DNA of 64,000 nt from an uncultured delta proteobacterium (lineage in GTDB: Bacteria; Desulfobacterota; Syntrophobacteria; Syntrophobacterales; Syntrophobacteraceae), in contig CAWEHK010000038.1 in assembly GCA_963808625.1 (NCBI GenBank), positions 24,825 to 88,824 of the forward strand, in the 5' to 3' direction. The position numbers were made by a program, and so were the translations under genes. Under the pieces are notes generated by a model that had not been told where the DNA came from, did not search any database, and saw nothing but the letters and a program-made list of their open reading frames with translations. Position 1 is the first letter of the stretch; each line of letters begins with the position of its first letter. Positions 1-64,000 of this stretch are shown piece by piece.

Positions 1-783
1 CCGCTCCGGGAAATCCACGGGAAGGCCCTGTTCGTGGAGATAGAGGTTCTCGTTCTCATGCCAGATTCCCAACCGGACCAGCAGGCGAAAGGCGGACTGC
101 GTCTGCTGGGGGATCTCGGCCCTTTTCAAGAGTTCCTTCACAAAGGGAAAAGCGGGCGATTCCTGACCGTGCAGGCAAAAACTCTTGACGCTCTCGATCA
201 GCTTTTCTTCCAGGCCGCCAAGGGCAGGGCGGGGTTTACGGTTCCAGATGGCCTTCAGCCATGCTGAACCCTCTTCGAGCTGAACTTCTCGTTCTCTTTC
301 CCGTTCCATCTCGAGGCGGCGCTGATCGATCTTTTCCTGGGAGTTGGCGAAGAACGTACCATCCTTGAACTGAAAGAAGAGGCGTTCCTGAAGCAGCACC
401 CGCTGCATCGCGGCAACATGATGGTCGGTGAGGGCCTCGGCGAAGACAAACCCGGCCAGGTCGCGGGCGCTGAAGCCTTCCTCCTCGCCTTCGATGAGCG
501 ACCAGAGCTCCTCGACATTGACCGCGGCCATGAGATGTCTTCGCAGCGCGGCAAGGCTGTTGAGGCTTCGCACCAGTTCGTCCCTGGTCAGTTGCACATT
601 GAGGAGCTGGCTTCCGGAATGAAGGATGCGGCTCGACGCCAGGTTGATCTCACGATTCTGTTGGGTGAGCACATTCAACCGTTGATTCTTGGATGCCAGG
701 CAGACACCGCAGATGATTTCTTTCGCTTCAAAGAATTCGAGCACCGTTCCCGGTAGAATTTCCTGGGACTCCTGCTGGCTCAT
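1..783 (-). CDS. Ribonuclease II/RNB-family exoribonuclease, N-terminal part (runs off the window)
   Basis: Hand translation from ATG 783 is open to base 1: MSQQESQEILPGTVLEFFEAKEIICGVCLASKNQRLNVLTQQNREINL...VNVEELWSLI...AFRLLVRLGIWHENENL. This resembles the N-terminus of deltaproteobacterial RNB proteins. The start overlaps the amidase stop (ATGA). Absent from the ORF track because there is no stop in the window. Confidence 0.65.
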   Translation of the reverse strand, partial: MSQQESQEILPGTVLEFFEAKEIICGVCLASKNQRLNVLTQQNREINLASSRILHSGSQLLNVQLTRDELVRSLNSLAALRRHLMAAVNVEELWSLIEGEEEGFSARDLAGFVFAEALTDHHVAAMQRVLLQERLFFQFKDGTFFANSQEKIDQRRLEMEREREREVQLEEGSAWLKAIWNRKPRPALGGLEEKLIESVKSFCLHGQESPAFPFVKELLKRAEIPQQTQSAFRLLVRLGIWHENENLYLHEQGLPVDFPER

Positions 784-1766
784 GATCGCTCTCCCGCCTT
801 CGCCACTCTTTTAACCTCCATAAGGTACGATTCGATTCCTGCGGTGATTCCTTTTACCAGGTCCTGCTGAAATTGTCTGTCGTTCAAACGGCACTCGTCG
901 TTCGGATTGGTGATAAAGGCGGTCTCGATCAGCACGCCGGGCATTTCCGCTCCCAGCAATACGTGAAAGGGGGCCTGCTTGACGCCCAGATCACGCACTT
1001 TATGGCCTTTTACTTTGAGTTTGGCAACCATGTTCCGCTGCACCTGCCGCGCCAGGGCCGCCGATTCTTTGACCTTGGTGGTGAGCATGAGCTTTTGGAG
1101 CAGAAGCCGGAGATCGCTCAGCGTCTTCTTCGAGGGGGCATTTTCGAGAGCGGCCACGCGGGCGGATTCCTGGTCTTTGGCAAAGTTCAACGAGTAGGTT
1201 TCGATGCCGCTGAGGCTTGGGTCCACATGGGCATTGGCATGGATCGAAAGGAAGAGGTCGGCCCTGGCCGCATTGGCGATCCTCGTGCGTTCATCGAGTG
1301 ACAGGTACTGGTCGCGCGTGCGGGTGAGGATGACCTGGCAGCCGAGTTTGGCTTCGAGATTTTCTTTCAGCGCCCTGGCAATGGTCAGCGTGATGTCCTT
1401 TTCGGCAACCTGATGGCAACTCATCGCGCCCCGGTCTTTGCCCCCATGCCCGGGATCGATGACGATGCGATTGACGCCGAGGGCCAGTTGTTTCGCCAGG
1501 CTGGGGAGCGCGGCGTGCGTGGCTCTTAGCTGTTGGCTCTTGGCTCTTGGCGTAGTGGCTCGGTGACCGGGGTGGCAGGGTTGCTGGCTGTTAGCTCTTG
1601 GCTGTTGGCTCTTGGCTGTTGGCGTAGTGGTGGCGGTGACCGGGGTGGTAGGGGGCTGGTTTGCCGGGGCGGCAGCGGCGAGCGGCGAGGAGATCGCGAG
1701 GTTCATCAATAACAGGAGCAGCAGATAGAAAAAGCGATGGCCAAGAGGGCTGGGACACTTGGGCAA
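780..1766 (-). CDS. N-acetylmuramoyl-L-alanine amidase (Amidase_3, AmiA/AmiC-like)
   Basis: Motifs IVIDPGHGGKD, EKDITL, LFLSIHAN, GVLIETAFITN. Hydrophobic signal-like stretch FFYLLLLLLMNL. Start uncertain: TTG 1766 chosen, while the ORF is open to 1901 through REP sequences. Confidence 0.9.
   Translation of the reverse strand: MPKCPSPLGHRFFYLLLLLLMNLAISSPLAAAAPANQPPTTPVTATTTPTAKSQQPRANSQQPCHPGHRATTPRAKSQQLRATHAALPSLAKQLALGVNRIVIDPGHGGKDRGAMSCHQVAEKDITLTIARALKENLEAKLGCQVILTRTRDQYLSLDERTRIANAARADLFLSIHANAHVDPSLSGIETYSLNFAKDQESARVAALENAPSKKTLSDLRLLLQKLMLTTKVKESAALARQVQRNMVAKLKVKGHKVRDLGVKQAPFHVLLGAEMPGVLIETAFITNPNDECRLNDRQFQQDLVKGITAGIESYLMEVKRVAKAGERS
1520..1653 (-). repeat. In-frame heptamer arrays (CAGCCAA/GAGCCAA/CAGCTAA) alternating with a duplicated ~34-bp unit inside the amidase linker
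   Basis: Near-identical copies at 1547-1580 and 1619-1653. Heptamer runs at 1520-1546 and 1581-1618 encode AKSQQPRANSQQP. Confidence 0.8.
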
Positions 1767-1782
1767 GAATTCGTGGAGCGTT

Positions 1783-1869
1783 GGTGGGCACGATAAAGCT
1801 GTGCTCACCCTACAATGGTTTGGAGCTCTTAGACAGAATGTAGGGTGGGCACGTCTTTTTGTGCCCACC
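1783..1869. repeat. Back-to-back pair of GTAG-type REP palindromes
   Basis: GTAGGGTGGGCAC-N-GTGCCCACC at 1840-1869 (+) and its inverse at 1783-1813. Further copies at 4806-4836 and 37918-37964. Confidence 0.8.
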
Positions 1870-1994
1870 GAAACCGTGCAGGGACTTACGCCAACGTGCA
1901 CTGGTCCCGCGATTACCTGGTGTCATTTTGAGCGTGTTTCGAACCATGAAGGACGCGAAAAGCACGAAGGAAGGATAGTTCTTGTTCATTTTCG

Positions 1995-4678
1995 TCATCG
2001 CCGGCTTTCCCCATGAGCCGGGGCCGGACCTGGTTGGGCCGGTTCTTTGCCTCCCCGCTGGAGTTGCTCTTTTAGCGCATGGAGCATTTGGAGGGCGGCC
2101 ACCGGTGTCAGGTGGTCGATATCGAGCGCGAGGATGCGGTCCTGCAGCCATTCCGACGGAAGGTCTGAAAAGGCTGAGTTGGAGTCCCGGCTCCCGGTCA
2201 CGAACGGATCGCACCCGCTTTTTCGCCACCGTGGGCTGGGCGAGAAAAGTGGTCTCACCCTTCTCCAGTTGCACCAGGATTTCCCTTGCCCGCTCGATGA
2301 CCTCCTGGGGCAGTCCCGCCAGCTTCGCCACCTGGATGCCATAGCTCCGGTTGGTTCCTCCCGGGATCAGCTTATGGAAGAAGAGGATCTCATTTTGCCA
2401 TTCCTTGATGGCGACGTTGAAATTCTTCACGCGGGGCCGGGTGCGGGCCAGGTCCGTCAGTTCGTGATAGTGGGTGGCGAAGAGCGTCTTCACGCCGACG
2501 CCCTGAGGTCGTGCAGGTATTCGGCGACGGCCCAGGCGATGCTCAGCCCGTCGAAGGTGCTGGTGCCGCGGCCGATCTCATCCAGGATGATCAGGCTGCG
2601 GGGCGTGGCCTGATGGAGGATGTTGGCGCTCTCCTGCATTTCCACCAGGAAGGTGGAGCGGCCGCGGGCGAGGTCATCCGCCGCGCCCACCCTGGTGAAG
2701 ATCCGGTCGACCAGGCCGAGGCGAGCCTCGGATGCGGGCACGAAGCTGCCGATCTGGGCGAGCAGCACGATGAGCGCAGCCTGCCGGAGGATGGTCGACT
2801 TTCCGGCCATGTTGGGCCCGGTGATGATCAGCACCTGCTGGGTTTCCTGATCCAAATCCAGGTCATTGGGAACAAACGAGCCGGCCGGCAGGAAATGTTC
2901 GATCACCGGGTGCCTGCCGTCCCGAATGACAATGGCGTCACCCTGGTTGATGCGGGGCCGGCAGTAGTCGTTTCGGGCCGCAACCTCGGCCAGGCCGGCG
3001 AGGCAATCCAGCTCGGCGACCCGTTCGGCCATGGCCTGGACGCGCTTGCTGTGGGCGCCGAGGGTGCGGCGCAGTTCCTCGAACAGGTGCTGCTCCAATT
3101 CCAGCCGCTTTTCATCCGCTTCCAGCACCTGCGTCTCGAAGGTCTTGAGCTCTTCGGTGAAGAATCGCTCGGCATTGACCAGGGTCTGTTTGCGGAAATA
3201 GTCCGCGGGCGCCGCTCCCAGGTTGGCTTTCGAGATCTCGATGTAGTAGCCGAAAACCTTGTTGTAGCGGACCTTGAGCGACGAGATCCCGGTCCGCTGC
3301 CGCTCCTGGGTTTCATAGCCGGCCATCCAGCTCCGGGCATCGCGGCTCAAACTGACATAATGATCCAGCTCGGCGTTGACCCCGGGGCAGATCACCCCGC
3401 CGGCGTTGAAGGTGAGCGGAGGCGGATCGGTCAGGGTCGCTTCGAGCAGCTCGGCCACATCGGTCAAATTATCCCAGGAGGCCGCCAACTCCAGCAGCTG
3501 CTTCGCGGTGCAGCCGTGCAGGGTTTCTTTGATGCCGGGCAAAACCTGGAGGGACTTCTTCAGGGCGACGAGGTCGCGAGGGGTGGCCAGGCCGGCGCTG
3601 TTCCTGCCGTTGAGACGCTCGATGTCGTTCACCTTCTCGAGGCTGAGTGCGGATTTGGGTCCGGAAACCGGCCCGTTCCACCAGTTCGGCAACGGCCTGC
3701 TGACGGTTGAGGATCCCGCTCAGATCGAGCAACGGATAGCGCAGCCATTGCTGGAGCTTGCGGCCTCCCATGGGGGTGCGGGTCTGGTCCACAATCGCCA
3801 GGAGGGAGCCTTTGCGCCCCTGAAAGCTGGTGGATTGGAAGATTTCGAGGTTGCGCACGGTGGCTTCATCGAGGACCATGTAATCGGAGCGACTGTAGGG
3901 AAGCAGTTTCTTGAGGTGGCTGCAGGAGCCGAGAAGGTTCGCCTGCAAATAAGCGAGGATGGCCCCGGCTGCGCGAATGCCGGAATCCATAAGGTGCACG
4001 CCGAAGCCCTCCAGCGAATGGACCTCGAAATGCCGGGTGAGCCGCTCTTCGGCATGGCGCCGGTCGAAGTCGTCGGCGATTCAGATAAGTCAAGGTGAGC
4101 TCAACGTGCGAGCGCAGCCGGTCGCTCCAGGAATGGTCCTCGTCCTGCGGCAGCAGCACTTCTTTCGGGGAAACGCGCAGCAGTTCCTCGCGCAGCGTTT
4201 CCTCGGAATCCAGCTCGACGAGCCTGAATTCGGCGGTGGAAATGTCGAGATAGGCCAGCCCGAAAGCGTGGTCGCGACTTCCCCGGGAAACCGCGGCGAG
4301 ATAGTTGGGCTGGTTGGACAGCAGGTTCTGGCTGTCCAGAATGAGACCCGGCGTGATGACCCGGGTCACTTCCCGCCGCACCAGGCCCTTGGCGTGTCTC
4401 GGGTCCTCGACCTGGTCGCAGATCGCCACTTTTTTGCCGGCCGCCACCAGTTTGGCAAGGTAGCCTTCGGCCGCGTGGTAGGGCACCCCGCACATGGGAA
4501 TGGGGTTGTCGGCCTGCTTGTCGCGCGAGGTGAGCGCGATCTCCAGAATGCCGGCAGCAGCGACGGCGTCGTCCAGGAACATTTCATAGAAGTCCCCCAT
4601 CCGATAGAGCAGCAGGGCGTCGGGATACTGCGCCTTGATCTCCAGGTACTGCTGCATCATGGGGGTCGGTTTGTACAT
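1995..4678 (-). CDS. mutS: DNA mismatch repair protein MutS (frameshifted in this assembly)
   Basis: TPMMQQY...[11 protein letters not shown]-terminus, Walker [53 protein letters not shown]. Spread over ORFs 3866-4678, 3469-3999, 2490-3692, 1810-2493 and 1995-2342. Confidence 0.95.
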
Positions 4679-4680
4679 GA

Positions 4681-4736
4681 TCAGTGCTCAGTGGTCAGTG
4701 GTCAGAGGACAGAAGTGGCTAGTGGCTAGTGGCTGG
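4681..4736 (-). repeat. Heptamer arrays abutting the mutS start codon
   Basis: Plus strand reads (tcagtgc)(tcagtgg)(tcagtgg)(tcagagg)(acagaag)(tggctag)(tggctag)(tggctgg). Confidence 0.8.
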
Positions 4737-4805
4737 TACACATGGAGCATAAGTTCGTGATGTTAGGGTGAGACAAAGGCTGCCCACCTGCGGTCTGGGA
4801 ACACT

Positions 4806-4836
4806 GTAGGGTGGGCACTGCTTCACCGTGCCCACC
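4806..4836 (+). repeat. GTAG-type REP palindrome
   Basis: gtagggtgggcac-tgcttcacc-gtgcccacc. Confidence 0.8.
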
Positions 4837-5031
4837 GGAACTGGCTCCATTTCGGCCCACGTCACCGGTGACTGTGGCTGGTTGCATTCCATAGCACCTT
4901 CCAAGCTCACTTGCCATTGTTGCTTTCCTCTGGCGCCCTGTCATCACCATGGCAGCCACACGGGTTGACATGGCTCATTTTCATCGTTCGGGTGAAGATT
5001 ACCTTGAAAATCGGATTTTGTCAGGGTTGAA

Positions 5032-5094
5032 TTGATGGTTGATGGTGGATAGTTGATGGTTGATAGTTGATGGTTGATAGTTGATGGTTGATGG
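5032..5094 (-). repeat. Nine-unit heptamer array (CCATCAA/CTATCAA on the minus strand)
   Basis: Nine TTGATGG/TTGATAG-type units on the plus strand (one is TGGATAG). Confidence 0.95.
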
Positions 5095-5259
5095 GGATGT
5101 TGATCGGTGACTGGTTATGAGCTCCAAGCCATGAATGGAGGGGATTAACAGTCTTTCCTTTCGGGAATGGTATATATTGCCCTGGGGTTCGACTCCAAAA
5201 GGCCGAGACCAAGCATCGAAAACCAACAGCCACGAACCATGAACCATGAGCCATTTTGT

Positions 5260-5315
5260 CCATCAACCATCAACCATCAACCATCAACCATCAACTATCA
5301 ACCATCAACCATCAA
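5260..5315 (+). repeat. Eight-unit heptamer array (CCATCAA/CTATCAA) just upstream of the uvrA RBS
   Basis: CCATCAA x5, CTATCAA, CCATCAA x2. A short CCATGAA-type run precedes it at about 5230-5254. Confidence 0.95.
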
Positions 5316-5338
5316 CATCTCTAAAAGGAGCCAATCGT

Positions 5339-11723
<6,385 letters not shown>

Positions 11724-11908
11724 TCCAGGTTCAACAGAAATCCAATGCTTGGCATCACAGCGGTTTGCACGCATAACGGAAATCAGGCAGCCAGAGACGA
11801 CCGGGACGGGCAGGGAGCGTGATCTATGTGGGTTTTGGGAGGTGAATTGTTGTGACGAATAAGTGATCGTGATCCAGTGATGGAAACGAATCTGGCATTA
11901 AACGGCGT

Positions 11909-12344
11909 CTAAAGAGAAAGGACGAACCTGTTTGTGTAACCTTCGTAAATTAAGATTCCATTGGCCAGCAGGTCCCTGCCAATCAAGCAATCTATATTCT
12001 AAACCTGCCAGTGGAGCTTCCATTGCGTTGACCAAGCCATTGACATACTGATGCTGCGGAAATATCACCGACACATCGTAAACATTGCAGGAATGCCTGG
12101 CGCATGACGGTGTTGAGATTTCGGTGATGCCCCTGGGCTGCAGATTAAGTTCCTGCGCGATCCCCGTTTTGAGAACCGTCCCACTGGCGCCTGTATCGAT
12201 AAGGGCTGCGCACTGACGAACAGGAGGAAGATCCTTTCCTTACGATTGTAGAGCGTCAAGAACCGGCTTGGATGCAGTAATGAGGACATTGCTGATCGGA
12301 CCGCTGTTCCTCAAATCGGGGAGATTTGTGCTGAGGCAAGGCAA
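11909..12344 (-). pseudogene. Retropepsin-like (clan AA) aspartyl protease pseudogene
   Basis: Hand translation: LPCLSTNLPDLRNSGPISNVLITASKPVLDALQS*GKDLPPVRQCAALIDTGASGTVL...EAPLAG-(frameshift)-NIDCLIGRDLLANGILIYEGYTNRFVLSL*. Has DTG and IGRD motifs; internal TAA at 12240-12242. Confidence 0.8.
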
Positions 12345-12380
12345 CCCACATCTACTCCATGAAGAAAGAAGTTCCCCTTT

Positions 12381-12590
12381 TCAAAGTGGCTGATTCCTTA
12401 TAACCAGAAAAGGAACGTCTCCAAATTTCCTAATTCCCTGGCGCAGGGCGTCTTCGTAAGCCAAACAAATGTCAAAAACCTCATCATCCTTAATCACCAC
12501 AAATTCCTCAGCATTTCCTTGCGCGATCAAAGGGTCCTTAATCTTCTTATATTTTGACATTTGAATTCCGAGTCGATGGTGACTCCACAC
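12381..12590 (-). CDS. Small DUF5678-like protein, partner of the aspartyl protease (possibly degraded)
   Basis: FVVIKDDEVFDICLAYEDALRQGIRKFGDVPFLV resembles the small proteins found upstream of standalone retropepsins. Confidence 0.5.
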   Translation of the reverse strand: MWSHHRLGIQMSKYKKIKDPLIAQGNAEEFVVIKDDEVFDICLAYEDALRQGIRKFGDVPFLVIRNQPL

Positions 12591-12876
12591 AGGACCAGTT
12601 TGCTTTTAAACCGGGGCAAAAACCCTCTTTCAAGCCCTCCACGAACAACAACCCTTCCATCGAGCTCACTTTGAGTCGATCTGCGCATCATCCCCACCTC
12701 GACGGTGTCACACCGTGGTGGTGGCTGCTTCAATTACCAAGGAATCGGCACACAAATGGGCAGAAAATGAGCCAAGATGCACCTTGACAGGATCGAAGAC
12801 ACATGCTATCCGAAATGCGCCAGAAAGCAATTTCCTGTCATCTCTTCAATCTATCATTGGGTGCAAGGGGGCCATC

Positions 12877-14823
12877 ATGAAATCCATGTTTCATTTTCAA
12901 AAACCCAATAAGAAAAGTCCCTCATGGAAGAGAGGCTTGGCGCTGGTGTCTGGGACCATGCTGGCGTTAACTCTAGTGAGCGCTCTGTCCACTATGGCTC
13001 ACAATTCCGCATGGGCGAACTCATCAAATGACTGTACGATTTACCGCGAGGTCTTCCCTATTCTCAACACCGGAGGGACCACCCCCAAGGACATCGTCTT
13101 CATCCAGAAATGGTACGGGGAGCAACATGGCAGCGCCATTGTCGACGCCGCCAGTCAGGATCTCCAGCGATTGGATAACGGGCTGGCGCCGGAAATGCAG
13201 CCGGTCGATTCGAACCCCGTCGGGAATCTGGTCCCGAACACGGGCGGCGCCTTCTACTCGCCAAGCGCGGTTGCGGGCATCTACATTTTTACGGATGAGT
13301 TCAGTGCGGACGTCTCGACGCTGCGCAGGGTGCGTTTCGACTCCCGCAACAACGGTTGTTCGACCTTCGTGCAGCAGAACTCAACAAGCTGCCAGAAGGT
13401 CTATTACGACTCACCGACCAACTCGCAGCTCAACTTTGACCCCGCGGCGCAATCCGCCATGCATGTCGCGTTGCGGATCGGCACCACGTGGTACATCGCC
13501 GAGCAGGTCCTGGAGCAGTCCGCTTACAACCCTGCCACCACCCCTGGAGGCGACCCAAAGGACCCGATCTGGCAAACCCATACCTTTGATTTCGCAGGAA
13601 AGACGTTCTTGATCGCCAACAGCTACGACGAGGCCCCTGGCGGTGAGTGCGAGAGCACGGTCCCCAACTGCCTGCCACGCGAGAACGGACCGTCCGGACA
13701 GACTCTCCCGTTGAGCGGCACAGTCAACGGCATCGGCATCTGGATCGAGAAGAACCAACCGGCACCGAGGCTCCCGAGCGGAACCTCCGCGACGCTGCGC
13801 ATTGACAATTTCGAGGTCCGCTCTGACGTTTGTGACGACGGCAATCCTTGCACCGCCGACAGCTGCAACCCAACGACGGGTGAATGTGTGTACACACCGG
13901 TCAACGTGGATGACAACAACGCCTGCACCACGGACGCCTGCGATCCGGCGACCGGTAATATCAGCCACACCCCCATCAACTGCGACGACAACAACGCGTG
14001 TACCGCCGACAGCTGCAACCCAACGACGGGTGAATGTGTGTACACACCGGTCAACGTGGATGACAACAACGCCTGCACCACGGACGCCTGCGATCCGGCG
14101 ACCGGCATCAGCCACACCCCCGTCAACTGCGACGACAACAACGCGTGTACCAACGACAGTTGCGATCCAGCGACGGGCTGCACGCACACACCGGTCAACG
14201 TGGATGACAACAACGTCTGCACCACGGACGCCTGCGATCCGGCGACCGGCATCAGCCACACCCCCGTCACTTGCGACGACAAAAACGCGTGTACAACGGA
14301 CAGTTGTGATGCGGTGTTGGGATGCGTGTACACCCCGATCTCCTGCACCGACGGAAACGCCTGTACGAACGACACGTGCGATCCTGCGTCGGGCTGCGTG
14401 TACACGCCGGTGTCCTTGATCTGCGACATCACGGCACCCGAAAAGGTGGACTTCGGCTCCACGGGGAACGTGGCATCCACGACACCCGGGTATGCCCAAT
14501 ACCAGTGGGTGATCTACGTGGATGATTTGAGCAACCCGGATCCGTCTCTCATCACGGCGGGACAGAACACCCAGCAGATCACCTTCAGCGCGCCGGCATC
14601 GTTCACGGTCCTCAAGATCGGCGTAGTGGCGACAACAGACCAGGGATGTCAGTGTATCAATGATCCGGGCGTCTCAGGCGACCCGAAAGAAGGGCATGAC
14701 GTGTACCCCAATCAGGCTATTCCTGTGCCGACCCTTTCCGAGCGAGGTGTGATCCTTTTCCTGCTGCTCCTGGGAGTGACGGCAATTGTGACACTGCGTC
14801 GGAGAGGTCATGTTGAACGCTAA
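12877..14823 (+). CDS. Secreted Cys-rich repeat surface protein with eight Dicty_CTDC-like repeats and an IPTL-CTERM-type sorting signal
   Basis: AAGGGG RBS and ATG 12877. N-terminal signal region; eight ~24-25 aa CDDNNACTxDxCDPATG units; C-terminus IPVPTLSERG plus TM helix plus RRR. Confidence 0.85.
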   Translation: MKSMFHFQKPNKKSPSWKRGLALVSGTMLALTLVSALSTMAHNSAWANSSNDCTIYREVFPILNTGGTTPKDIVFIQKWYGEQHGSAIVDAASQDLQRLDNGLAPEMQPVDSNPVGNLVPNTGGAFYSPSAVAGIYIFTDEFSADVSTLRRVRFDSRNNGCSTFVQQNSTSCQKVYYDSPTNSQLNFDPAAQSAMHVALRIGTTWYIAEQVLEQSAYNPATTPGGDPKDPIWQTHTFDFAGKTFLIANSYDEAPGGECESTVPNCLPRENGPSGQTLPLSGTVNGIGIWIEKNQPAPRLPSGTSATLRIDNFEVRSDVCDDGNPCTADSCNPTTGECVYTPVNVDDNNACTTDACDPATGNISHTPINCDDNNACTADSCNPTTGECVYTPVNVDDNNACTTDACDPATGISHTPVNCDDNNACTNDSCDPATGCTHTPVNVDDNNVCTTDACDPATGISHTPVTCDDKNACTTDSCDAVLGCVYTPISCTDGNACTNDTCDPASGCVYTPVSLICDITAPEKVDFGSTGNVASTTPGYAQYQWVIYVDDLSNPDPSLITAGQNTQQITFSAPASFTVLKIGVVATTDQGCQCINDPGVSGDPKEGHDVYPNQAIPVPTLSERGVILFLLLLGVTAIVTLRRRGHVER

Positions 14824-14850
14824 ACTTTGATCGCCTTGACAGGCCATTTC

Positions 14851-14890
14851 AAGAGGCAGAGTCTAAAAGACTCTGCCTCTTTTGCTTTTT
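14851..14890 (+). terminator. Rho-independent terminator
   Basis: aagaggcagagtct-aaa-agactctgcctctt followed by a T-rich tract. Confidence 0.85.
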
Positions 14891-14949
14891 CAGCTTGCCC
14901 GGCCTTGTATCCATCCGGCCGGGACCTTATCGCCCCCAACCTGAAAAAG

Positions 14950-15370
14950 CAGCTCCAACTCCCGGAATGAGGAAGGATTCCCGTTTTTTCCTGAACGCCT
15001 TTCTCACCTCCATTTCGGGACGAAGCCGGCAGATCTCGATTAAGCCCCAAGAACCCATCGGGTTGTTTCAGGATTCACGGCGCCGTGTGGCATGAGGCTC
15101 AAGGGTCAGATCGAGTGCGCGGCAGCAGCGGCCGGTGTCCGAAATCTGAATTTCCACGTGGCCCTCTTCCATCCTGCTGATAATGCCAAGACGTTTCTCG
15201 GTCATCCCCTGCATGGCGTGACTCTGTTGCAACTGCTCCACAACGTCGCCGATCAGGTCGTTAACGTTGGCGGGCTCTCGATAGGGTCTCCCCGAGGTTT
15301 TCAGTTCGATCGGGTTTTTTACCATCTTCTCCAGTCCAGCGATTTCCGTGATGATGATCCGTAGGTACAT
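14950..15370 (-). pseudogene. Degraded sensor histidine kinase fragments
   Basis: [13 protein letters not shown]...EPANVNDLIGDVV...HVEIQISDTG are HisKA/HATPase-like pieces with internal deletions. Confidence 0.5.
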
Positions 15371-15437
15371 CCTGTTGGGGTCGCCTTCCCCAAGGTTCTC
15401 GTTGGCATCTAACTCATCGGTGTCACAAGAAGGAATT

Positions 15438-17084
<1,647 letters not shown>

Positions 17085-17124
17085 TTTGAGGTCACCAACA
17101 CAACCCGTCAAAACGCTTGGGCTT

Positions 17125-17340
17125 GAAGTGTATCCCCTCTGTTGCCCTTGATGCGACCATGAAATGAAGATCATCAGTTTGAGCAGCTACCAACTCATGG
17201 TGCGGGTTCTCAAGGAACAATGCGTGGTGGAGGAAGACCCGGAAGCCGGCACCAAGAAGGTTTCGGTAAAGCCCAACAAGGAAGTATCCTCGTTCAGTTT
17301 TGTCCATTCTGAACCGTCTCACTTTTTGCGAAACCATCAA
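17125..17340 (+). mobile_element. Fused IS remnants: IS91-like transposase C-terminal piece, DDE transposase fragment, IS-like terminal repeat
   Basis: EVYPLCCP*CDHEMKIIS resembles the EVDPLxCPxCxxxMKII tail of IS91-family transposases. SYQLMVRVLKEQCVVEEDP...VSVKPNKEV resembles DDE transposases. actttttgcgaaaccatc at 17321-17338 is IS-end-like. Family calls are from memory. Confidence 0.5.
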
Positions 17341-17666
17341 ATACTAAAATCGCTCCGGCTATTTAGATGAAGCATCTTCGGTGACCGCGTTTGAACAGAA
17401 AAGTGTCAGGCCCGGAAATGGGAAATCGGAAGATACAAGAATGAACAGAAATGTCTCAGAAAATACGGCAGGCCGTAGAGCCGAAAGTGTCACCTGTGCC
17501 CTTTGTCTGGTGGGCAGTCTTCAGACGGCAGATATTTTGTTCATGTGGCAGGTAATTTGCTTCTCAAAAATTCTTAAGACAGATACGATTGGGAACTCAA
17601 GAAGACCTTGGCCGCAAAAGGCGCCGGCCCCAGGGCGACAATTGGCTGGCATTCAGGGGGCAGAGG

Positions 17667-18881
17667 ATGGCTGAATCCGAGAAACAAATCGAGAAGGCGC
17701 TGCAGGAGCAACTGCATTTCCTGCAAACCCTTATTGACACAATACCTAATCCCATTTTCTACAAAGATACCAAAGGGCAGTTCCTCGGCTGTAACAAGGC
17801 ATTTGAATTGCGCATGGGTCTTTCAAAGGGGCAGATTATCGGCAAGACCAGCCATGACCTCTTTCCCGAAGACCTGGCCGAGGACTATCAACAGATGGAT
17901 ACCGCGCTTCTGGAGAACCCCGGTGAGCAGGTCCATGAAACTACTCTTCACTATGCGGACGGTGATATTCGCGATGTGCTCATCAATAAGGGGACTTTCG
18001 CCAATGCCGATGGTGTCGTCGCAGGACTGGTTGGTGTAACGGTCGACATCACAGAACGCAAGAAAGCCGAGATGGCCCTCCAGAAGGCTTATGACGAGCT
18101 TGAACGGCGCGTCGAGCAGCGCACGGTGGAATTGGCCAGGTCCAACAAAGAACTCAAGGTGGAAATTGTTGAACGATTACAGGCTGAGGAAGCACTGCGG
18201 CAGAGCGCCGAGGACCTAAAACGGTTTGCCTATTCAGTGATTCACGATCTCAAGAGTCCTGCCATTGGTGTGCACGGGTTTGCAAACCTCCTCTACAGGC
18301 ATTATCAGGATTCACTTGACAACAAGGGGAAGGGCTATTGCACTCAGATCCTTAAGGCGGCAAAGCATCTCACCGCCCTTGTCGAGGCCATCAACGTCTA
18401 CATCGCCACCAAGGAAGCACCTTTGAAGATCGAGATAGTAGACATGAGTGCCATTTGCCGCGAAGTGAAGGAGGAGTTTTCTCTGCGGTTGAGCGAGCTC
18501 AAGGTGAATTGGGTTGAGGCCGGGGCAATGCCTGAAATTCGGGCCGATCGGTTATCAATGATCCGCATTTTTAGAAACCTTGTGGACAATGCACTAAAAT
18601 ATGGAGGCAAGTCCCTGTCGCAGGTCAGAATCGGTCATGAAGGTACTGAGAAGTTCCACGTTTTTTCAGTCAGCGACGACGGCGTTGGGATAAGTTGGGA
18701 AAACGCCGAAAAACTCTTTAAGTTCTTTGAACGTGGCAAATCATCCACAGGGGTCCAGGGGGCCGGACTGGGTCTTGCCATCGTCAAAGAAACCGCCGAA
18801 CGCCATCGGGGTAAGGTAACGGTAGAACCAGCACCACAAGGCGGAACGAACTTCCGAGTCACTATCGCCAAGGATTTGTGA
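17667..18881 (+). CDS. Cytoplasmic PAS-domain sensor histidine kinase
   Basis: PAS domain (IPNPIFYKD...GCNKAF), H-box FAYSVIHDLKSP, N-box NLVDNALKY, DDGVG, GAGLGLAIV. Confidence 0.92.
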   Translation: MAESEKQIEKALQEQLHFLQTLIDTIPNPIFYKDTKGQFLGCNKAFELRMGLSKGQIIGKTSHDLFPEDLAEDYQQMDTALLENPGEQVHETTLHYADGDIRDVLINKGTFANADGVVAGLVGVTVDITERKKAEMALQKAYDELERRVEQRTVELARSNKELKVEIVERLQAEEALRQSAEDLKRFAYSVIHDLKSPAIGVHGFANLLYRHYQDSLDNKGKGYCTQILKAAKHLTALVEAINVYIATKEAPLKIEIVDMSAICREVKEEFSLRLSELKVNWVEAGAMPEIRADRLSMIRIFRNLVDNALKYGGKSLSQVRIGHEGTEKFHVFSVSDDGVGISWENAEKLFKFFERGKSSTGVQGAGLGLAIVKETAERHRGKVTVEPAPQGGTNFRVTIAKDL

Positions 18882-18987
18882 CCTCAGTCCATGACGCTGA
18901 TGAAGTGCTCGACAGGTGCGATGTGGTTGCCGAAACGGTCAGCAGGGTTTTGGGCAGGTTATCACCAATGTGTCAGTGGATCGCGCT

Positions 18988-19077
18988 GCATAACATTCAG
19001 GGTAACTGACGGCAGGCCGAAGCACTGCCGTCCATCGCTGGGCGGTACCCGCCGTCCAGTTGGCCCTGAGCTTCAAG
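18988..19077 (+). other. Degenerate attC-like site
   Basis: GCATAAC core, then cagggtaactg-acggcagg pairing with cccgccgt-ccagttggccctg. The right GTT core is decayed (gagcttc). Confidence 0.45.
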
Positions 19078-19192
19078 CCTTCCATTTTCTGCCGACGTTT
19101 CTATGAAGCCTCAAATCAGCGCACTCTGCTTCTTGTTCGTGTTCCTCTGCGCCCGATCCTCCTCTGTCATGTATTCGTGTGGAGCATCTTCG

Positions 19193-19216
19193 TGTCAAGA
19201 GTGTAGGTGTGGCCCC
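19193..19216. repeat. 24-bp repeat TGTCAARARTGTAGGTGTGRCCCC; other copies at 20453-20476 (inverted) and 20541-20564
   Basis: 22 of 24 bases identical between 19193-19216 and the reverse complement of 20453-20476. Confidence 0.8.
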
Positions 19217-19240
19217 GTTTGCTCCTCTTATCTCGGCGTG

Positions 19241-19333
19241 AGGCAACGACAGCATCAATCGCGCACGCCCAGGGAGCTCTGACCGGAACACGCGACGCAT
19301 TCCCCGTGCGTCGCCTGGATGCATTGGTCAGCC
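19241..19333 (-). other. attC-like site downstream of hicB
   Basis: Minus strand reads GGCTGAC-caatgcatccaggcgacgcacg...cgtgcgcgattgatgctgtc-GTTGCCT. Typical attC spacing and pairing, with one change in the AAC core. Confidence 0.65.
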
Positions 19334-19335
19334 AC

Positions 19336-19554
19336 TCATGCGACCTGATAAATGACGGGTCGATAGCGAGGTCCTGGGATTGGCTTTCTGTGCTCGCGTG
19401 CCGCCTCAAGCCATGCCTTTTTTGCGATCAGTACTTCCCGCAGTGCTTCTTCAGGGGTTGAGCCAAAAGCTGAACAATGTTTCAAATCTGGTATATCTGC
19501 AATATACCCCTCATCCTCTTCACTATAGAATACGTTAATGTGATAATCACTCAT
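19336..19554 (-). CDS. hicB: HicB-family antitoxin
   Basis: YHINVFYSEEDEGYIADIPDLKHCSAFGSTPEEAL. Confidence 0.9.
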   Translation of the reverse strand: MSDYHINVFYSEEDEGYIADIPDLKHCSAFGSTPEEALREVLIAKKAWLEAAREHRKPIPGPRYRPVIYQVA

Positions 19555-19804
19555 TCCTCATCCTCCAGTTGGAGATTGTATCGTTCAATGATCTGCAGCA
19601 GTTGCTTAACCTGATATGGTTTGGCTTTCCCTTCAACATCTTGGAGGTTCACCAGTTCTGACACTTCCGGGTGTACGTAGATATGATGGTCGCCGGTGAT
19701 GCGTGATAATTGAACCCAAATGCCTTGGCACAGGCCGATGCCTCAGAGAACCGGATGTTTTTCGAGCCGGAAAGCAATTTTTGCAGCAATTTGCGTTTCT
19801 TCAT
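19551..19804 (-). CDS. hicA: HicA-family toxin (1-bp frameshift)
   Basis: MKKRKLLQKLLSGSKNIRFSE...AFGF then, after a frame change, SRITGDHHIYVHPEVSELVNLQDVEGKAKPYQVKQLL. Stop overlaps the hicB start. Confidence 0.85.
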
Positions 19805-19844
19805 CGGTGACCCTCCGAGATTGGTTTTCAGCATCCGACCCCGT

Positions 19845-19908
19845 CCGAAACAACGCCACCGGATGATCTCGGCATGGTTGCGTGTCCGCGTGCGTGCCCT
19901 CGTTATGC
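19845..19908 (-). other. attC-like site overlapping the stop of the second hicB
   Basis: Minus strand GCATAAC-gagggcacgcacgcggacacgcaa is a strong left half; the right half ccggtggcgttgtttcgg is decayed. Confidence 0.55.
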
Positions 19909-20142
19909 GACATTCCGGAGCTTGTTGGCGAAGTCTCGGCCTGAAGTTGACGGAGGAAGCGTCTTCCCATCCTCCCTGTAAAGCGCAATTGCCTCGCCCA
20001 CGATTCGACACAGTTCTGCGAAAACTTGCATTTCGTCGTTTCCATGGCATCCCCCATAAAGCAATCCTGGTGAGCTGCCCACATAGCACTGATTCTCCTC
20101 TGACCACTCGACGATCTTCACGTATCTGGCACGGTCTTTCAT
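19903..20142 (-). CDS. hicB: HicB-like antitoxin
   Basis: YVKIVEWSEENQCYVGSSPGLLYGGCHG. Confidence 0.8.
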   Translation of the reverse strand: MKDRARYVKIVEWSEENQCYVGSSPGLLYGGCHGNDEMQVFAELCRIVGEAIALYREDGKTLPPSTSGRDFANKLRNVA

Positions 20143-20336
20143 TTTGTGGATTCCCCTATCGCAAGCTTAACAGCTCGAACTTGGCAGTATTTTGCATCTT
20201 CACCCGGCCGCCTGGAAATGGCAACTGGCCCTCTCACCTTTGGGTGGACAAAGTTCCGATGGCGGCCCTTGCCTCCTCGGTCCACAACGCCTGCCCGTTC
20301 AAGCTCGGCAATGAGTTCTCTCACTTTGGGTGGCAT
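20139..20336 (-). CDS. hicA: HicA-family toxin
   Basis: MPPKVRELIAELERAG..DRGGKGRHRNFVHP (G(S)H-type motif); stop overlaps the partner start. Confidence 0.85.
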   Translation of the reverse strand: MPPKVRELIAELERAGVVDRGGKGRHRNFVHPKVRGPVAISRRPGEDAKYCQVRAVKLAIGESTK

Positions 20337-20819
20337 TCGCTGGTCCTTTGTCTCTCCACCACATGATAGATGGGCTGCATCTCTCTTGGTGAGGTGGTTT
20401 CATTCCGGTTCTATAAGTTTGGGAGATTTATTGTATCCAATCGCGTGATGACGGGGTCACACCTACACTTTTGACATAGCGCCAGGAATTGAACTCGGGT
20501 CCCCGTGATTACTGTGTTTTGCCGCTCGTACTGCGTGCTGTGTCAAGAATGTAGGTGTGACCCCTGCCCCCACTATGACGTAGAGATTGGCAGCGGAGGT
20601 TGACCCGTGCATCAAGGCGAGGCGCGGGGAGCATGTTGAGCATTCCGGCCATAGATGATTATTGGGCGGGCGCGGCTTTCATTAGCCGTGCCCGCCCATC
20701 CCTCATGGGATACCTGGGGAGCAGGAACGCTGAACGGTTACGATGGACCTAACCCTACCCCGGAGAAGGGGATGGCTCAGCGGAGCATTGCTCAAGACAT
20801 CATAAGCTGACCCGGTGCA

Positions 20820-22184
20820 TTACTCACCCTGATAGGGCAGACGCGTAATCTTGGGTGGCACATAGGTTCCTTTTAGCGCGGCGCCCTCGGGACCGTAGAT
20901 GCGAAGCATGACATTGAACGGTCCATCCGGCACGGGAAGCCAGTTCGCTCTGGGTGCTTTCTTCGGCGCATTTGCTCGAAGGTATACCGTTAAACCTCCA
21001 TCAGCATCCTTGACAAGTCCCGGTGTATAGGCAGCCACAACATATTTAAATGCTGAATTCTCCACTAACTCAATGTCTTCAGGAGTATAGGCAGTTATTG
21101 ACCAGAATCGCGTGGCTTTAGGAATTTGATCTTTAGTAAAGTGAATTCTGTAGCTATAGGCGCCACCATCGAGCGGAACACTTTGCCCATCCATGAACGC
21201 ATGGGCGTAATAGGCCGTCTTTCGCTCGTTACCGTACTGAATGTACTCGGTAAGCGCTGCGCGATCAAGGTAGCTCTTGCCCCAATGGCCAACATTGCTA
21301 AAGTGAATCCAGTTATTTTTATCTCGATGGGACAGCCAGCGATCGATCAGGGCCGCATGGGCCGCTCTCGCGCCTTCGGTAATATGAACAAGAGCCCGCC
21401 CGTTCCCTTCCGCGGTTTTCTTGGCAGCATCAAACCGCTGATTAAACTCCGCAATAAGTTTTTTATCCGACGTGGTCAGGGGTTCCGTCGTTGGTGCTGC
21501 CATCGCCGTCTGGAGAGTTTCCAGAAAGCTTTCCGTCGCAAACTCGATGGCCTCATCGGCCATTCGTTTCATGGGTTGACTGAAGAAGTACAAAGGCACA
21601 ACAGAAGCCTTTCCTCCCGTAGGATCACTTTGCCAGTCGGCAAGACTCTGCAGTTGCAGATTAGCCCTGAAGTCTTCCGCTGCCTGAATCTGGTCGTCGC
21701 CTTGCGGTGAATATTTGTCGGCTCTAATAAAGATGATTGATGAGTTATAAGGAAACTGAATCTTGGTCGCCTCAGCAGGAAGCTCACCGCTGTAGCCAGG
21801 TCCGACCAACGCGTAGACGCCGCCTGACGAAGAAGGAGCCAGGTCGGTATGGAAGATATCTCCAAAAACATCCAGTTGAGCTATCGAGTAAATATTTGGA
21901 TAAGCAGGGACCGTAAGAATGAGTGGCCCTTTCGAAAGGTCTAATCCGCCGCCGCAGTAAATCGTATCGTCATTGACCGCCACAATCCGCTTGAATTCCG
22001 GACCCATTCCAAGTGGCCCAGCAAGCCTGTTGCCTCCTTTGGGGAACTGCATATAACTAAGCCAGCGAGGATAAAACCGAACAGCATAGTCATACGCAAC
22101 GTCGTAATCACTTCTTGCTGCGAGCAGAACATCCGGCGCACCCAGCAAAAGTAGAATGATTGAAAATACTGCGATACGTTTCAT
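20820..22184 (-). CDS. Periplasmic DUF1254/DUF1214 domain protein
   Basis: Signal peptide; NDDTIY...LDLSKGPLILTVP; FWSITAY; DADGGLTVYL; NWLPVPDGPFNVMLRIYGP. Confidence 0.88.
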   Translation of the reverse strand: MKRIAVFSIILLLLGAPDVLLAARSDYDVAYDYAVRFYPRWLSYMQFPKGGNRLAGPLGMGPEFKRIVAVNDDTIYCGGGLDLSKGPLILTVPAYPNIYSIAQLDVFGDIFHTDLAPSSSGGVYALVGPGYSGELPAEATKIQFPYNSSIIFIRADKYSPQGDDQIQAAEDFRANLQLQSLADWQSDPTGGKASVVPLYFFSQPMKRMADEAIEFATESFLETLQTAMAAPTTEPLTTSDKKLIAEFNQRFDAAKKTAEGNGRALVHITEGARAAHAALIDRWLSHRDKNNWIHFSNVGHWGKSYLDRAALTEYIQYGNERKTAYYAHAFMDGQSVPLDGGAYSYRIHFTKDQIPKATRFWSITAYTPEDIELVENSAFKYVVAAYTPGLVKDADGGLTVYLRANAPKKAPRANWLPVPDGPFNVMLRIYGPEGAALKGTYVPPKITRLPYQGE

Positions 22185-22640
22185 TGTCCTTTCTCCTTTG
22201 TGAATGTGTTGAGTTTACCCCATGCCCAATACCGATCTATATATCAGCAACGGCCAATCCCACCAGCCATATAACTGATTTCGGCTGCTAATACCCGATT
22301 GGTGCTCTGATGCACAAAGGACCCGGCTGCCCCACAAATTAAGGCTCCATTGTTCGGAATTGGTTGCAGTTCCAAGAAGGCGCGATAGCGTTCGAAAGCA
22401 ATTCCTCCCATCATTGAAGCTCAGCGAGCAATCACATCATTGCTAATGATCGATTTCAATAATTGATTAATCTTTCTACCGGCTTTCGTCTACCCGTCCC
22501 TAGTGAGTTGGCATAGAATCGAATACGAAATGCCCCGATGTCAAGACCAAGAGACCATGGCAAAGGAGCCAAACTTCAACCTTAATGCCCTTGACACGAT
22601 CGACCACACGTGCTAGCTCAAAAACCATAAAAAGACGATT

Positions 22641-22733
22641 TCCTAATGATCTTAGCTTAAGAAGAGCACAAAGGGCACGAAGACAACGAGAACCTTTTCT
22701 CGGGGCCTGTGTGGTTCAAAGCCTTGGTTGGCA
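22641..22733 (-). other. Possible degenerate attC site downstream of higA
   Basis: Minus strand TGCCAAC-caaggctttgaac...cgagaa/ttctcg hairpin...cttaagctaagatc-ATTAGGA. Confidence 0.35.
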
Positions 22734-22802
22734 GACACGATCTGCACCCGCAGGTTGATCGCCGAAGAGCTGTGCCAGAAGGACAACCTTGTCAGAATGA
22801 GG

Positions 22803-23179
22803 TTATGCCGCGTCCTTGAGCGTTCTGTAAGGCTGGATCAGTACTTCTGCAGAAATACCCAAACCATCGTGAAGGTTTCTGATCATCTCCATAGTGAGTG
22901 GGCGTTTTCGATTCAAGACTTCGGAAACACGCGCGCGACTCCCAATAAAGGGCTCTAAGTCTCGGCGAGAGAGACCCCTGCTTTCCATATGATAGAGAAT
23001 GGCTTCAATGGGATCAGGCAGGGGAATAGCGTAATGCTTTTCCTCATAGGCTTCCGTGAGGGTTGTCAGAACCTCAGACGATCCGCTTCCGTGGTACCGG
23101 GTTTCGCATCAAAGAGCCGCTCAATTTCTTTGAGTGCGGCCTCGTAATCGGCTTCCGTCCTTATTGGTTTGATCTTCAT
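22803..23179 (-). CDS. higA: HigA-family HTH antitoxin (1-bp frameshift)
   Basis: MKIKPIRTEADYEAALKEIERLFDAKPGT...EAYEEKHYAIPLPDPIEAILYHMESRGL...SRARVSEVLNRKRPLT. Confidence 0.9.
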
Positions 23180-23191
23180 GTCAGTGCCCTC

Positions 23192-23484
23192 CTAAACTTT
23201 CGCCGCATCTATTCTGTCGTACTCTTGGTGCGTGCCGACAAACCTGATGAACACAATGCCGTGCTCATAGCGTATTGCGACGACTAATCTATAGCTGTTG
23301 CCCTTAAGATTAAAAACCACCCTGTCATTTCCTACAAAACTGGCATTTCGAAAGACTGTCTTAATATCCGCTGGGTTTTTCCATTCGGCATGCTTGGCGT
23401 CATCATACCATGCCTGGAGCGGCTGTCGGACATCAGGATGCCGCTCCCAAAACTCTTTGAGTTTCTTTCGGATATGATTCTCAT
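23192..23484 (-). CDS. higB: HigB-family toxin (1-bp frameshift)
   Basis: MRIIS...EFWERHPDVRQPLQAWY...ASFVGNDRVVFNLKGNSYRLVVAIRY..GIVFIRFVGTHQEYDRIDA. Confidence 0.9.
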
Positions 23485-23559
23485 CAAAATAGTATATCCT
23501 GATCCCAAAAGCGGGAGCAAGCAGAAATCTCCACAGTTGCGTAGAAACTATCTCAAAGC

Positions 23560-23745
23560 GGATACAGAGTAGACATTCTCGTGGAGGAGATCCTTATCCT
23601 TGAGCCAAAATACGTGGCACAGATCAAAGATATTCATGAGGCACAGTTGCTCACATACATGAAACTGGCCGGGACAGGAACTGGTTTGCTCATCAACTTC
23701 AACGTCAGAAGGTTAAGAGATGGGATCAGACGTTTTGTTCTCTAG
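23560..23745 (+). pseudogene. C-terminal half of a GxxExxY-family protein
   Basis: Hand translation GYRVDILVEEILILEPKYVAQIKDIHEAQLLTYMKLAGTGTGLLINFNVRRLRDGIRRFVL*; no start codon. Preceded by the IS-like end gaaactatctcaaa and followed by 9-mer repeats. Confidence 0.85.
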
Positions 23746-23809
23746 ATTCTTCGTGTCCTTCGTACTTTTCGTGTTCTTCGTGGTGGAAAACCTTAAGTTG
23801 ACGGCTATG
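23746..23809. repeat. 9-mer array (TTCGTGTCC/TTCGTGTTC) followed by an IS231/IS4-like terminal repeat
   Basis: ttcttcgtgtccttcgtacttttcgtgttcttcgtggt. The reverse complement of 23792-23809, catagccgtcaacttaag, resembles the IS231 end as recalled (CATGCCCATCAACTTAAG). Confidence 0.6.
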
Positions 23810-23954
23810 GGCTGACAAGAGTTTTGCTTCGCCTCGAAGCAAAGTATGTCAAGATGACAAGCAAACCCTGAGACGACTGATGCCGCGTTACCTGGGTGCC
23901 TCCATCAATGATGAGAGTGGTTTTTGTGAAGACGACTGATATAAGGAGAGAGCG

Positions 23955-24412
23955 ATGCCTGTAAACGCAAAATTCGTTCATACGAACATCGTGGCTGAAG
24001 ATTGGAAAAGGCTCGTCCGCTTCTACGAGGAAGTATTCGGATGCACTCCCGTTCCTCCGGAACGAGATCTTTCCGGGAAATGGCTTGAAGAGGCCACCGG
24101 GGTTCCGACGCTCATATCCGGGGCATGCACCTCAGGCTGCCGGGCCACGGTCCCGAGGGTCCAACCCTCGAGATTTTCCAGTACAACCGGGAGGAGGAAA
24201 GGCCTGGAACGGCCATCAATAGGCCGGGCCTTGCCCACCTTGCCTTTGCTGTGGACAACGTCGAATCAGCGCTGCAGGCTGTAAAGACGGCGGGAGGCGG
24301 GGCCATTGGGCCGATCGTGTCCTTGCCGATCCCGGGCGCCGGTACCGTTACAATCGTTTATGCAACAGATCCGGAAGGGAACATTATAGAACTGCAGAGG
24401 TGGTCGAAATAG
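23955..24412 (+). CDS. VOC/glyoxalase family protein (frameshift near 24110)
   Basis: FVHTNIVAEDWKRL...HLRLPG...TLEIFQY...HLAFAVD...YATDPEGNIIELQ. Confidence 0.9.
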
Positions 24413-24470
24413 CCCATGCGGGGTAGCTGAATTCTTGGTGCTTGCGTAGAGAAGAGTCCACGCAAAAGCA

Positions 24471-24500
24471 AAAGGGTCCGCCCCGGAAGGGAACGGACCC
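24471..24500 (-). terminator. Hairpin terminator between convergent genes
   Basis: gggtccg...cggaccc stem, followed on the minus strand by TTTTGCTTTT. Confidence 0.6.
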
Positions 24501-24524
24501 CATAGGCTGCACAAACCGATTTGC

Positions 24525-25448
24525 TTAATCCTCCTTCGGCGTCATGAAATCGGGGCGGAGAAACTCGGGATCCGGGATAAGTGTAGAAGCCCTTGCCGCT
24601 CTTCACGCCCAGTTCGCCCCGTTTCACCATCTCCAGAAGGGCCTCGGGCGGCTTGTCATGGGGAAGCTTGGACTCATTGTAGTAGACCATCTCGATGTCG
24701 TAGATGACATCAAGGCCCACCTTATCCATGAGCGCGAAGGGGCCTTCCTTCATGCCGGTAAAGACGCGCCAGGCCCGGTCGCTGTCCCGGAAATCGACGA
24801 AGCCGTTGCCCCACATGTAAAGGACCTCGCGCTTGATGGCTCGCCAGACGCGGTTGAAGCAGAAACCCAGGATCTCCTTATTCACCTTGAGCGGGATGCA
24901 GTTGACCGAGATGATCCATTGCACGCCGGTCTTGAAGACCTCGGGCAGCGTCTTCGAGCCGCCCATGATGTCCACCATGTTCACGCCCTGGAGCGGGAAG
25001 TAGAAGTGGATATTGAGGCAGCGCTCGGGGCGCCCGCTCGAGGCCTCCATCTTGGAGACCGGGATGGAGGAGCTGTTGGTGGCGATGATGCAGTCCTTCG
25101 GCGATTTCTCGCCCAGTTCCTTGAAGATCTTGTTCTTGAGCTCGACGTTCTCGAACACTGCCTCGATGATGAGCTGGGCGTCCGTCACGGCCTCGTCGAT
25201 CGAGGCCACCTGTTTGACCGCCTTCTTGGCGGGCTCCCATTTTTCCCAGGGGATGAGCGGGGTGAACAACCCCTTTGGCCTTGAGGTCGTTCCAAATCTT
25301 CTGTATAGGTCTTCTCGAAAGCGCCGGCAACGGGATCGTATATCTTTGTCGTGTAACCCGGCATTGGCCGCCAGCATGGCTATCTGGGCTCCCAGGATAC
25401 CGGCGCCGATGACGGCGACGCTGATCCAGTGGTCTTGCCTGTCGCCAT
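24525..25448 (-). CDS. 3-hydroxyacyl-CoA dehydrogenase family protein (frameshifted)
   Basis: VAVIGAGILGAQIA, IIEAVFENVELK, ATNSSS, HFY, GFCFNRVW, GPFALMDKVGLD, LGVKSGKGFY. Confidence 0.9.
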
Positions 25449-25544
25449 TTTAATCTGGGGACATGACAGCCCCTGTCGACGTATTCATGTCAATATTGTA
25501 GTCAGGGAGTGGGGGTATATCCCTCTCCTTGACCAGGTAAAATC

Positions 25545-27037
25545 AGTTTATAGTTTGAAGACCGGCTTCCATCTGCTTAGGCAGGTTCTCGCCGGCAGCA
25601 CCGTCGGTAAAAAAGGAGACCACGGTCGTGATGATAACCGCCCCGCCAATCGTGAAGAGATAATAGGGGAATGGGAAGCGGCAGATCTTGAAGTTCTCGA
25701 TGATCGGCAAAGCGATATTGGCTATAACTGCAAAGGCCAGCGCGAGGATAATTGCCTCACGTGGAGCAGCGCCGCCAGAGGAGCCCCATGGTGAAGGTGG
25801 GTATCGTCACGGAGGCGAAGAAGCCCCAACCGAGGGTCCCGAGAATGGCCACGGCTCGGCCCCCCCAGTACCCGAACCCGATGCAGAGGACCATCACGAC
25901 GATCTGAAGGTAACGGCCGATAGACTATCTGATTGATCATGGGCGTATCTCGTGGCCTAAGGCCCCCGCAAGGTCGCGGGTGAGTGCGCCCGAGGCAAGC
26001 GAGATGAAGAAGCTCGCCGTCGAAACGATGGCCGCGAGCAGCGCCGCCATGATCAGGGCCTGCAGGACACCGTCCGTTTTGCTCACAAAGAGGAAAGCCG
26101 CCTTGTCCAGGTCCTTGATCGCCGGGACCTGGTCCGTTGCCACGATATAAACGGCCCCGTAGCCGACGAGGATCCAGACCAGTGAGGTCAACCCATAGGT
26201 CGTCCCGCCGAGGATCCCGGCGAGTCTTGAGGTCCTTGTGGGTCTTCACCGAGTACATCTTGGCCAGCATGGTTGGTTGGCCCATGACGCCGATGAAGAA
26301 GACAATGGCGAAAGTGATGACCAGCTGGAAAGGCATCGCTCCGGCGCCGTCGACAAACTTCGGCCCGAAGTAGGGATTGTTCATGATGACCGAAAAATCA
26401 CCGCCAGTCACCGAAAAAAAGGCAACCATGACGCCTATCACGCCGATGAGCATGACGAGTCCCTGGAAGGCGTCGGTCAGGATCGAGCCGGACATGCCGG
26501 AGACCAGCATGTAGGCCAGCGTACTGCCGAACATGATGGCCACGCCCCACTCCTCGGAAACACCCAGCATCTGGTTCATGAGCTTGGCGCCGCCCTTCAC
26601 CTGTGAGGACAAATAGGCGATGGCGGCCAGACAGAGCCCCACGGCCAGGATGCCCCGGACGGCCTGGCTCTGGAAGCGGACGCGGGCGATATCGGGAAGG
26701 GTTGCCACATCGGTGACATCGGCCATGGCGCGCATGCGTTTGCCGATGACCCAGTAGCCGTAGGCAAATCCGGGACCGCAGGCGATGGTCATCCAGATCG
26801 AGGTGAACCCGAATTTATAACCAGACCCGGACCGCCGATAAAGCCGAAGGCGCTCATGACGGCCGCCATGGAAGCCAGGCCGATAACGACGCCGCCAAAG
26901 GTTTTGGTGCCGCCGAAGAACCCTTCGGCCGTCTTGGCGTACCGGTTAGCGTACCACCCGATGCCGATGGAGACGAGCATGAAGGCAACCGTATACCCGA
27001 TGATCAATGGCGATGGCTGTATTAATTGTTCGTCCAT
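25545..27037 (-). CDS. Sodium:solute symporter (SSS family), several frameshifts
   Basis: FFGGTKTFG, SAFGFIGGPG, TDAFQG, AALLAAIVST and many TM helices. The 3' end is approximate. Confidence 0.85.
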
Positions 27038-27049
27038 GGTTTCCCTCCT

Positions 27050-27508
27050 TTAGTGCAGCTTTTCCTGACCGGCGATTTCCTTCTGGAACGCTTCCCACTC
27101 TTCGTCGGGGACGGCTTTCGAGCCGAAGAGTTGCAAGTAGGCAAGCGTCGCGGTTACGAAGTTTCCGATCCAGAAGAACACCATGGCGCCGAAGAAGCCG
27201 GGGTGCATCCCCAGGATGAAGTCCATCTTCTGGCCCTTGGTCTTATAGACAATGGTAAAAGCGATGGCCTGGAAGATACCGTTTATCACCACAGGCCAGA
27301 TGAGCGTTGCGGTACTCATCTTCTCATTGACGACTGCACCCATGAGGTAATAGACGACGGTAAGGACAGCACCTGCCAAAAGCCCGAAATAAATGAGTTG
27401 GTCGTCCTTGGCAGGACCGCCGACCCAACTGGCGTAGATGACGAAACCCCAGCACAGGGCCGCGATCACCATCAGGATGTCTCGCATTTTGTCAGTAATG
27501 GCAATCAT
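27050..27508 (-). CDS. Hypothetical 4-TM membrane protein cotranscribed with the symporter
   Basis: Strong RBS (aggagggagg), four hydrophobic segments, ends 12 bp before the symporter start. Confidence 0.75.
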   Translation of the reverse strand: MIAITDKMRDILMVIAALCWGFVIYASWVGGPAKDDQLIYFGLLAGAVLTVVYYLMGAVVNEKMSTATLIWPVVINGIFQAIAFTIVYKTKGQKMDFILGMHPGFFGAMVFFWIGNFVTATLAYLQLFGSKAVPDEEWEAFQKEIAGQEKLH

Positions 27509-28073
27509 TGTCTAATCCTCCCTCCTTCTGGTTAACATTGAATGGAATATTGCTCTAAATATATCGCGACAGCTTCCTGTGCCTCACCCCCTTTCCTATC
27601 CGGTCGCTTAAGGACACTTCCAACACCGTTTGAGATGGCAGCTACTGCGTCGGCAACAAACGGCTCCCCCACATATTGCAACATATTGTAATCATGAATA
27701 TTTTCTGAAGGTGACCAGGCGTGGAGTCCCCCCTCATCGAGGTGGATTTCTTCTTGGAGCGTCTTGATGCCGGCCGATCCCAAAGGCCTCTCCTCCTCTA
27801 AAATGGCGACTGAAGACTGGATTGCTGGTAAAAAGATGGACGATGATCGCACCGAGAAAGTCTCTTGTCAAGCTGTGAGTGGTGCTTGCTTGCCTGTTCT
27901 TGCTTTGAACAGGGGGGATCATTCATTGCTGTGCAAGTGCTTGATACTGTTTGGGTTTAACCATCAGAGAATGACTTGACGCTTGACCTTGAACACCGCT
28001 CCCCGAAAATCCCACTTGCCGGGAAGGAACAAGCGGGCTAGGATCGTTCAGCAAAAAACTGTGAGGAGATGTT

Positions 28074-28313
28074 ATGAAGCGTGCTGCGATCCTGATGGTC
28101 CCTCTTCTCTGCTTGAGCCTGGCTCTTGCCGGCTGCGGAAGGAGTGACACCCCCGAGCCTGCCGCCAAGAAGAGCGACCGGAGCGAGTCGGACTTTTCGG
28201 CCACGGGCATGGTGAAGGAGATCGAGGAGATGCAAAAGGCGGGGGACAAGGGGAAGGCACCCGAACAGCCCCAGCCGGCCTCGGCTCCTGCACCGGAGGA
28301 ACCCAAGAAATAA
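28074..28313 (+). CDS. Small lipoprotein of unknown function
   Basis: GAGGAG RBS; lipobox LALAGC; Pro/Lys/Glu-rich tail. Confidence 0.75.
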   Translation: MKRAAILMVPLLCLSLALAGCGRSDTPEPAAKKSDRSESDFSATGMVKEIEEMQKAGDKGKAPEQPQPASAPAPEEPKK

Positions 28314-28414
28314 GGCTCATCCGGCAGAGTTGCTCTCCCGCATCTTCCTAGTACACGCGGGTGCAAGTCTACACCCAGTTCTTCCCCCTCGATATGTATA
28401 GGCGCTCATTCAGC

Positions 28415-28561
28415 CGAATATCGAATATCGAACAAGGAACCGCAGAATGTCGAAGGATTGCAGAGAATCCAGCTTTGAAGATTTGTAACGGGCATTAAGA
28501 CCGGACAGCAAAACCAAAAAAACTTCATCATTCGAAATTCCTTGTTCGACATTCGATGTTC
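28415..28561. repeat. Miniature inverted element built from 7-nt-period arms
   Basis: cgaatatcgaatatcgaacaaggaa...gaag pairs with cttc...ttccttgttcgacattcgatgttc. Confidence 0.75.
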
Positions 28562-28784
28562 ACTTCTTCAAGTGAAACCAAGGTGGCTTCTTAATTTGTT
28601 GCGTAATATGGATGATGACGTGTGCCGCAATGAACCTGGGATTTCGGAATACACGGTCTCGCCGTCGGTGAAAGCCGGTCTCCCAAGATCGACAATGAAG
28701 AAGGGAAGGCTCACCAGCAGGACTCAAAAGAGGGACTATCGCACTCCCATTGGGGTGGGCTTTCTTTATCAGGCTTTCTGCCCA

Positions 28785-31577
28785 TTACGCTCCTTTGCCG
28801 GGAGTGGCGGGCAACGGGGCCATGGTCGACAGGATGGCCGGGAGCACAATGATGGCGGGCAGCAGGACACACAAACTTCCCGCCCATGCCACGAAGCCGA
28901 GGCTGAAGATGCCCCGGTGGTGAGAGACCATGAGGGCGCCAAAGCCGATGGTTGTGGTCAGAGCGGCCAGGATCACGCCCTTGCCGGTACTGAAGGGGAG
29001 GTGACCGGGGAGCATTCTCCCTTCCCGCCAACGGTAAATGATGATCACTCCATATTCCACTCCCGCACCCACCACGAGGGGCATAAAGATGCTGTTTGCC
29101 AGATTGAACTGGATCCCCGCCCATTCCATTATTCCCAAAGTCCAGAGGGAGCCCAGTGACAGCGGTACGAGCGCCAGCAGAGTGGGTTTCAGACTGCGGA
29201 AGCTCAACATCAGCAGGATAAGAATGGCGAAAATGGCATAGATGGAAGCCTTGATACAGGCGTTCTTGAAAGCGTCGGCAAAAACGTAGATGGACACGGG
29301 GTTCCCGATCACTTCCGGGTCGACGCTCTGAATGTCGTGAACGAAGCGGCTCAGGGTGTGCTCGGCAAAGATGGACTCTCGTGGAAAGATGCGAAGCAAA
29401 TAGGTGCCGTTCTGAAAAAACCAGCCCCTGACCAGCTCTGGTAGGTCCTCGACCCTCATCATCTTGGTGTGGGCGCCTCTGCTGAGCAGGTCCCACTTGT
29501 CCTGCAAATCTTCGGCAAAGGCCTTGCGGTATGGGATCAGCGCTTCTGCGGCGTCGGGTGAGGCGGCAAGAGACGTATTGATGTCCTGAGCAAGGGCCCT
29601 TACGCGAGCCATCTGCTCGGCAAGGGGTTTTTCCGCTCCCCAGCGGGTGGCCTGATCATCCTGCATCTTGAAGCGGATTCTTTCGAGCACATCGATATAT
29701 TCCCGGGCAACGTTCCGGTCGTTCTCCAGGAAAGGGGCCCTCATCGGGGGAATGATGGCGGCCAGGGAATGGAGTATGGGTATCTTTTCCTCCTGCTTTT
29801 CCGGCAGGAGCGAGAAGACCGTCTCGACCTCGGCCACCGACGGCAGCCTTTCAAGGGCCTCGGCCTTTGCCGTTGTTTCGGCGGGCGATGACGCAAAAGC
29901 GGCGGCAAACAATGGGGATCGCTTGGCATTTTCAAGGAGCGCTTTTTCCCAGATGACCGATTCGGCATTGGCGGCCTGCAGGCGCAGGGGGTTGGGATCA
30001 AAAGACACTTGGCTGCCACCCCAGACACTGAGAAGACAAAGAATGCCTGCCCCCGCAAGGACTAACCGGGCGTGCCTGGGCGTCAGGGCCAGCAAGTTTC
30101 TCTCATAGTGCCGCACAGAGGAAAGGGAGCGGGTTTTTGACTTCCCCGGCATGAGGACGGTCAACGCCGGCAGCACCGTGAAAGTAGCCAGCAAAATGAA
30201 CAGGATCCCCATCCCCGTGACGAGCCCCAGTTCCACGAGGCCTCTAAAACCGGTGAGAATCAATGGCAGAAAGGACAGCGCCGCACTCAGGCCGGCGATC
30301 AGGATGCCATAACCCGAGCGTTCGCTGACCCGCAGTATCGCCGCCCGCACATCCCGACCGCTGTAACGTTCTTCCTCCTCGAGACGGGCGAGCCAATGGA
30401 TGCCGTAATCGACCCCCAGGCCGCAAAGGATGGGTGCAAAGACGACGGAGAGGATATTCAGGTGGCCGATAACCAGCGTGATCCAACCGAAGGTCCAACA
30501 GAGCCCGATGATGAGGGCAAAGGTTTCGAAGAAGGGGCGCCGAAAGCTGCGAAAAAAGACCACCATGAGCAGCGCGACACCCACGAGAGAGATCCACGTA
30601 GCCACTGCCATATCCGCCGAGACGGTGCCCACCTCGTCATTTCTCAGGGCCTCCTGGCCGGTCACCCCGGCTTCCACCCCCGGGAAATCGGCGGCGGTCT
30701 CATGCAGAAGCGTTCGCAGCTGATTCAGGGACCCCTGCGTGCCGATGAAACCGCCACCCTTCGACTGGGGCGCAACGAAAGCAATCAGGTAGCGCTTGTT
30801 TGCTTCCCAGAAATAGCCGGCCAGGTTAGGGTCCCAGGAAGTATCCTTGAAGAAGGAAGACCACGGAGACTTGAAGCCCGGCGAACCACGGAGGTGGTCC
30901 CGGATCCCTTCGAGGGTTACGGTGAGGAAGTCCAGGTCGAAGGGCTCTTTCCTGCTGTCGGCTTCCCCGGAAGGTGGCGGCTCGTCTAAAAAGCCGGTGA
31001 AAAGCTCCCCAACCATCCGCGAGGCCATTTCCTGGTTGATGAGCTTGAGAAAGCTCAGCAGGTCGGGCTCGCCGGCGAGTCCTTGAAGGAGCCGGTGATG
31101 CTCATTCATTCTGTTGCGCAGGTTCACCAGTTCCTGCCTGTCCAGGTAAAGCAGCTGCCAGGATTTGAATGACTCCGGGTCGACCCGGTAGACGATGTCG
31201 CGGAAGTGGGTCTCATCTTTCCTGACCCGCGAGGCAAGGGTTTCGATGAAGGAAACCGCCTGGTCGGGGGTGGGGGCCTGAATGACGACGGAGAAGCTCT
31301 CTCCGCCCCCCGTGCGAAAGGGGTCCAAGCGGTTGCTGAGGGCAATCAGAGGATGCTTTGCCGAGATCATTTCAAGCTGGTCGGTCAGCATCTCAAGCCT
31401 GGTGGCGGTCACGACAACCGAGGCCACGGCAACCGCAATCGCAATTGCCAGGACCAGGCGCGGCCACGCTAAGACCCATGATATCCAGCGCTGTAAAAGC
31501 CGTGAGGTTAAATTCATCTCGAAACCATACCCCTTCTCTGCCCGGCTGTATTTTTTCTCGTCAGGGCTTTCGTTCAT
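28785..31577 (-). CDS. MMPL/RND family transporter, HpnN (hopanoid transporter)-like
   Basis: Two MMPL halves: GLGVDYGIH and GAGVEYGVII, AALTTTIGFGALM..HRGIFSLG. Start uncertain (31622, 31577 or about 31518). Confidence 0.85.
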   Translation of the reverse strand: MNESPDEKKYSRAEKGYGFEMNLTSRLLQRWISWVLAWPRLVLAIAIAVAVASVVVTATRLEMLTDQLEMISAKHPLIALSNRLDPFRTGGGESFSVVIQAPTPDQAVSFIETLASRVRKDETHFRDIVYRVDPESFKSWQLLYLDRQELVNLRNRMNEHHRLLQGLAGEPDLLSFLKLINQEMASRMVGELFTGFLDEPPPSGEADSRKEPFDLDFLTVTLEGIRDHLRGSPGFKSPWSSFFKDTSWDPNLAGYFWEANKRYLIAFVAPQSKGGGFIGTQGSLNQLRTLLHETAADFPGVEAGVTGQEALRNDEVGTVSADMAVATWISLVGVALLMVVFFRSFRRPFFETFALIIGLCWTFGWITLVIGHLNILSVVFAPILCGLGVDYGIHWLARLEEEERYSGRDVRAAILRVSERSGYGILIAGLSAALSFLPLILTGFRGLVELGLVTGMGILFILLATFTVLPALTVLMPGKSKTRSLSSVRHYERNLLALTPRHARLVLAGAGILCLLSVWGGSQVSFDPNPLRLQAANAESVIWEKALLENAKRSPLFAAAFASSPAETTAKAEALERLPSVAEVETVFSLLPEKQEEKIPILHSLAAIIPPMRAPFLENDRNVAREYIDVLERIRFKMQDDQATRWGAEKPLAEQMARVRALAQDINTSLAASPDAAEALIPYRKAFAEDLQDKWDLLSRGAHTKMMRVEDLPELVRGWFFQNGTYLLRIFPRESIFAEHTLSRFVHDIQSVDPEVIGNPVSIYVFADAFKNACIKASIYAIFAILILLMLSFRSLKPTLLALVPLSLGSLWTLGIMEWAGIQFNLANSIFMPLVVGAGVEYGVIIIYRWREGRMLPGHLPFSTGKGVILAALTTTIGFGALMVSHHRGIFSLGFVAWAGSLCVLLPAIIVLPAILSTMAPLPATPGKGA

Positions 31578-31643
31578 CCGAAGCGGGATTTCCTGGCGAG
31601 AAAAGCCGAACTTATATATCACACTGTCAATCTTAACACAGAT

Positions 31644-31793
31644 CTAAGTACAGGCTTGCACAATAGGGTGACCATATACCTGCCGCGTCAACCGGTGAAA
31701 ACCGGAATCCAGAGAGATTGGCTGGATACCGGCTTCCGCCGGCCGGTATGACGAACTGACTTCGGACACTTATTCATGCAGCGTTGTACTTAG
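31644..31793. mobile_element. MITE-like element with CTAAGTACA ends carrying a GTCA...TGAC palindrome
   Basis: Perfect 9-bp IR ctaagtaca/tgtacttag that extends imperfectly. Internal cgtcaaccggtgaaaaccggaatccag...ctggataccggcttccgccggccggtatgacg. Confidence 0.8.
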
Positions 31794-31919
31794 AAACTGT
31801 CCAAAAAAAACTTGCACCCATCTCAACCCCTCTTTGAACCACGAAGAACACGAAGTTATTTCTTCGTGTTTTTCGTGTTCTTCGTGATAAAATAAGGCCT
31901 TATATTTTTGGACGCCCCC
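31793..31919. mobile_element. MITE-like element with GTCCAAAAA ends carrying a 9-mer palindromic array
   Basis: gaaactgtccaaaaa ... tttttggacgccccc encloses cacgaagaacacgaag/cttcgtgttcttcgtg. Confidence 0.65.
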
Positions 31920-32036
31920 CAACGTTGAAGGCTTTGCCTGGTTATGCCCAAACTGAAGGCCTCACTGCAGAGAGAACTATTGGTTAAAGGGCAGGGCGAT
32001 AAAATCCACAGTTGAAAAAGACGAAAGGAGAAGACC

Positions 32037-32528
32037 ATGAGTACATTAGTCGTAATCAGTTACAATGACCTCCACAAGGCCGAAGAGGTCCGGCTCATGC
32101 TGTTGAAGATGCAGAAGGATTATCTCATCGATCTCGAAGATGCGGTGGTTGCAGTCAAGGATGACAAGGGCAAGATCAAGCTTCATCAGATGGTCAACAT
32201 GACGGCCGCCGGCGCCGCGTCCGGGGGCTTCTGGGGAACCCTGATCGGCCTGATTTTTTTGAATCCCCTCCTTGGCCTGGCGGTGGGCGCCACGGCCGGG
32301 GCGGTATCCGGCGCCCTGACCGATGTCGGCATCGATGACAAGTTCATGAAGGACCTGGCAGGAAGTCTCAATCCCGGCAGTTCCGTGCTGTTCGTCCTGG
32401 TCCGAAAAGCAACGCCCGATAAGGTGCTCGAGGAGCTCAAAGGAACCGGGGGGACTCTGCTCAGGACCTCACTTTCCCATGACGATGAAACGAAGCTTCA
32501 GGCGGCCCTGAACGCAGCCAAGCAATAG
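32037..32528 (+). CDS. DUF1269 family membrane protein
   Basis: LEDAVVAVKD..GKIKLHQ, GAASGGFWGTLIGLIFL, LTDVGIDDKF, RTSLS. Confidence 0.9.
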   Translation: MSTLVVISYNDLHKAEEVRLMLLKMQKDYLIDLEDAVVAVKDDKGKIKLHQMVNMTAAGAASGGFWGTLIGLIFLNPLLGLAVGATAGAVSGALTDVGIDDKFMKDLAGSLNPGSSVLFVLVRKATPDKVLEELKGTGGTLLRTSLSHDDETKLQAALNAAKQ

Positions 32529-32631
32529 CCGAAGCGCCCGGCAGTCAATTCATGCATGCTGCAGGTGTTCATCATTATCTGAGGGTCGGCGGCACGTGAT
32601 ACCCAGCGCTGGTCCTTTGGGGAGGAATGAA

Positions 32632-35116
32632 ATGAAGATAGAGGCAACTCGATTGACATTAATGGCATTAGTCGTTGCGGTTGTGCTGACAGCCCTGCCG
32701 GCCATGGCTCAGCAGCTCCAGGGCGCACCCGGCGCGCCCTCGACGCGCGAGTTCCCCGACTCGCGCGTCCTGCCGATCCCGACCGCGCCCTTTCACCGGC
32801 ACCATCATGCCGAACCTGATCGACAGCAAACCGGGATGGCCGTCGACCATCGCGCCGCCGGAAGGCGCGCCGAATGTGCTGCTGATCCTGATCGATGATG
32901 CGGGCTTCGGTTCGAACTCGGCCTTCGGCGGCGTCGTTCCCACGCCGACCCTCGACAAGCTGGCCCAGCGCGGTTTGCGCTACACCCAGATGCACAACAC
33001 CGCGCTGTGTTCGCCGACCCGGGCGGCGCTGCTGACCGGCCGCAACCATCACGCCGTCGGCTTCGGCGACGTTGCCGAAGGTGCCATCGGCTACCCCGGC
33101 TACAACACCGTCACGGGGCCTGAGAGCGCGCATGTGGCGATGACGCTGAAGCAGAACGGCTACTCCACCGCCTGGTTCGGCAAGAACCACAACGTGCCGA
33201 TCTGGGAGGCCACCCCGGCCGGGCCGTTCACCAACTGGCCGATCGGGCAGGGCTACGACTACTTCTACGGCTTTGTCGGCGGCGACACCAGCCAGTGGCA
33301 GCCGGGCAACCTGTTCCGCAACACCACCCCGATCCATCCCTACAACGGCAAGCCGGGCTGGAACCTGATCACCGCCATGGCCGACGACGCCATCGAGTAC
33401 ATCAACACCCAGACCGCGACCAACCCGAAGCGGCCGTGGTTCATCCACTACGCGCCGGGCGCCACGCACGCGCCGCACCATCCCACCAAGGAGTGGGTGG
33501 ACAAGATCAGCGCGATGAAGCTGTTCGACGACGGCTGGGAAAAGGTGCGCGAGCGCATCTTCGAGAACCAGAAGAAGCTCGGCGTCATTCCTGCCAACGC
33601 GAAACTGCCCGCCTGGCCGGACATCCTGCCCAAGTGGGACTCGCTGACCGCCGACCAGAAGAAGCTCTATCTCCGCCAGATCGATGTCTGGGCCGCCTAC
33701 ATGGCCTACACCGACCACGAGATCGGCCGCATCATCGAGACGATCGAGAAGCTCGGCCAGTTCGACAACACCCTGATCATCTTCGTCTGCGGCGACAACG
33801 GCATGAGCGCCGAGGGCTCGATGAACGGCACGCCGAACGAGGTCGCCTACTTCAACGGCTTCGCCTTCACCGTGGAGCAGATGCTGCCGCTGATCCCGGT
33901 CTGGGGCACCGACCTCACCTACAACCACTTCGCCGTGCCGTGGGCCTTTGCCATGGACACGCCCTACCGCTGGATCAAGCAGGTCGCCTCGCACCTGGGC
34001 GGCACGCGCACCGGCATGGTGGTGACCTGGCCGCAAGCGCATCAAGGACGCGGGCGGCATCCGCAACCAGTTCCATCACGTCATCGACGTCGCGCCGACG
34101 ATCCTGGAGGCCATCGGGATTCCGCAGCCGACCATGGTGAACGGCATCGCGCAGCGTCCCTACGACGGCGTCAGCATGGTCTACACCTGGGACAAGGCCA
34201 ACGCCAACGCCCCCTCGACGCGCAAGACCCAGTACTTCGAGATCTTCGGCAACCGCGCCATCTATCACGACGGCTGGATGGCCAACACGACGCCGGCGGT
34301 GACCCCGTGGGAAGGCGTCAAAGGCAAACCGCCGGTGGACGTGATGAACGGCTTCAAGTGGGAGCTCTACAACCTGAACGAAGACCCGACGCAGACCAAC
34401 GACCTGGCGGCCAAGGAACCCGAGCGGCTGCGCATGATGCAGGAGCTCTGGATGATCGAGGCCACGCGCAACCAGGTCTTCCCGCTGAACGACTCGCAGC
34501 TTCCCATCCTCACCGCCGAGCGCCCGGGCCCGGCGGCGGGACGGACGCAGTTCGTCTACACCGCGCCCATGACCTCCACGCAGTTCGCCGTGGCGCCTTC
34601 GATCCTCAACCGCTCCTACCGCATCACCGCGGAGATCGAGGTGCCGCAGGGCGGGGCGAACGGCGTGCTGGTGACCCAGGGCGGCCGCTTCTCGGGCTAC
34701 GGCCTGTATCTCAAGGACGGCAAGCCCACCTTCACCATGAACCTGCTCGACCTCGAGCGGCCGAAGTGGCAGGGCTCCGAGGCGCTGCCGCCCGGCAAGC
34801 ACACCATCGTCTTCGACTGGAAGATGGAAGCCAAAGGGCCAGCCCCTCGCGCGCGGCGGCACCGGCACGCTCTCGGTGGACGGCAAGCAGGTGGCGCAGA
34901 AGTCGCTGCCCCAGAACCCAGCCGCTGATCTGGGCCTGGGACGAGACCTTCGACGTCGGCCTGGACACCGGCACGCCGGTGGACGACAAGGACTACCAGG
35001 TGCCGTTTGCCTTCACCGGCAAGCTGGGCAAGATCACCTTCGACCTCGGGGAGTCGAGCGTGTCGCCGGAGGCCATCAAGCTGATGATGGAAGAACTGGC
35101 GAAGAAGCGGGATTGA
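32632..35116 (+). CDS. Arylsulfatase (Cys-type sulfatase), frameshifted
   Basis: GGAGG RBS, signal peptide, PNVLLILIDDAG, CSPTRAALLTGRNHH (CxPxR), GKNH, HAPHH, GDNG. Frame changes near 32795, 34035, 34840 and 34915. Confidence 0.92.
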
Positions 35117-35387
35117 TGAACTGGCTTGAGCGAGCTCCCGGCACGGCGTCTCGCCGTGCCGGAGAGGCCCCGTGCATCTGGCGGCCTGGGGAAGTCGAGC
35201 CACTGGCGTGAAGGGTGCGCTGGCCATCGAAGGGCCAGGCGAGGCGTCTCAGCTCAAAAAGAGGAATCGAGGGAGAATTGCTTTGAGCGGAGGGAGTGGC
35301 GAGAACCGACCCTCTGATCAAACTGATGGCAGGGACGCGCTGGTCGAAGGTAGCTGGTTTGCCCCTTTTATGGGTATGGAGATCACC

Positions 35388-37855
35388 ATGACGGAACTTC
35401 GAAAACGGTGGCGGTTGAAAGTGGTGGGGCTGCTCGGAGCCTTCATCGCGCTCATCTTGCTGCTCTCGGCCGCTCCCGGTGAGACCTCGGAGCGGTCGCC
35501 GCCGGCCCCGGAGAAGGGTGCTGATTCGCTATCCCCCGGGTCATCCCGGTGTCGAACATTGCTACGCACGCCACCCAGGTGTCGGATCTCCTGAGCACCC
35601 TGGAAACGAAGCTGGCCCCTGGCCCCGAAATCGAAGCGATACGCAGCCAACTCCCCGGACTCAGTGACCGCATCAACCTGCTGTTTCAGGGAACCATGGA
35701 AACCCTCCAGGAGCAGCCTGCCCTCGCTGCACTTCAGACACAACGGCAGATCTGGGAAGCCATGACGCTTCATGCCCGCGACTGGCTGAAAGTCTTGACG
35801 AAAAGGTCCGTCGAACTCGGGGAAGCCCTGAGCCGGCTGACAGATCTGCATGGAACATGGACCAAGACCGATGATGCCGCGAACACCGCGAAAGCGCCGG
35901 ATGCATTACTTGCCGAAACCGGTTCTGTGCTGGCGGCCATCCAGGAAGCGCAGCAGCGGTTCCAGGCGCAGCGTAGCGACGTCCTCAACCTGCAAACCCG
36001 CGTTGCCGAAGTCGTGAGCCGATGCCAAGATCTGTTGTCGCAGATTGATCGGGCTCAGAAGGCAGCGGTGGGTGGGATCCTGGTACATGACGGCCGGCCG
36101 ATCTGGAGCCCCCACCTATGGGCAGAGGCGCGGACCGCACTGTATCCCAGGTTCCACGCAATCCTCGGTACTTGCCGGGAGGACATTCAAGAGTACCTTT
36201 CCAATCCGTCTGCGGGAATGCCGCTGCATATTGCAATTTTCATCGCTCTGGTATTCCTTCTATGGGTGTCCCGGAGTCGCGTGGAACGGTGGGAAAAGGC
36301 AGGAGATTTCGTTACTCCAGCCGCTGGGGTGTTCGACCACCCAGTTAGTGCGGCGTTGGTCGTTACGGCTTTTGTCGCGACCGGACCGATTTCGCCAACA
36401 CCGCAGACGATCAAGTCCCTGTTCCATATCGCGGCCCTGATCCCGATGATCGTCCTGGCGCAGCCGGTGATCGATCGGCGCACACATCCCGGCCTTTATG
36501 CCCTGGCGATCCTTTTCACCGTCGATGTCGGGAGGAGAACCTTTGAAGGGTTGCCGTTGATCGGGCAGGCGTTGTTGCTGTTGGAAACGGCTGCCGGAAT
36601 CCTTACGATGGGTTGGTTCCTGACCCGTGGTCACCTGCGGCGCACGCAGGGGGCGGGGAATGGGTTGTCTCAATTTCAGGTGCTCCGGTTGGCGTCGTTG
36701 CTCGTGCTGCTCAGCCTCGCTGCCGGATTTGGTGCTGCTCTTTTCGGTTACTCGCGCCTGGCGAGCCTCATGGCTTCGCAAATTCTCGGCGGGTGCGCCC
36801 TGGCGCTGGCCTTTTGTGCCTATTTCCAGGTGGCCGCAGGGCTGATCGACGATCGGTCTTCGCGTTTGGCCGCTGCGACTTCTCCGCATGGTTCAGCACC
36901 ACGTCGGTCTGATAGAGCATCGGATACGCCGCATCCTGATCTGGTGTTCGGTTGCCAGCTGGGGGCTGCGGTGGCTGAGCTATATGGGTCTCCTCCAGCC
37001 GGTGTTCTCCTTCAGCGGAGCCGTTTTGGCAGTGAATCTGGAGCGCGGCTCGGTTAATATCTCCCTTGGCGACGTCCTGGTGTTTCTTGTCACCGTGTGG
37101 GTGGCCTATGTGCTTTCGGCTTTTATCCGTTTCCTCCTCCAGGAGGACGTGTATCCCCGGATGCAAATTACCCCCGGCCTCTCTTACGCCGTCTCGAACC
37201 TGCTCCACTACGTGATTCTGGCTCTCGGAGTGATTGTGGCAATGGGGCTGATGGGGATCGATCTCTCCCGGGTGATCGTCCTGGCCGGCGCCTTCGGTGT
37301 CGGCATCGGCTTCGGCCTCCAGAGCGTCGTAAACAACTTCGTTTCCGGCCTCATCCTGCTCTTTGAGCGGCCGATCCACGTGGGGGACATGGTCGAGATG
37401 GGCGACCTCCTTGGCGAGGTGCGTCGCATCGGCATCCGGGCCAGCACCGTGCGCACCCGGCGAGGGAGCCGATATCATCGTGCCCAATGCGCAGCTCGTT
37501 ACCGATAAGGTGACCAACTGGACCCTCAGCGACAAACTGCGGCGCATCGAGTTGCCGGTGGGCGTGAATTACGGCGTCTCTCCCAAAAAGGTGCTTGAAA
37601 TTCTGGAAGCGGTGGCCCGTTCGGCCCCGCGGGTGCTGCAGCAATCCGCCGCCCCGGGCACTCCTCATGAGTTACGGCGACAGTTCCATCAACTTCGAAC
37701 TGCGCGCCTGGACGGACGACCCCATAAACTGGCGTCAGGTCCGCAGCAACCTTGCCGTTGCCGTGCACGATGCGATCATCGCGGCGGGCATGTCGTTTCC
37801 TTCCCCGCAACGTGAGGTGCGGGTGCTGGGCGATCCGGCACGGCCGCCGGAATAG
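35388..37855 (+). CDS. Large mechanosensitive channel MscS/MscK-like protein (frameshifted)
   Basis: Periplasmic coiled coil, TM bundle, AGAFGVGIGFGLQSVVNNFVSGLILLFERPIHVGD, IIVPNA. Confidence 0.88.
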
Positions 37856-37901
37856 TAGGGACCGACCGAAGCTCGTGCGCCGGGTCCGGATCCAATCCCT
37901 G

Positions 37902-38000
37902 GGAACTGTCCAAAAGGGTAGGCTGTGCCCACGCATGGAGCAGCATGTGGGCAGAGCCCACCCTTGGTACAAAATGGCAAACTTGTTTTTGGACGGTCAC
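37902..38000. mobile_element. MITE-like element with GTCCAAAA ends carrying a GTAG-type REP derivative
   Basis: ggaactgtccaaaa ... ttttggacggtcac; internal gtaggctgtgcccac...gtgggcagagcccaccc. Confidence 0.65.
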
Positions 38001-38003
38001 TTA

Positions 38004-38135
38004 GAGACTATCTCAAAACTGGCTTACCCCGTCACCCCGGCGGAAGCCGGGGTCCGGGAATTCCCAAGAAAAACTGGATTCCGGCTTTCGCCGGAATGAC
38101 GATCAACGGCGCTTTGATCATTTTGAGATAGTATC
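38004..38135 (+). mobile_element. 132-bp MITE with GAGACTATCTCAAAA ends carrying a CGTCACCCCGG/CCGGAATGACG palindrome
   Basis: Terminal IR matches at 14 of 15 bp; CTTA on both flanks; near full-length inverted copy at 50984-51114. Confidence 0.88.
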
Positions 38136-38665
38136 CTTAGTACTACAACGTTACTTTGGTGACGGTCCAAGCGATGTGGGGCAGGCTTTCCAGCCTGCCA
38201 GGCCAAATTGGCCAAAAGGCAGGCTGGAAAGCCTGCCCCACAAATTGAGGCCCCAGGTGGAAACCTCGTTGTAGTATTAGGGAAGACAACCCTTCTGTTC
38301 GCGAATATTATGGACCGATAGCGGGCAGGTGTCAAGAACCCCCGGTCGCCCCGGTAGATGGTAACCAGGGAACCGCCTTGGAACTTCAGCCGGTAAATAA
38401 AATCGGTTGGTCCCCGGTTGTAGATCCGGGTCTCGAGATCGGGGAAGACGCCGGGAGGTGGCGGATACGAGAGGTTCGCCCCGATGCTTTCCTTGGCGGA
38501 AGGCGGGCCGCACTCGTCGAGCACACGGTAGTTGCTCTCGCCCACCTGAATGAGGTAACTCCCGCAGCGGAATGTGCTCTCCTCTTCATCGGCCCAGGCA
38601 CCGCCGGGAAGGCACGCAAGGAAAGGGAGCGCGATCAGAACCGCCAACAACCTGATGGCCAGCAT
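38024..38665 (-). CDS. DUF2845-like secreted protein; as assembled it reads through into the MITE cluster (natural end probably near 38332)
   Basis: GGAGGAGG RBS, signal peptide, FRCGSYLIQVGES...CGPP...YNRGP..FIYRLKFQGG.LV.I. Confidence 0.75.
   Translation of the reverse strand: MLAIRLLAVLIALPFLACLPGGAWADEEESTFRCGSYLIQVGESNYRVLDECGPPSAKESIGANLSYPPPPGVFPDLETRIYNRGPTDFIYRLKFQGGSLVTIYRGDRGFLTPARYRSIIFANRRVVFPNTTTRFPPGASICGAGFPACLLANLAWQAGKPAPHRLDRHQSNVVVLRILSQNDQSAVDRHSGESRNPVFLGNSRTPASAGVTG
38141..38276. mobile_element. 136-bp MITE with TACTACAACG ends carrying a TGTGGGGCAGGCTTTCCAGCCTGCC palindrome
   Basis: Perfect 10-bp terminal IR, TTAG on both flanks, perfect internal 25-bp inverted repeat at 38175-38242. 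Confidence 0.85.
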
Positions 38666-38744
38666 GGACACCTCCTCCTGGTTCTCTCGTTCAAATGGCA
38701 GGCAGGAAAAGCTATAACCGCTAAGGTTCAACTGTTTACTTTTC

Positions 38745-38805
38745 CACCGCAGAGAGCACAGAGTTCGCAGAGAGAATCATTGGCTTTCTCCGCGGTCTCG
38801 GCGGT
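38745..38805. repeat. 9-mer palindromic mini-element (CGCAGAGAG type)
   Basis: accgcagagagcacagagttcgcagagag ... ctccgcggtctcggcggt. Confidence 0.65.
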
Positions 38806-39068
38806 TGATTGCCTGGCTTGGCGAAGTGAGTGATGGCTCACATCCGAAACGAGTATAAAGAGCAACCGTGGAAATTTGAAGAGAAATAATGAGTCTCCAA
38901 TACCATTGTCAAGGAAAAGCAAAGCTTGGCCACGAACCGTTACCATCGCCGGAGCGGTGCGCTCACCATCCGGTACAAAACATTTTCAATTACCAACAAC
39001 CTGGGATAAATAGGAACTGGAATACCAGGTGGGTGTGCTGTTCTTAAGTTTTGGATGAAGGGTTAGAT

Positions 39069-39754
39069 ATGGCCTCATCAACCTTGGTCGCCTGCCCCGA
39101 ATGCGACCTCCTGCAGCGCGTGCCGGTGCTGGCACCGGGTGTGGCGGCGAACTGTCCGCGTTGTGGCAACCTGTTGCGACACAGCCGGCCGGACTCGCTT
39201 AACCGTACGCTGGCCCTGACGGCCGCCGCTGCGGTTGCCCTGCTGGTTGCCAATGCCGTTCCGCTGCTCGGGTTGTCAGCGGCCGGGCGCGAAGCGAGCA
39301 CGACGATTCTCGGCGGCGTCCAGGTCATGTGGGAGCAAGGTCACCCCCTGGTTTCCGGGATCATGCTGATCGCCGCCGTGATCGCGCCGGCGCTGGATAT
39401 CGCTCTCATGTTGATCATTCTGCTGGCGGTGCGGCGTCCCCCGCGCCGGTCTGGGTCAGCCGGATGCTCCGGTTCTGTGGGACCATCCGCCCCTGGCGCA
39501 TGGTCGAGGTGATGATGCTCGGAATTCTTGTCTCGCTGATCAAAATTGCCGAGCTTGCCACCGTCATTACCGGCATTGCCATGTACGCGGTGGCGGCACT
39601 TATCGTCCTGCTGGCGGCCGTGTCCTCCGCCTTCGATCCCGAGGAGGTCTGGCTGCGGGTGGACTGGGCTGAGCCGCGGTCCATGAGTAAACCACTGACC
39701 TTAACCACGGAACACACGGAACACACGGGAAACACAAAGGCACGAAGAACCTGA
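39069..39754 (+). CDS. pqiA: Paraquat-inducible protein A (first half; frameshift near 39440)
   Basis: ACPECDLL...CPRCG, RPWRMVEVMMLGILVSLIKIA, FDPEEVW. Confidence 0.88.
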
Positions 39755-39800
39755 AGTGATTTTTTCGTGTGTCTTCGTCGTCCTTCGTGTGCATTCGTGG
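39703..39800. repeat. 9-mer palindromic mini-element (CACACGGAA/CACGAAG type) overlapping the pqiA stop
   Basis: aaccacggaacacacggaacacacggg...ttcgtgtgtcttcgtcgtccttcgtgtgcattcgtgg. Confidence 0.75.
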
Positions 39801-39891
39801 ATGAAATGAGATTGAAATGAGTGCAAGTGAATTCCTGGCGCTTCGCATCAATCGAGTGTTTTTCGGTGATGAAGCCAGCTGGAGGCGGGAC

Positions 39892-40534
39892 GTGAACACG
39901 GCCTGGGCAGTCCGCAGCGCAATTCGGCTTTCTTAACTGCGAGGCGTGCGGCCTTCTTTCGCGAGCCCCTCGGGGTGCGGGCGAAGCCCATTGTCCCCGG
40001 TGTGATGCCAAGGTGCATTTGCGCAAGCCGAACAGCATCCAGCGTACGTGGGCCTTCGTCATCGCGGCGGCGATCTGCTACATCCCCGCCAACCTCCTGC
40101 CGGTGATGACGACCATCACCCCTTTCAGCAAGTCTTCGGACACGATCATGGAAGGGGTCGTGCTGCTCTGGTCGCCGTCCTCGTGGCCGTTGTCGGTGGT
40201 GGTCTTCATTGCGAGCATCATGATTCCGCTGTCGAAGCTCATTGCTCTCAGCTACCTGCTGGTTACGGTTCAGCGCCGCTCCTTGAAGAGCAGCCGCGAG
40301 CGCACGCGGCTCTACCGCGTCGTCGAGTTCGTCGGCCGCTGGTCCATGCTCGATGTCTTTGTTGACACCTTTGTCGTGGCTCTCGTTCAGCTCCAGCCGC
40401 TCATGGTGGTGGAACCGGGGCCTGGGGTGGTGTTTTTTGCGGCCGTGGTCGTGCTCACCATGATCGCGGCCGAAACCTTCGATCCCCGACTGATTTGGGA
40501 CCAAGAAGAGGTTAACCATGACCAACATTCCTGA
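39892..40534 (+). CDS. pqiA: Paraquat-inducible protein A (second half; frameshift near the start)
   Basis: CEACG...CPRCDAKVHLRKPNSIQRTWA, YIPAN, VGRWSMLDVFV, FDPRLIWD. Confidence 0.9.
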
Positions 40535-42229
40535 CACAAACGCTTTTCCCGACGTCCCCGAGGCCGCCACCGCCGCCAGGAAGCGAGGCCGTTTTTCGGT
40601 CGTGTGGATCATCCCCCTCGTCGCTGCGGTCATCGGTGGTTGGATTGCGGTGCAGAAGTACCTGAGCCAGGGCCCGACCATCACGATCAGCTTTGGCTCG
40701 GCTGAAGGGCTCGAAGCGGGGACGACCAAGATCAAGTACAATGGTGTGGATATCGGCACCGTGTCTGCCATCACCCTCTCGGAGGACCGGCAGGGTGTCA
40801 TCGTCACCGCCAAGATGGCCAGGGAGAGTCACAGAGCATGCTGGTCGAAGACACGCAGTTCTGGGTGGTGCGGGCACGCATTTCCGGCGGCACCGTCTCG
40901 GGTCTCGGCACGCTTCTTTCGGGCTCATATATCGGCATCGATCCCGGCAAATCCAAGGAGAAGCGGCGCGCCTTTATCGGACTCAAGGTGCCGCCGATGG
41001 TTACGGGCAATATCCCGGGACAGTTTTTCCTCCTCAGGGCCGACACCCGCGGTTCTCTCGATTACGGCACCCCGCTCTTTTTCCGGCGTATCCAGGTGGG
41101 GGAGGTGGTGGCCTACAATCTGGACCCTGATGGCCGCAGCATCACGGCCAACGTGTTTGTCCAAGCGCCCTACGACCAGTATGTGACAGCCGGGACGCGG
41201 TTTTGGCAGGCGAGTGGTATCGATGCCTCCCTTTCTGCAAGTGGCGTCAGTGTCCGTACCGAATCGCTGGTCTCGATTCTGATCGGCGGCATCGCCTTCG
41301 AAACCCCGGTTGACGGGCTGGTTCTGCCGCCGGCGGCGCCGAATACCATGTTCAAGTTGTTCGATACTCGAGAAGAGGCCATGAAACCCCCCAGGGGAGA
41401 GCCTCACATCTACCAGCTTGTTTTCCGGCAATCGGTTCGCGGCCTCGTTGTCGGGGCGCCCGTGGAAATCTCCGGCATCCCTATTGGGGAAGTGGTGTCG
41501 ATCGGCATGAACTTTGATCTCAAGACCTATGGCGTGTCGATCCCTGTCACCGTCAAGATATATCGGGAACTGGCTGCCACAAGGCTTGACAAGAGCGAGG
41601 TCGGAGCGCTGAGTCTCGATCCCAGGGCCGTCCTGGATAAGTTGGTTGAACTTGGGTTCCGAGCCCAGCTGCGCACGGGAAATTATCTCACCGGCGCGCT
41701 CTTCATTGCTTTCGAGCGGTTTCCCAACGCCCCCGGGGCAAAGGTCGACTGGTCGCAGCAGCCGCCTCAAATACCGACCGTTCCCGGGGATTTGGAGGGG
41801 ATCGAGCAGAGTCTGAAGAACATCGTTCAAAAGCTCGACAAACTGCCGCTCGAGGATATCGGTAAAGACGTTCGCAAAGCTCTGGTCACCCTCAACCAGA
41901 CGCTCACGGACGTCGGCAAGCTGGTGAAGCGGATCGATGCCGACGTGGCTCCGGAGGCTAAGGGTGCGCTCGTCGGGGCGCGTCGCGCCCTCGAGGCGGC
42001 AGAGCGCGCGCTCAGCTCGGCGGACAAGACGTTCCTGGGGACCAATGCCCCCGTCCAGCAGGAATTGCGTGACGCCCTGCAGGAAATCAGCAGTGCGGCG
42101 CGGGCCCTGCGGGTCCTTGTGGATTACCTCGAACGTAACCCTGATGCGCTTTTAAGAGGGAAGAAGGCGACTTCGGTGCCGACTTCCGAGGCGTATCCAG
42201 CGAAAAATGGAGGAAAGCAAACCCGATGA
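40518..42229 (+). CDS. pqiB: Paraquat-inducible protein B (three MCE domains; frameshift near 40830)
   Basis: SVVWIIPLVA, AEGLEAG.TKIKY.GV, FWVVRARISG, LDYGTP, RAQLRTGNYLTG, YLERNPDALLRGK. Confidence 0.92.
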
Positions 42230-42819
42230 GTCCATTCCCACACCGCATCAGCTTTTTTCTGATCGGCCTGGCGTTGCTCACCGCCTGCGCCTCGCCGCCT
42301 TCGCACTACTACACGTTGAATCCGACTCAGCAGGCGTCAGCCGGACCAGTCTCTTCTACCAGCGTTGCCGTCGGTCCGGTATCGGTCCCGGAAGCGGTTA
42401 ACCGCCCGGAGATTATGGTTCGGATCGGCCCGAATCAGCTGGCGCTGGACGAATTCAACCGATGGGCGGCACCACTCGAGGGCGACATTCAGCGCGTCGT
42501 CATCGAGAACCTGTCCCAATTGCTGGGGACGCCGCGCGTGTTCCGATATCCGCAGGGCCCGATAACTTCTCCGGACTTTCGGGTCGAGATCGAGGTGCTG
42601 CGGTTCGAGTCGGCGCCGGGGGACGCAGCCCTGCTCGATGTCTTCTGGACGGTCCGAGGAAAGAGCGAGAAGGACCTGAGGACCGGGCGGACGACGTCGC
42701 GTGAATCGGTGACGGACAAGAGCTACGACGCGCTCGCGGCCGCTCACAGCCGGGCCCTCGGCCAGCTGAGCAGCGACCTTTCGGAAGCGATCCTCGAGAT
42801 CGAGCGATTGCGCGAATAA
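42226..42819 (+). CDS. pqiC: PqiC-family lipoprotein
   Basis: Lipobox LLTAC, YYTL, VGPVSVP, RWAAPL. Confidence 0.88.
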   Translation: MSPFPHRISFFLIGLALLTACASPPSHYYTLNPTQQASAGPVSSTSVAVGPVSVPEAVNRPEIMVRIGPNQLALDEFNRWAAPLEGDIQRVVIENLSQLLGTPRVFRYPQGPITSPDFRVEIEVLRFESAPGDAALLDVFWTVRGKSEKDLRTGRTTSRESVTDKSYDALAAAHSRALGQLSSDLSEAILEIERLRE

Positions 42820-42912
42820 GGGGTCGTTATTCGATATTCGTTTTTTTCAGTGAAAAAGGTTCCATTTCCATTCTCGGTATTGTCATGTTTACTATACAAT
42901 ACAGGAGGATAT

Positions 42913-43149
42913 ATGATGCAAGAGGTCATTGCCATTCGCGTTGAGCGCGAGATTAAGGAGCGCCTGGAAGAGTTGGCGAAGACAACCGCCCGTAGCCGGT
43001 CTTTTTTGGCTGCTGAGGCTATCCGTTGCTATTTGGATTTGCACGCCTGGCAAGTTGAACAAATCCTCGAGGGCATAGAGGAGGCTGAAGCGGGAAAACT
43101 TGTGGCGCATGAGGAAGTGGTAAGGAAGTGGGAGGGGAACAGCAGGTGA
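42913..43149 (+). CDS. CopG/RHH-family antitoxin-like protein (orphan)
   Basis: AGGAGG RBS; IRV..EIKERLEELAKTTARSRSFLAAEAIRCYL...WQVEQI.EGIEEA..G. Confidence 0.8.
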   Translation: MMQEVIAIRVEREIKERLEELAKTTARSRSFLAAEAIRCYLDLHAWQVEQILEGIEEAEAGKLVAHEEVVRKWEGNSR

Positions 43150-45417
43150 AGACAGCGATCCTTTTGACGGCGAGTCTAGCCGTGGTGGTTTGCTTAGCGC
43201 AGGCCGCGGCTGCAGACCGCAAGGCCGGCGGCGCGCCAAAAGCGGGGCAAGAGCAGGGCTATGCCGGCTCACAGAGCTGCCGGGAATGCCACGAAAAATT
43301 CTACCAACTCTGGTCCACCTCCAAGCATGGGCTGGCGATGCAGCCTTACACGGCCGAATTTGCCGCGACGCAGCTCAGCCTTCAGCAAAAGGAGGTGGTC
43401 ATCGGCAAAGCTCGCTACCGCGCCGAGGTTGGCAAAGGGCAGGGCTGGGTGTCCGAGGTTGGCCCCGGTGGTAAGAAGAAATACCCCATCGTCCACGTCC
43501 TCGGAGGGAAGAACGTCTATTATTTTCTGACGCCGTTTGACCGGGGCCGTCTCCAGACCCTGCCCGTGGCTTACGATGTCCACAAGAAGGAATGGTTCGA
43601 CACGGCGGCCAGCGGCATCCGCCATTTCCCGGGAGGGGCTGCGGGCGAGCAGGTCAGCTGGAAGGACCCGGCCTACACCTTCAACACCTCCTGTTATAGC
43701 TGCCACGTGAGCCAGCTCACCTCGAACTATGATCTCAAGACCGACTACGTACCACACCACCTGGGCTGAGCCTGGCATCAACTGCGAGGCTTGCCACGGC
43801 CCTTCGGCGGAACACAACCGGGTCTTCCGGGAAGCCCCCAAGGGGCAGAAGCCCGAAGACATCAAGATCATCAGTTGGAGGAATTTCACCCCCGAGCAGA
43901 AGAACGCTGCCTGCTCGATCTGTCACGCGAAAATGTCCCCGGTCACCGCCACCTTTGCGCCGGGCGATCGTTTCTTCGACCATTTCGACCTGGCGACGCT
44001 GGAGGACCCCGACTTCTACCCTGACGGCCGCGACCTGGGGGAGAACTACACGTACACTTCCTGGCTGATGAGTCCCTGTGCGAAGGCCGGGAAAATCAAC
44101 TGCGTGACCTGCCACACCTCGAGCGGCCGCTACCGGTTCAAAGCCGACGACAAGGCCAACGACGCGTGCCTGCCGTGCCACGAGAAGCAGGTGATGGACG
44201 CTCCGGCGCACACTCATCACCAGGAGGGGAGCGCCGGGAACAAGTGCGTTTCCTGCCACATGCCCATGACCTCCTTTGCGCGGATGAACCGGACCGACCA
44301 CTCGATGCTGCCGCCGACGCCCGCAGCGACCATTGCCTACCAGTCGCCCAATGCCTGCAACCTCTGCCACACGGACAAGGATGCGGTCTGGGCCGACAAG
44401 CATGTCCGGGAGTGGCGCTCTCGGGACTACCAGGCGCCGCTGCTCCACCGGGCATCGCTTGTTGACGCCGGGCGCAAACGGGACTGGTCGAAGCTTCCGG
44501 AGATGTTGAGCTATATAACGAGTAGAGACCGCGATGAGGTCTTTGCGACGTCGCTCATCCGCATGGTGCCGGCTTCCGGGGACCCGCGAGTCGTGCCGGT
44601 CCTGCTCGAGGCCATCAAGGACCCCGCGCCTCTCGTGCGTGCGGCCGCCGCCGAAGACCTGCTGAATGTGCCGACGAAAGAAGCCGTTCAGGCCCTTGTC
44701 GAGGCGGCCGGAGATGACTACCGATTGGTGCGCGTTCGGGCTGCTTCATCTCTTGCCGGTCGTCAGGACCTCCCCCTGGATGAGGCTCAGAAGAAAACGG
44801 TTGAAGCAGCAAGAGAGGAGTTCCTGGCTTCGCTCCTTTCCCGCCCGGACCAGTGGGGGTCCTATTATAATCTGGGCAACTACTACCTGAACCGGGGCGA
44901 CTTCAAACAGGCCGTGGCTTCGTATGACACGGCCCTGAAGCTGGAGCCGCGGGCGGTGCTGGCCATGGTGAACGAATCCATCGCCTACGCTCGCCTGGGA
45001 GAAAACCTCAGGGCCAACGATGCCTTGCAGAAGGCATTGACGGTTGCTCCCGACAGCGCGGCGGCGAATTTCAACATGGGACTCCTGAAGGCGGAGCAAA
45101 AGGACCTCAAACAGGCAGAGGTCTATCTCAGAGCGGCGCTCAAGACCGACCCCCAGATGGCGCAGGCCGCTTACAACCTCTGCGTCATCACGGCGAAGGA
45201 CCGTCTGGAAGAGGCCCTCGGGTTTTGCCGCAAAGCGAGCGCCCTGCGTCCGGATGATCCGCGCTACGCCTACACTCTTGCCTTTTACCTGAATCAGAAG
45301 GGCGACAGGGACGAAGCCGTGAGCACTCTCCGTGCAATCGTGGAGAAACACCCCACCTACCGGGATGCGCAACTGCTTCTGCAGAAAATATCGAAAACGA
45401 AGGATGCAACACCATAG
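43146..45417 (+). CDS. Octaheme cytochrome c with HEAT and TPR repeats (frameshift near 43745)
   Basis: Signal peptide; eight CxxCH motifs (CRECH, CYSCH, CEACH, CSICH, CVTCH, CLPCH, CVSCH, CNLCH); HEAT repeats DPAPLVRAAAA; TPR YNLGN... Confidence 0.88.
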
Positions 45418-47720
45418 TGGAGCGGGGAAAAAGAAGACTGCTTGGCGGCATACCGGTCATTTGCGCGATCCTTTTCTTGCTGCACCCACTGCTTCCTGAC
45501 GCATGGGCGTCGGAGTCACAGAAGCGGCTCCTCGTGCTTTACAGCCAGGACCACGGGCTTCCGGCCCACGAACTGACGGACAAGGCCATCCGCGCGGCCG
45601 TGAAGGCCAATCCGACCTATGACATCCAGATTTTCTCCGAGTTCCTGGACCTCTCCCGCTTCAGGGGGCCTCACCACGAGGAAAACCTGGGCCGGTTCCT
45701 GGCTGACAAGTATGCGAGCACAAGACCGGACCTCATCGTTGCGGCGGAATATAGAGCGGTGGACTTTATTGTGAATCACGGCGGCCCTGCCTTCTCCGGC
45801 ATCTCCATTGTCGTGGGCAGCATGTTCGAGAGCGAGGCTGAGGAGTTGGAAGGGAGAGGGCTAAGGCAACGGGTCACGGGCGGGATTTTGAAGGAAGACA
45901 TTGGTAGCCTTCTTCCGCTGTTGCGCACGCTGAAACCGGCGACGAGGCGCATCGCCCTCGTGGGGGGCGCATCGGAGACGGACCAGTACTTATATGCTGT
46001 GATCCGCAATGCCCTGAAACGACAGGCTTCCGACCTGGAGATCATCGAACTCGCCGGGCTTGCCCTGCCTCAGCTTCTGGAGCGTGTGGGCAGCCTTCCC
46101 CCCGACAGCGTCGTCCTTTTCATTACGGTTTTCGCCGATGGCGCCGGATGGCAATTCGCCCCCAGAGAGGTTCTTTCAATGGTTTCTCGCGGGACCAATG
46201 TCCCGGTCTTCGGCCTCTTTGACAGCTACCTCGGTTACGGCATCGTCGGCGGCCATCAAATCAGTTTTGAAGCCCAGGGCCGGAAGGCGGCGGAGCTCGC
46301 GTTTCGCATCCTCGGCTGCGAGTCTCCGGGCGCTATCCCTCTAACCGTCGCGGACACCCATCCTTACGCGTTCGACTGGCGTGAACTCAAACGCTGGGGA
46401 ATTCCGGAAGCAGCACTGCCGCCGGGAAGCACCGTGATCAACAAAGAATTTTCCCTTTGGGAGTCCTACCGATGGCCCATTGTCGGCATTCTATCTTTCG
46501 GCTTCAGTCAAACCCTCCTGATCGCCGGACTCATTTTCAATCTGCGCCAACGCCGGCGGGCGGAGCAGGCGGTGGCTTCCTCGGAAGTTCGCTACCGGAC
46601 CGTTGCCGACCACACCTATGACTGGGAGTACTGGTCGGCCCCGGATGGGAGTCTGAATTATGTATCCCCTTCCTGCGAGCGCATTACCGGCTATAGCCCC
46701 CAGGAGTTTTTGGATAACCCCGCTCTTCGCTACGAGATCATCATTCCGGAGGATCGCCGGATCTGGGATCGACATAAAGACGACACCCGGACGGAATTCA
46801 AGGCGCAGGAAATAGGGTTCCGCATCCTCACGCGTGATGGCGAGGTCCGCTGGATTGACCACGCCTGCCGGCCGGTAACGGATCCAAATGGTCAGTTCCA
46901 GGGTTTCCGGGCAAGCAACAGGGATGTGACGGAACGGAATTTAGCCGAAACCAGGGCCCAGCGACACCGGGATGAACTTTCTCATGTCACGCGGGTGGCC
47001 GCCATGGGGGAACTGACCAGTTCTCTTGCCCACGAACTCAATCAACCGTTGGCAGCGATCCTCAATTACGCCAATGCCGCACAGCGTTTCCTTGCCGGTG
47101 CCGAACCCAATTTGAGCAAGGTAAGCGAAGCCCTTCGAGGGATCATCAGGGATGAAAACAGGGCTGCCGAGGTGATCCGCCGAGTTCGGGCTCTATTGAA
47201 AAAGCAGAAACCCCGCCACAGCATTCTGGACATGAACAACGTCATCAAAGAATATCTTGATCTCATGCACGGCGATTCGATTATGAGGGGGTTGTCCATC
47301 GTGACGGAGCTTGCTCCCGGGCTGCCGGCGGTGCGGGGCGACCCGGTCCAGTTGCACCAGGTCCTGCTGAACCTGACATTGAATGCGGCTGCGGCGATGA
47401 GTCATGTTATGCGGGATTTTCCACGGCTGGTTGTCAGGACCGAGGTCCGGGAAGATCAGGGCGTGAAGGTCTCGGTCAGAGACTTTGGCGTGGGCATTGA
47501 CGAAGATCGTAAAGGCAGGCTTTTTGAACCCCTTTACACGACCAAACCCGAAGGGTTGGGGATGGGGCTCGCCATCTGCCAAAATATTATCCATGATCAT
47601 GGGGGCTCGATCTGGGCCGAGAATAATCCCGATCAGGGAGCCACCTTCTGTTTCACCCTGCCGCTAACCCCCGAGAACAGCCACGCAGGGAAGCCGGGTG
47701 TCGGCAAACCGCAGGACTAG
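45417..47720 (+). CDS. Membrane sensor histidine kinase (periplasmic ABC-binding-like domain, PAS, FixL-type kinase)
   Basis: MGELTSSLAHELNQPL, QVLLNLTLNA, DFGVG, TTKPEGLGMGLAIC. Confidence 0.92.
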   Translation: MERGKRRLLGGIPVICAILFLLHPLLPDAWASESQKRLLVLYSQDHGLPAHELTDKAIRAAVKANPTYDIQIFSEFLDLSRFRGPHHEENLGRFLADKYASTRPDLIVAAEYRAVDFIVNHGGPAFSGISIVVGSMFESEAEELEGRGLRQRVTGGILKEDIGSLLPLLRTLKPATRRIALVGGASETDQYLYAVIRNALKRQASDLEIIELAGLALPQLLERVGSLPPDSVVLFITVFADGAGWQFAPREVLSMVSRGTNVPVFGLFDSYLGYGIVGGHQISFEAQGRKAAELAFRILGCESPGAIPLTVADTHPYAFDWRELKRWGIPEAALPPGSTVINKEFSLWESYRWPIVGILSFGFSQTLLIAGLIFNLRQRRRAEQAVASSEVRYRTVADHTYDWEYWSAPDGSLNYVSPSCERITGYSPQEFLDNPALRYEIIIPEDRRIWDRHKDDTRTEFKAQEIGFRILTRDGEVRWIDHACRPVTDPNGQFQGFRASNRDVTERNLAETRAQRHRDELSHVTRVAAMGELTSSLAHELNQPLAAILNYANAAQRFLAGAEPNLSKVSEALRGIIRDENRAAEVIRRVRALLKKQKPRHSILDMNNVIKEYLDLMHGDSIMRGLSIVTELAPGLPAVRGDPVQLHQVLLNLTLNAAAAMSHVMRDFPRLVVRTEVREDQGVKVSVRDFGVGIDEDRKGRLFEPLYTTKPEGLGMGLAICQNIIHDHGGSIWAENNPDQGATFCFTLPLTPENSHAGKPGVGKPQD

Positions 47721-47737
47721 AAGCTCATGCGCGTGCC

Positions 47738-47858
47738 CTGTATTAGACAAACTGACCCGCCGCATGTCCTGAAGCCCTCCATCAACCATCAACTATCAAC
47801 CATCAACCATCAACCCAACTGTATTAGACAAACTGACCCGCCGCATGTCCTGAAGCCC
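47738..47858 (+). repeat. Exact 40-bp direct repeat flanking a 41-bp CCATCAA heptamer array
   Basis: ctgtattagacaaactgacccgccgcatgtcctgaagccc at 47738-47777 and 47819-47858; array at 47778-47818. Confidence 0.95.
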
Positions 47859-48990
47859 AGGCCCAATGGAGATTATATCCGCCAAGGTGTCCGGTGACGT
47901 CGATAAGCTCTCCCAGGAAATATAAGCCGGGCACTTTCTTCGATTCCATGGTTTTGGACGACAGTTCCCTCGTATCGACCCCACCCAGGGTCACTTCGGC
48001 CTTGTTGAAGCCCTCGGTGCCGGCAGGCTGAAGCTGCCAGTCATGGAGAGCGCGGGCAAGGGCAGCGAGCTCTTTCGGGGAGTACTGAGTGAGCGGCCTG
48101 GACCGGCAATAGAGTTCGCACCATATCTTCACAAAACGTCCGGGCAGGAACCGGTCGAGCAAGGTGGTGAGAAGCATCCTGCTGTGATGGTTCTCCATGA
48201 GGATGCCGTGAATGTCGAGTTCGGGAAGAAGATCGACAGCAATCCTGCCGCTTCCGTCCCAGTAGGATGAGATTTGAAGAATGGCCGGGCCGCTGAGTCC
48301 TTTGTGGGTAAAGAGGACATTGTCCCGAAACTTCACTCCCCCATGACTCACCACCGAATCCATGGAAACGCCGGCCATGGGGCGAAAGATCGCCTGTTCC
48401 TCGGCACTGAACCTGAGCGGCGTGAGGGCGGGTCTGAGCGCAGTGACTCCTATTTCGAATTGTTTGGCCAGGGCATATCCGAAATGAGTTGCACCCATGT
48501 TGGGCATGGACAGGCCGCCGGTGGCAACGACGAGCGAATCGGCATCAAAGATGCCGCGGTTGGTTGTCACCCTGAATCCTGCATTCTTTCGTATTTCCGA
48601 AACCCTGCAATTCAGCAGGATTCTTACCCTTGCCCTGTCGCACTCCCCCTTGAGCATGTCGATGATTTCCCGGGAGCTCCCACAACAGAACAGGCGGCCT
48701 GCCTCGCGCTCATCGTAGCGGATTCCATGTTTTTCCAGCATGGCGAGGAACGCCGTCGGAGTGAACCGAGACAATGCAGATTGGCAGAAATGCGGGTTAA
48801 GGGACAGGTAATTTTCCCGGCGGACGTTCGTGTTGCTAAAATTGCACTGACCTCCCCCGGAGATGCGGACCTTGCCGCATATTCTTTCGGTATGTTCGAG
48901 GACCACCACCGCCCGGCCCCGCTTCCCCGCCTCCATCGCGCACATGAGCCCCGAGGCGCCGGCCCCGATTACGATAACATCTGTCTTCAT
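47824..48990 (-). CDS. HI0933/BaiN-family NAD(P)/FAD-dependent oxidoreductase
   Basis: VIVIGAGASGL, KVRISGGGQCNFSN, ATGGLSMP, LFTHKGLSGP, VTLGGV, GHLGGYNLHWAWASG. Confidence 0.93.
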   Translation of the reverse strand: MKTDVIVIGAGASGLMCAMEAGKRGRAVVVLEHTERICGKVRISGGGQCNFSNTNVRRENYLSLNPHFCQSALSRFTPTAFLAMLEKHGIRYDEREAGRLFCCGSSREIIDMLKGECDRARVRILLNCRVSEIRKNAGFRVTTNRGIFDADSLVVATGGLSMPNMGATHFGYALAKQFEIGVTALRPALTPLRFSAEEQAIFRPMAGVSMDSVVSHGGVKFRDNVLFTHKGLSGPAILQISSYWDGSGRIAVDLLPELDIHGILMENHHSRMLLTTLLDRFLPGRFVKIWCELYCRSRPLTQYSPKELAALARALHDWQLQPAGTEGFNKAEVTLGGVDTRELSSKTMESKKVPGLYFLGELIDVTGHLGGYNLHWAWASGHAAGQFV

Positions 48991-49039
48991 CGATGGTCCT
49001 GAAAGATACGCTCGATTCACTGCGCAGGAAACGCCGGGC

Positions 49040-49219
49040 CTGGGTTGACCGAAGACCGGCGCCGGCTAAATGTTCGTCGTTGGCTTCCGTGGTAATGCAA
49101 AGGGCCGGTGGGACCCGTAACCCGTTCTTTGCCGTACGGGCGAGAGCAAACCCCTTGCCCCCGACCGCGTGACGCTGGTTTTCGTCAATCTCGTGAGGAA
49201 CGATCGTCCATCTCATCAT
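49040..49219 (-). pseudogene. Truncated N-terminus of a PEP/pyruvate-binding (PPDK_N-like) protein
   Basis: VGGKGFALARTAKNGLRVPPALCITTEA, after which homology stops. Confidence 0.7.
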
Positions 49220-49668
49220 GCGCTGACGCGCAACTCCATGACTTCCTGAAATCTGCTCACCACATAGTAGGTTTCCACGGTCACCCGAACCAGGACTGTC
49301 GACGGGTATTGGGCGAACTCTTCCAGGTGAGGGTGCTTGGCAAGATAGCCTTTCAGAACCTGCTCCCGCTCATCGGGTGGGACTTCAGCGGCTGAACCCA
49401 GAACGGTTGCCGCGATGGCCCCGTGGATGTCCGCATCCTCGTTCGAACGGCTGTCGATGAGCAGCGCAACCCTCGGGTTCGCCTCGAGGTAGGCGAACTT
49501 GCGCGTGGCACTCGGGGTCGCGAAATAGAGCTTTTTAAGATCGTCCGAGGCGGCGAAAGCGATGAGACTGGCATAGGGTTGCCCCTGGTGCTGAGTGGAA
49601 AGCACCGCCAGTTTTTGGGAGGAAAAGAGTTCAATAAGCCGCTGTTGAAGCTGCTCGCGGTCGGTCAT
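49216..49668 (-). CDS. Pyridoxamine 5'-phosphate oxidase family FMN-binding protein
   Basis: LAVLST...QPYASLIAF...FATPSATRKF..L.ANPRVALLIDSR. Confidence 0.88.
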   Translation of the reverse strand: MTDREQLQQRLIELFSSQKLAVLSTQHQGQPYASLIAFAASDDLKKLYFATPSATRKFAYLEANPRVALLIDSRSNEDADIHGAIAATVLGSAAEVPPDEREQVLKGYLAKHPHLEEFAQYPSTVLVRVTVETYYVVSRFQEVMELRVSA

Positions 49669-49880
49669 GGCATTCAATCACAGTGATCTCGTCTAAATTC
49701 TGTTGATCTTGCGGTCTGTCCTAATAGTGAGAAAAGCCTAAGCCTCAACCTCGACGCTGTCAAGATGTACCGATTCTTCATGTGCAGGCTTTCTTCTTCC
49801 GCGTGCGGTGCTCTGGGAAAGCCGCGCTTCGGTTTCGGGAATCATGGAGAATTTTGCTCGCGGGTGATAACATGGTTAAG

Positions 49881-50408
49881 TCAAACTCTTCTGCGGTAGA
49901 TTCGAACATTGGGTCTCTTGCTGTGCGCGATGAGCGAGTCAATGCGTTTCATGGCCACAAGGCAGACGAGGAGGTAGGGAAAGGCGATCAGCGGCACCCC
50001 GAAAAGCAGGCGCGAGCGGTTTGCGCCAAGACTTTCCACGGTGTGTGTGGTCGCCGGAATACCGAAGACGCGCCAGGACCAGGTTCTCCCCGGTTCGAAA
50101 CGAGTCACGGCAAACGGCACCGAGAATCCCAGAACGGTCCTCACCCGGCCGGAAGAAAGCGCCGTCAGGAAACGGTCGGTGCTTTCGACCTCACGGATTG
50201 AAGGCCCCCACTCGACCCAGCGGGAGGTATCGACGAGGAGCTGCCACACCTCATCAGCGGCGGCGTTGACCAGCAACCCAGCTTCGATGTGGGGAAATAC
50301 AACTCTGAGCAGGGTCCTGCCCTCCCGTCCAAATGTGAGCGCAATTTCGAGCTCGAGGCCGCTAAGTACAGCGCCGCAGAAATGAGTGCCCGTATTCTTC
50401 TTCGTCAT
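49881..50408 (-). CDS. SRPBCC (polyketide cyclase/START-like) family protein; true start probably near 50300
   Basis: VNAAADEVWQLLVDTSRWVEWGPSI...PGRTWSWRV. The first part of the ORF derives from a MITE. Confidence 0.75.
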   Translation of the reverse strand: MTKKNTGTHFCGAVLSGLELEIALTFGREGRTLLRVVFPHIEAGLLVNAAADEVWQLLVDTSRWVEWGPSIREVESTDRFLTALSSGRVRTVLGFSVPFAVTRFEPGRTWSWRVFGIPATTHTVESLGANRSRLLFGVPLIAFPYLLVCLVAMKRIDSLIAHSKRPNVRIYRRRV

Positions 50409-50519
50409 ACCGGCATGTTCTTAGCCGGTATCCAGGAAGCTTTTGTGGATTCCGGCTGGAAGATTGCCGGAATGACGATCTATGGGAATGAACACTTTAT
50501 TTTGCTGAGCTGTACGAAG
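50362..50519. mobile_element. MITE-like element with GTACAGC ends carrying a CGTCATACCGG/CCGGAATGACG palindrome
   Basis: Left end ctaagtacagcgccgcagaaatgagtgccc; right end (reverse complement) cttcgtacagctcagcaaaataaagtgttc. Confidence 0.78.
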
Positions 50520-50548
50520 TACAGAATCGCATATATAAGTGTCCGAAT

Positions 50549-50947
50549 TCAGCTTGTCATACCGGTGCCAATGAGAGGCAGCGTCATGTCCACTCGAAAA
50601 AACACCAGGAACCTCGGTTCGTCCGGTTTCCCCTTCTCCGCGGGATAAGTCCGGCGGCGCAGGGCATAGAGGAGCTCCGTGTCCTGCTCTTCTCTCGCCT
50701 TTGTCAGGTAGACTCTCTTCCCCTTGTAGCCGGGACCTCCCTCCATGAAAAGATAGGCTGCATGGGGATTCTCCTGGAGATTTTTGTGCGTGAGCTTATG
50801 GGGCATGATGAACGCCACGGTCCCATCTTCCATGAAATGGGGACGGGCAAAAACAGCTTGATTTGGGAGTCCGTCGCCACTGGCCGTGGCGAGAACACCG
50901 TGTCCGGAGGCCTTTTCAAAATATTCCTTCAGTTCCTTCAAATCCAT
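50549..50947 (-). CDS. Pyridoxamine 5'-phosphate oxidase-related FMN-binding protein
   Basis: GVLATASGDGLPNQAVFARPHF...HKNLQENPHAAYLF. Confidence 0.85.
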   Translation of the reverse strand: MDLKELKEYFEKASGHGVLATASGDGLPNQAVFARPHFMEDGTVAFIMPHKLTHKNLQENPHAAYLFMEGGPGYKGKRVYLTKAREEQDTELLYALRRRTYPAEKGKPDEPRFLVFFRVDMTLPLIGTGMTS

Positions 50948-50983
50948 GTCGATCCTTTCTTCGTAGAGAACCCAAGCCACTAA

Positions 50984-51114
50984 AGAACTATCTAAAAATG
51001 GTCAAAGCCCCGTTGATCGTCATTCCGGCGAAAGCCGGAATCCAAATTTTCCGGAGGATTCCGGCCCCCGGCTTCCGCCGGGGTGACGGGGTAAGCCAGG
51101 TTTGAGATAGTTTC
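50984..51114 (-). mobile_element. 131-bp MITE, inverted copy of 38004-38135
   Basis: Near-identical along its length; TAA on both flanks. Confidence 0.88.
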
Positions 51115-51240
51115 TAACTGATCCCAAAGAGCGTTCAAGTAATTTAAAGCCATCCTGAAGAATATCAAGCCATCGGATGAAGAACTTCTACACAAAGATT
51201 TTCCCGATTGGCGTCGAGCTTCAGCCATGCATGCAATCAA

Positions 51241-51328
51241 CCGTCGTTCCCGAAAGCTTCTGTCGGGAATCCAGGTTTTGACCCTTTGAAAGCTGGATTC
51301 CCGCTTAAAAACCCTGCGGGAATGACAG
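51241..51328. repeat. REP-like palindrome doublet (GTC(A/G)TTCCCG...CGGGAATGAC family)
   Basis: cgtcgttcccg...cgggaatccag...ctggattcccgc...gcgggaatgac; no clear terminal IR shell. Confidence 0.75.
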
Positions 51329-51577
51329 GTTGAGGAGTTTTGCTTCGGCATGTTTCGGCATAAACCAACCTTGGCTTCGTCTGGCTGAACAATAGCGCTA
51401 ATCGGCAAAATTCTTATCGGAGGCGCCGGATATCTCCCAAGAGATGCTTTCATGCTTATCTTCCCGTAAGCGGGATGGATGGGGTTGCCGCAATGCTGGG
51501 GTCAGGGGTTAGCATATCCCGTCCAGCAAAGCCGGGTCCCGATGAATTGATGGCGGATGATTCAGGTGGGGAATTCT

Positions 51578-53666
51578 ATGGATTTATTTCGTTGCAGCTT
51601 GTGGCTGCTTGCCTGCGGGTGCCTGCTCCTGCCGATTTCCACGGAAGCTTGGGGAATCCGACGACCGTTTTTCACCACGACCTGGCGGTCCGCATCGACG
51701 CGGCCTCCCAGTCCCTTGAGGGTTCGGACATCGTGACGGTGCGAGGCAACGGGACGAAGCCGTTCACCTTCACTCTCAACCCTGGTGCCCGCATCCATTC
51801 CGTAACCCACTCGGAAAGGCCCCTGCCGTATCAGTTCGAAAGGGGACTTCTCCGAGTCCCTCAGAGTGCTTTGCCACCCCTGGCAAACCAGGAGATCACG
51901 ATCCGGTACGCAGCAAGTTTTCGGGACCCAATCCCCGAAGAGCCCATCTATTCCGAGGACCCAACGTACGGGGTCGCCGGCGTGATTGTGACAGCAGGGG
52001 CTGCTCCTTATGGACGCTTCCGGATGGTACCCGAGGCTTCCCGGAAGCATTGCCACATTCCGCATCCGGGTAGACGTCCCCAGGGGGATGGAGGCGATCA
52101 CCGCGGCGGGAACCCTCAAGGAGAGGACTGGCAGGCGACCGCCTGATTTTCGTGTGGGAGATCGAGCAACCCGTACGGGGCGTTTCCCTTTCGGGCGGAC
52201 CCTACGCCGTGAAGGCGGGCCGTGCAGGGAAGATTCCCTCCTTCTTTTACCACTTCCCCGGCTCGGAGCAATTGGCGGAACCATACCTCAACGCGGTGGA
52301 CCGGTATATCACTCTTTACCAGGATCTTTTCGGTCCCTATCCGTTCTCGAAGTTTGCCGTGGTTGAGAATTTTTTCCCCACCGGCTACGGTTTCCCTTCC
52401 TATACCCTTTTGGGAAGCCGGGTCCTCCGCCTGCCATTCATTGTCGATACCAGTCTGGGCCACGAGGTAGCCCACTCCTGGTGGGGAAACGGCGTCTTTG
52501 GCGACGATGAGAAGGGCAACTGGTCCGAGGGGCTGACGACCTATGTGGCCGATCATCTTTATATGGAAAGGGCATCCCCCGAGGAAGCTCGGGAATACCG
52601 CGCAAGAATCCTGCGGAACTACGCGACGCTCGTCTCTGCCCATGATGACTTTCCTCTCAGGGAATTCTCGGGGCGAAACAGCCCGGCCTCCAGAGCGGTC
52701 GGCTATGGCAAAGGGGCCATGCTCTTTCACATGGCCCGCAAGCTCACGGGAGATGATGGGTTCTGGCAGGCGCTGCGAGACGTCTACCGCAAGCGGTTAT
52801 TTCAGGAGACAAGTTGGAGTGACTTTGCCGATGCTTTTGCCGCCCGAAGCCGGACGGACTTTCAAGCTTATTTCAGGCAGTGGGTTGATCGCCCCGGAGC
52901 CCCGATTCTGAGGCTCGGCGGAATGGAAGCGATAAAGGAAGGAGAAGTCTGGAAGGTCCGTGGGTCCCTCGAGCAGGAGGCACCGTTTTATGAAATGCGC
53001 ATCCCTCTGCGACTGGAGACCGAAGGCGGTGGAATCCATGCTTCGATCCCCATCAAGGACCGGGAGGCAACCTTTTCCCTCGAGGCGACATCTCGTCCCC
53101 TGCGGCTGGTGGTGGACCCCGAGGTGGATCTCTTCCGGCGCCTTCATCCTGAAGAGATCCCACCTGATATCAACAGTATCAAGGGATCCGATGCTCTCGT
53201 CGCCGTCATGGCAAGCGGTCACCGGGAAATGCTGGAGGGGGCCGCCCGCATGCTCCTTGCCGGCCTTGGTCGACCGGGCATCCCCATTCTCCAGGAAAAC
53301 GAGATTCTCCCTTCTCAACTGAAAGGGAAAGACCTCCTCCTTTTCGGCTTTCCCCAGTCCAAGGAATTGCTCGATGCCCTTCCCGAAAACGTGACCGTGG
53401 CACGGGGGCATTTCATGCTCGAGGGAAAAGTCTACCAGGCCCCGACCGATGGTGCTTTCCTCGCGCTCAAGTCCGGTGTGGACAACAACCGCAAGGCAGG
53501 GCTTCTCCTTGCCTTCTCCCAGGAGGCCGCCGTTGCTCTGGCAAGAAAGGTCACCCACTATGGTTCCTACAGCGTCCTGGTCGTCGAGCAAGGCAACGTG
53601 ACGGTAAAGAAAGTCTGGCCGACAGTGAGCTCCCCTTTGATCCACCACTTTTTGCCCAGGGAGTGA
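51578..53666 (+). CDS. M1 family aminopeptidase (frameshifts in the 5' part)
   Basis: GHEVAHSWWGN...WSEG (HExxH...E), YGKGAMLFHM. Confidence 0.88.
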
Positions 53667-53673
53667 CCCAACC

Positions 53674-54540
53674 ATGAAGCGAACGGCGATCCTCGCTCCT
53701 GCAATTGTACTTGTGGTTCTTCTGGTTCTGGCGAGCAGTTTATTCCGGTGTGCGCCGGCTTCAAGGACGGGAGACCGGGCTCTCTTCAGACTCTCTGACC
53801 GGAAGGCCGTCAAATTCGAGGAAGCCGTCTCCGATTTAAAGTCGGTAAGGGTGGTCCTCGTAGGAGAACAGCATGACGACAAGAGGCACCATGAGATCCA
53901 ACTGGACGTGATCAGGGCTCTTCATGAAGCCGGTCTCCCGCTGGCTATCGGCATGGAGATGTTCCGCAGGGAAAGCCAGGAGGTGTTGGATGAATGGGTG
54001 CAGGGGAACATCTCCGAAGCAGCATTTATGAGGGTTTATAATGACAACTGGAACGCTCCGTGGCCCCTCTATGCGGACGTCTTCCATTTCGCCCGCGAAA
54101 AGCAGATACCCGTCATCGGACTCAACGTTTCACGGCAACTCACCCGGCAGGTGGCAGAAGGGGGCTTCGCGTCCCTCAGTGACAAGCAGAGAAAGGAACT
54201 GCCGCCGGTGAGCTGCGCCGTTGACGAGAATTACCGGAAATTCATCCAGCGTGCCATGGATCTTCACGGTCACCGCACCATGAACTTCAACAACTTCTGC
54301 GAAGCGCAGCTCCTTTGGGATACCGCCATGGCCTGGCACGTCGTTCAATATCTCAGGAGCCACCCGCACCGGACGGCCGTCATTCTTGCCGGAAGCGGCC
54401 ACGCGTGGAAACCGGGCATCCCGAAACATCTGCAAACACTCTCCGACACTACCTACCGGGTCATTCTGCCGGAGATTTCCGGCCGAACCGAAGAGGAATC
54501 CACAACGGTCCAAGACGCCGATTACCTCTGGATCGACTGA
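53674..54540 (+). CDS. ChaN-family (haem/cofactor-binding) lipoprotein
   Basis: VLVGEQHD..HH.IQL, GMEMF, AQLLWDTAMA, LAGSGH. Confidence 0.88.
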   Translation: MKRTAILAPAIVLVVLLVLASSLFRCAPASRTGDRALFRLSDRKAVKFEEAVSDLKSVRVVLVGEQHDDKRHHEIQLDVIRALHEAGLPLAIGMEMFRRESQEVLDEWVQGNISEAAFMRVYNDNWNAPWPLYADVFHFAREKQIPVIGLNVSRQLTRQVAEGGFASLSDKQRKELPPVSCAVDENYRKFIQRAMDLHGHRTMNFNNFCEAQLLWDTAMAWHVVQYLRSHPHRTAVILAGSGHAWKPGIPKHLQTLSDTTYRVILPEISGRTEEESTTVQDADYLWID

Positions 54541-54995
54541 TGCCGGTCGGCGCGAAGTGAATCAACCTTCTTTGGGCCCACCCCATCCTTCCGCAGCGGC
54601 CTATGTGGATCATCGATGCGATACCATTTTCATATCACCAACTTCCCCTGCTCTGGGAAGTTCCATGCCTCCCGTCCAAAGATAAAGAGGCTTCCGGGTC
54701 CGGTGCTTTCCTCCTCTGAATGATTGTCACTTTTCGTCTTGGCAACCACGGTTTACCAAGAAACTGAAAAGTCCAGGTTTCTCTCCTCTGCTAACCCGGC
54801 GGTGTCATCCGATGAGTCTTCAAGATTCAATTTCTGCCAATCTTCGGTGAAAGCGGTGCTCGCGGCGCAACCCAAACGGAAGGAGGCACGAAGATGCACG
54901 ACCGCTTTGACAACCACTCAAGGCAGCGCTACTTTAGGAGAGGGGTCCGAGGCAGCCCATAGAGGGTCACCTTAAATCAATTATAATTATCCCCC

Positions 54996-55116
54996 GAGGC
55001 TCTTGTTGAGCTCTCAAATCCCGTCACCCCGGCGAAAGCCCGGGTCGAGAATTCGTTGAGAAATCTGGATTCCGGCTTCCGCCGGAATGACGGTCAGGGG
55101 CTTTTGCAGGAGGTTC
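54996..55116. mobile_element. Degenerate MITE-like unit carrying the CGTCACCCCGG/CCGGAATGACG palindrome
   Basis: Palindrome at 55021-55093 is clear; the ends gaggctcttg and ttttgcaggaggttc pair only weakly. Confidence 0.55.
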
Positions 55117-55240
55117 CGCCGGCAAAGGGTTGAGGGCTCTTGGCGTCATCAGGACAATTCTTCAAGTCCCCTCCAGAGAGAAGAGCGCCCTCAGGAGAAG
55201 CTCCGAATCTTAAAAGGCAGAGGAACGAGGAGGAGTAACC

Positions 55241-56161
55241 ATGAAACTGGCCATGGTCGGATTGGGACGCATGGGCATGAATATGGCCCGACGGCTGCTC
55301 GGGGGCGGTCACCAGGTGGTGGCCCTTAACCGTTCTCCCGACAAGACCGAGCAGTTGGTGCAGGAGGGGGCGAGTGCGGCTTACTCGCTCCCTCAAGTCG
55401 TCGCGCAGCTCATCCCGCCTCGCGTCGTGTGGATGATGCTCCCGGCGGGGGAGATCATCGATGAGCACCTCGATCAGTTGAGAGACCTTCTGGCGCCGGA
55501 AGATGTCGTCATCGATGGCGGCAACACCTATTACAAGGATGATGTGCGCCGCAGCAAAGCCCTTGCGGAACGGGGCATTCACTTTCTCGATGCGGGGGTA
55601 AGCGGCGGCATCTGGGGCCTCAAGGTCGGGTATTGCCTCATGATTGGTGGCGACAAGGCGATCTATGAGAAACTGCTGAGCGTTTTCGAGACCCTCGCCC
55701 CTCCCGAAGGTTATCTCTACTGCGGTCCTGCCGGCGCCGGGCATTTTGTCAAAATGGTTCACAACGGCATCGAATATGGCATGATGCAGGCTTACGGGGA
55801 AGGATTTCAACTGCTGGAGGCTTCTCCCTATGCGGCAGCCCTGAATTACCGAGACATTGCCCACCTCTGGAACCGTGGAAGCGTTGTCCGGTCGTGGCTG
55901 CTGGAGCTCGCCGAAAATGCCTTCGCCGAAGACCCGAAGCTGGATGAAATCTCCGGGTATGTGGAAGACTCCGGGGAGGGCCGTTGGACCGTCCAGCAAG
56001 CCGTCGAGGCAGGGGTCCCGGTCCCGGTGATGGCGCTTTCGCTCTTTCAGCGGTTTCGCTCCCGACAACGGGACCCTTTTGCCGATCGTCTGCTTGCGGC
56101 GCTGCGCCGGGAATTTGGGGGGCATGCGGTGGCGGGTCCCAGGGAAGACGCAGGAAAGTGA
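55241..56161 (+). CDS. gnd: 6-phosphogluconate dehydrogenase (decarboxylating), short YqeC-like form
   Basis: VGLGRMG, IDGGN, GVSGG, GHFVKMVHNGIEYG, DSGEGRW, FGGH. Confidence 0.95.
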   Translation: MKLAMVGLGRMGMNMARRLLGGGHQVVALNRSPDKTEQLVQEGASAAYSLPQVVAQLIPPRVVWMMLPAGEIIDEHLDQLRDLLAPEDVVIDGGNTYYKDDVRRSKALAERGIHFLDAGVSGGIWGLKVGYCLMIGGDKAIYEKLLSVFETLAPPEGYLYCGPAGAGHFVKMVHNGIEYGMMQAYGEGFQLLEASPYAAALNYRDIAHLWNRGSVVRSWLLELAENAFAEDPKLDEISGYVEDSGEGRWTVQQAVEAGVPVPVMALSLFQRFRSRQRDPFADRLLAALRREFGGHAVAGPREDAGK

Positions 56162-56167
56162 GGTCCC

Positions 56168-57754
56168 ATGAACGGAATGGATGTGCGCTCCGATGATGCC
56201 AAGGCCCAGGATCAGCCCCAACCCGTGATGGCGCCATGCCAGGTTGCGGACCTCGGGATTCCAGCCCACCAGTGCCTTGTTCCTCAGCCCCTTGATCCAT
56301 GCACCATTGTTATCTTTGGTGCTTCCGGGGACCTGACTGAGAGAAAGCTCATCCCGGCACTCTTCAATCTTTACCGGAACGGCGCGTTGCCTGATTCCCT
56401 CCGGATTGTCGGATGCGCCCGAACGGCGATGGACGATGAGGAATTTCGAGCCAGGCTCGAGGCGTGGGTTGCGCCCGATGAACCCTCGAAGCGGTCGCCA
56501 TGGCATGACTTTGCCCAACGGCTTTACTATCAGTCCGTTGATTATGGCGATGCCGCCTCTTTTGCCAAACTCGCCGGGTACTTGAAGGACCTCGACAAGA
56601 CAGGGAAAACCAGGGGAAACCGGATCTTTTATCTTGCCCTTCCTCCGATCCTCTATGAGACTGTCGCGCGTCACCTCGGGGAGGCGGGGCTCGCCGCAGA
56701 AAAGCGCGATGGCGGCGGATGGTCGCGTTTGGTGGTGGAAAAACCTTTCGGCCGGGACCTGGAGACGGCCGTCGCGCTGGATCGGTCTCTTCGTGAATAC
56801 TTTGAAGAGCACCAGATCTATCGCATTGACCACTATCTTGCCAAAGAGACCGTGCAGAACATCCTCATCTTCCGCTTTGCCAATTCCATTTTCGAACCGC
56901 TCTGGAACCGGAGATACGTCAAGTCGGTGGCCATCACGGCGGCGGAAACCCTGGGGGTGGAGAACCGGGCCGGTTACTATGATGAGGCCGGGGTTCTGCG
57001 CGATATGTTTCAGAACCACATGCTGCAACTGCTTGCCCTGACCGCCATGGAGGCGCCGCCCCGCTTTGAAACCGAGTGGGTTCGGGACGAAAAGGCCAAG
57101 GTATTCAAGGCGCTGCGGCCCTTTCCCGTGGACCGCATCTATGATCACCTGGTTTCCGGGCAGTATGGACCGGGGATCGTCGATGGCAAGAAGCTCCCGG
57201 GGTATCGTGAGGAGCCCGGGGTGCGGCCGGATTCCCTCACGCCGACCTTCGCCTCGATGAGAGTCTTTGTCGATAACTGGCGCTGGCAGGGCGTACCCTT
57301 TTTCCTCACCTCGGGAAAAAGGCTTGCCGAAAAGCTCTCGGAAATCAGCATCCAGTTCCGGGAAGTCCCCCATTCCATCTTCCGCAATGTCTTTGGGGAA
57401 GAGGTCCAGGCGAACCGTCTCACCCTGGGTATCTATCCCGAGGAAAAAATCAGTCTGACCTTCCAGACCAAGAACCCCGGTGCCTTGCTGCAGTTGCGGC
57501 CGGTCACCATGGATTTTCGTTATCGTCAAAGCTACACCGGGCCGGCGCTGGACGCCTACGAAAAAGTCCTGATCGATACCATCCGCGGGGACCAGATGCT
57601 CTTCCTGCGGCAGGATGCGGTGGAGTTGGGCTGGTCGTTTCTTTCGCCGATCCTGGAAAAATGTGAATCCTGCGGCAGCCGGGCGCAAATGCTGTTCCCC
57701 TACCAGCCGGGCAGTTGGGGACCGGACGCAGCGTTTGAGTTGCAAGAATCGTGA
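56168..57754 (+). CDS. zwf: Glucose-6-phosphate 1-dehydrogenase
   Basis: [38 protein letters not shown]. Confidence 0.96.
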
Positions 57755-57824
57755 GCCGAAATTGCCGTCTCCCACGAGGAAGGGCGCCATCATACACACG
57801 AAACGATTCTCCAGCGGGCAGTGT

Positions 57825-57891
57825 TGGTACGTGATCCGTATGCCAGGTGGTGGGGGAGGAGAGGGGTCGCAAGGTCTCTCCCTCTCCCTAT
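57825..57891 (+). mobile_element. 3' remnant (domains V-VI) of a group IIC-like intron
   Basis: tggtac-gtga-tccgtatgcca-ggtggtgggggagg resembles class C domain V but lacks its 5' CCGCC arm. Then gaggggtc-GCAA-ggtctctc-cctctccctAT forms domain VI with a GNRA loop and a terminal AY. Confidence 0.7.
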
Positions 57892-57998
57892 TGGGAATGA
57901 TCTCGCGGAGCAAAGACAAGGACAGATATCTCGAAATTCGTTATATTGGCAAAGAATTGGTCGTTCGACACAAAAACAGAGTGGACAGGAGCAATCCT

Positions 57999-58241
57999 AT
58001 GGCAACAGGGACAATCGAAGCCGTTTATGAACATGGTGGCTTTCGCCCTCTTACCCCGGTCGATATAAATCTCGCGGAGGGCCAAAAGGTGCGCCTCGTA
58101 GTGGAAGCAATTGAGAAGCCAGACGACATCCTTGCATTGGCAGCCCAGGTTTATGAGGATCTCAGCGAAGGTCAGATCGATTCCATTGAGCAACATACTC
58201 GACGGCGCGAGGACTTCTTCGGAGAAAGGACGTCCGAATGA
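57999..58241 (+). CDS. DUF104/AF2212-like antitoxin
   Basis: TIEAVYEHGGFRPL...L.EGQKVRLVV; AGGAG RBS. Confidence 0.85.
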   Translation: MATGTIEAVYEHGGFRPLTPVDINLAEGQKVRLVVEAIEKPDDILALAAQVYEDLSEGQIDSIEQHTRRREDFFGERTSE

Positions 58242-58651
58242 CGACACTGTCACTGGCCTTGCTTGATACGGACATTCTATCTGCAGTCATGCGAAAGAAT
58301 CCCTTGGCCACTGAACAAGCACGCTCTTACCTGGAAGTCCATCGACTGTTCACCTTCTCCGTTATCACGCGCTATGAAGTGTTACGTGGTCTGCTTGCCA
58401 AAGGGGCGGCAAAACAGCTTGCCGCATTTGACAAATTGTGTGCCACAAGCCGAGTGTTGCCTCTCCTCGATTCCATAATTGTGCAGGCAGCCACCATATA
58501 TGCAGATCTTCACCGTCGAGGTGAATTGATCAGTGATGCCGACATCTTGATCGCGGCCACAGCGATTATGCATGGATTGGCTGTAGTAACCAACAACGAA
58601 GCCCATTTTCGCCGCGTTCGAGACCTGCAAGTTGTGAATTGGCTTGCCTAA
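58238..58651 (+). CDS. vapC: PIN-domain VapC toxin
   Basis: LLDTDILS, YEVLRG, DADILIAATA, VTNNEAHF; ATGA overlap with the antitoxin. Confidence 0.92.
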   Translation: MTTLSLALLDTDILSAVMRKNPLATEQARSYLEVHRLFTFSVITRYEVLRGLLAKGAAKQLAAFDKLCATSRVLPLLDSIIVQAATIYADLHRRGELISDADILIAATAIMHGLAVVTNNEAHFRRVRDLQVVNWLA

Positions 58652-58660
58652 ATCAGGTCT

Positions 58661-58767
58661 GCCCAACCTGGCGCTCAAGCGGACCCAGCCCACGCCGGGC
58701 GCATTTGGATGTTTTGCCTGCAAGTTCGTTGACGGCGTGGCTCGGGCCCCTTAGTTTTGCGTTAACG
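58661..58767 (+). other. Integron attC site
   Basis: R'' GCCCAAC, spacer, L'' gctcaag, stem ccagcccacgccg/cggcgtggctcgg, L' cttag, R' GTTAACG; begins 10 bp after the vapC stop. Confidence 0.8.
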
Positions 58768-58833
58768 TGCCCGTCGCTTCAATGGGCACCGATGCTTAAT
58801 TTGAGTTGGATGACTTCTATTGGTGGACAACAG

Positions 58834-58959
58834 ATGGAACAATCTTTGACACCATCAGAGATAAGGAAGCTCAGTGTAGCTGAGCGGATACTTATCGTCG
58901 AAGAAATATGGGACAGTGTTGCTGCTGGGCAGGAGTCGGTACAAGTCAAAGTTTCTTAA
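58834..58959 (+). pseudogene. Truncated putative addiction-module component (TIGR02574-like)
   Basis: IRKLSVAERILIVEEIWDSV followed by an early end. Confidence 0.7.
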
Positions 58960-59031
58960 TTGCCGGAACCCTGTCACCACTTATTAGTGCCCCTTCCACG
59001 AGGTGCACACCAATCCCACAAGGAGACTAGA

Positions 59032-59352
59032 ATGCCAAAGTATCTGATTCAAGCCAATTATGTTGGCGAAGGCGCTAAAGGGCTTCTCAAAGAGGGGGGC
59101 ACCAGTCGACGTGCCGTTGTTGAGAAGGCGGTCAAATCGCTGGGCGGCACTGTGGAAGCCTTTTACTATGCCTTCGGCGACACCGATGCTTACACCATTA
59201 TCGAATTTCCGGACAACGCCAGCGCGGCGGCGCTTGCCCTTACGATCAATGCCAGTGGAGCCGTCACGATCAAAACGACGGTCTTGATGACCCCTGAAGA
59301 GGTCGACGAGGCAACGAAAAAGACGCCCAGTTATCGAGCCCCTGGACAGTAA
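59032..59352 (+). CDS. GYD domain protein
   Basis: MPKYLIQANY..EG..G...R..V...V.SLGG.VEAFYYAFGDTD; AAGGAG RBS. Confidence 0.88.
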   Translation: MPKYLIQANYVGEGAKGLLKEGGTSRRAVVEKAVKSLGGTVEAFYYAFGDTDAYTIIEFPDNASAAALALTINASGAVTIKTTVLMTPEEVDEATKKTPSYRAPGQ

Positions 59353-59476
59353 GGGGTATCGGTCCTCAGGCACCGCAGATGAAGTCACCGCCAGCCTGCG
59401 TCTTGAGGTCGGCGGCACCGTGACCACCGTGACCGCCACGGGCAATGGAGTCGTTGCACACCGGGAATCACGGACG

Positions 59477-59596
59477 CTTAGTACGCCCCCGCATAAATGG
59501 GTGTCCGAATGCCACCGGTCATTCCCGCGTGTTTCTGGCGGGAATCCAGGCTGTGCAAATTCCCTGGATTCCTGCTAAGAGCATGCGGGAATGACG
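59477..59596. mobile_element. One-ended MITE-like unit (CTTAGTAC left end plus GTCATTCCCG palindrome)
   Basis: cttagtacgcccccgcataaatgggtgtcc, then gtcattcccgc...gcgggaatgac; right end not seen. Confidence 0.65.
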
Positions 59597-59604
59597 ACCG
59601 GGCG

Positions 59605-59725
59605 ATCCGGGTGGGTCTTCACTATCGCGCACTTGCAGTCGAGGTCCCAGAAGGGCTGCTTTGGTTTTGGATAGGAAGTCATTCGGAATACGATAAGTTC
59701 CTGGGCTAACAGCAGCGTTTGAACG
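59605..59725 (+). pseudogene. C-terminal fragment of a ParE/RelE-like toxin with the left end of an attC site
   Basis: IRVGLHYRALAVEVPEGLLWFWIGSHSEYDKFLG*. The stop lies within GGCTAAC, followed by agcagcgtttgaacgg. Confidence 0.65.
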
Positions 59726-59795
59726 GCAAAGATTATGAGCTGAAACGGCCGGTTCCCGCTGCAGGTCTTTGGCCGGGCCTCGGGGATGACCGCCC

Positions 59796-60608
59796 ATGGA
59801 GCAGCGGGCAGCGGTTCTGAACTGTCGCGAAGCAGAAGACAATGAGGTTGTCACATGCCGAAAACGCAAACGATCGTTGCTCGTGGACCCCGACGACCTG
59901 GCATTCAGGGCCGCGCAATTACTCAAAACCGCCGCTCGGGCAAATGTTGACCAAAAGGGGTGCTTTGTGGTCGCGCTCTCCGGAGGTTCAACACCGCGCG
60001 GGATGCATCGACTTCTGGCCAGTCCCCCGTTTCTAACCGAAGTTCCCTGGGCGCAGACCCATCTGTTCTGGGTCGATGAACGCTGTGTTCCGGCAAGCGA
60101 CCCGGAAAGCAACCTCGGTATGGCCTGGAGAGACTTGCTGCAATATCTTCCCCTGCCACCGGAGAACACTCATTTTGTGAGGGGAGACTTTCCCCCTGAG
60201 GAAGCGGCTGAAGAGTACCAAATGGAGTTGACCCGCTTTTTTCAGCTTGGAGAAGGCGAATTTCCCGTATTTGATCTCATCTTCCTCGGGATGGGAACAG
60301 ACGGCCACACGGCGTCCCTTTTCCCCGAGGCAAGGGCACTGCATGAAGAGAGCAGACTGGTGGTAGCCGTCAAAGGGGGCACCCCCAACGTTAGCCGGGT
60401 CACCCTGACTTACCCGGTTTTGAATCGGGCGCGCCGAATCGTTTTTCTGGTGGCTGGGGGAGAAAAAGCAGAGATGGTTAAAGCCTTGTTGGAAGGCGCC
60501 CGGCCCGAATTGCCGGCAGCGAAAATCAAGCCCTTGCAGGGAGATGTGATCTGGCTCCTGGACCAGGAAGCGGCTTCTTTGGTCGATATCCGAGATTCAC
60601 TGGGTTAG
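59796..60608 (+). CDS. pgl: 6-phosphogluconolactonase
   Basis: ALSGGSTP, FWVDERCVP, SN, LGMGTDGHTASLFP, RVTLT. Start uncertain. Confidence 0.95.
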   Translation: MEQRAAVLNCREAEDNEVVTCRKRKRSLLVDPDDLAFRAAQLLKTAARANVDQKGCFVVALSGGSTPRGMHRLLASPPFLTEVPWAQTHLFWVDERCVPASDPESNLGMAWRDLLQYLPLPPENTHFVRGDFPPEEAAEEYQMELTRFFQLGEGEFPVFDLIFLGMGTDGHTASLFPEARALHEESRLVVAVKGGTPNVSRVTLTYPVLNRARRIVFLVAGGEKAEMVKALLEGARPELPAAKIKPLQGDVIWLLDQEAASLVDIRDSLG

Positions 60609-60680
60609 TGCTTGTCAGTGCTTGGGCCTTCAGCCTTTTGAGCAAAGGGGAAGGACCAGAAAACGTCTTAACAGGGGGCA

Positions 60681-62402
60681 GTGATGGTCAGGTCCAGGGT
60701 CTTTTTTGCACTGTTGGTTTTCCTTGTGTTTCTTGGGGCCCCTGATTGTCCGGCGCAGGAAAGCACCACCCCTTCGGAATCGCACACAAACGCACCCCAG
60801 GGATATCCTGTCATGCTCGGTAATCAAATCCTCTTCACCATCACCCAGGAAGTCGAAGGATATTTGCCCGAAGATCGTGCAAACGGCATGTCTGAGAGGA
60901 TAAAACGGATTGCCGATGATCTCAGTGTTCCCATCAGCGCTGTGAAAACTTTCAGCTTCGACATACCGATTTCAGTGATTTCCGCCCGGAATATTCTGCT
61001 TGCCGGCTTTTCCGCTCAGGATGCCGGGGCCGTCGGGCTGACGAAGGAGGAACTTGCCGCAAAATACGCGGAGAAACTGCGCATTGCCATGGAAGCATAC
61101 CGCAAGGAACGCAGCCTGGGGAGCATCATCTCCGGCACACTTTACACCGTTGTGGCGACCGTCGCTCTGATCCTCATTCTGGTTTTGCTGCAGAGACTCT
61201 ACCGGAAGATCGACGCAGCAATCCTGACTCGCGTTCATCCACGCATTCGCTCGGTTCAGATTCAGTCTTTTGAGCTTGTGCGAGCGGAGCATCTCAGGGC
61301 CGGATTGTTGGGAGCCGTGAAGTTCATCCGTTTTTTTATCCTTCTGCTCGTCGGGTACACCTATGTGCAGCTTGTGCTGGGCTTTTTCCCGTGGACCCGG
61401 CCGCTCGCCAACGAACTCCTCGATTACGTCCTGGTGCCCCTCGCCGCCATCGCGGGGGCGGTCGCCACTCGTGTTCCCGACCTTATCTTTATCGTCATCC
61501 TGGTGATTATCGCGAGATACCTGCTGAAGATCATGAAATTCTTCTTCCTTGAGGTCGAAAAAGGGACGGTCAAGCTCTCGGGCTTCTATCCCGAGTGGGC
61601 CAAACCCACTTACAAGATCCTCAGCCTTCTGGTGGTTGCCTTTTTTGCCGTGGTTGCTTTTCCCTTCATTCCCGGTTCCAGTTCGTCCGCTTTCAAGGGA
61701 ATCTCCATCTTTCTGGGTGTGCTCTTTTCCCTTGGCTCCCAATCCGCAATATCCAACATCATCGCCGGGTTGGTTTTAACCTACAGGAGGGTCTTCAGGG
61801 TTGGCGACAGGGTCAAGATCGCCGAATTCACCGGGGATGTCGCTGAAATCCGCCTTCAAGTCACCACCCTGCTTACGATCAAGAATGAGGAAGTGGTCAT
61901 TCCCAACGCCGTGATCCTGAACAATAGTGTGATCAATTACAGTGCCCGGGCGAGGGACAAGGGACTGATCCTCCATACCGGCGTGACCATCGGTTATGAC
62001 GCGCCCTGGCGCAAGGTCCATGCGCTCCTGCTGAGTGCCGCCGAACGCACTCCGGGTTTGCTGCGCGAACCGGCTCCCTTCGTGCTCCAGCAGTCGCTAG
62101 ATGACTTTTATGTCGCTTACGAGGTGAACGCCTATACGGATAACGCCCAGGAAATGGCGCGGATCTATTCCGAGCTGCACGAAAACATCCAGGAAGCCTT
62201 CAACGAGGGCGGGGTGGAAATCCTTTCTCCACATTACACGCAGATCCGTGACGGAAACAAGGTGACGATACCGGAGTCTTATCTTCCGAAAGACTACGCG
62301 CCGGCGGGCTTCAGGATTGTTCAAACCGGCGGCGCAAGAGGAAAAGACGAGCAAAAGAGTCAGGTTCGTGACAGAGAAACCGCCAACAGTATTTATCGTT
62401 GA
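60681..62402 (+). CDS. MscS-family mechanosensitive channel
   Basis: Signal peptide, TM helices, [14 protein letters not shown]...FRVGDRVKI...[21 protein letters not shown]. Confidence 0.92.
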
Positions 62403-62992
62403 CGATGATTTCTCATTCCGCGATTCCCTGGAGTTTCTGCTGGGGGCTCGGGCCTGGAGGTCAGGAGCTTTCCCTCGGCCCGGGATTTTCTCGAGGCGCC
62501 GATCCTGGAGCGTCCGGCTGCCTCCTGCTCGACGTGCGCATGCCCGGAATGAGCGGCCTCGACCTTCAGCATGAATTGGTCAACGCGGATATTTCCCTCC
62601 CGATCATCTTCATTACCGGACATGGCACGGTCCCCATCAGCGTCCAGGCCATGAAAGCGGGGGCGGTGGACTTTCTCCAGAAACCGTTCGATGAGCAGGA
62701 TCTTCTCAACGCGATTCACCAGGCTATCGAGCAGGATCGGCAGACAAGACGGGAAAGAGACAAGTTGCGAGAGATTCAACAGCGAGTCAACTCCTTGACA
62801 CCCCGGGAGTATGAAGTTTTCACCCTCCTCGTTTCCGGGATGCTGAATAAGCAGGTGGCTTACCGGCTTGGAACCACCGAACGGACCATCAAGGCCCACC
62901 GCAGGCGAATTATGGAAAAGATGGAAGCTGAATCGCTGGCCGACCTGGTCCGCCATGCGGAGAAGCTGGGTGTCGGCAAACCGCGCGACTAG
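62368..62992 (+). CDS. FixJ/LuxR-family response regulator (frameshifts in the 5' part)
   Basis: [37 protein letters not shown]...[16 protein letters not shown]. Confidence 0.9.
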
Positions 62993-63016
62993 CCCCCTGA
63001 CCGACAAAATACCCCT

Positions 63017-63034
63017 ATTGTACCAAAGTACAAT
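63017..63034. promoter_or_regulatory. Perfect palindrome, candidate regulator binding site
   Basis: ATTGTAC-CAAA-GTACAAT between two response regulator genes. Confidence 0.5.
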
Positions 63035-63088
63035 TTACCCGTACTGCTCACCTAATCTAGACTGAAGCGGTGCGGGAGCTTCCTCCAA

Positions 63089-63220
63089 GAGGGTGTCTCA
63101 TAAGTCCCTCAATCTCGTCACCCCGGCGAACGCCGGGGTCCAGAAATCCTTGAAAAACCTGGATTCCGGCTTTCGCCGGAATGACGAAAAGTGGATCAGC
63201 TCAACTTTTTGGACATGCTC
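63089..63220 (+). mobile_element. 132-bp MITE-like unit (GAG..TGTC..A.AAGT ends, CAA on both flanks) carrying the CGTCACCCCGG/CCGGAATGACG palindrome
   Basis: Left end gagggtgtctcataagt; right end (reverse complement) gagcatgtccaaaaagt. Confidence 0.75.
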
Positions 63221-63270
63221 CAAGCGAACCTCATTTTAGCTGGAATAGAACCTCATCGGAATAATTGCCC

Positions 63271-63660
63271 ATGACTGGAAATGAGTGCAGGGTCCTTGTC
63301 GTAGACGACGATGAATCGGTCCTCGACTCGTTGAGACTCCTGTTCGAATCAGCGGGATATCGGAGTACAGGCTTTGGTTCCGCCGAAGAGCTGCTCGAGT
63401 CCGGATTGGTGGAAAGCGCCTGCTGCCTCATCCTCGATATTGAGCTGCCGGGAATGAGCGGCTTTGCCTTGCAGGAGGTCCTGACCGCATCGCGAACCCC
63501 AGTTCGCGTCATCTTCATAACCGGCCATGACCGTCCCGGGATGGAAGCACAGGCCCTGAGCCTTGGGGCTATGGCCTATCTGCGGAAGCCTTTCGTTGGG
63601 CAGGCCATACTCGATGCGATTCAACCTGCCTGCACGAAGGGGGGTGAGACAACATCATAG
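63271..63660 (+). CDS. Single-domain response regulator receiver protein
   Basis: VLVVDDD, CLILDIELPGMSG, FITGH, YLRKPF. Confidence 0.9.
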   Translation: MTGNECRVLVVDDDESVLDSLRLLFESAGYRSTGFGSAEELLESGLVESACCLILDIELPGMSGFALQEVLTASRTPVRVIFITGHDRPGMEAQALSLGAMAYLRKPFVGQAILDAIQPACTKGGETTS

Positions 63661-63841
63661 GGCACCATGTCCATTGGAGACCTCCTCACTTACGGAGAAA
63701 CATTTGCAGGAGGCAACCATTGCAGGGAGAGGATGAGGTCATGAACAGGCTAAAGGTGGTTGCAGTTGCTCTTTTGCTGATGACACTGGCGACTTCCGGT
63801 TGCGCTGGAGCGGGTAATTAAACCATCGGGGGCCGCATATG

Positions 63842-64000
63842 ATGGGGTGTAATGGTGATGTCCCAAGTCCCTATCCACCATACTGTCATCCCCAAGCCGA
63901 TTAGAACCGGTCGTAAATTACCACGGCAAGTTCCGGCCTTGTGTCGGGCGGGGCGTAAAACCCACGGGTAGGAATTCAACTTGCCGGTCCTCGAAACCAC
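63842..64000 (+). mobile_element. Probable non-coding left end of an IS110-family element (continues beyond the window)
   Basis: atggggtgtaatggtgatgtcccaagtcc...tactgtcatccccaagccgatta..accggtcgtaaattacc..gcaagtt resembles IS110 left ends as recalled. No transposase in the window to confirm. Confidence 0.45.

Follow-up and report, generated by a model that had tools for sequence, protein, structure and literature searches.

The window, that is, the whole stretch of 64,000 nucleotides analysed here (G000:C38:24825-88824), belongs to a 4.8-Mb draft genome of 54 contigs whose assembly is 84.6% complete. On its forward strand, an open reading frame at 45417..47720 encodes a histidine kinase in which Pfam recognises PAS, HisKA and HATPase domains. 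Convergent to it, an open reading frame on the reverse strand (47824..49020) encodes a HI0933-like flavoprotein (PF03486 with 291.5 bits, and PF22780). A repeat search of the window finds an exact direct repeat of 40 nt at the meeting point of the two genes: positions 47738-47777 are identical to 47819-47858, with 81 bp from start to start, and chance is ruled out as its source. The left copy, X1 (47738..47777), starts 18 nt past the stop codon of the kinase (47720) and directly continues the sequence that lies downstream of the kinase gene, a gene that is itself untouched; X1 carries a spare end of the flavoprotein gene. The right copy, X2 (47819..47858), is continuous with the flavoprotein gene and contains its stop codon (47824-47826) and its final 35 nt. 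The gene is whole and its 3' end has been preserved by the duplication; the PF03486 match of the protein reaches residue 396 of 398.

Between the two copies lie 41 bp (47778..47818, forward strand) that consist of a T, two CCATCAA units, one CTATCAA, two further CCATCAA, a CC and a terminal CAA. Tandem Repeats Finder (TRF) reports this filler as a period-7 array at 47779-47815 with 5.3 copies and the consensus CCATCAA. No CCATCAA-like seed can be read in the 40-mer itself. Each outer flank is continuous with one copy of the repeat, and this is the pattern that is given by an insertion with a 40-bp target duplication; judged from the sequence, the block has been inserted and its long target site duplicated. 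The first-pass annotation had already described the identical flanks, the gene end within them and the heptamer filler, and the repeat search, the open reading frames and TRF confirm all three. It also pointed to the same unit elsewhere in the window, and TRF finds it there as an inverted pair at 5032..5316 (TTGATGG at 5032-5094, CCATCAA at 5260-5316). The two arms of this pair enclose 165 bp, without a flank duplication and without a four-helix-bundle gene, and its arrays are of the cassette-arm type; the pair looks like an orphan cassette.

Other arrays of the genome contain the 37-nt core of the focal insert with 100% identity, and stretches of 20, 25 and 30 nt that include its ends, with the T or the CCCAA edge, have no second occurrence in the assembly. 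For the focal insert and 12 other composite inserts, a donor with matching array edges is absent from the 84.6%-complete assembly. Array-like contigs are very abundant in wetland metagenomes, where their summed depths run into the thousands, and a foreign donor is therefore possible. A repeat search found no inverted ends in the focal insert, inspection of the sequence revealed no microhomology at its junctions, and neither a terminator-like nor a promoter-like site was found at the site, the DNA fold of which is no better than that of shuffled sequences (z = 0.54). A reverse transcriptase (RT) gene or a TIGR02436 gene is not present beside it; the eight TIGR02436 genes of the genome sit on other contigs. 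A transposon or MITE was considered and rejected, given the lack of terminal inverted repeats, the 40-bp duplication and the mutually unrelated inserts at sister sites. A microsatellite born by slippage was likewise rejected: X holds no CCATCAA-like seed and the empty sister sites described below hold no unit at all, in agreement with the initial view that simple slippage is insufficient.

Contigs from five wetland, sediment and peat metagenome runs were compared with the focal site. One contig of 184 nt spans the array-to-X2 part (47779-47855) with 2 differences; its sequence left of the array is unlike the focal site. We regard this contig as uninformative because contigs that run through a common repeat can be chimeric. 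The left copy was covered by no contig of the five runs, and the empty allele was found in none of them, nor in exact-pattern scans of metagenome contigs. The locus has no syntenic relative, the genomes G007 and G001 not being syntenic there; G001 has a single homologous HI0933-like gene end.

Heptamer tandem repeats that are dispersed over a genome are known from cyanobacteria as STRR. The present genome resembles such cases in having hundreds of intergenic 7-nt arrays that fall into few unit families. Further dispersed heptamers in bacteria are the heptameric repeats of PMC4692102 and the TAACTGA repeats of Beggiatoaceae (PMC4679880); unlike here, long flank duplications are not described for the published arrays in the abstracts of these two papers. 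TRF lists 451 period-7 arrays in the genome (429 once merged), which make up 0.56% of it, and CCATCAA is the commonest unit. When the two 120-bp flanks of each array were compared, an exact flank-to-flank repeat of at least 12 nt was the longest match at 26 of 428 arrays, as against 8 of 1287 random sites. Gapped local alignment with an abutting-flank criterion (Smith-Waterman score of 13.5 or more, gaps of up to 16 and 30) found 26 of 428 arrays with flank repeats against 4 of 2145 random placements, and the objection that no other array of the genome has a flanking duplication thus does not hold. Three of the 26 (C39:71973, C33:141229 and C48:31845) were dropped, the apparent flank being itself a dispersed element. 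Among the 23 retained arrays, CCATCAA accounts for 13 (13/64) and all other units together for 10 (10/365). The scar-flanked arrays have a median length of 43 versus 54 for the others, a difference that is not significant (p = 0.22). In the best heptamer events, the duplications measure 40, 35, 36, 38, 35, 37, 33 and 34 bp and the periods are 65-84; heptamer inserts are spread widely in length (28-93 bp). An appeal to slippage in steps of 7 would fit any insert length and hence explains nothing, being unfalsifiable.

Seven flanked heptamer loci were searched in five congeners and then aligned, and at six of the seven the relatives have one flank copy and no array. At C8:251467, each of G001, G002, G006 and G007 has one copy of the 35-nt flank without an array. 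The same state is found at C44:18672 in G007, at C36:37858 in G007 and G002, at C46:4852 in G002 and at C10:51097 in G002 and G007, the far flank of the last locus not aligning. C31:47132 resembles the focal site in that a gene end is concerned, and a single such end is present in four relatives. The locus outside the six is C3:12370. A single flank copy without an array in the relatives means that the flanked arrays are insertions with long target duplications, as had been proposed for the focal site, and because the sites of the relatives are empty, unequal crossing-over at an old array is excluded for these loci. The empty allele that the first-pass annotation proposed to look for in relatives was found at these six sister loci and not at the focal locus. 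In a side observation, an element of about 225-240 bp (G000:C3:12640-12880) beside one scar has matches in ten contigs of G007 and resembles a palindromic MITE in that several of these contigs are matched on both strands.

The annotation had further suggested looking for genes that are recurrently flanked by heptamer arrays. This description applies to six of the eight TIGR02436 genes, which are placed between two arrays (contigs C17, C29, C37, C39 and C50); it does not extend to the duplication, since an outer flank repeat is absent around the paired arrays, one iterated locus excepted. In same-unit inverted array pairs the G/T-rich arm comes first in 11 of 13 cases. We take the design of these four-helix-bundle cassettes with inverted heptamer arms to be that of 23S rRNA intervening sequences. 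The cassettes share the unit families of the focal array. Unlike them, the focal array is solitary, has no gene or partner arm and is flanked by a duplication. It was therefore rejected as an arm of a TIGR02436 cassette, no second array or four-helix-bundle gene being near 47738-47858, and the duplication was equally rejected as the remnant of a decayed gene cassette, given the paired arrays that lack a flank repeat.

An unbiased scan for direct repeats of two copies around a spacer, run at offsets of 40-160 and seeded on 20 matches in 22, yielded 66 clean repeats, ten with heptamer spacers and 56 without. The start-to-start distance d is 69-77 bp in 24 of the 56 non-heptamer events, with about 4 expected under an even spread. 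In the eleven well-bounded non-heptamer events, the duplication measures 32-45 bp (36-40 in 8 of 11) and the insert 29-40 bp, the individual pairs of duplication and insert being 37/39, 38/34, 40/33, 38/37, 37/36, 39/36, 36/39, 36/38, 37/33, 32/40 and 45/29. The process is consequently not specific for heptamers, because the same duplication geometry surrounds unique non-heptamer inserts. Nine unique inserts were searched for and have no other occurrence in the assembly, as would be expected of foreign spacers; exact scans of viral contigs for their origin gave no match. Where an event lies within a long open frame, its period is a multiple of three (72, 72, 72 and 75). One non-heptamer event, C25:111987, has no ortholog among the relatives, and another, C51:12404 (d = 75), is common to this genome and to G001, in which no Cas1 was found, while G002 lacks the second copy only; the latter state is a misfit for simple insertion.

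A further candidate lies in the window itself, where TRF reports a 72-bp-period repeat at 1522..1659 with 1.9 copies that contains TGGCTCT heptamers (event C38:26346). With X of 37, an insert of 35 and d of 72, it is located inside a spanning open frame of 1140 nt and may be a scar of the same class as the focal one or a plain tandem duplication. Two loci are iterated. The structure X-array-X-array-X is present at C48:20735-20935, 8 kb from the cas genes, and C40:25690-25900 comprises three units of 65-72 bp with the same 36-nt insert in each. This insert (C40:25740-25900), which was later amplified to three units, is composed of 22 nt of array and 14 nt of unique sequence and thus fits a cut-out fragment, not a repeat-adding enzyme. 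A hairpin element with sharp ends, AACGGAGGGCGGGTTTTCCAACCCGCC (about 28 nt), is also dispersed over the genome in dozens of copies on many contigs (for example G000:C43:133801-133830 and C31:25657-25685). This element forms the insert of three events (72-bp scars), and two independent events end at the identical base in its loop, between ...GGGCGGGTTTTC(C)AAC and CCGCC.

In this genome, a CRISPR array at G000:C48:64-1330 comprises 18 repeats, each 37 nt long, and 17 spacers, which measure 31-40 nt with a median of 35; its period is 68-77. A repeat of 36-37 nt with spacers of about 35 nt is a common CRISPR geometry. Ten kilobases from the array, cas1, cas2 and cas4 adjoin the type I-B genes cas8b, cas7, cas5, cas3' and cas3''. 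The single cas1 of the assembly encodes a full-length protein of 346 aa (TIGR00287, 272.8 bits), and cas2 and cas4 are of full length, too. The genes cas5b and cas7 (Csh2), at G000:C48:5900-7600, both change frame part-way (profile positions 128-160 and 163-214); the genes may truly be decayed, or the assembly may be at fault. From G000:C48:1365, about 35 nt past the last CRISPR repeat, a long poly-G run hides a possible leader; it looks like a sequencing or assembly artefact. None of the 17 spacers on the contig is derived from a heptamer array, and the CRISPR array runs off the contig end. Compared with the native repeat of 37 nt, the focal duplication of 40 is 3 nt longer and was counted as agreeing in size, and the focal insert of 41 is just outside the native spacer range of 31-40. 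The inserts of 10 of the 11 well-bounded non-heptamer events are within this range. Inspection of the duplicated targets revealed no convincing likeness to the native repeat or its flank.

We know of no transposase that makes duplications of about 37 bp. Cas1-Cas2 duplicates the CRISPR repeat, about 23-47 bp, by design at each spacer insertion and is to our knowledge the one integrase with such a duplication. The match of the scar sizes to the native repeat and spacer sizes, together with the intact cas1, cas2 and cas4, leads us to the reading that the focal structure was probably made by off-target integration of a CCATCAA array fragment by the Cas1-Cas2(-Cas4) machinery of the organism's own type I-B system; that Cas1-Cas2 was the catalyst we infer solely from the size and shape of the scars. 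In this reaction, Cas1-Cas2 would attack the 3' end of the HI0933-like gene on both strands, at points offset by about 37-40 bp, and would join a spacer-sized array fragment there. Gap filling would then double the stretch between the attack sites and leave a complete gene 3' end and a spare copy downstream of it. The focal array may since have slipped by one unit, from 34 to 41 bp. Array DNA would have to be over-represented among the captured fragments: heptamer arrays provide about a quarter to half of the scars despite their 0.56% share of the genome, and this excess speaks against Cas1-Cas2 integration, as do the focal duplication and insert, both slightly larger than the native values, the wide range of heptamer insert lengths and several events with d of about 72 that are short exact repeats (20-29 nt) without extension.

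The distribution of the scars among relatives was also considered. G001, the congener without a detected Cas1, has 1 event in the d band of 69-77 in 1.2 Mb, versus about 5.6 per Mb in the present genome. In G006, where several cas1 genes are found, there are 0 events with d of 69-77 in 0.8 Mb, and Cas1 alone is therefore no predictor of scars; from both counts the scars appear to be a feature of this lineage and not of Cas1 carriers in general. CRISPR arrays near cas1 in seven relatives have repeats of 35-37 nt (35 in G005:C7) and periods of 69-80. The exact (CCATCAA)4 word occurs, among the matches listed, in Bacteroidota, cyanobacteria, Acidobacteriota, Syntrophobacteraceae and others. None of 98 CCATCAA arrays of other species (80 loci) has a flank repeat, even at a looser cut-off, and in G007 none of about 20 arrays has a duplication of about 37 bp, one having a 14-bp flank repeat. 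With about 94% of the arrays here and 98 of 98 elsewhere free of a scar, such insertion is not the main way in which heptamer arrays spread, and the suggestion of a general mechanism for the spread of 7-nt repeats, which the array-flanked TIGR02436 cassettes without flank duplication also contradict, has to be given up.

Several other origins of the focal structure have been weighed against Cas1-Cas2 integration. Template switching, by fork stalling or by microhomology-mediated break-induced replication, would copy an array from elsewhere and re-prime upstream; it yields the order X-insert-X, can fetch repeats from other places and accommodates C51:12404, with just the second copy missing from one relative, better than insertion does. 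We nevertheless consider it unlikely, since neither the duplication length nor the period would be fixed under it, in contrast to the 9-bp band that holds 24 of 56 events, and since it would require templates that the assembly does not hold for the unique inserts, would lead one to look for microhomology that is not visible at the focal junctions and would not stay confined to one genome of the genus. Equally unlikely in our view is an unrecognised integrase or transposase of this lineage, other than Cas1, that makes cuts staggered by about 37 bp and puts short pieces of DNA between them. Geometry alone names no enzyme, the scars are specific to this genome, and G006 has cas1 genes without scars, all of which is compatible with such an enzyme; the agreement of the insert sizes with the native spacers and the intact cas1-cas2-cas4 set of the assembly favour Cas1-Cas2 instead. 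The first-pass annotation had proposed that a 3' end was extended with heptamers, by an RT or primase-like enzyme or by copying in trans, and re-annealed upstream. The re-annealing point would here be about 40 nt away, further synthesis from it would double the flank, and a telomerase-like activity could take the place of the RT. The seedless flank, an array core identical to other arrays and a genome that carries reverse transcriptases and eight TIGR02436 genes are what this model would expect. It does not account for unique inserts within duplications of the same size, which a repeat-adding enzyme would not make, nor for duplication lengths that cluster near 37 without scatter and scar sizes that match the native CRISPR. 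The half-unique insert at C40, the array-gene cassettes without a flank repeat, the 0 of 98 arrays in other species and the lack of an RT or TIGR02436 gene by the focal site speak against it as well, and we rate it slightly lower than the two preceding alternatives.

Two further origins appear very improbable, and to a similar degree. A false loop of the assembler through a repeated array could give rise to identical copies in a metagenome-assembled genome, and the 54-contig draft has at least one suspicious poly-G run. Both junctions, however, need unique words that must exist in reads, a contig of an independent run spans the array-to-X2 part (47779-47855, 2 differences), the whole structure, at 121 bp, would fit within a usual read, and sister loci with diverged copies and empty sites in relatives are beyond an assembler's invention. 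The second origin, unequal crossing-over or a tandem duplication in an array that was already there, finds some backing in the iterated loci C48:20735-20935 and C40:25740-25900, where, however, the iteration can have followed a first insertion; a tandem duplication of X plus array would give two arrays and not one, and X stands without an array in the relatives at six loci.

Target-primed reverse transcription, as performed by non-LTR retroelements, produces long target duplications of widely varying length; what is inserted is a copy of the element RNA, and the element has to encode an RT and an endonuclease. The long target duplications are common to that process and the present scars, and its other features are not seen here. 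A closer parallel to off-target Cas1-Cas2 integration is offered by Nivala, Shipman and Church, who in 2018 reportedly described non-canonical spacer integration by Cas1-Cas2 that led to neo-CRISPR units in E. coli. As in those units, host DNA of repeat length is doubled around an insert of spacer length outside of the CRISPR array, and iterated units can arise. Unlike in that study, the events described here are natural, they number dozens in one wild type I-B genome and several are in frame within genes; moreover, the focal insert is a heptamer tandem array and not foreign unique DNA, and the role of Cas1-Cas2 is a presumed one. Off-target integration of Cas1-Cas2 at non-CRISPR sites has been described in vitro, on plasmids, for Pyrococcus furiosus in PMC6698737, according to which integration is specified by repeat sequences and by how they are spaced relative to each other, and the off-target sites have sequence features in common with CRISPR repeats. 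Off-target integration in E. coli is also reported in PMC6698737 and in bioRxiv 10.1101/148544, and the latter mentions circumstantial evidence of it in two further species. The sites of P. furiosus are likewise non-CRISPR ones; the likeness of the targets to repeats that PMC6698737 describes was not found, by inspection, in the duplicated targets here.

Beyond the focal site, we tentatively suggest, and with less confidence than for the focal event itself, that the CRISPR integrase may act as an accidental 'transposase in trans' which seeds heptamer arrays and the GC-rich hairpin element, also in frame inside genes, in a genome in which cas5 and cas7 are read as frameshifted. If this is true, it would provide a concrete route to new loci for a part of the dispersed heptamer repeats: the integrase would plant microsatellite-like arrays at seedless sites, and slippage would evolve them afterwards. 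The genome would then contain a natural record of CRISPR adaptation misfiring at large scale, with dozens of repeat-length duplications, some of which would add 24-25 residues to proteins. It would thereby link the cost of spacer acquisition for the host genome with the origin of 7-nt arrays at new places.
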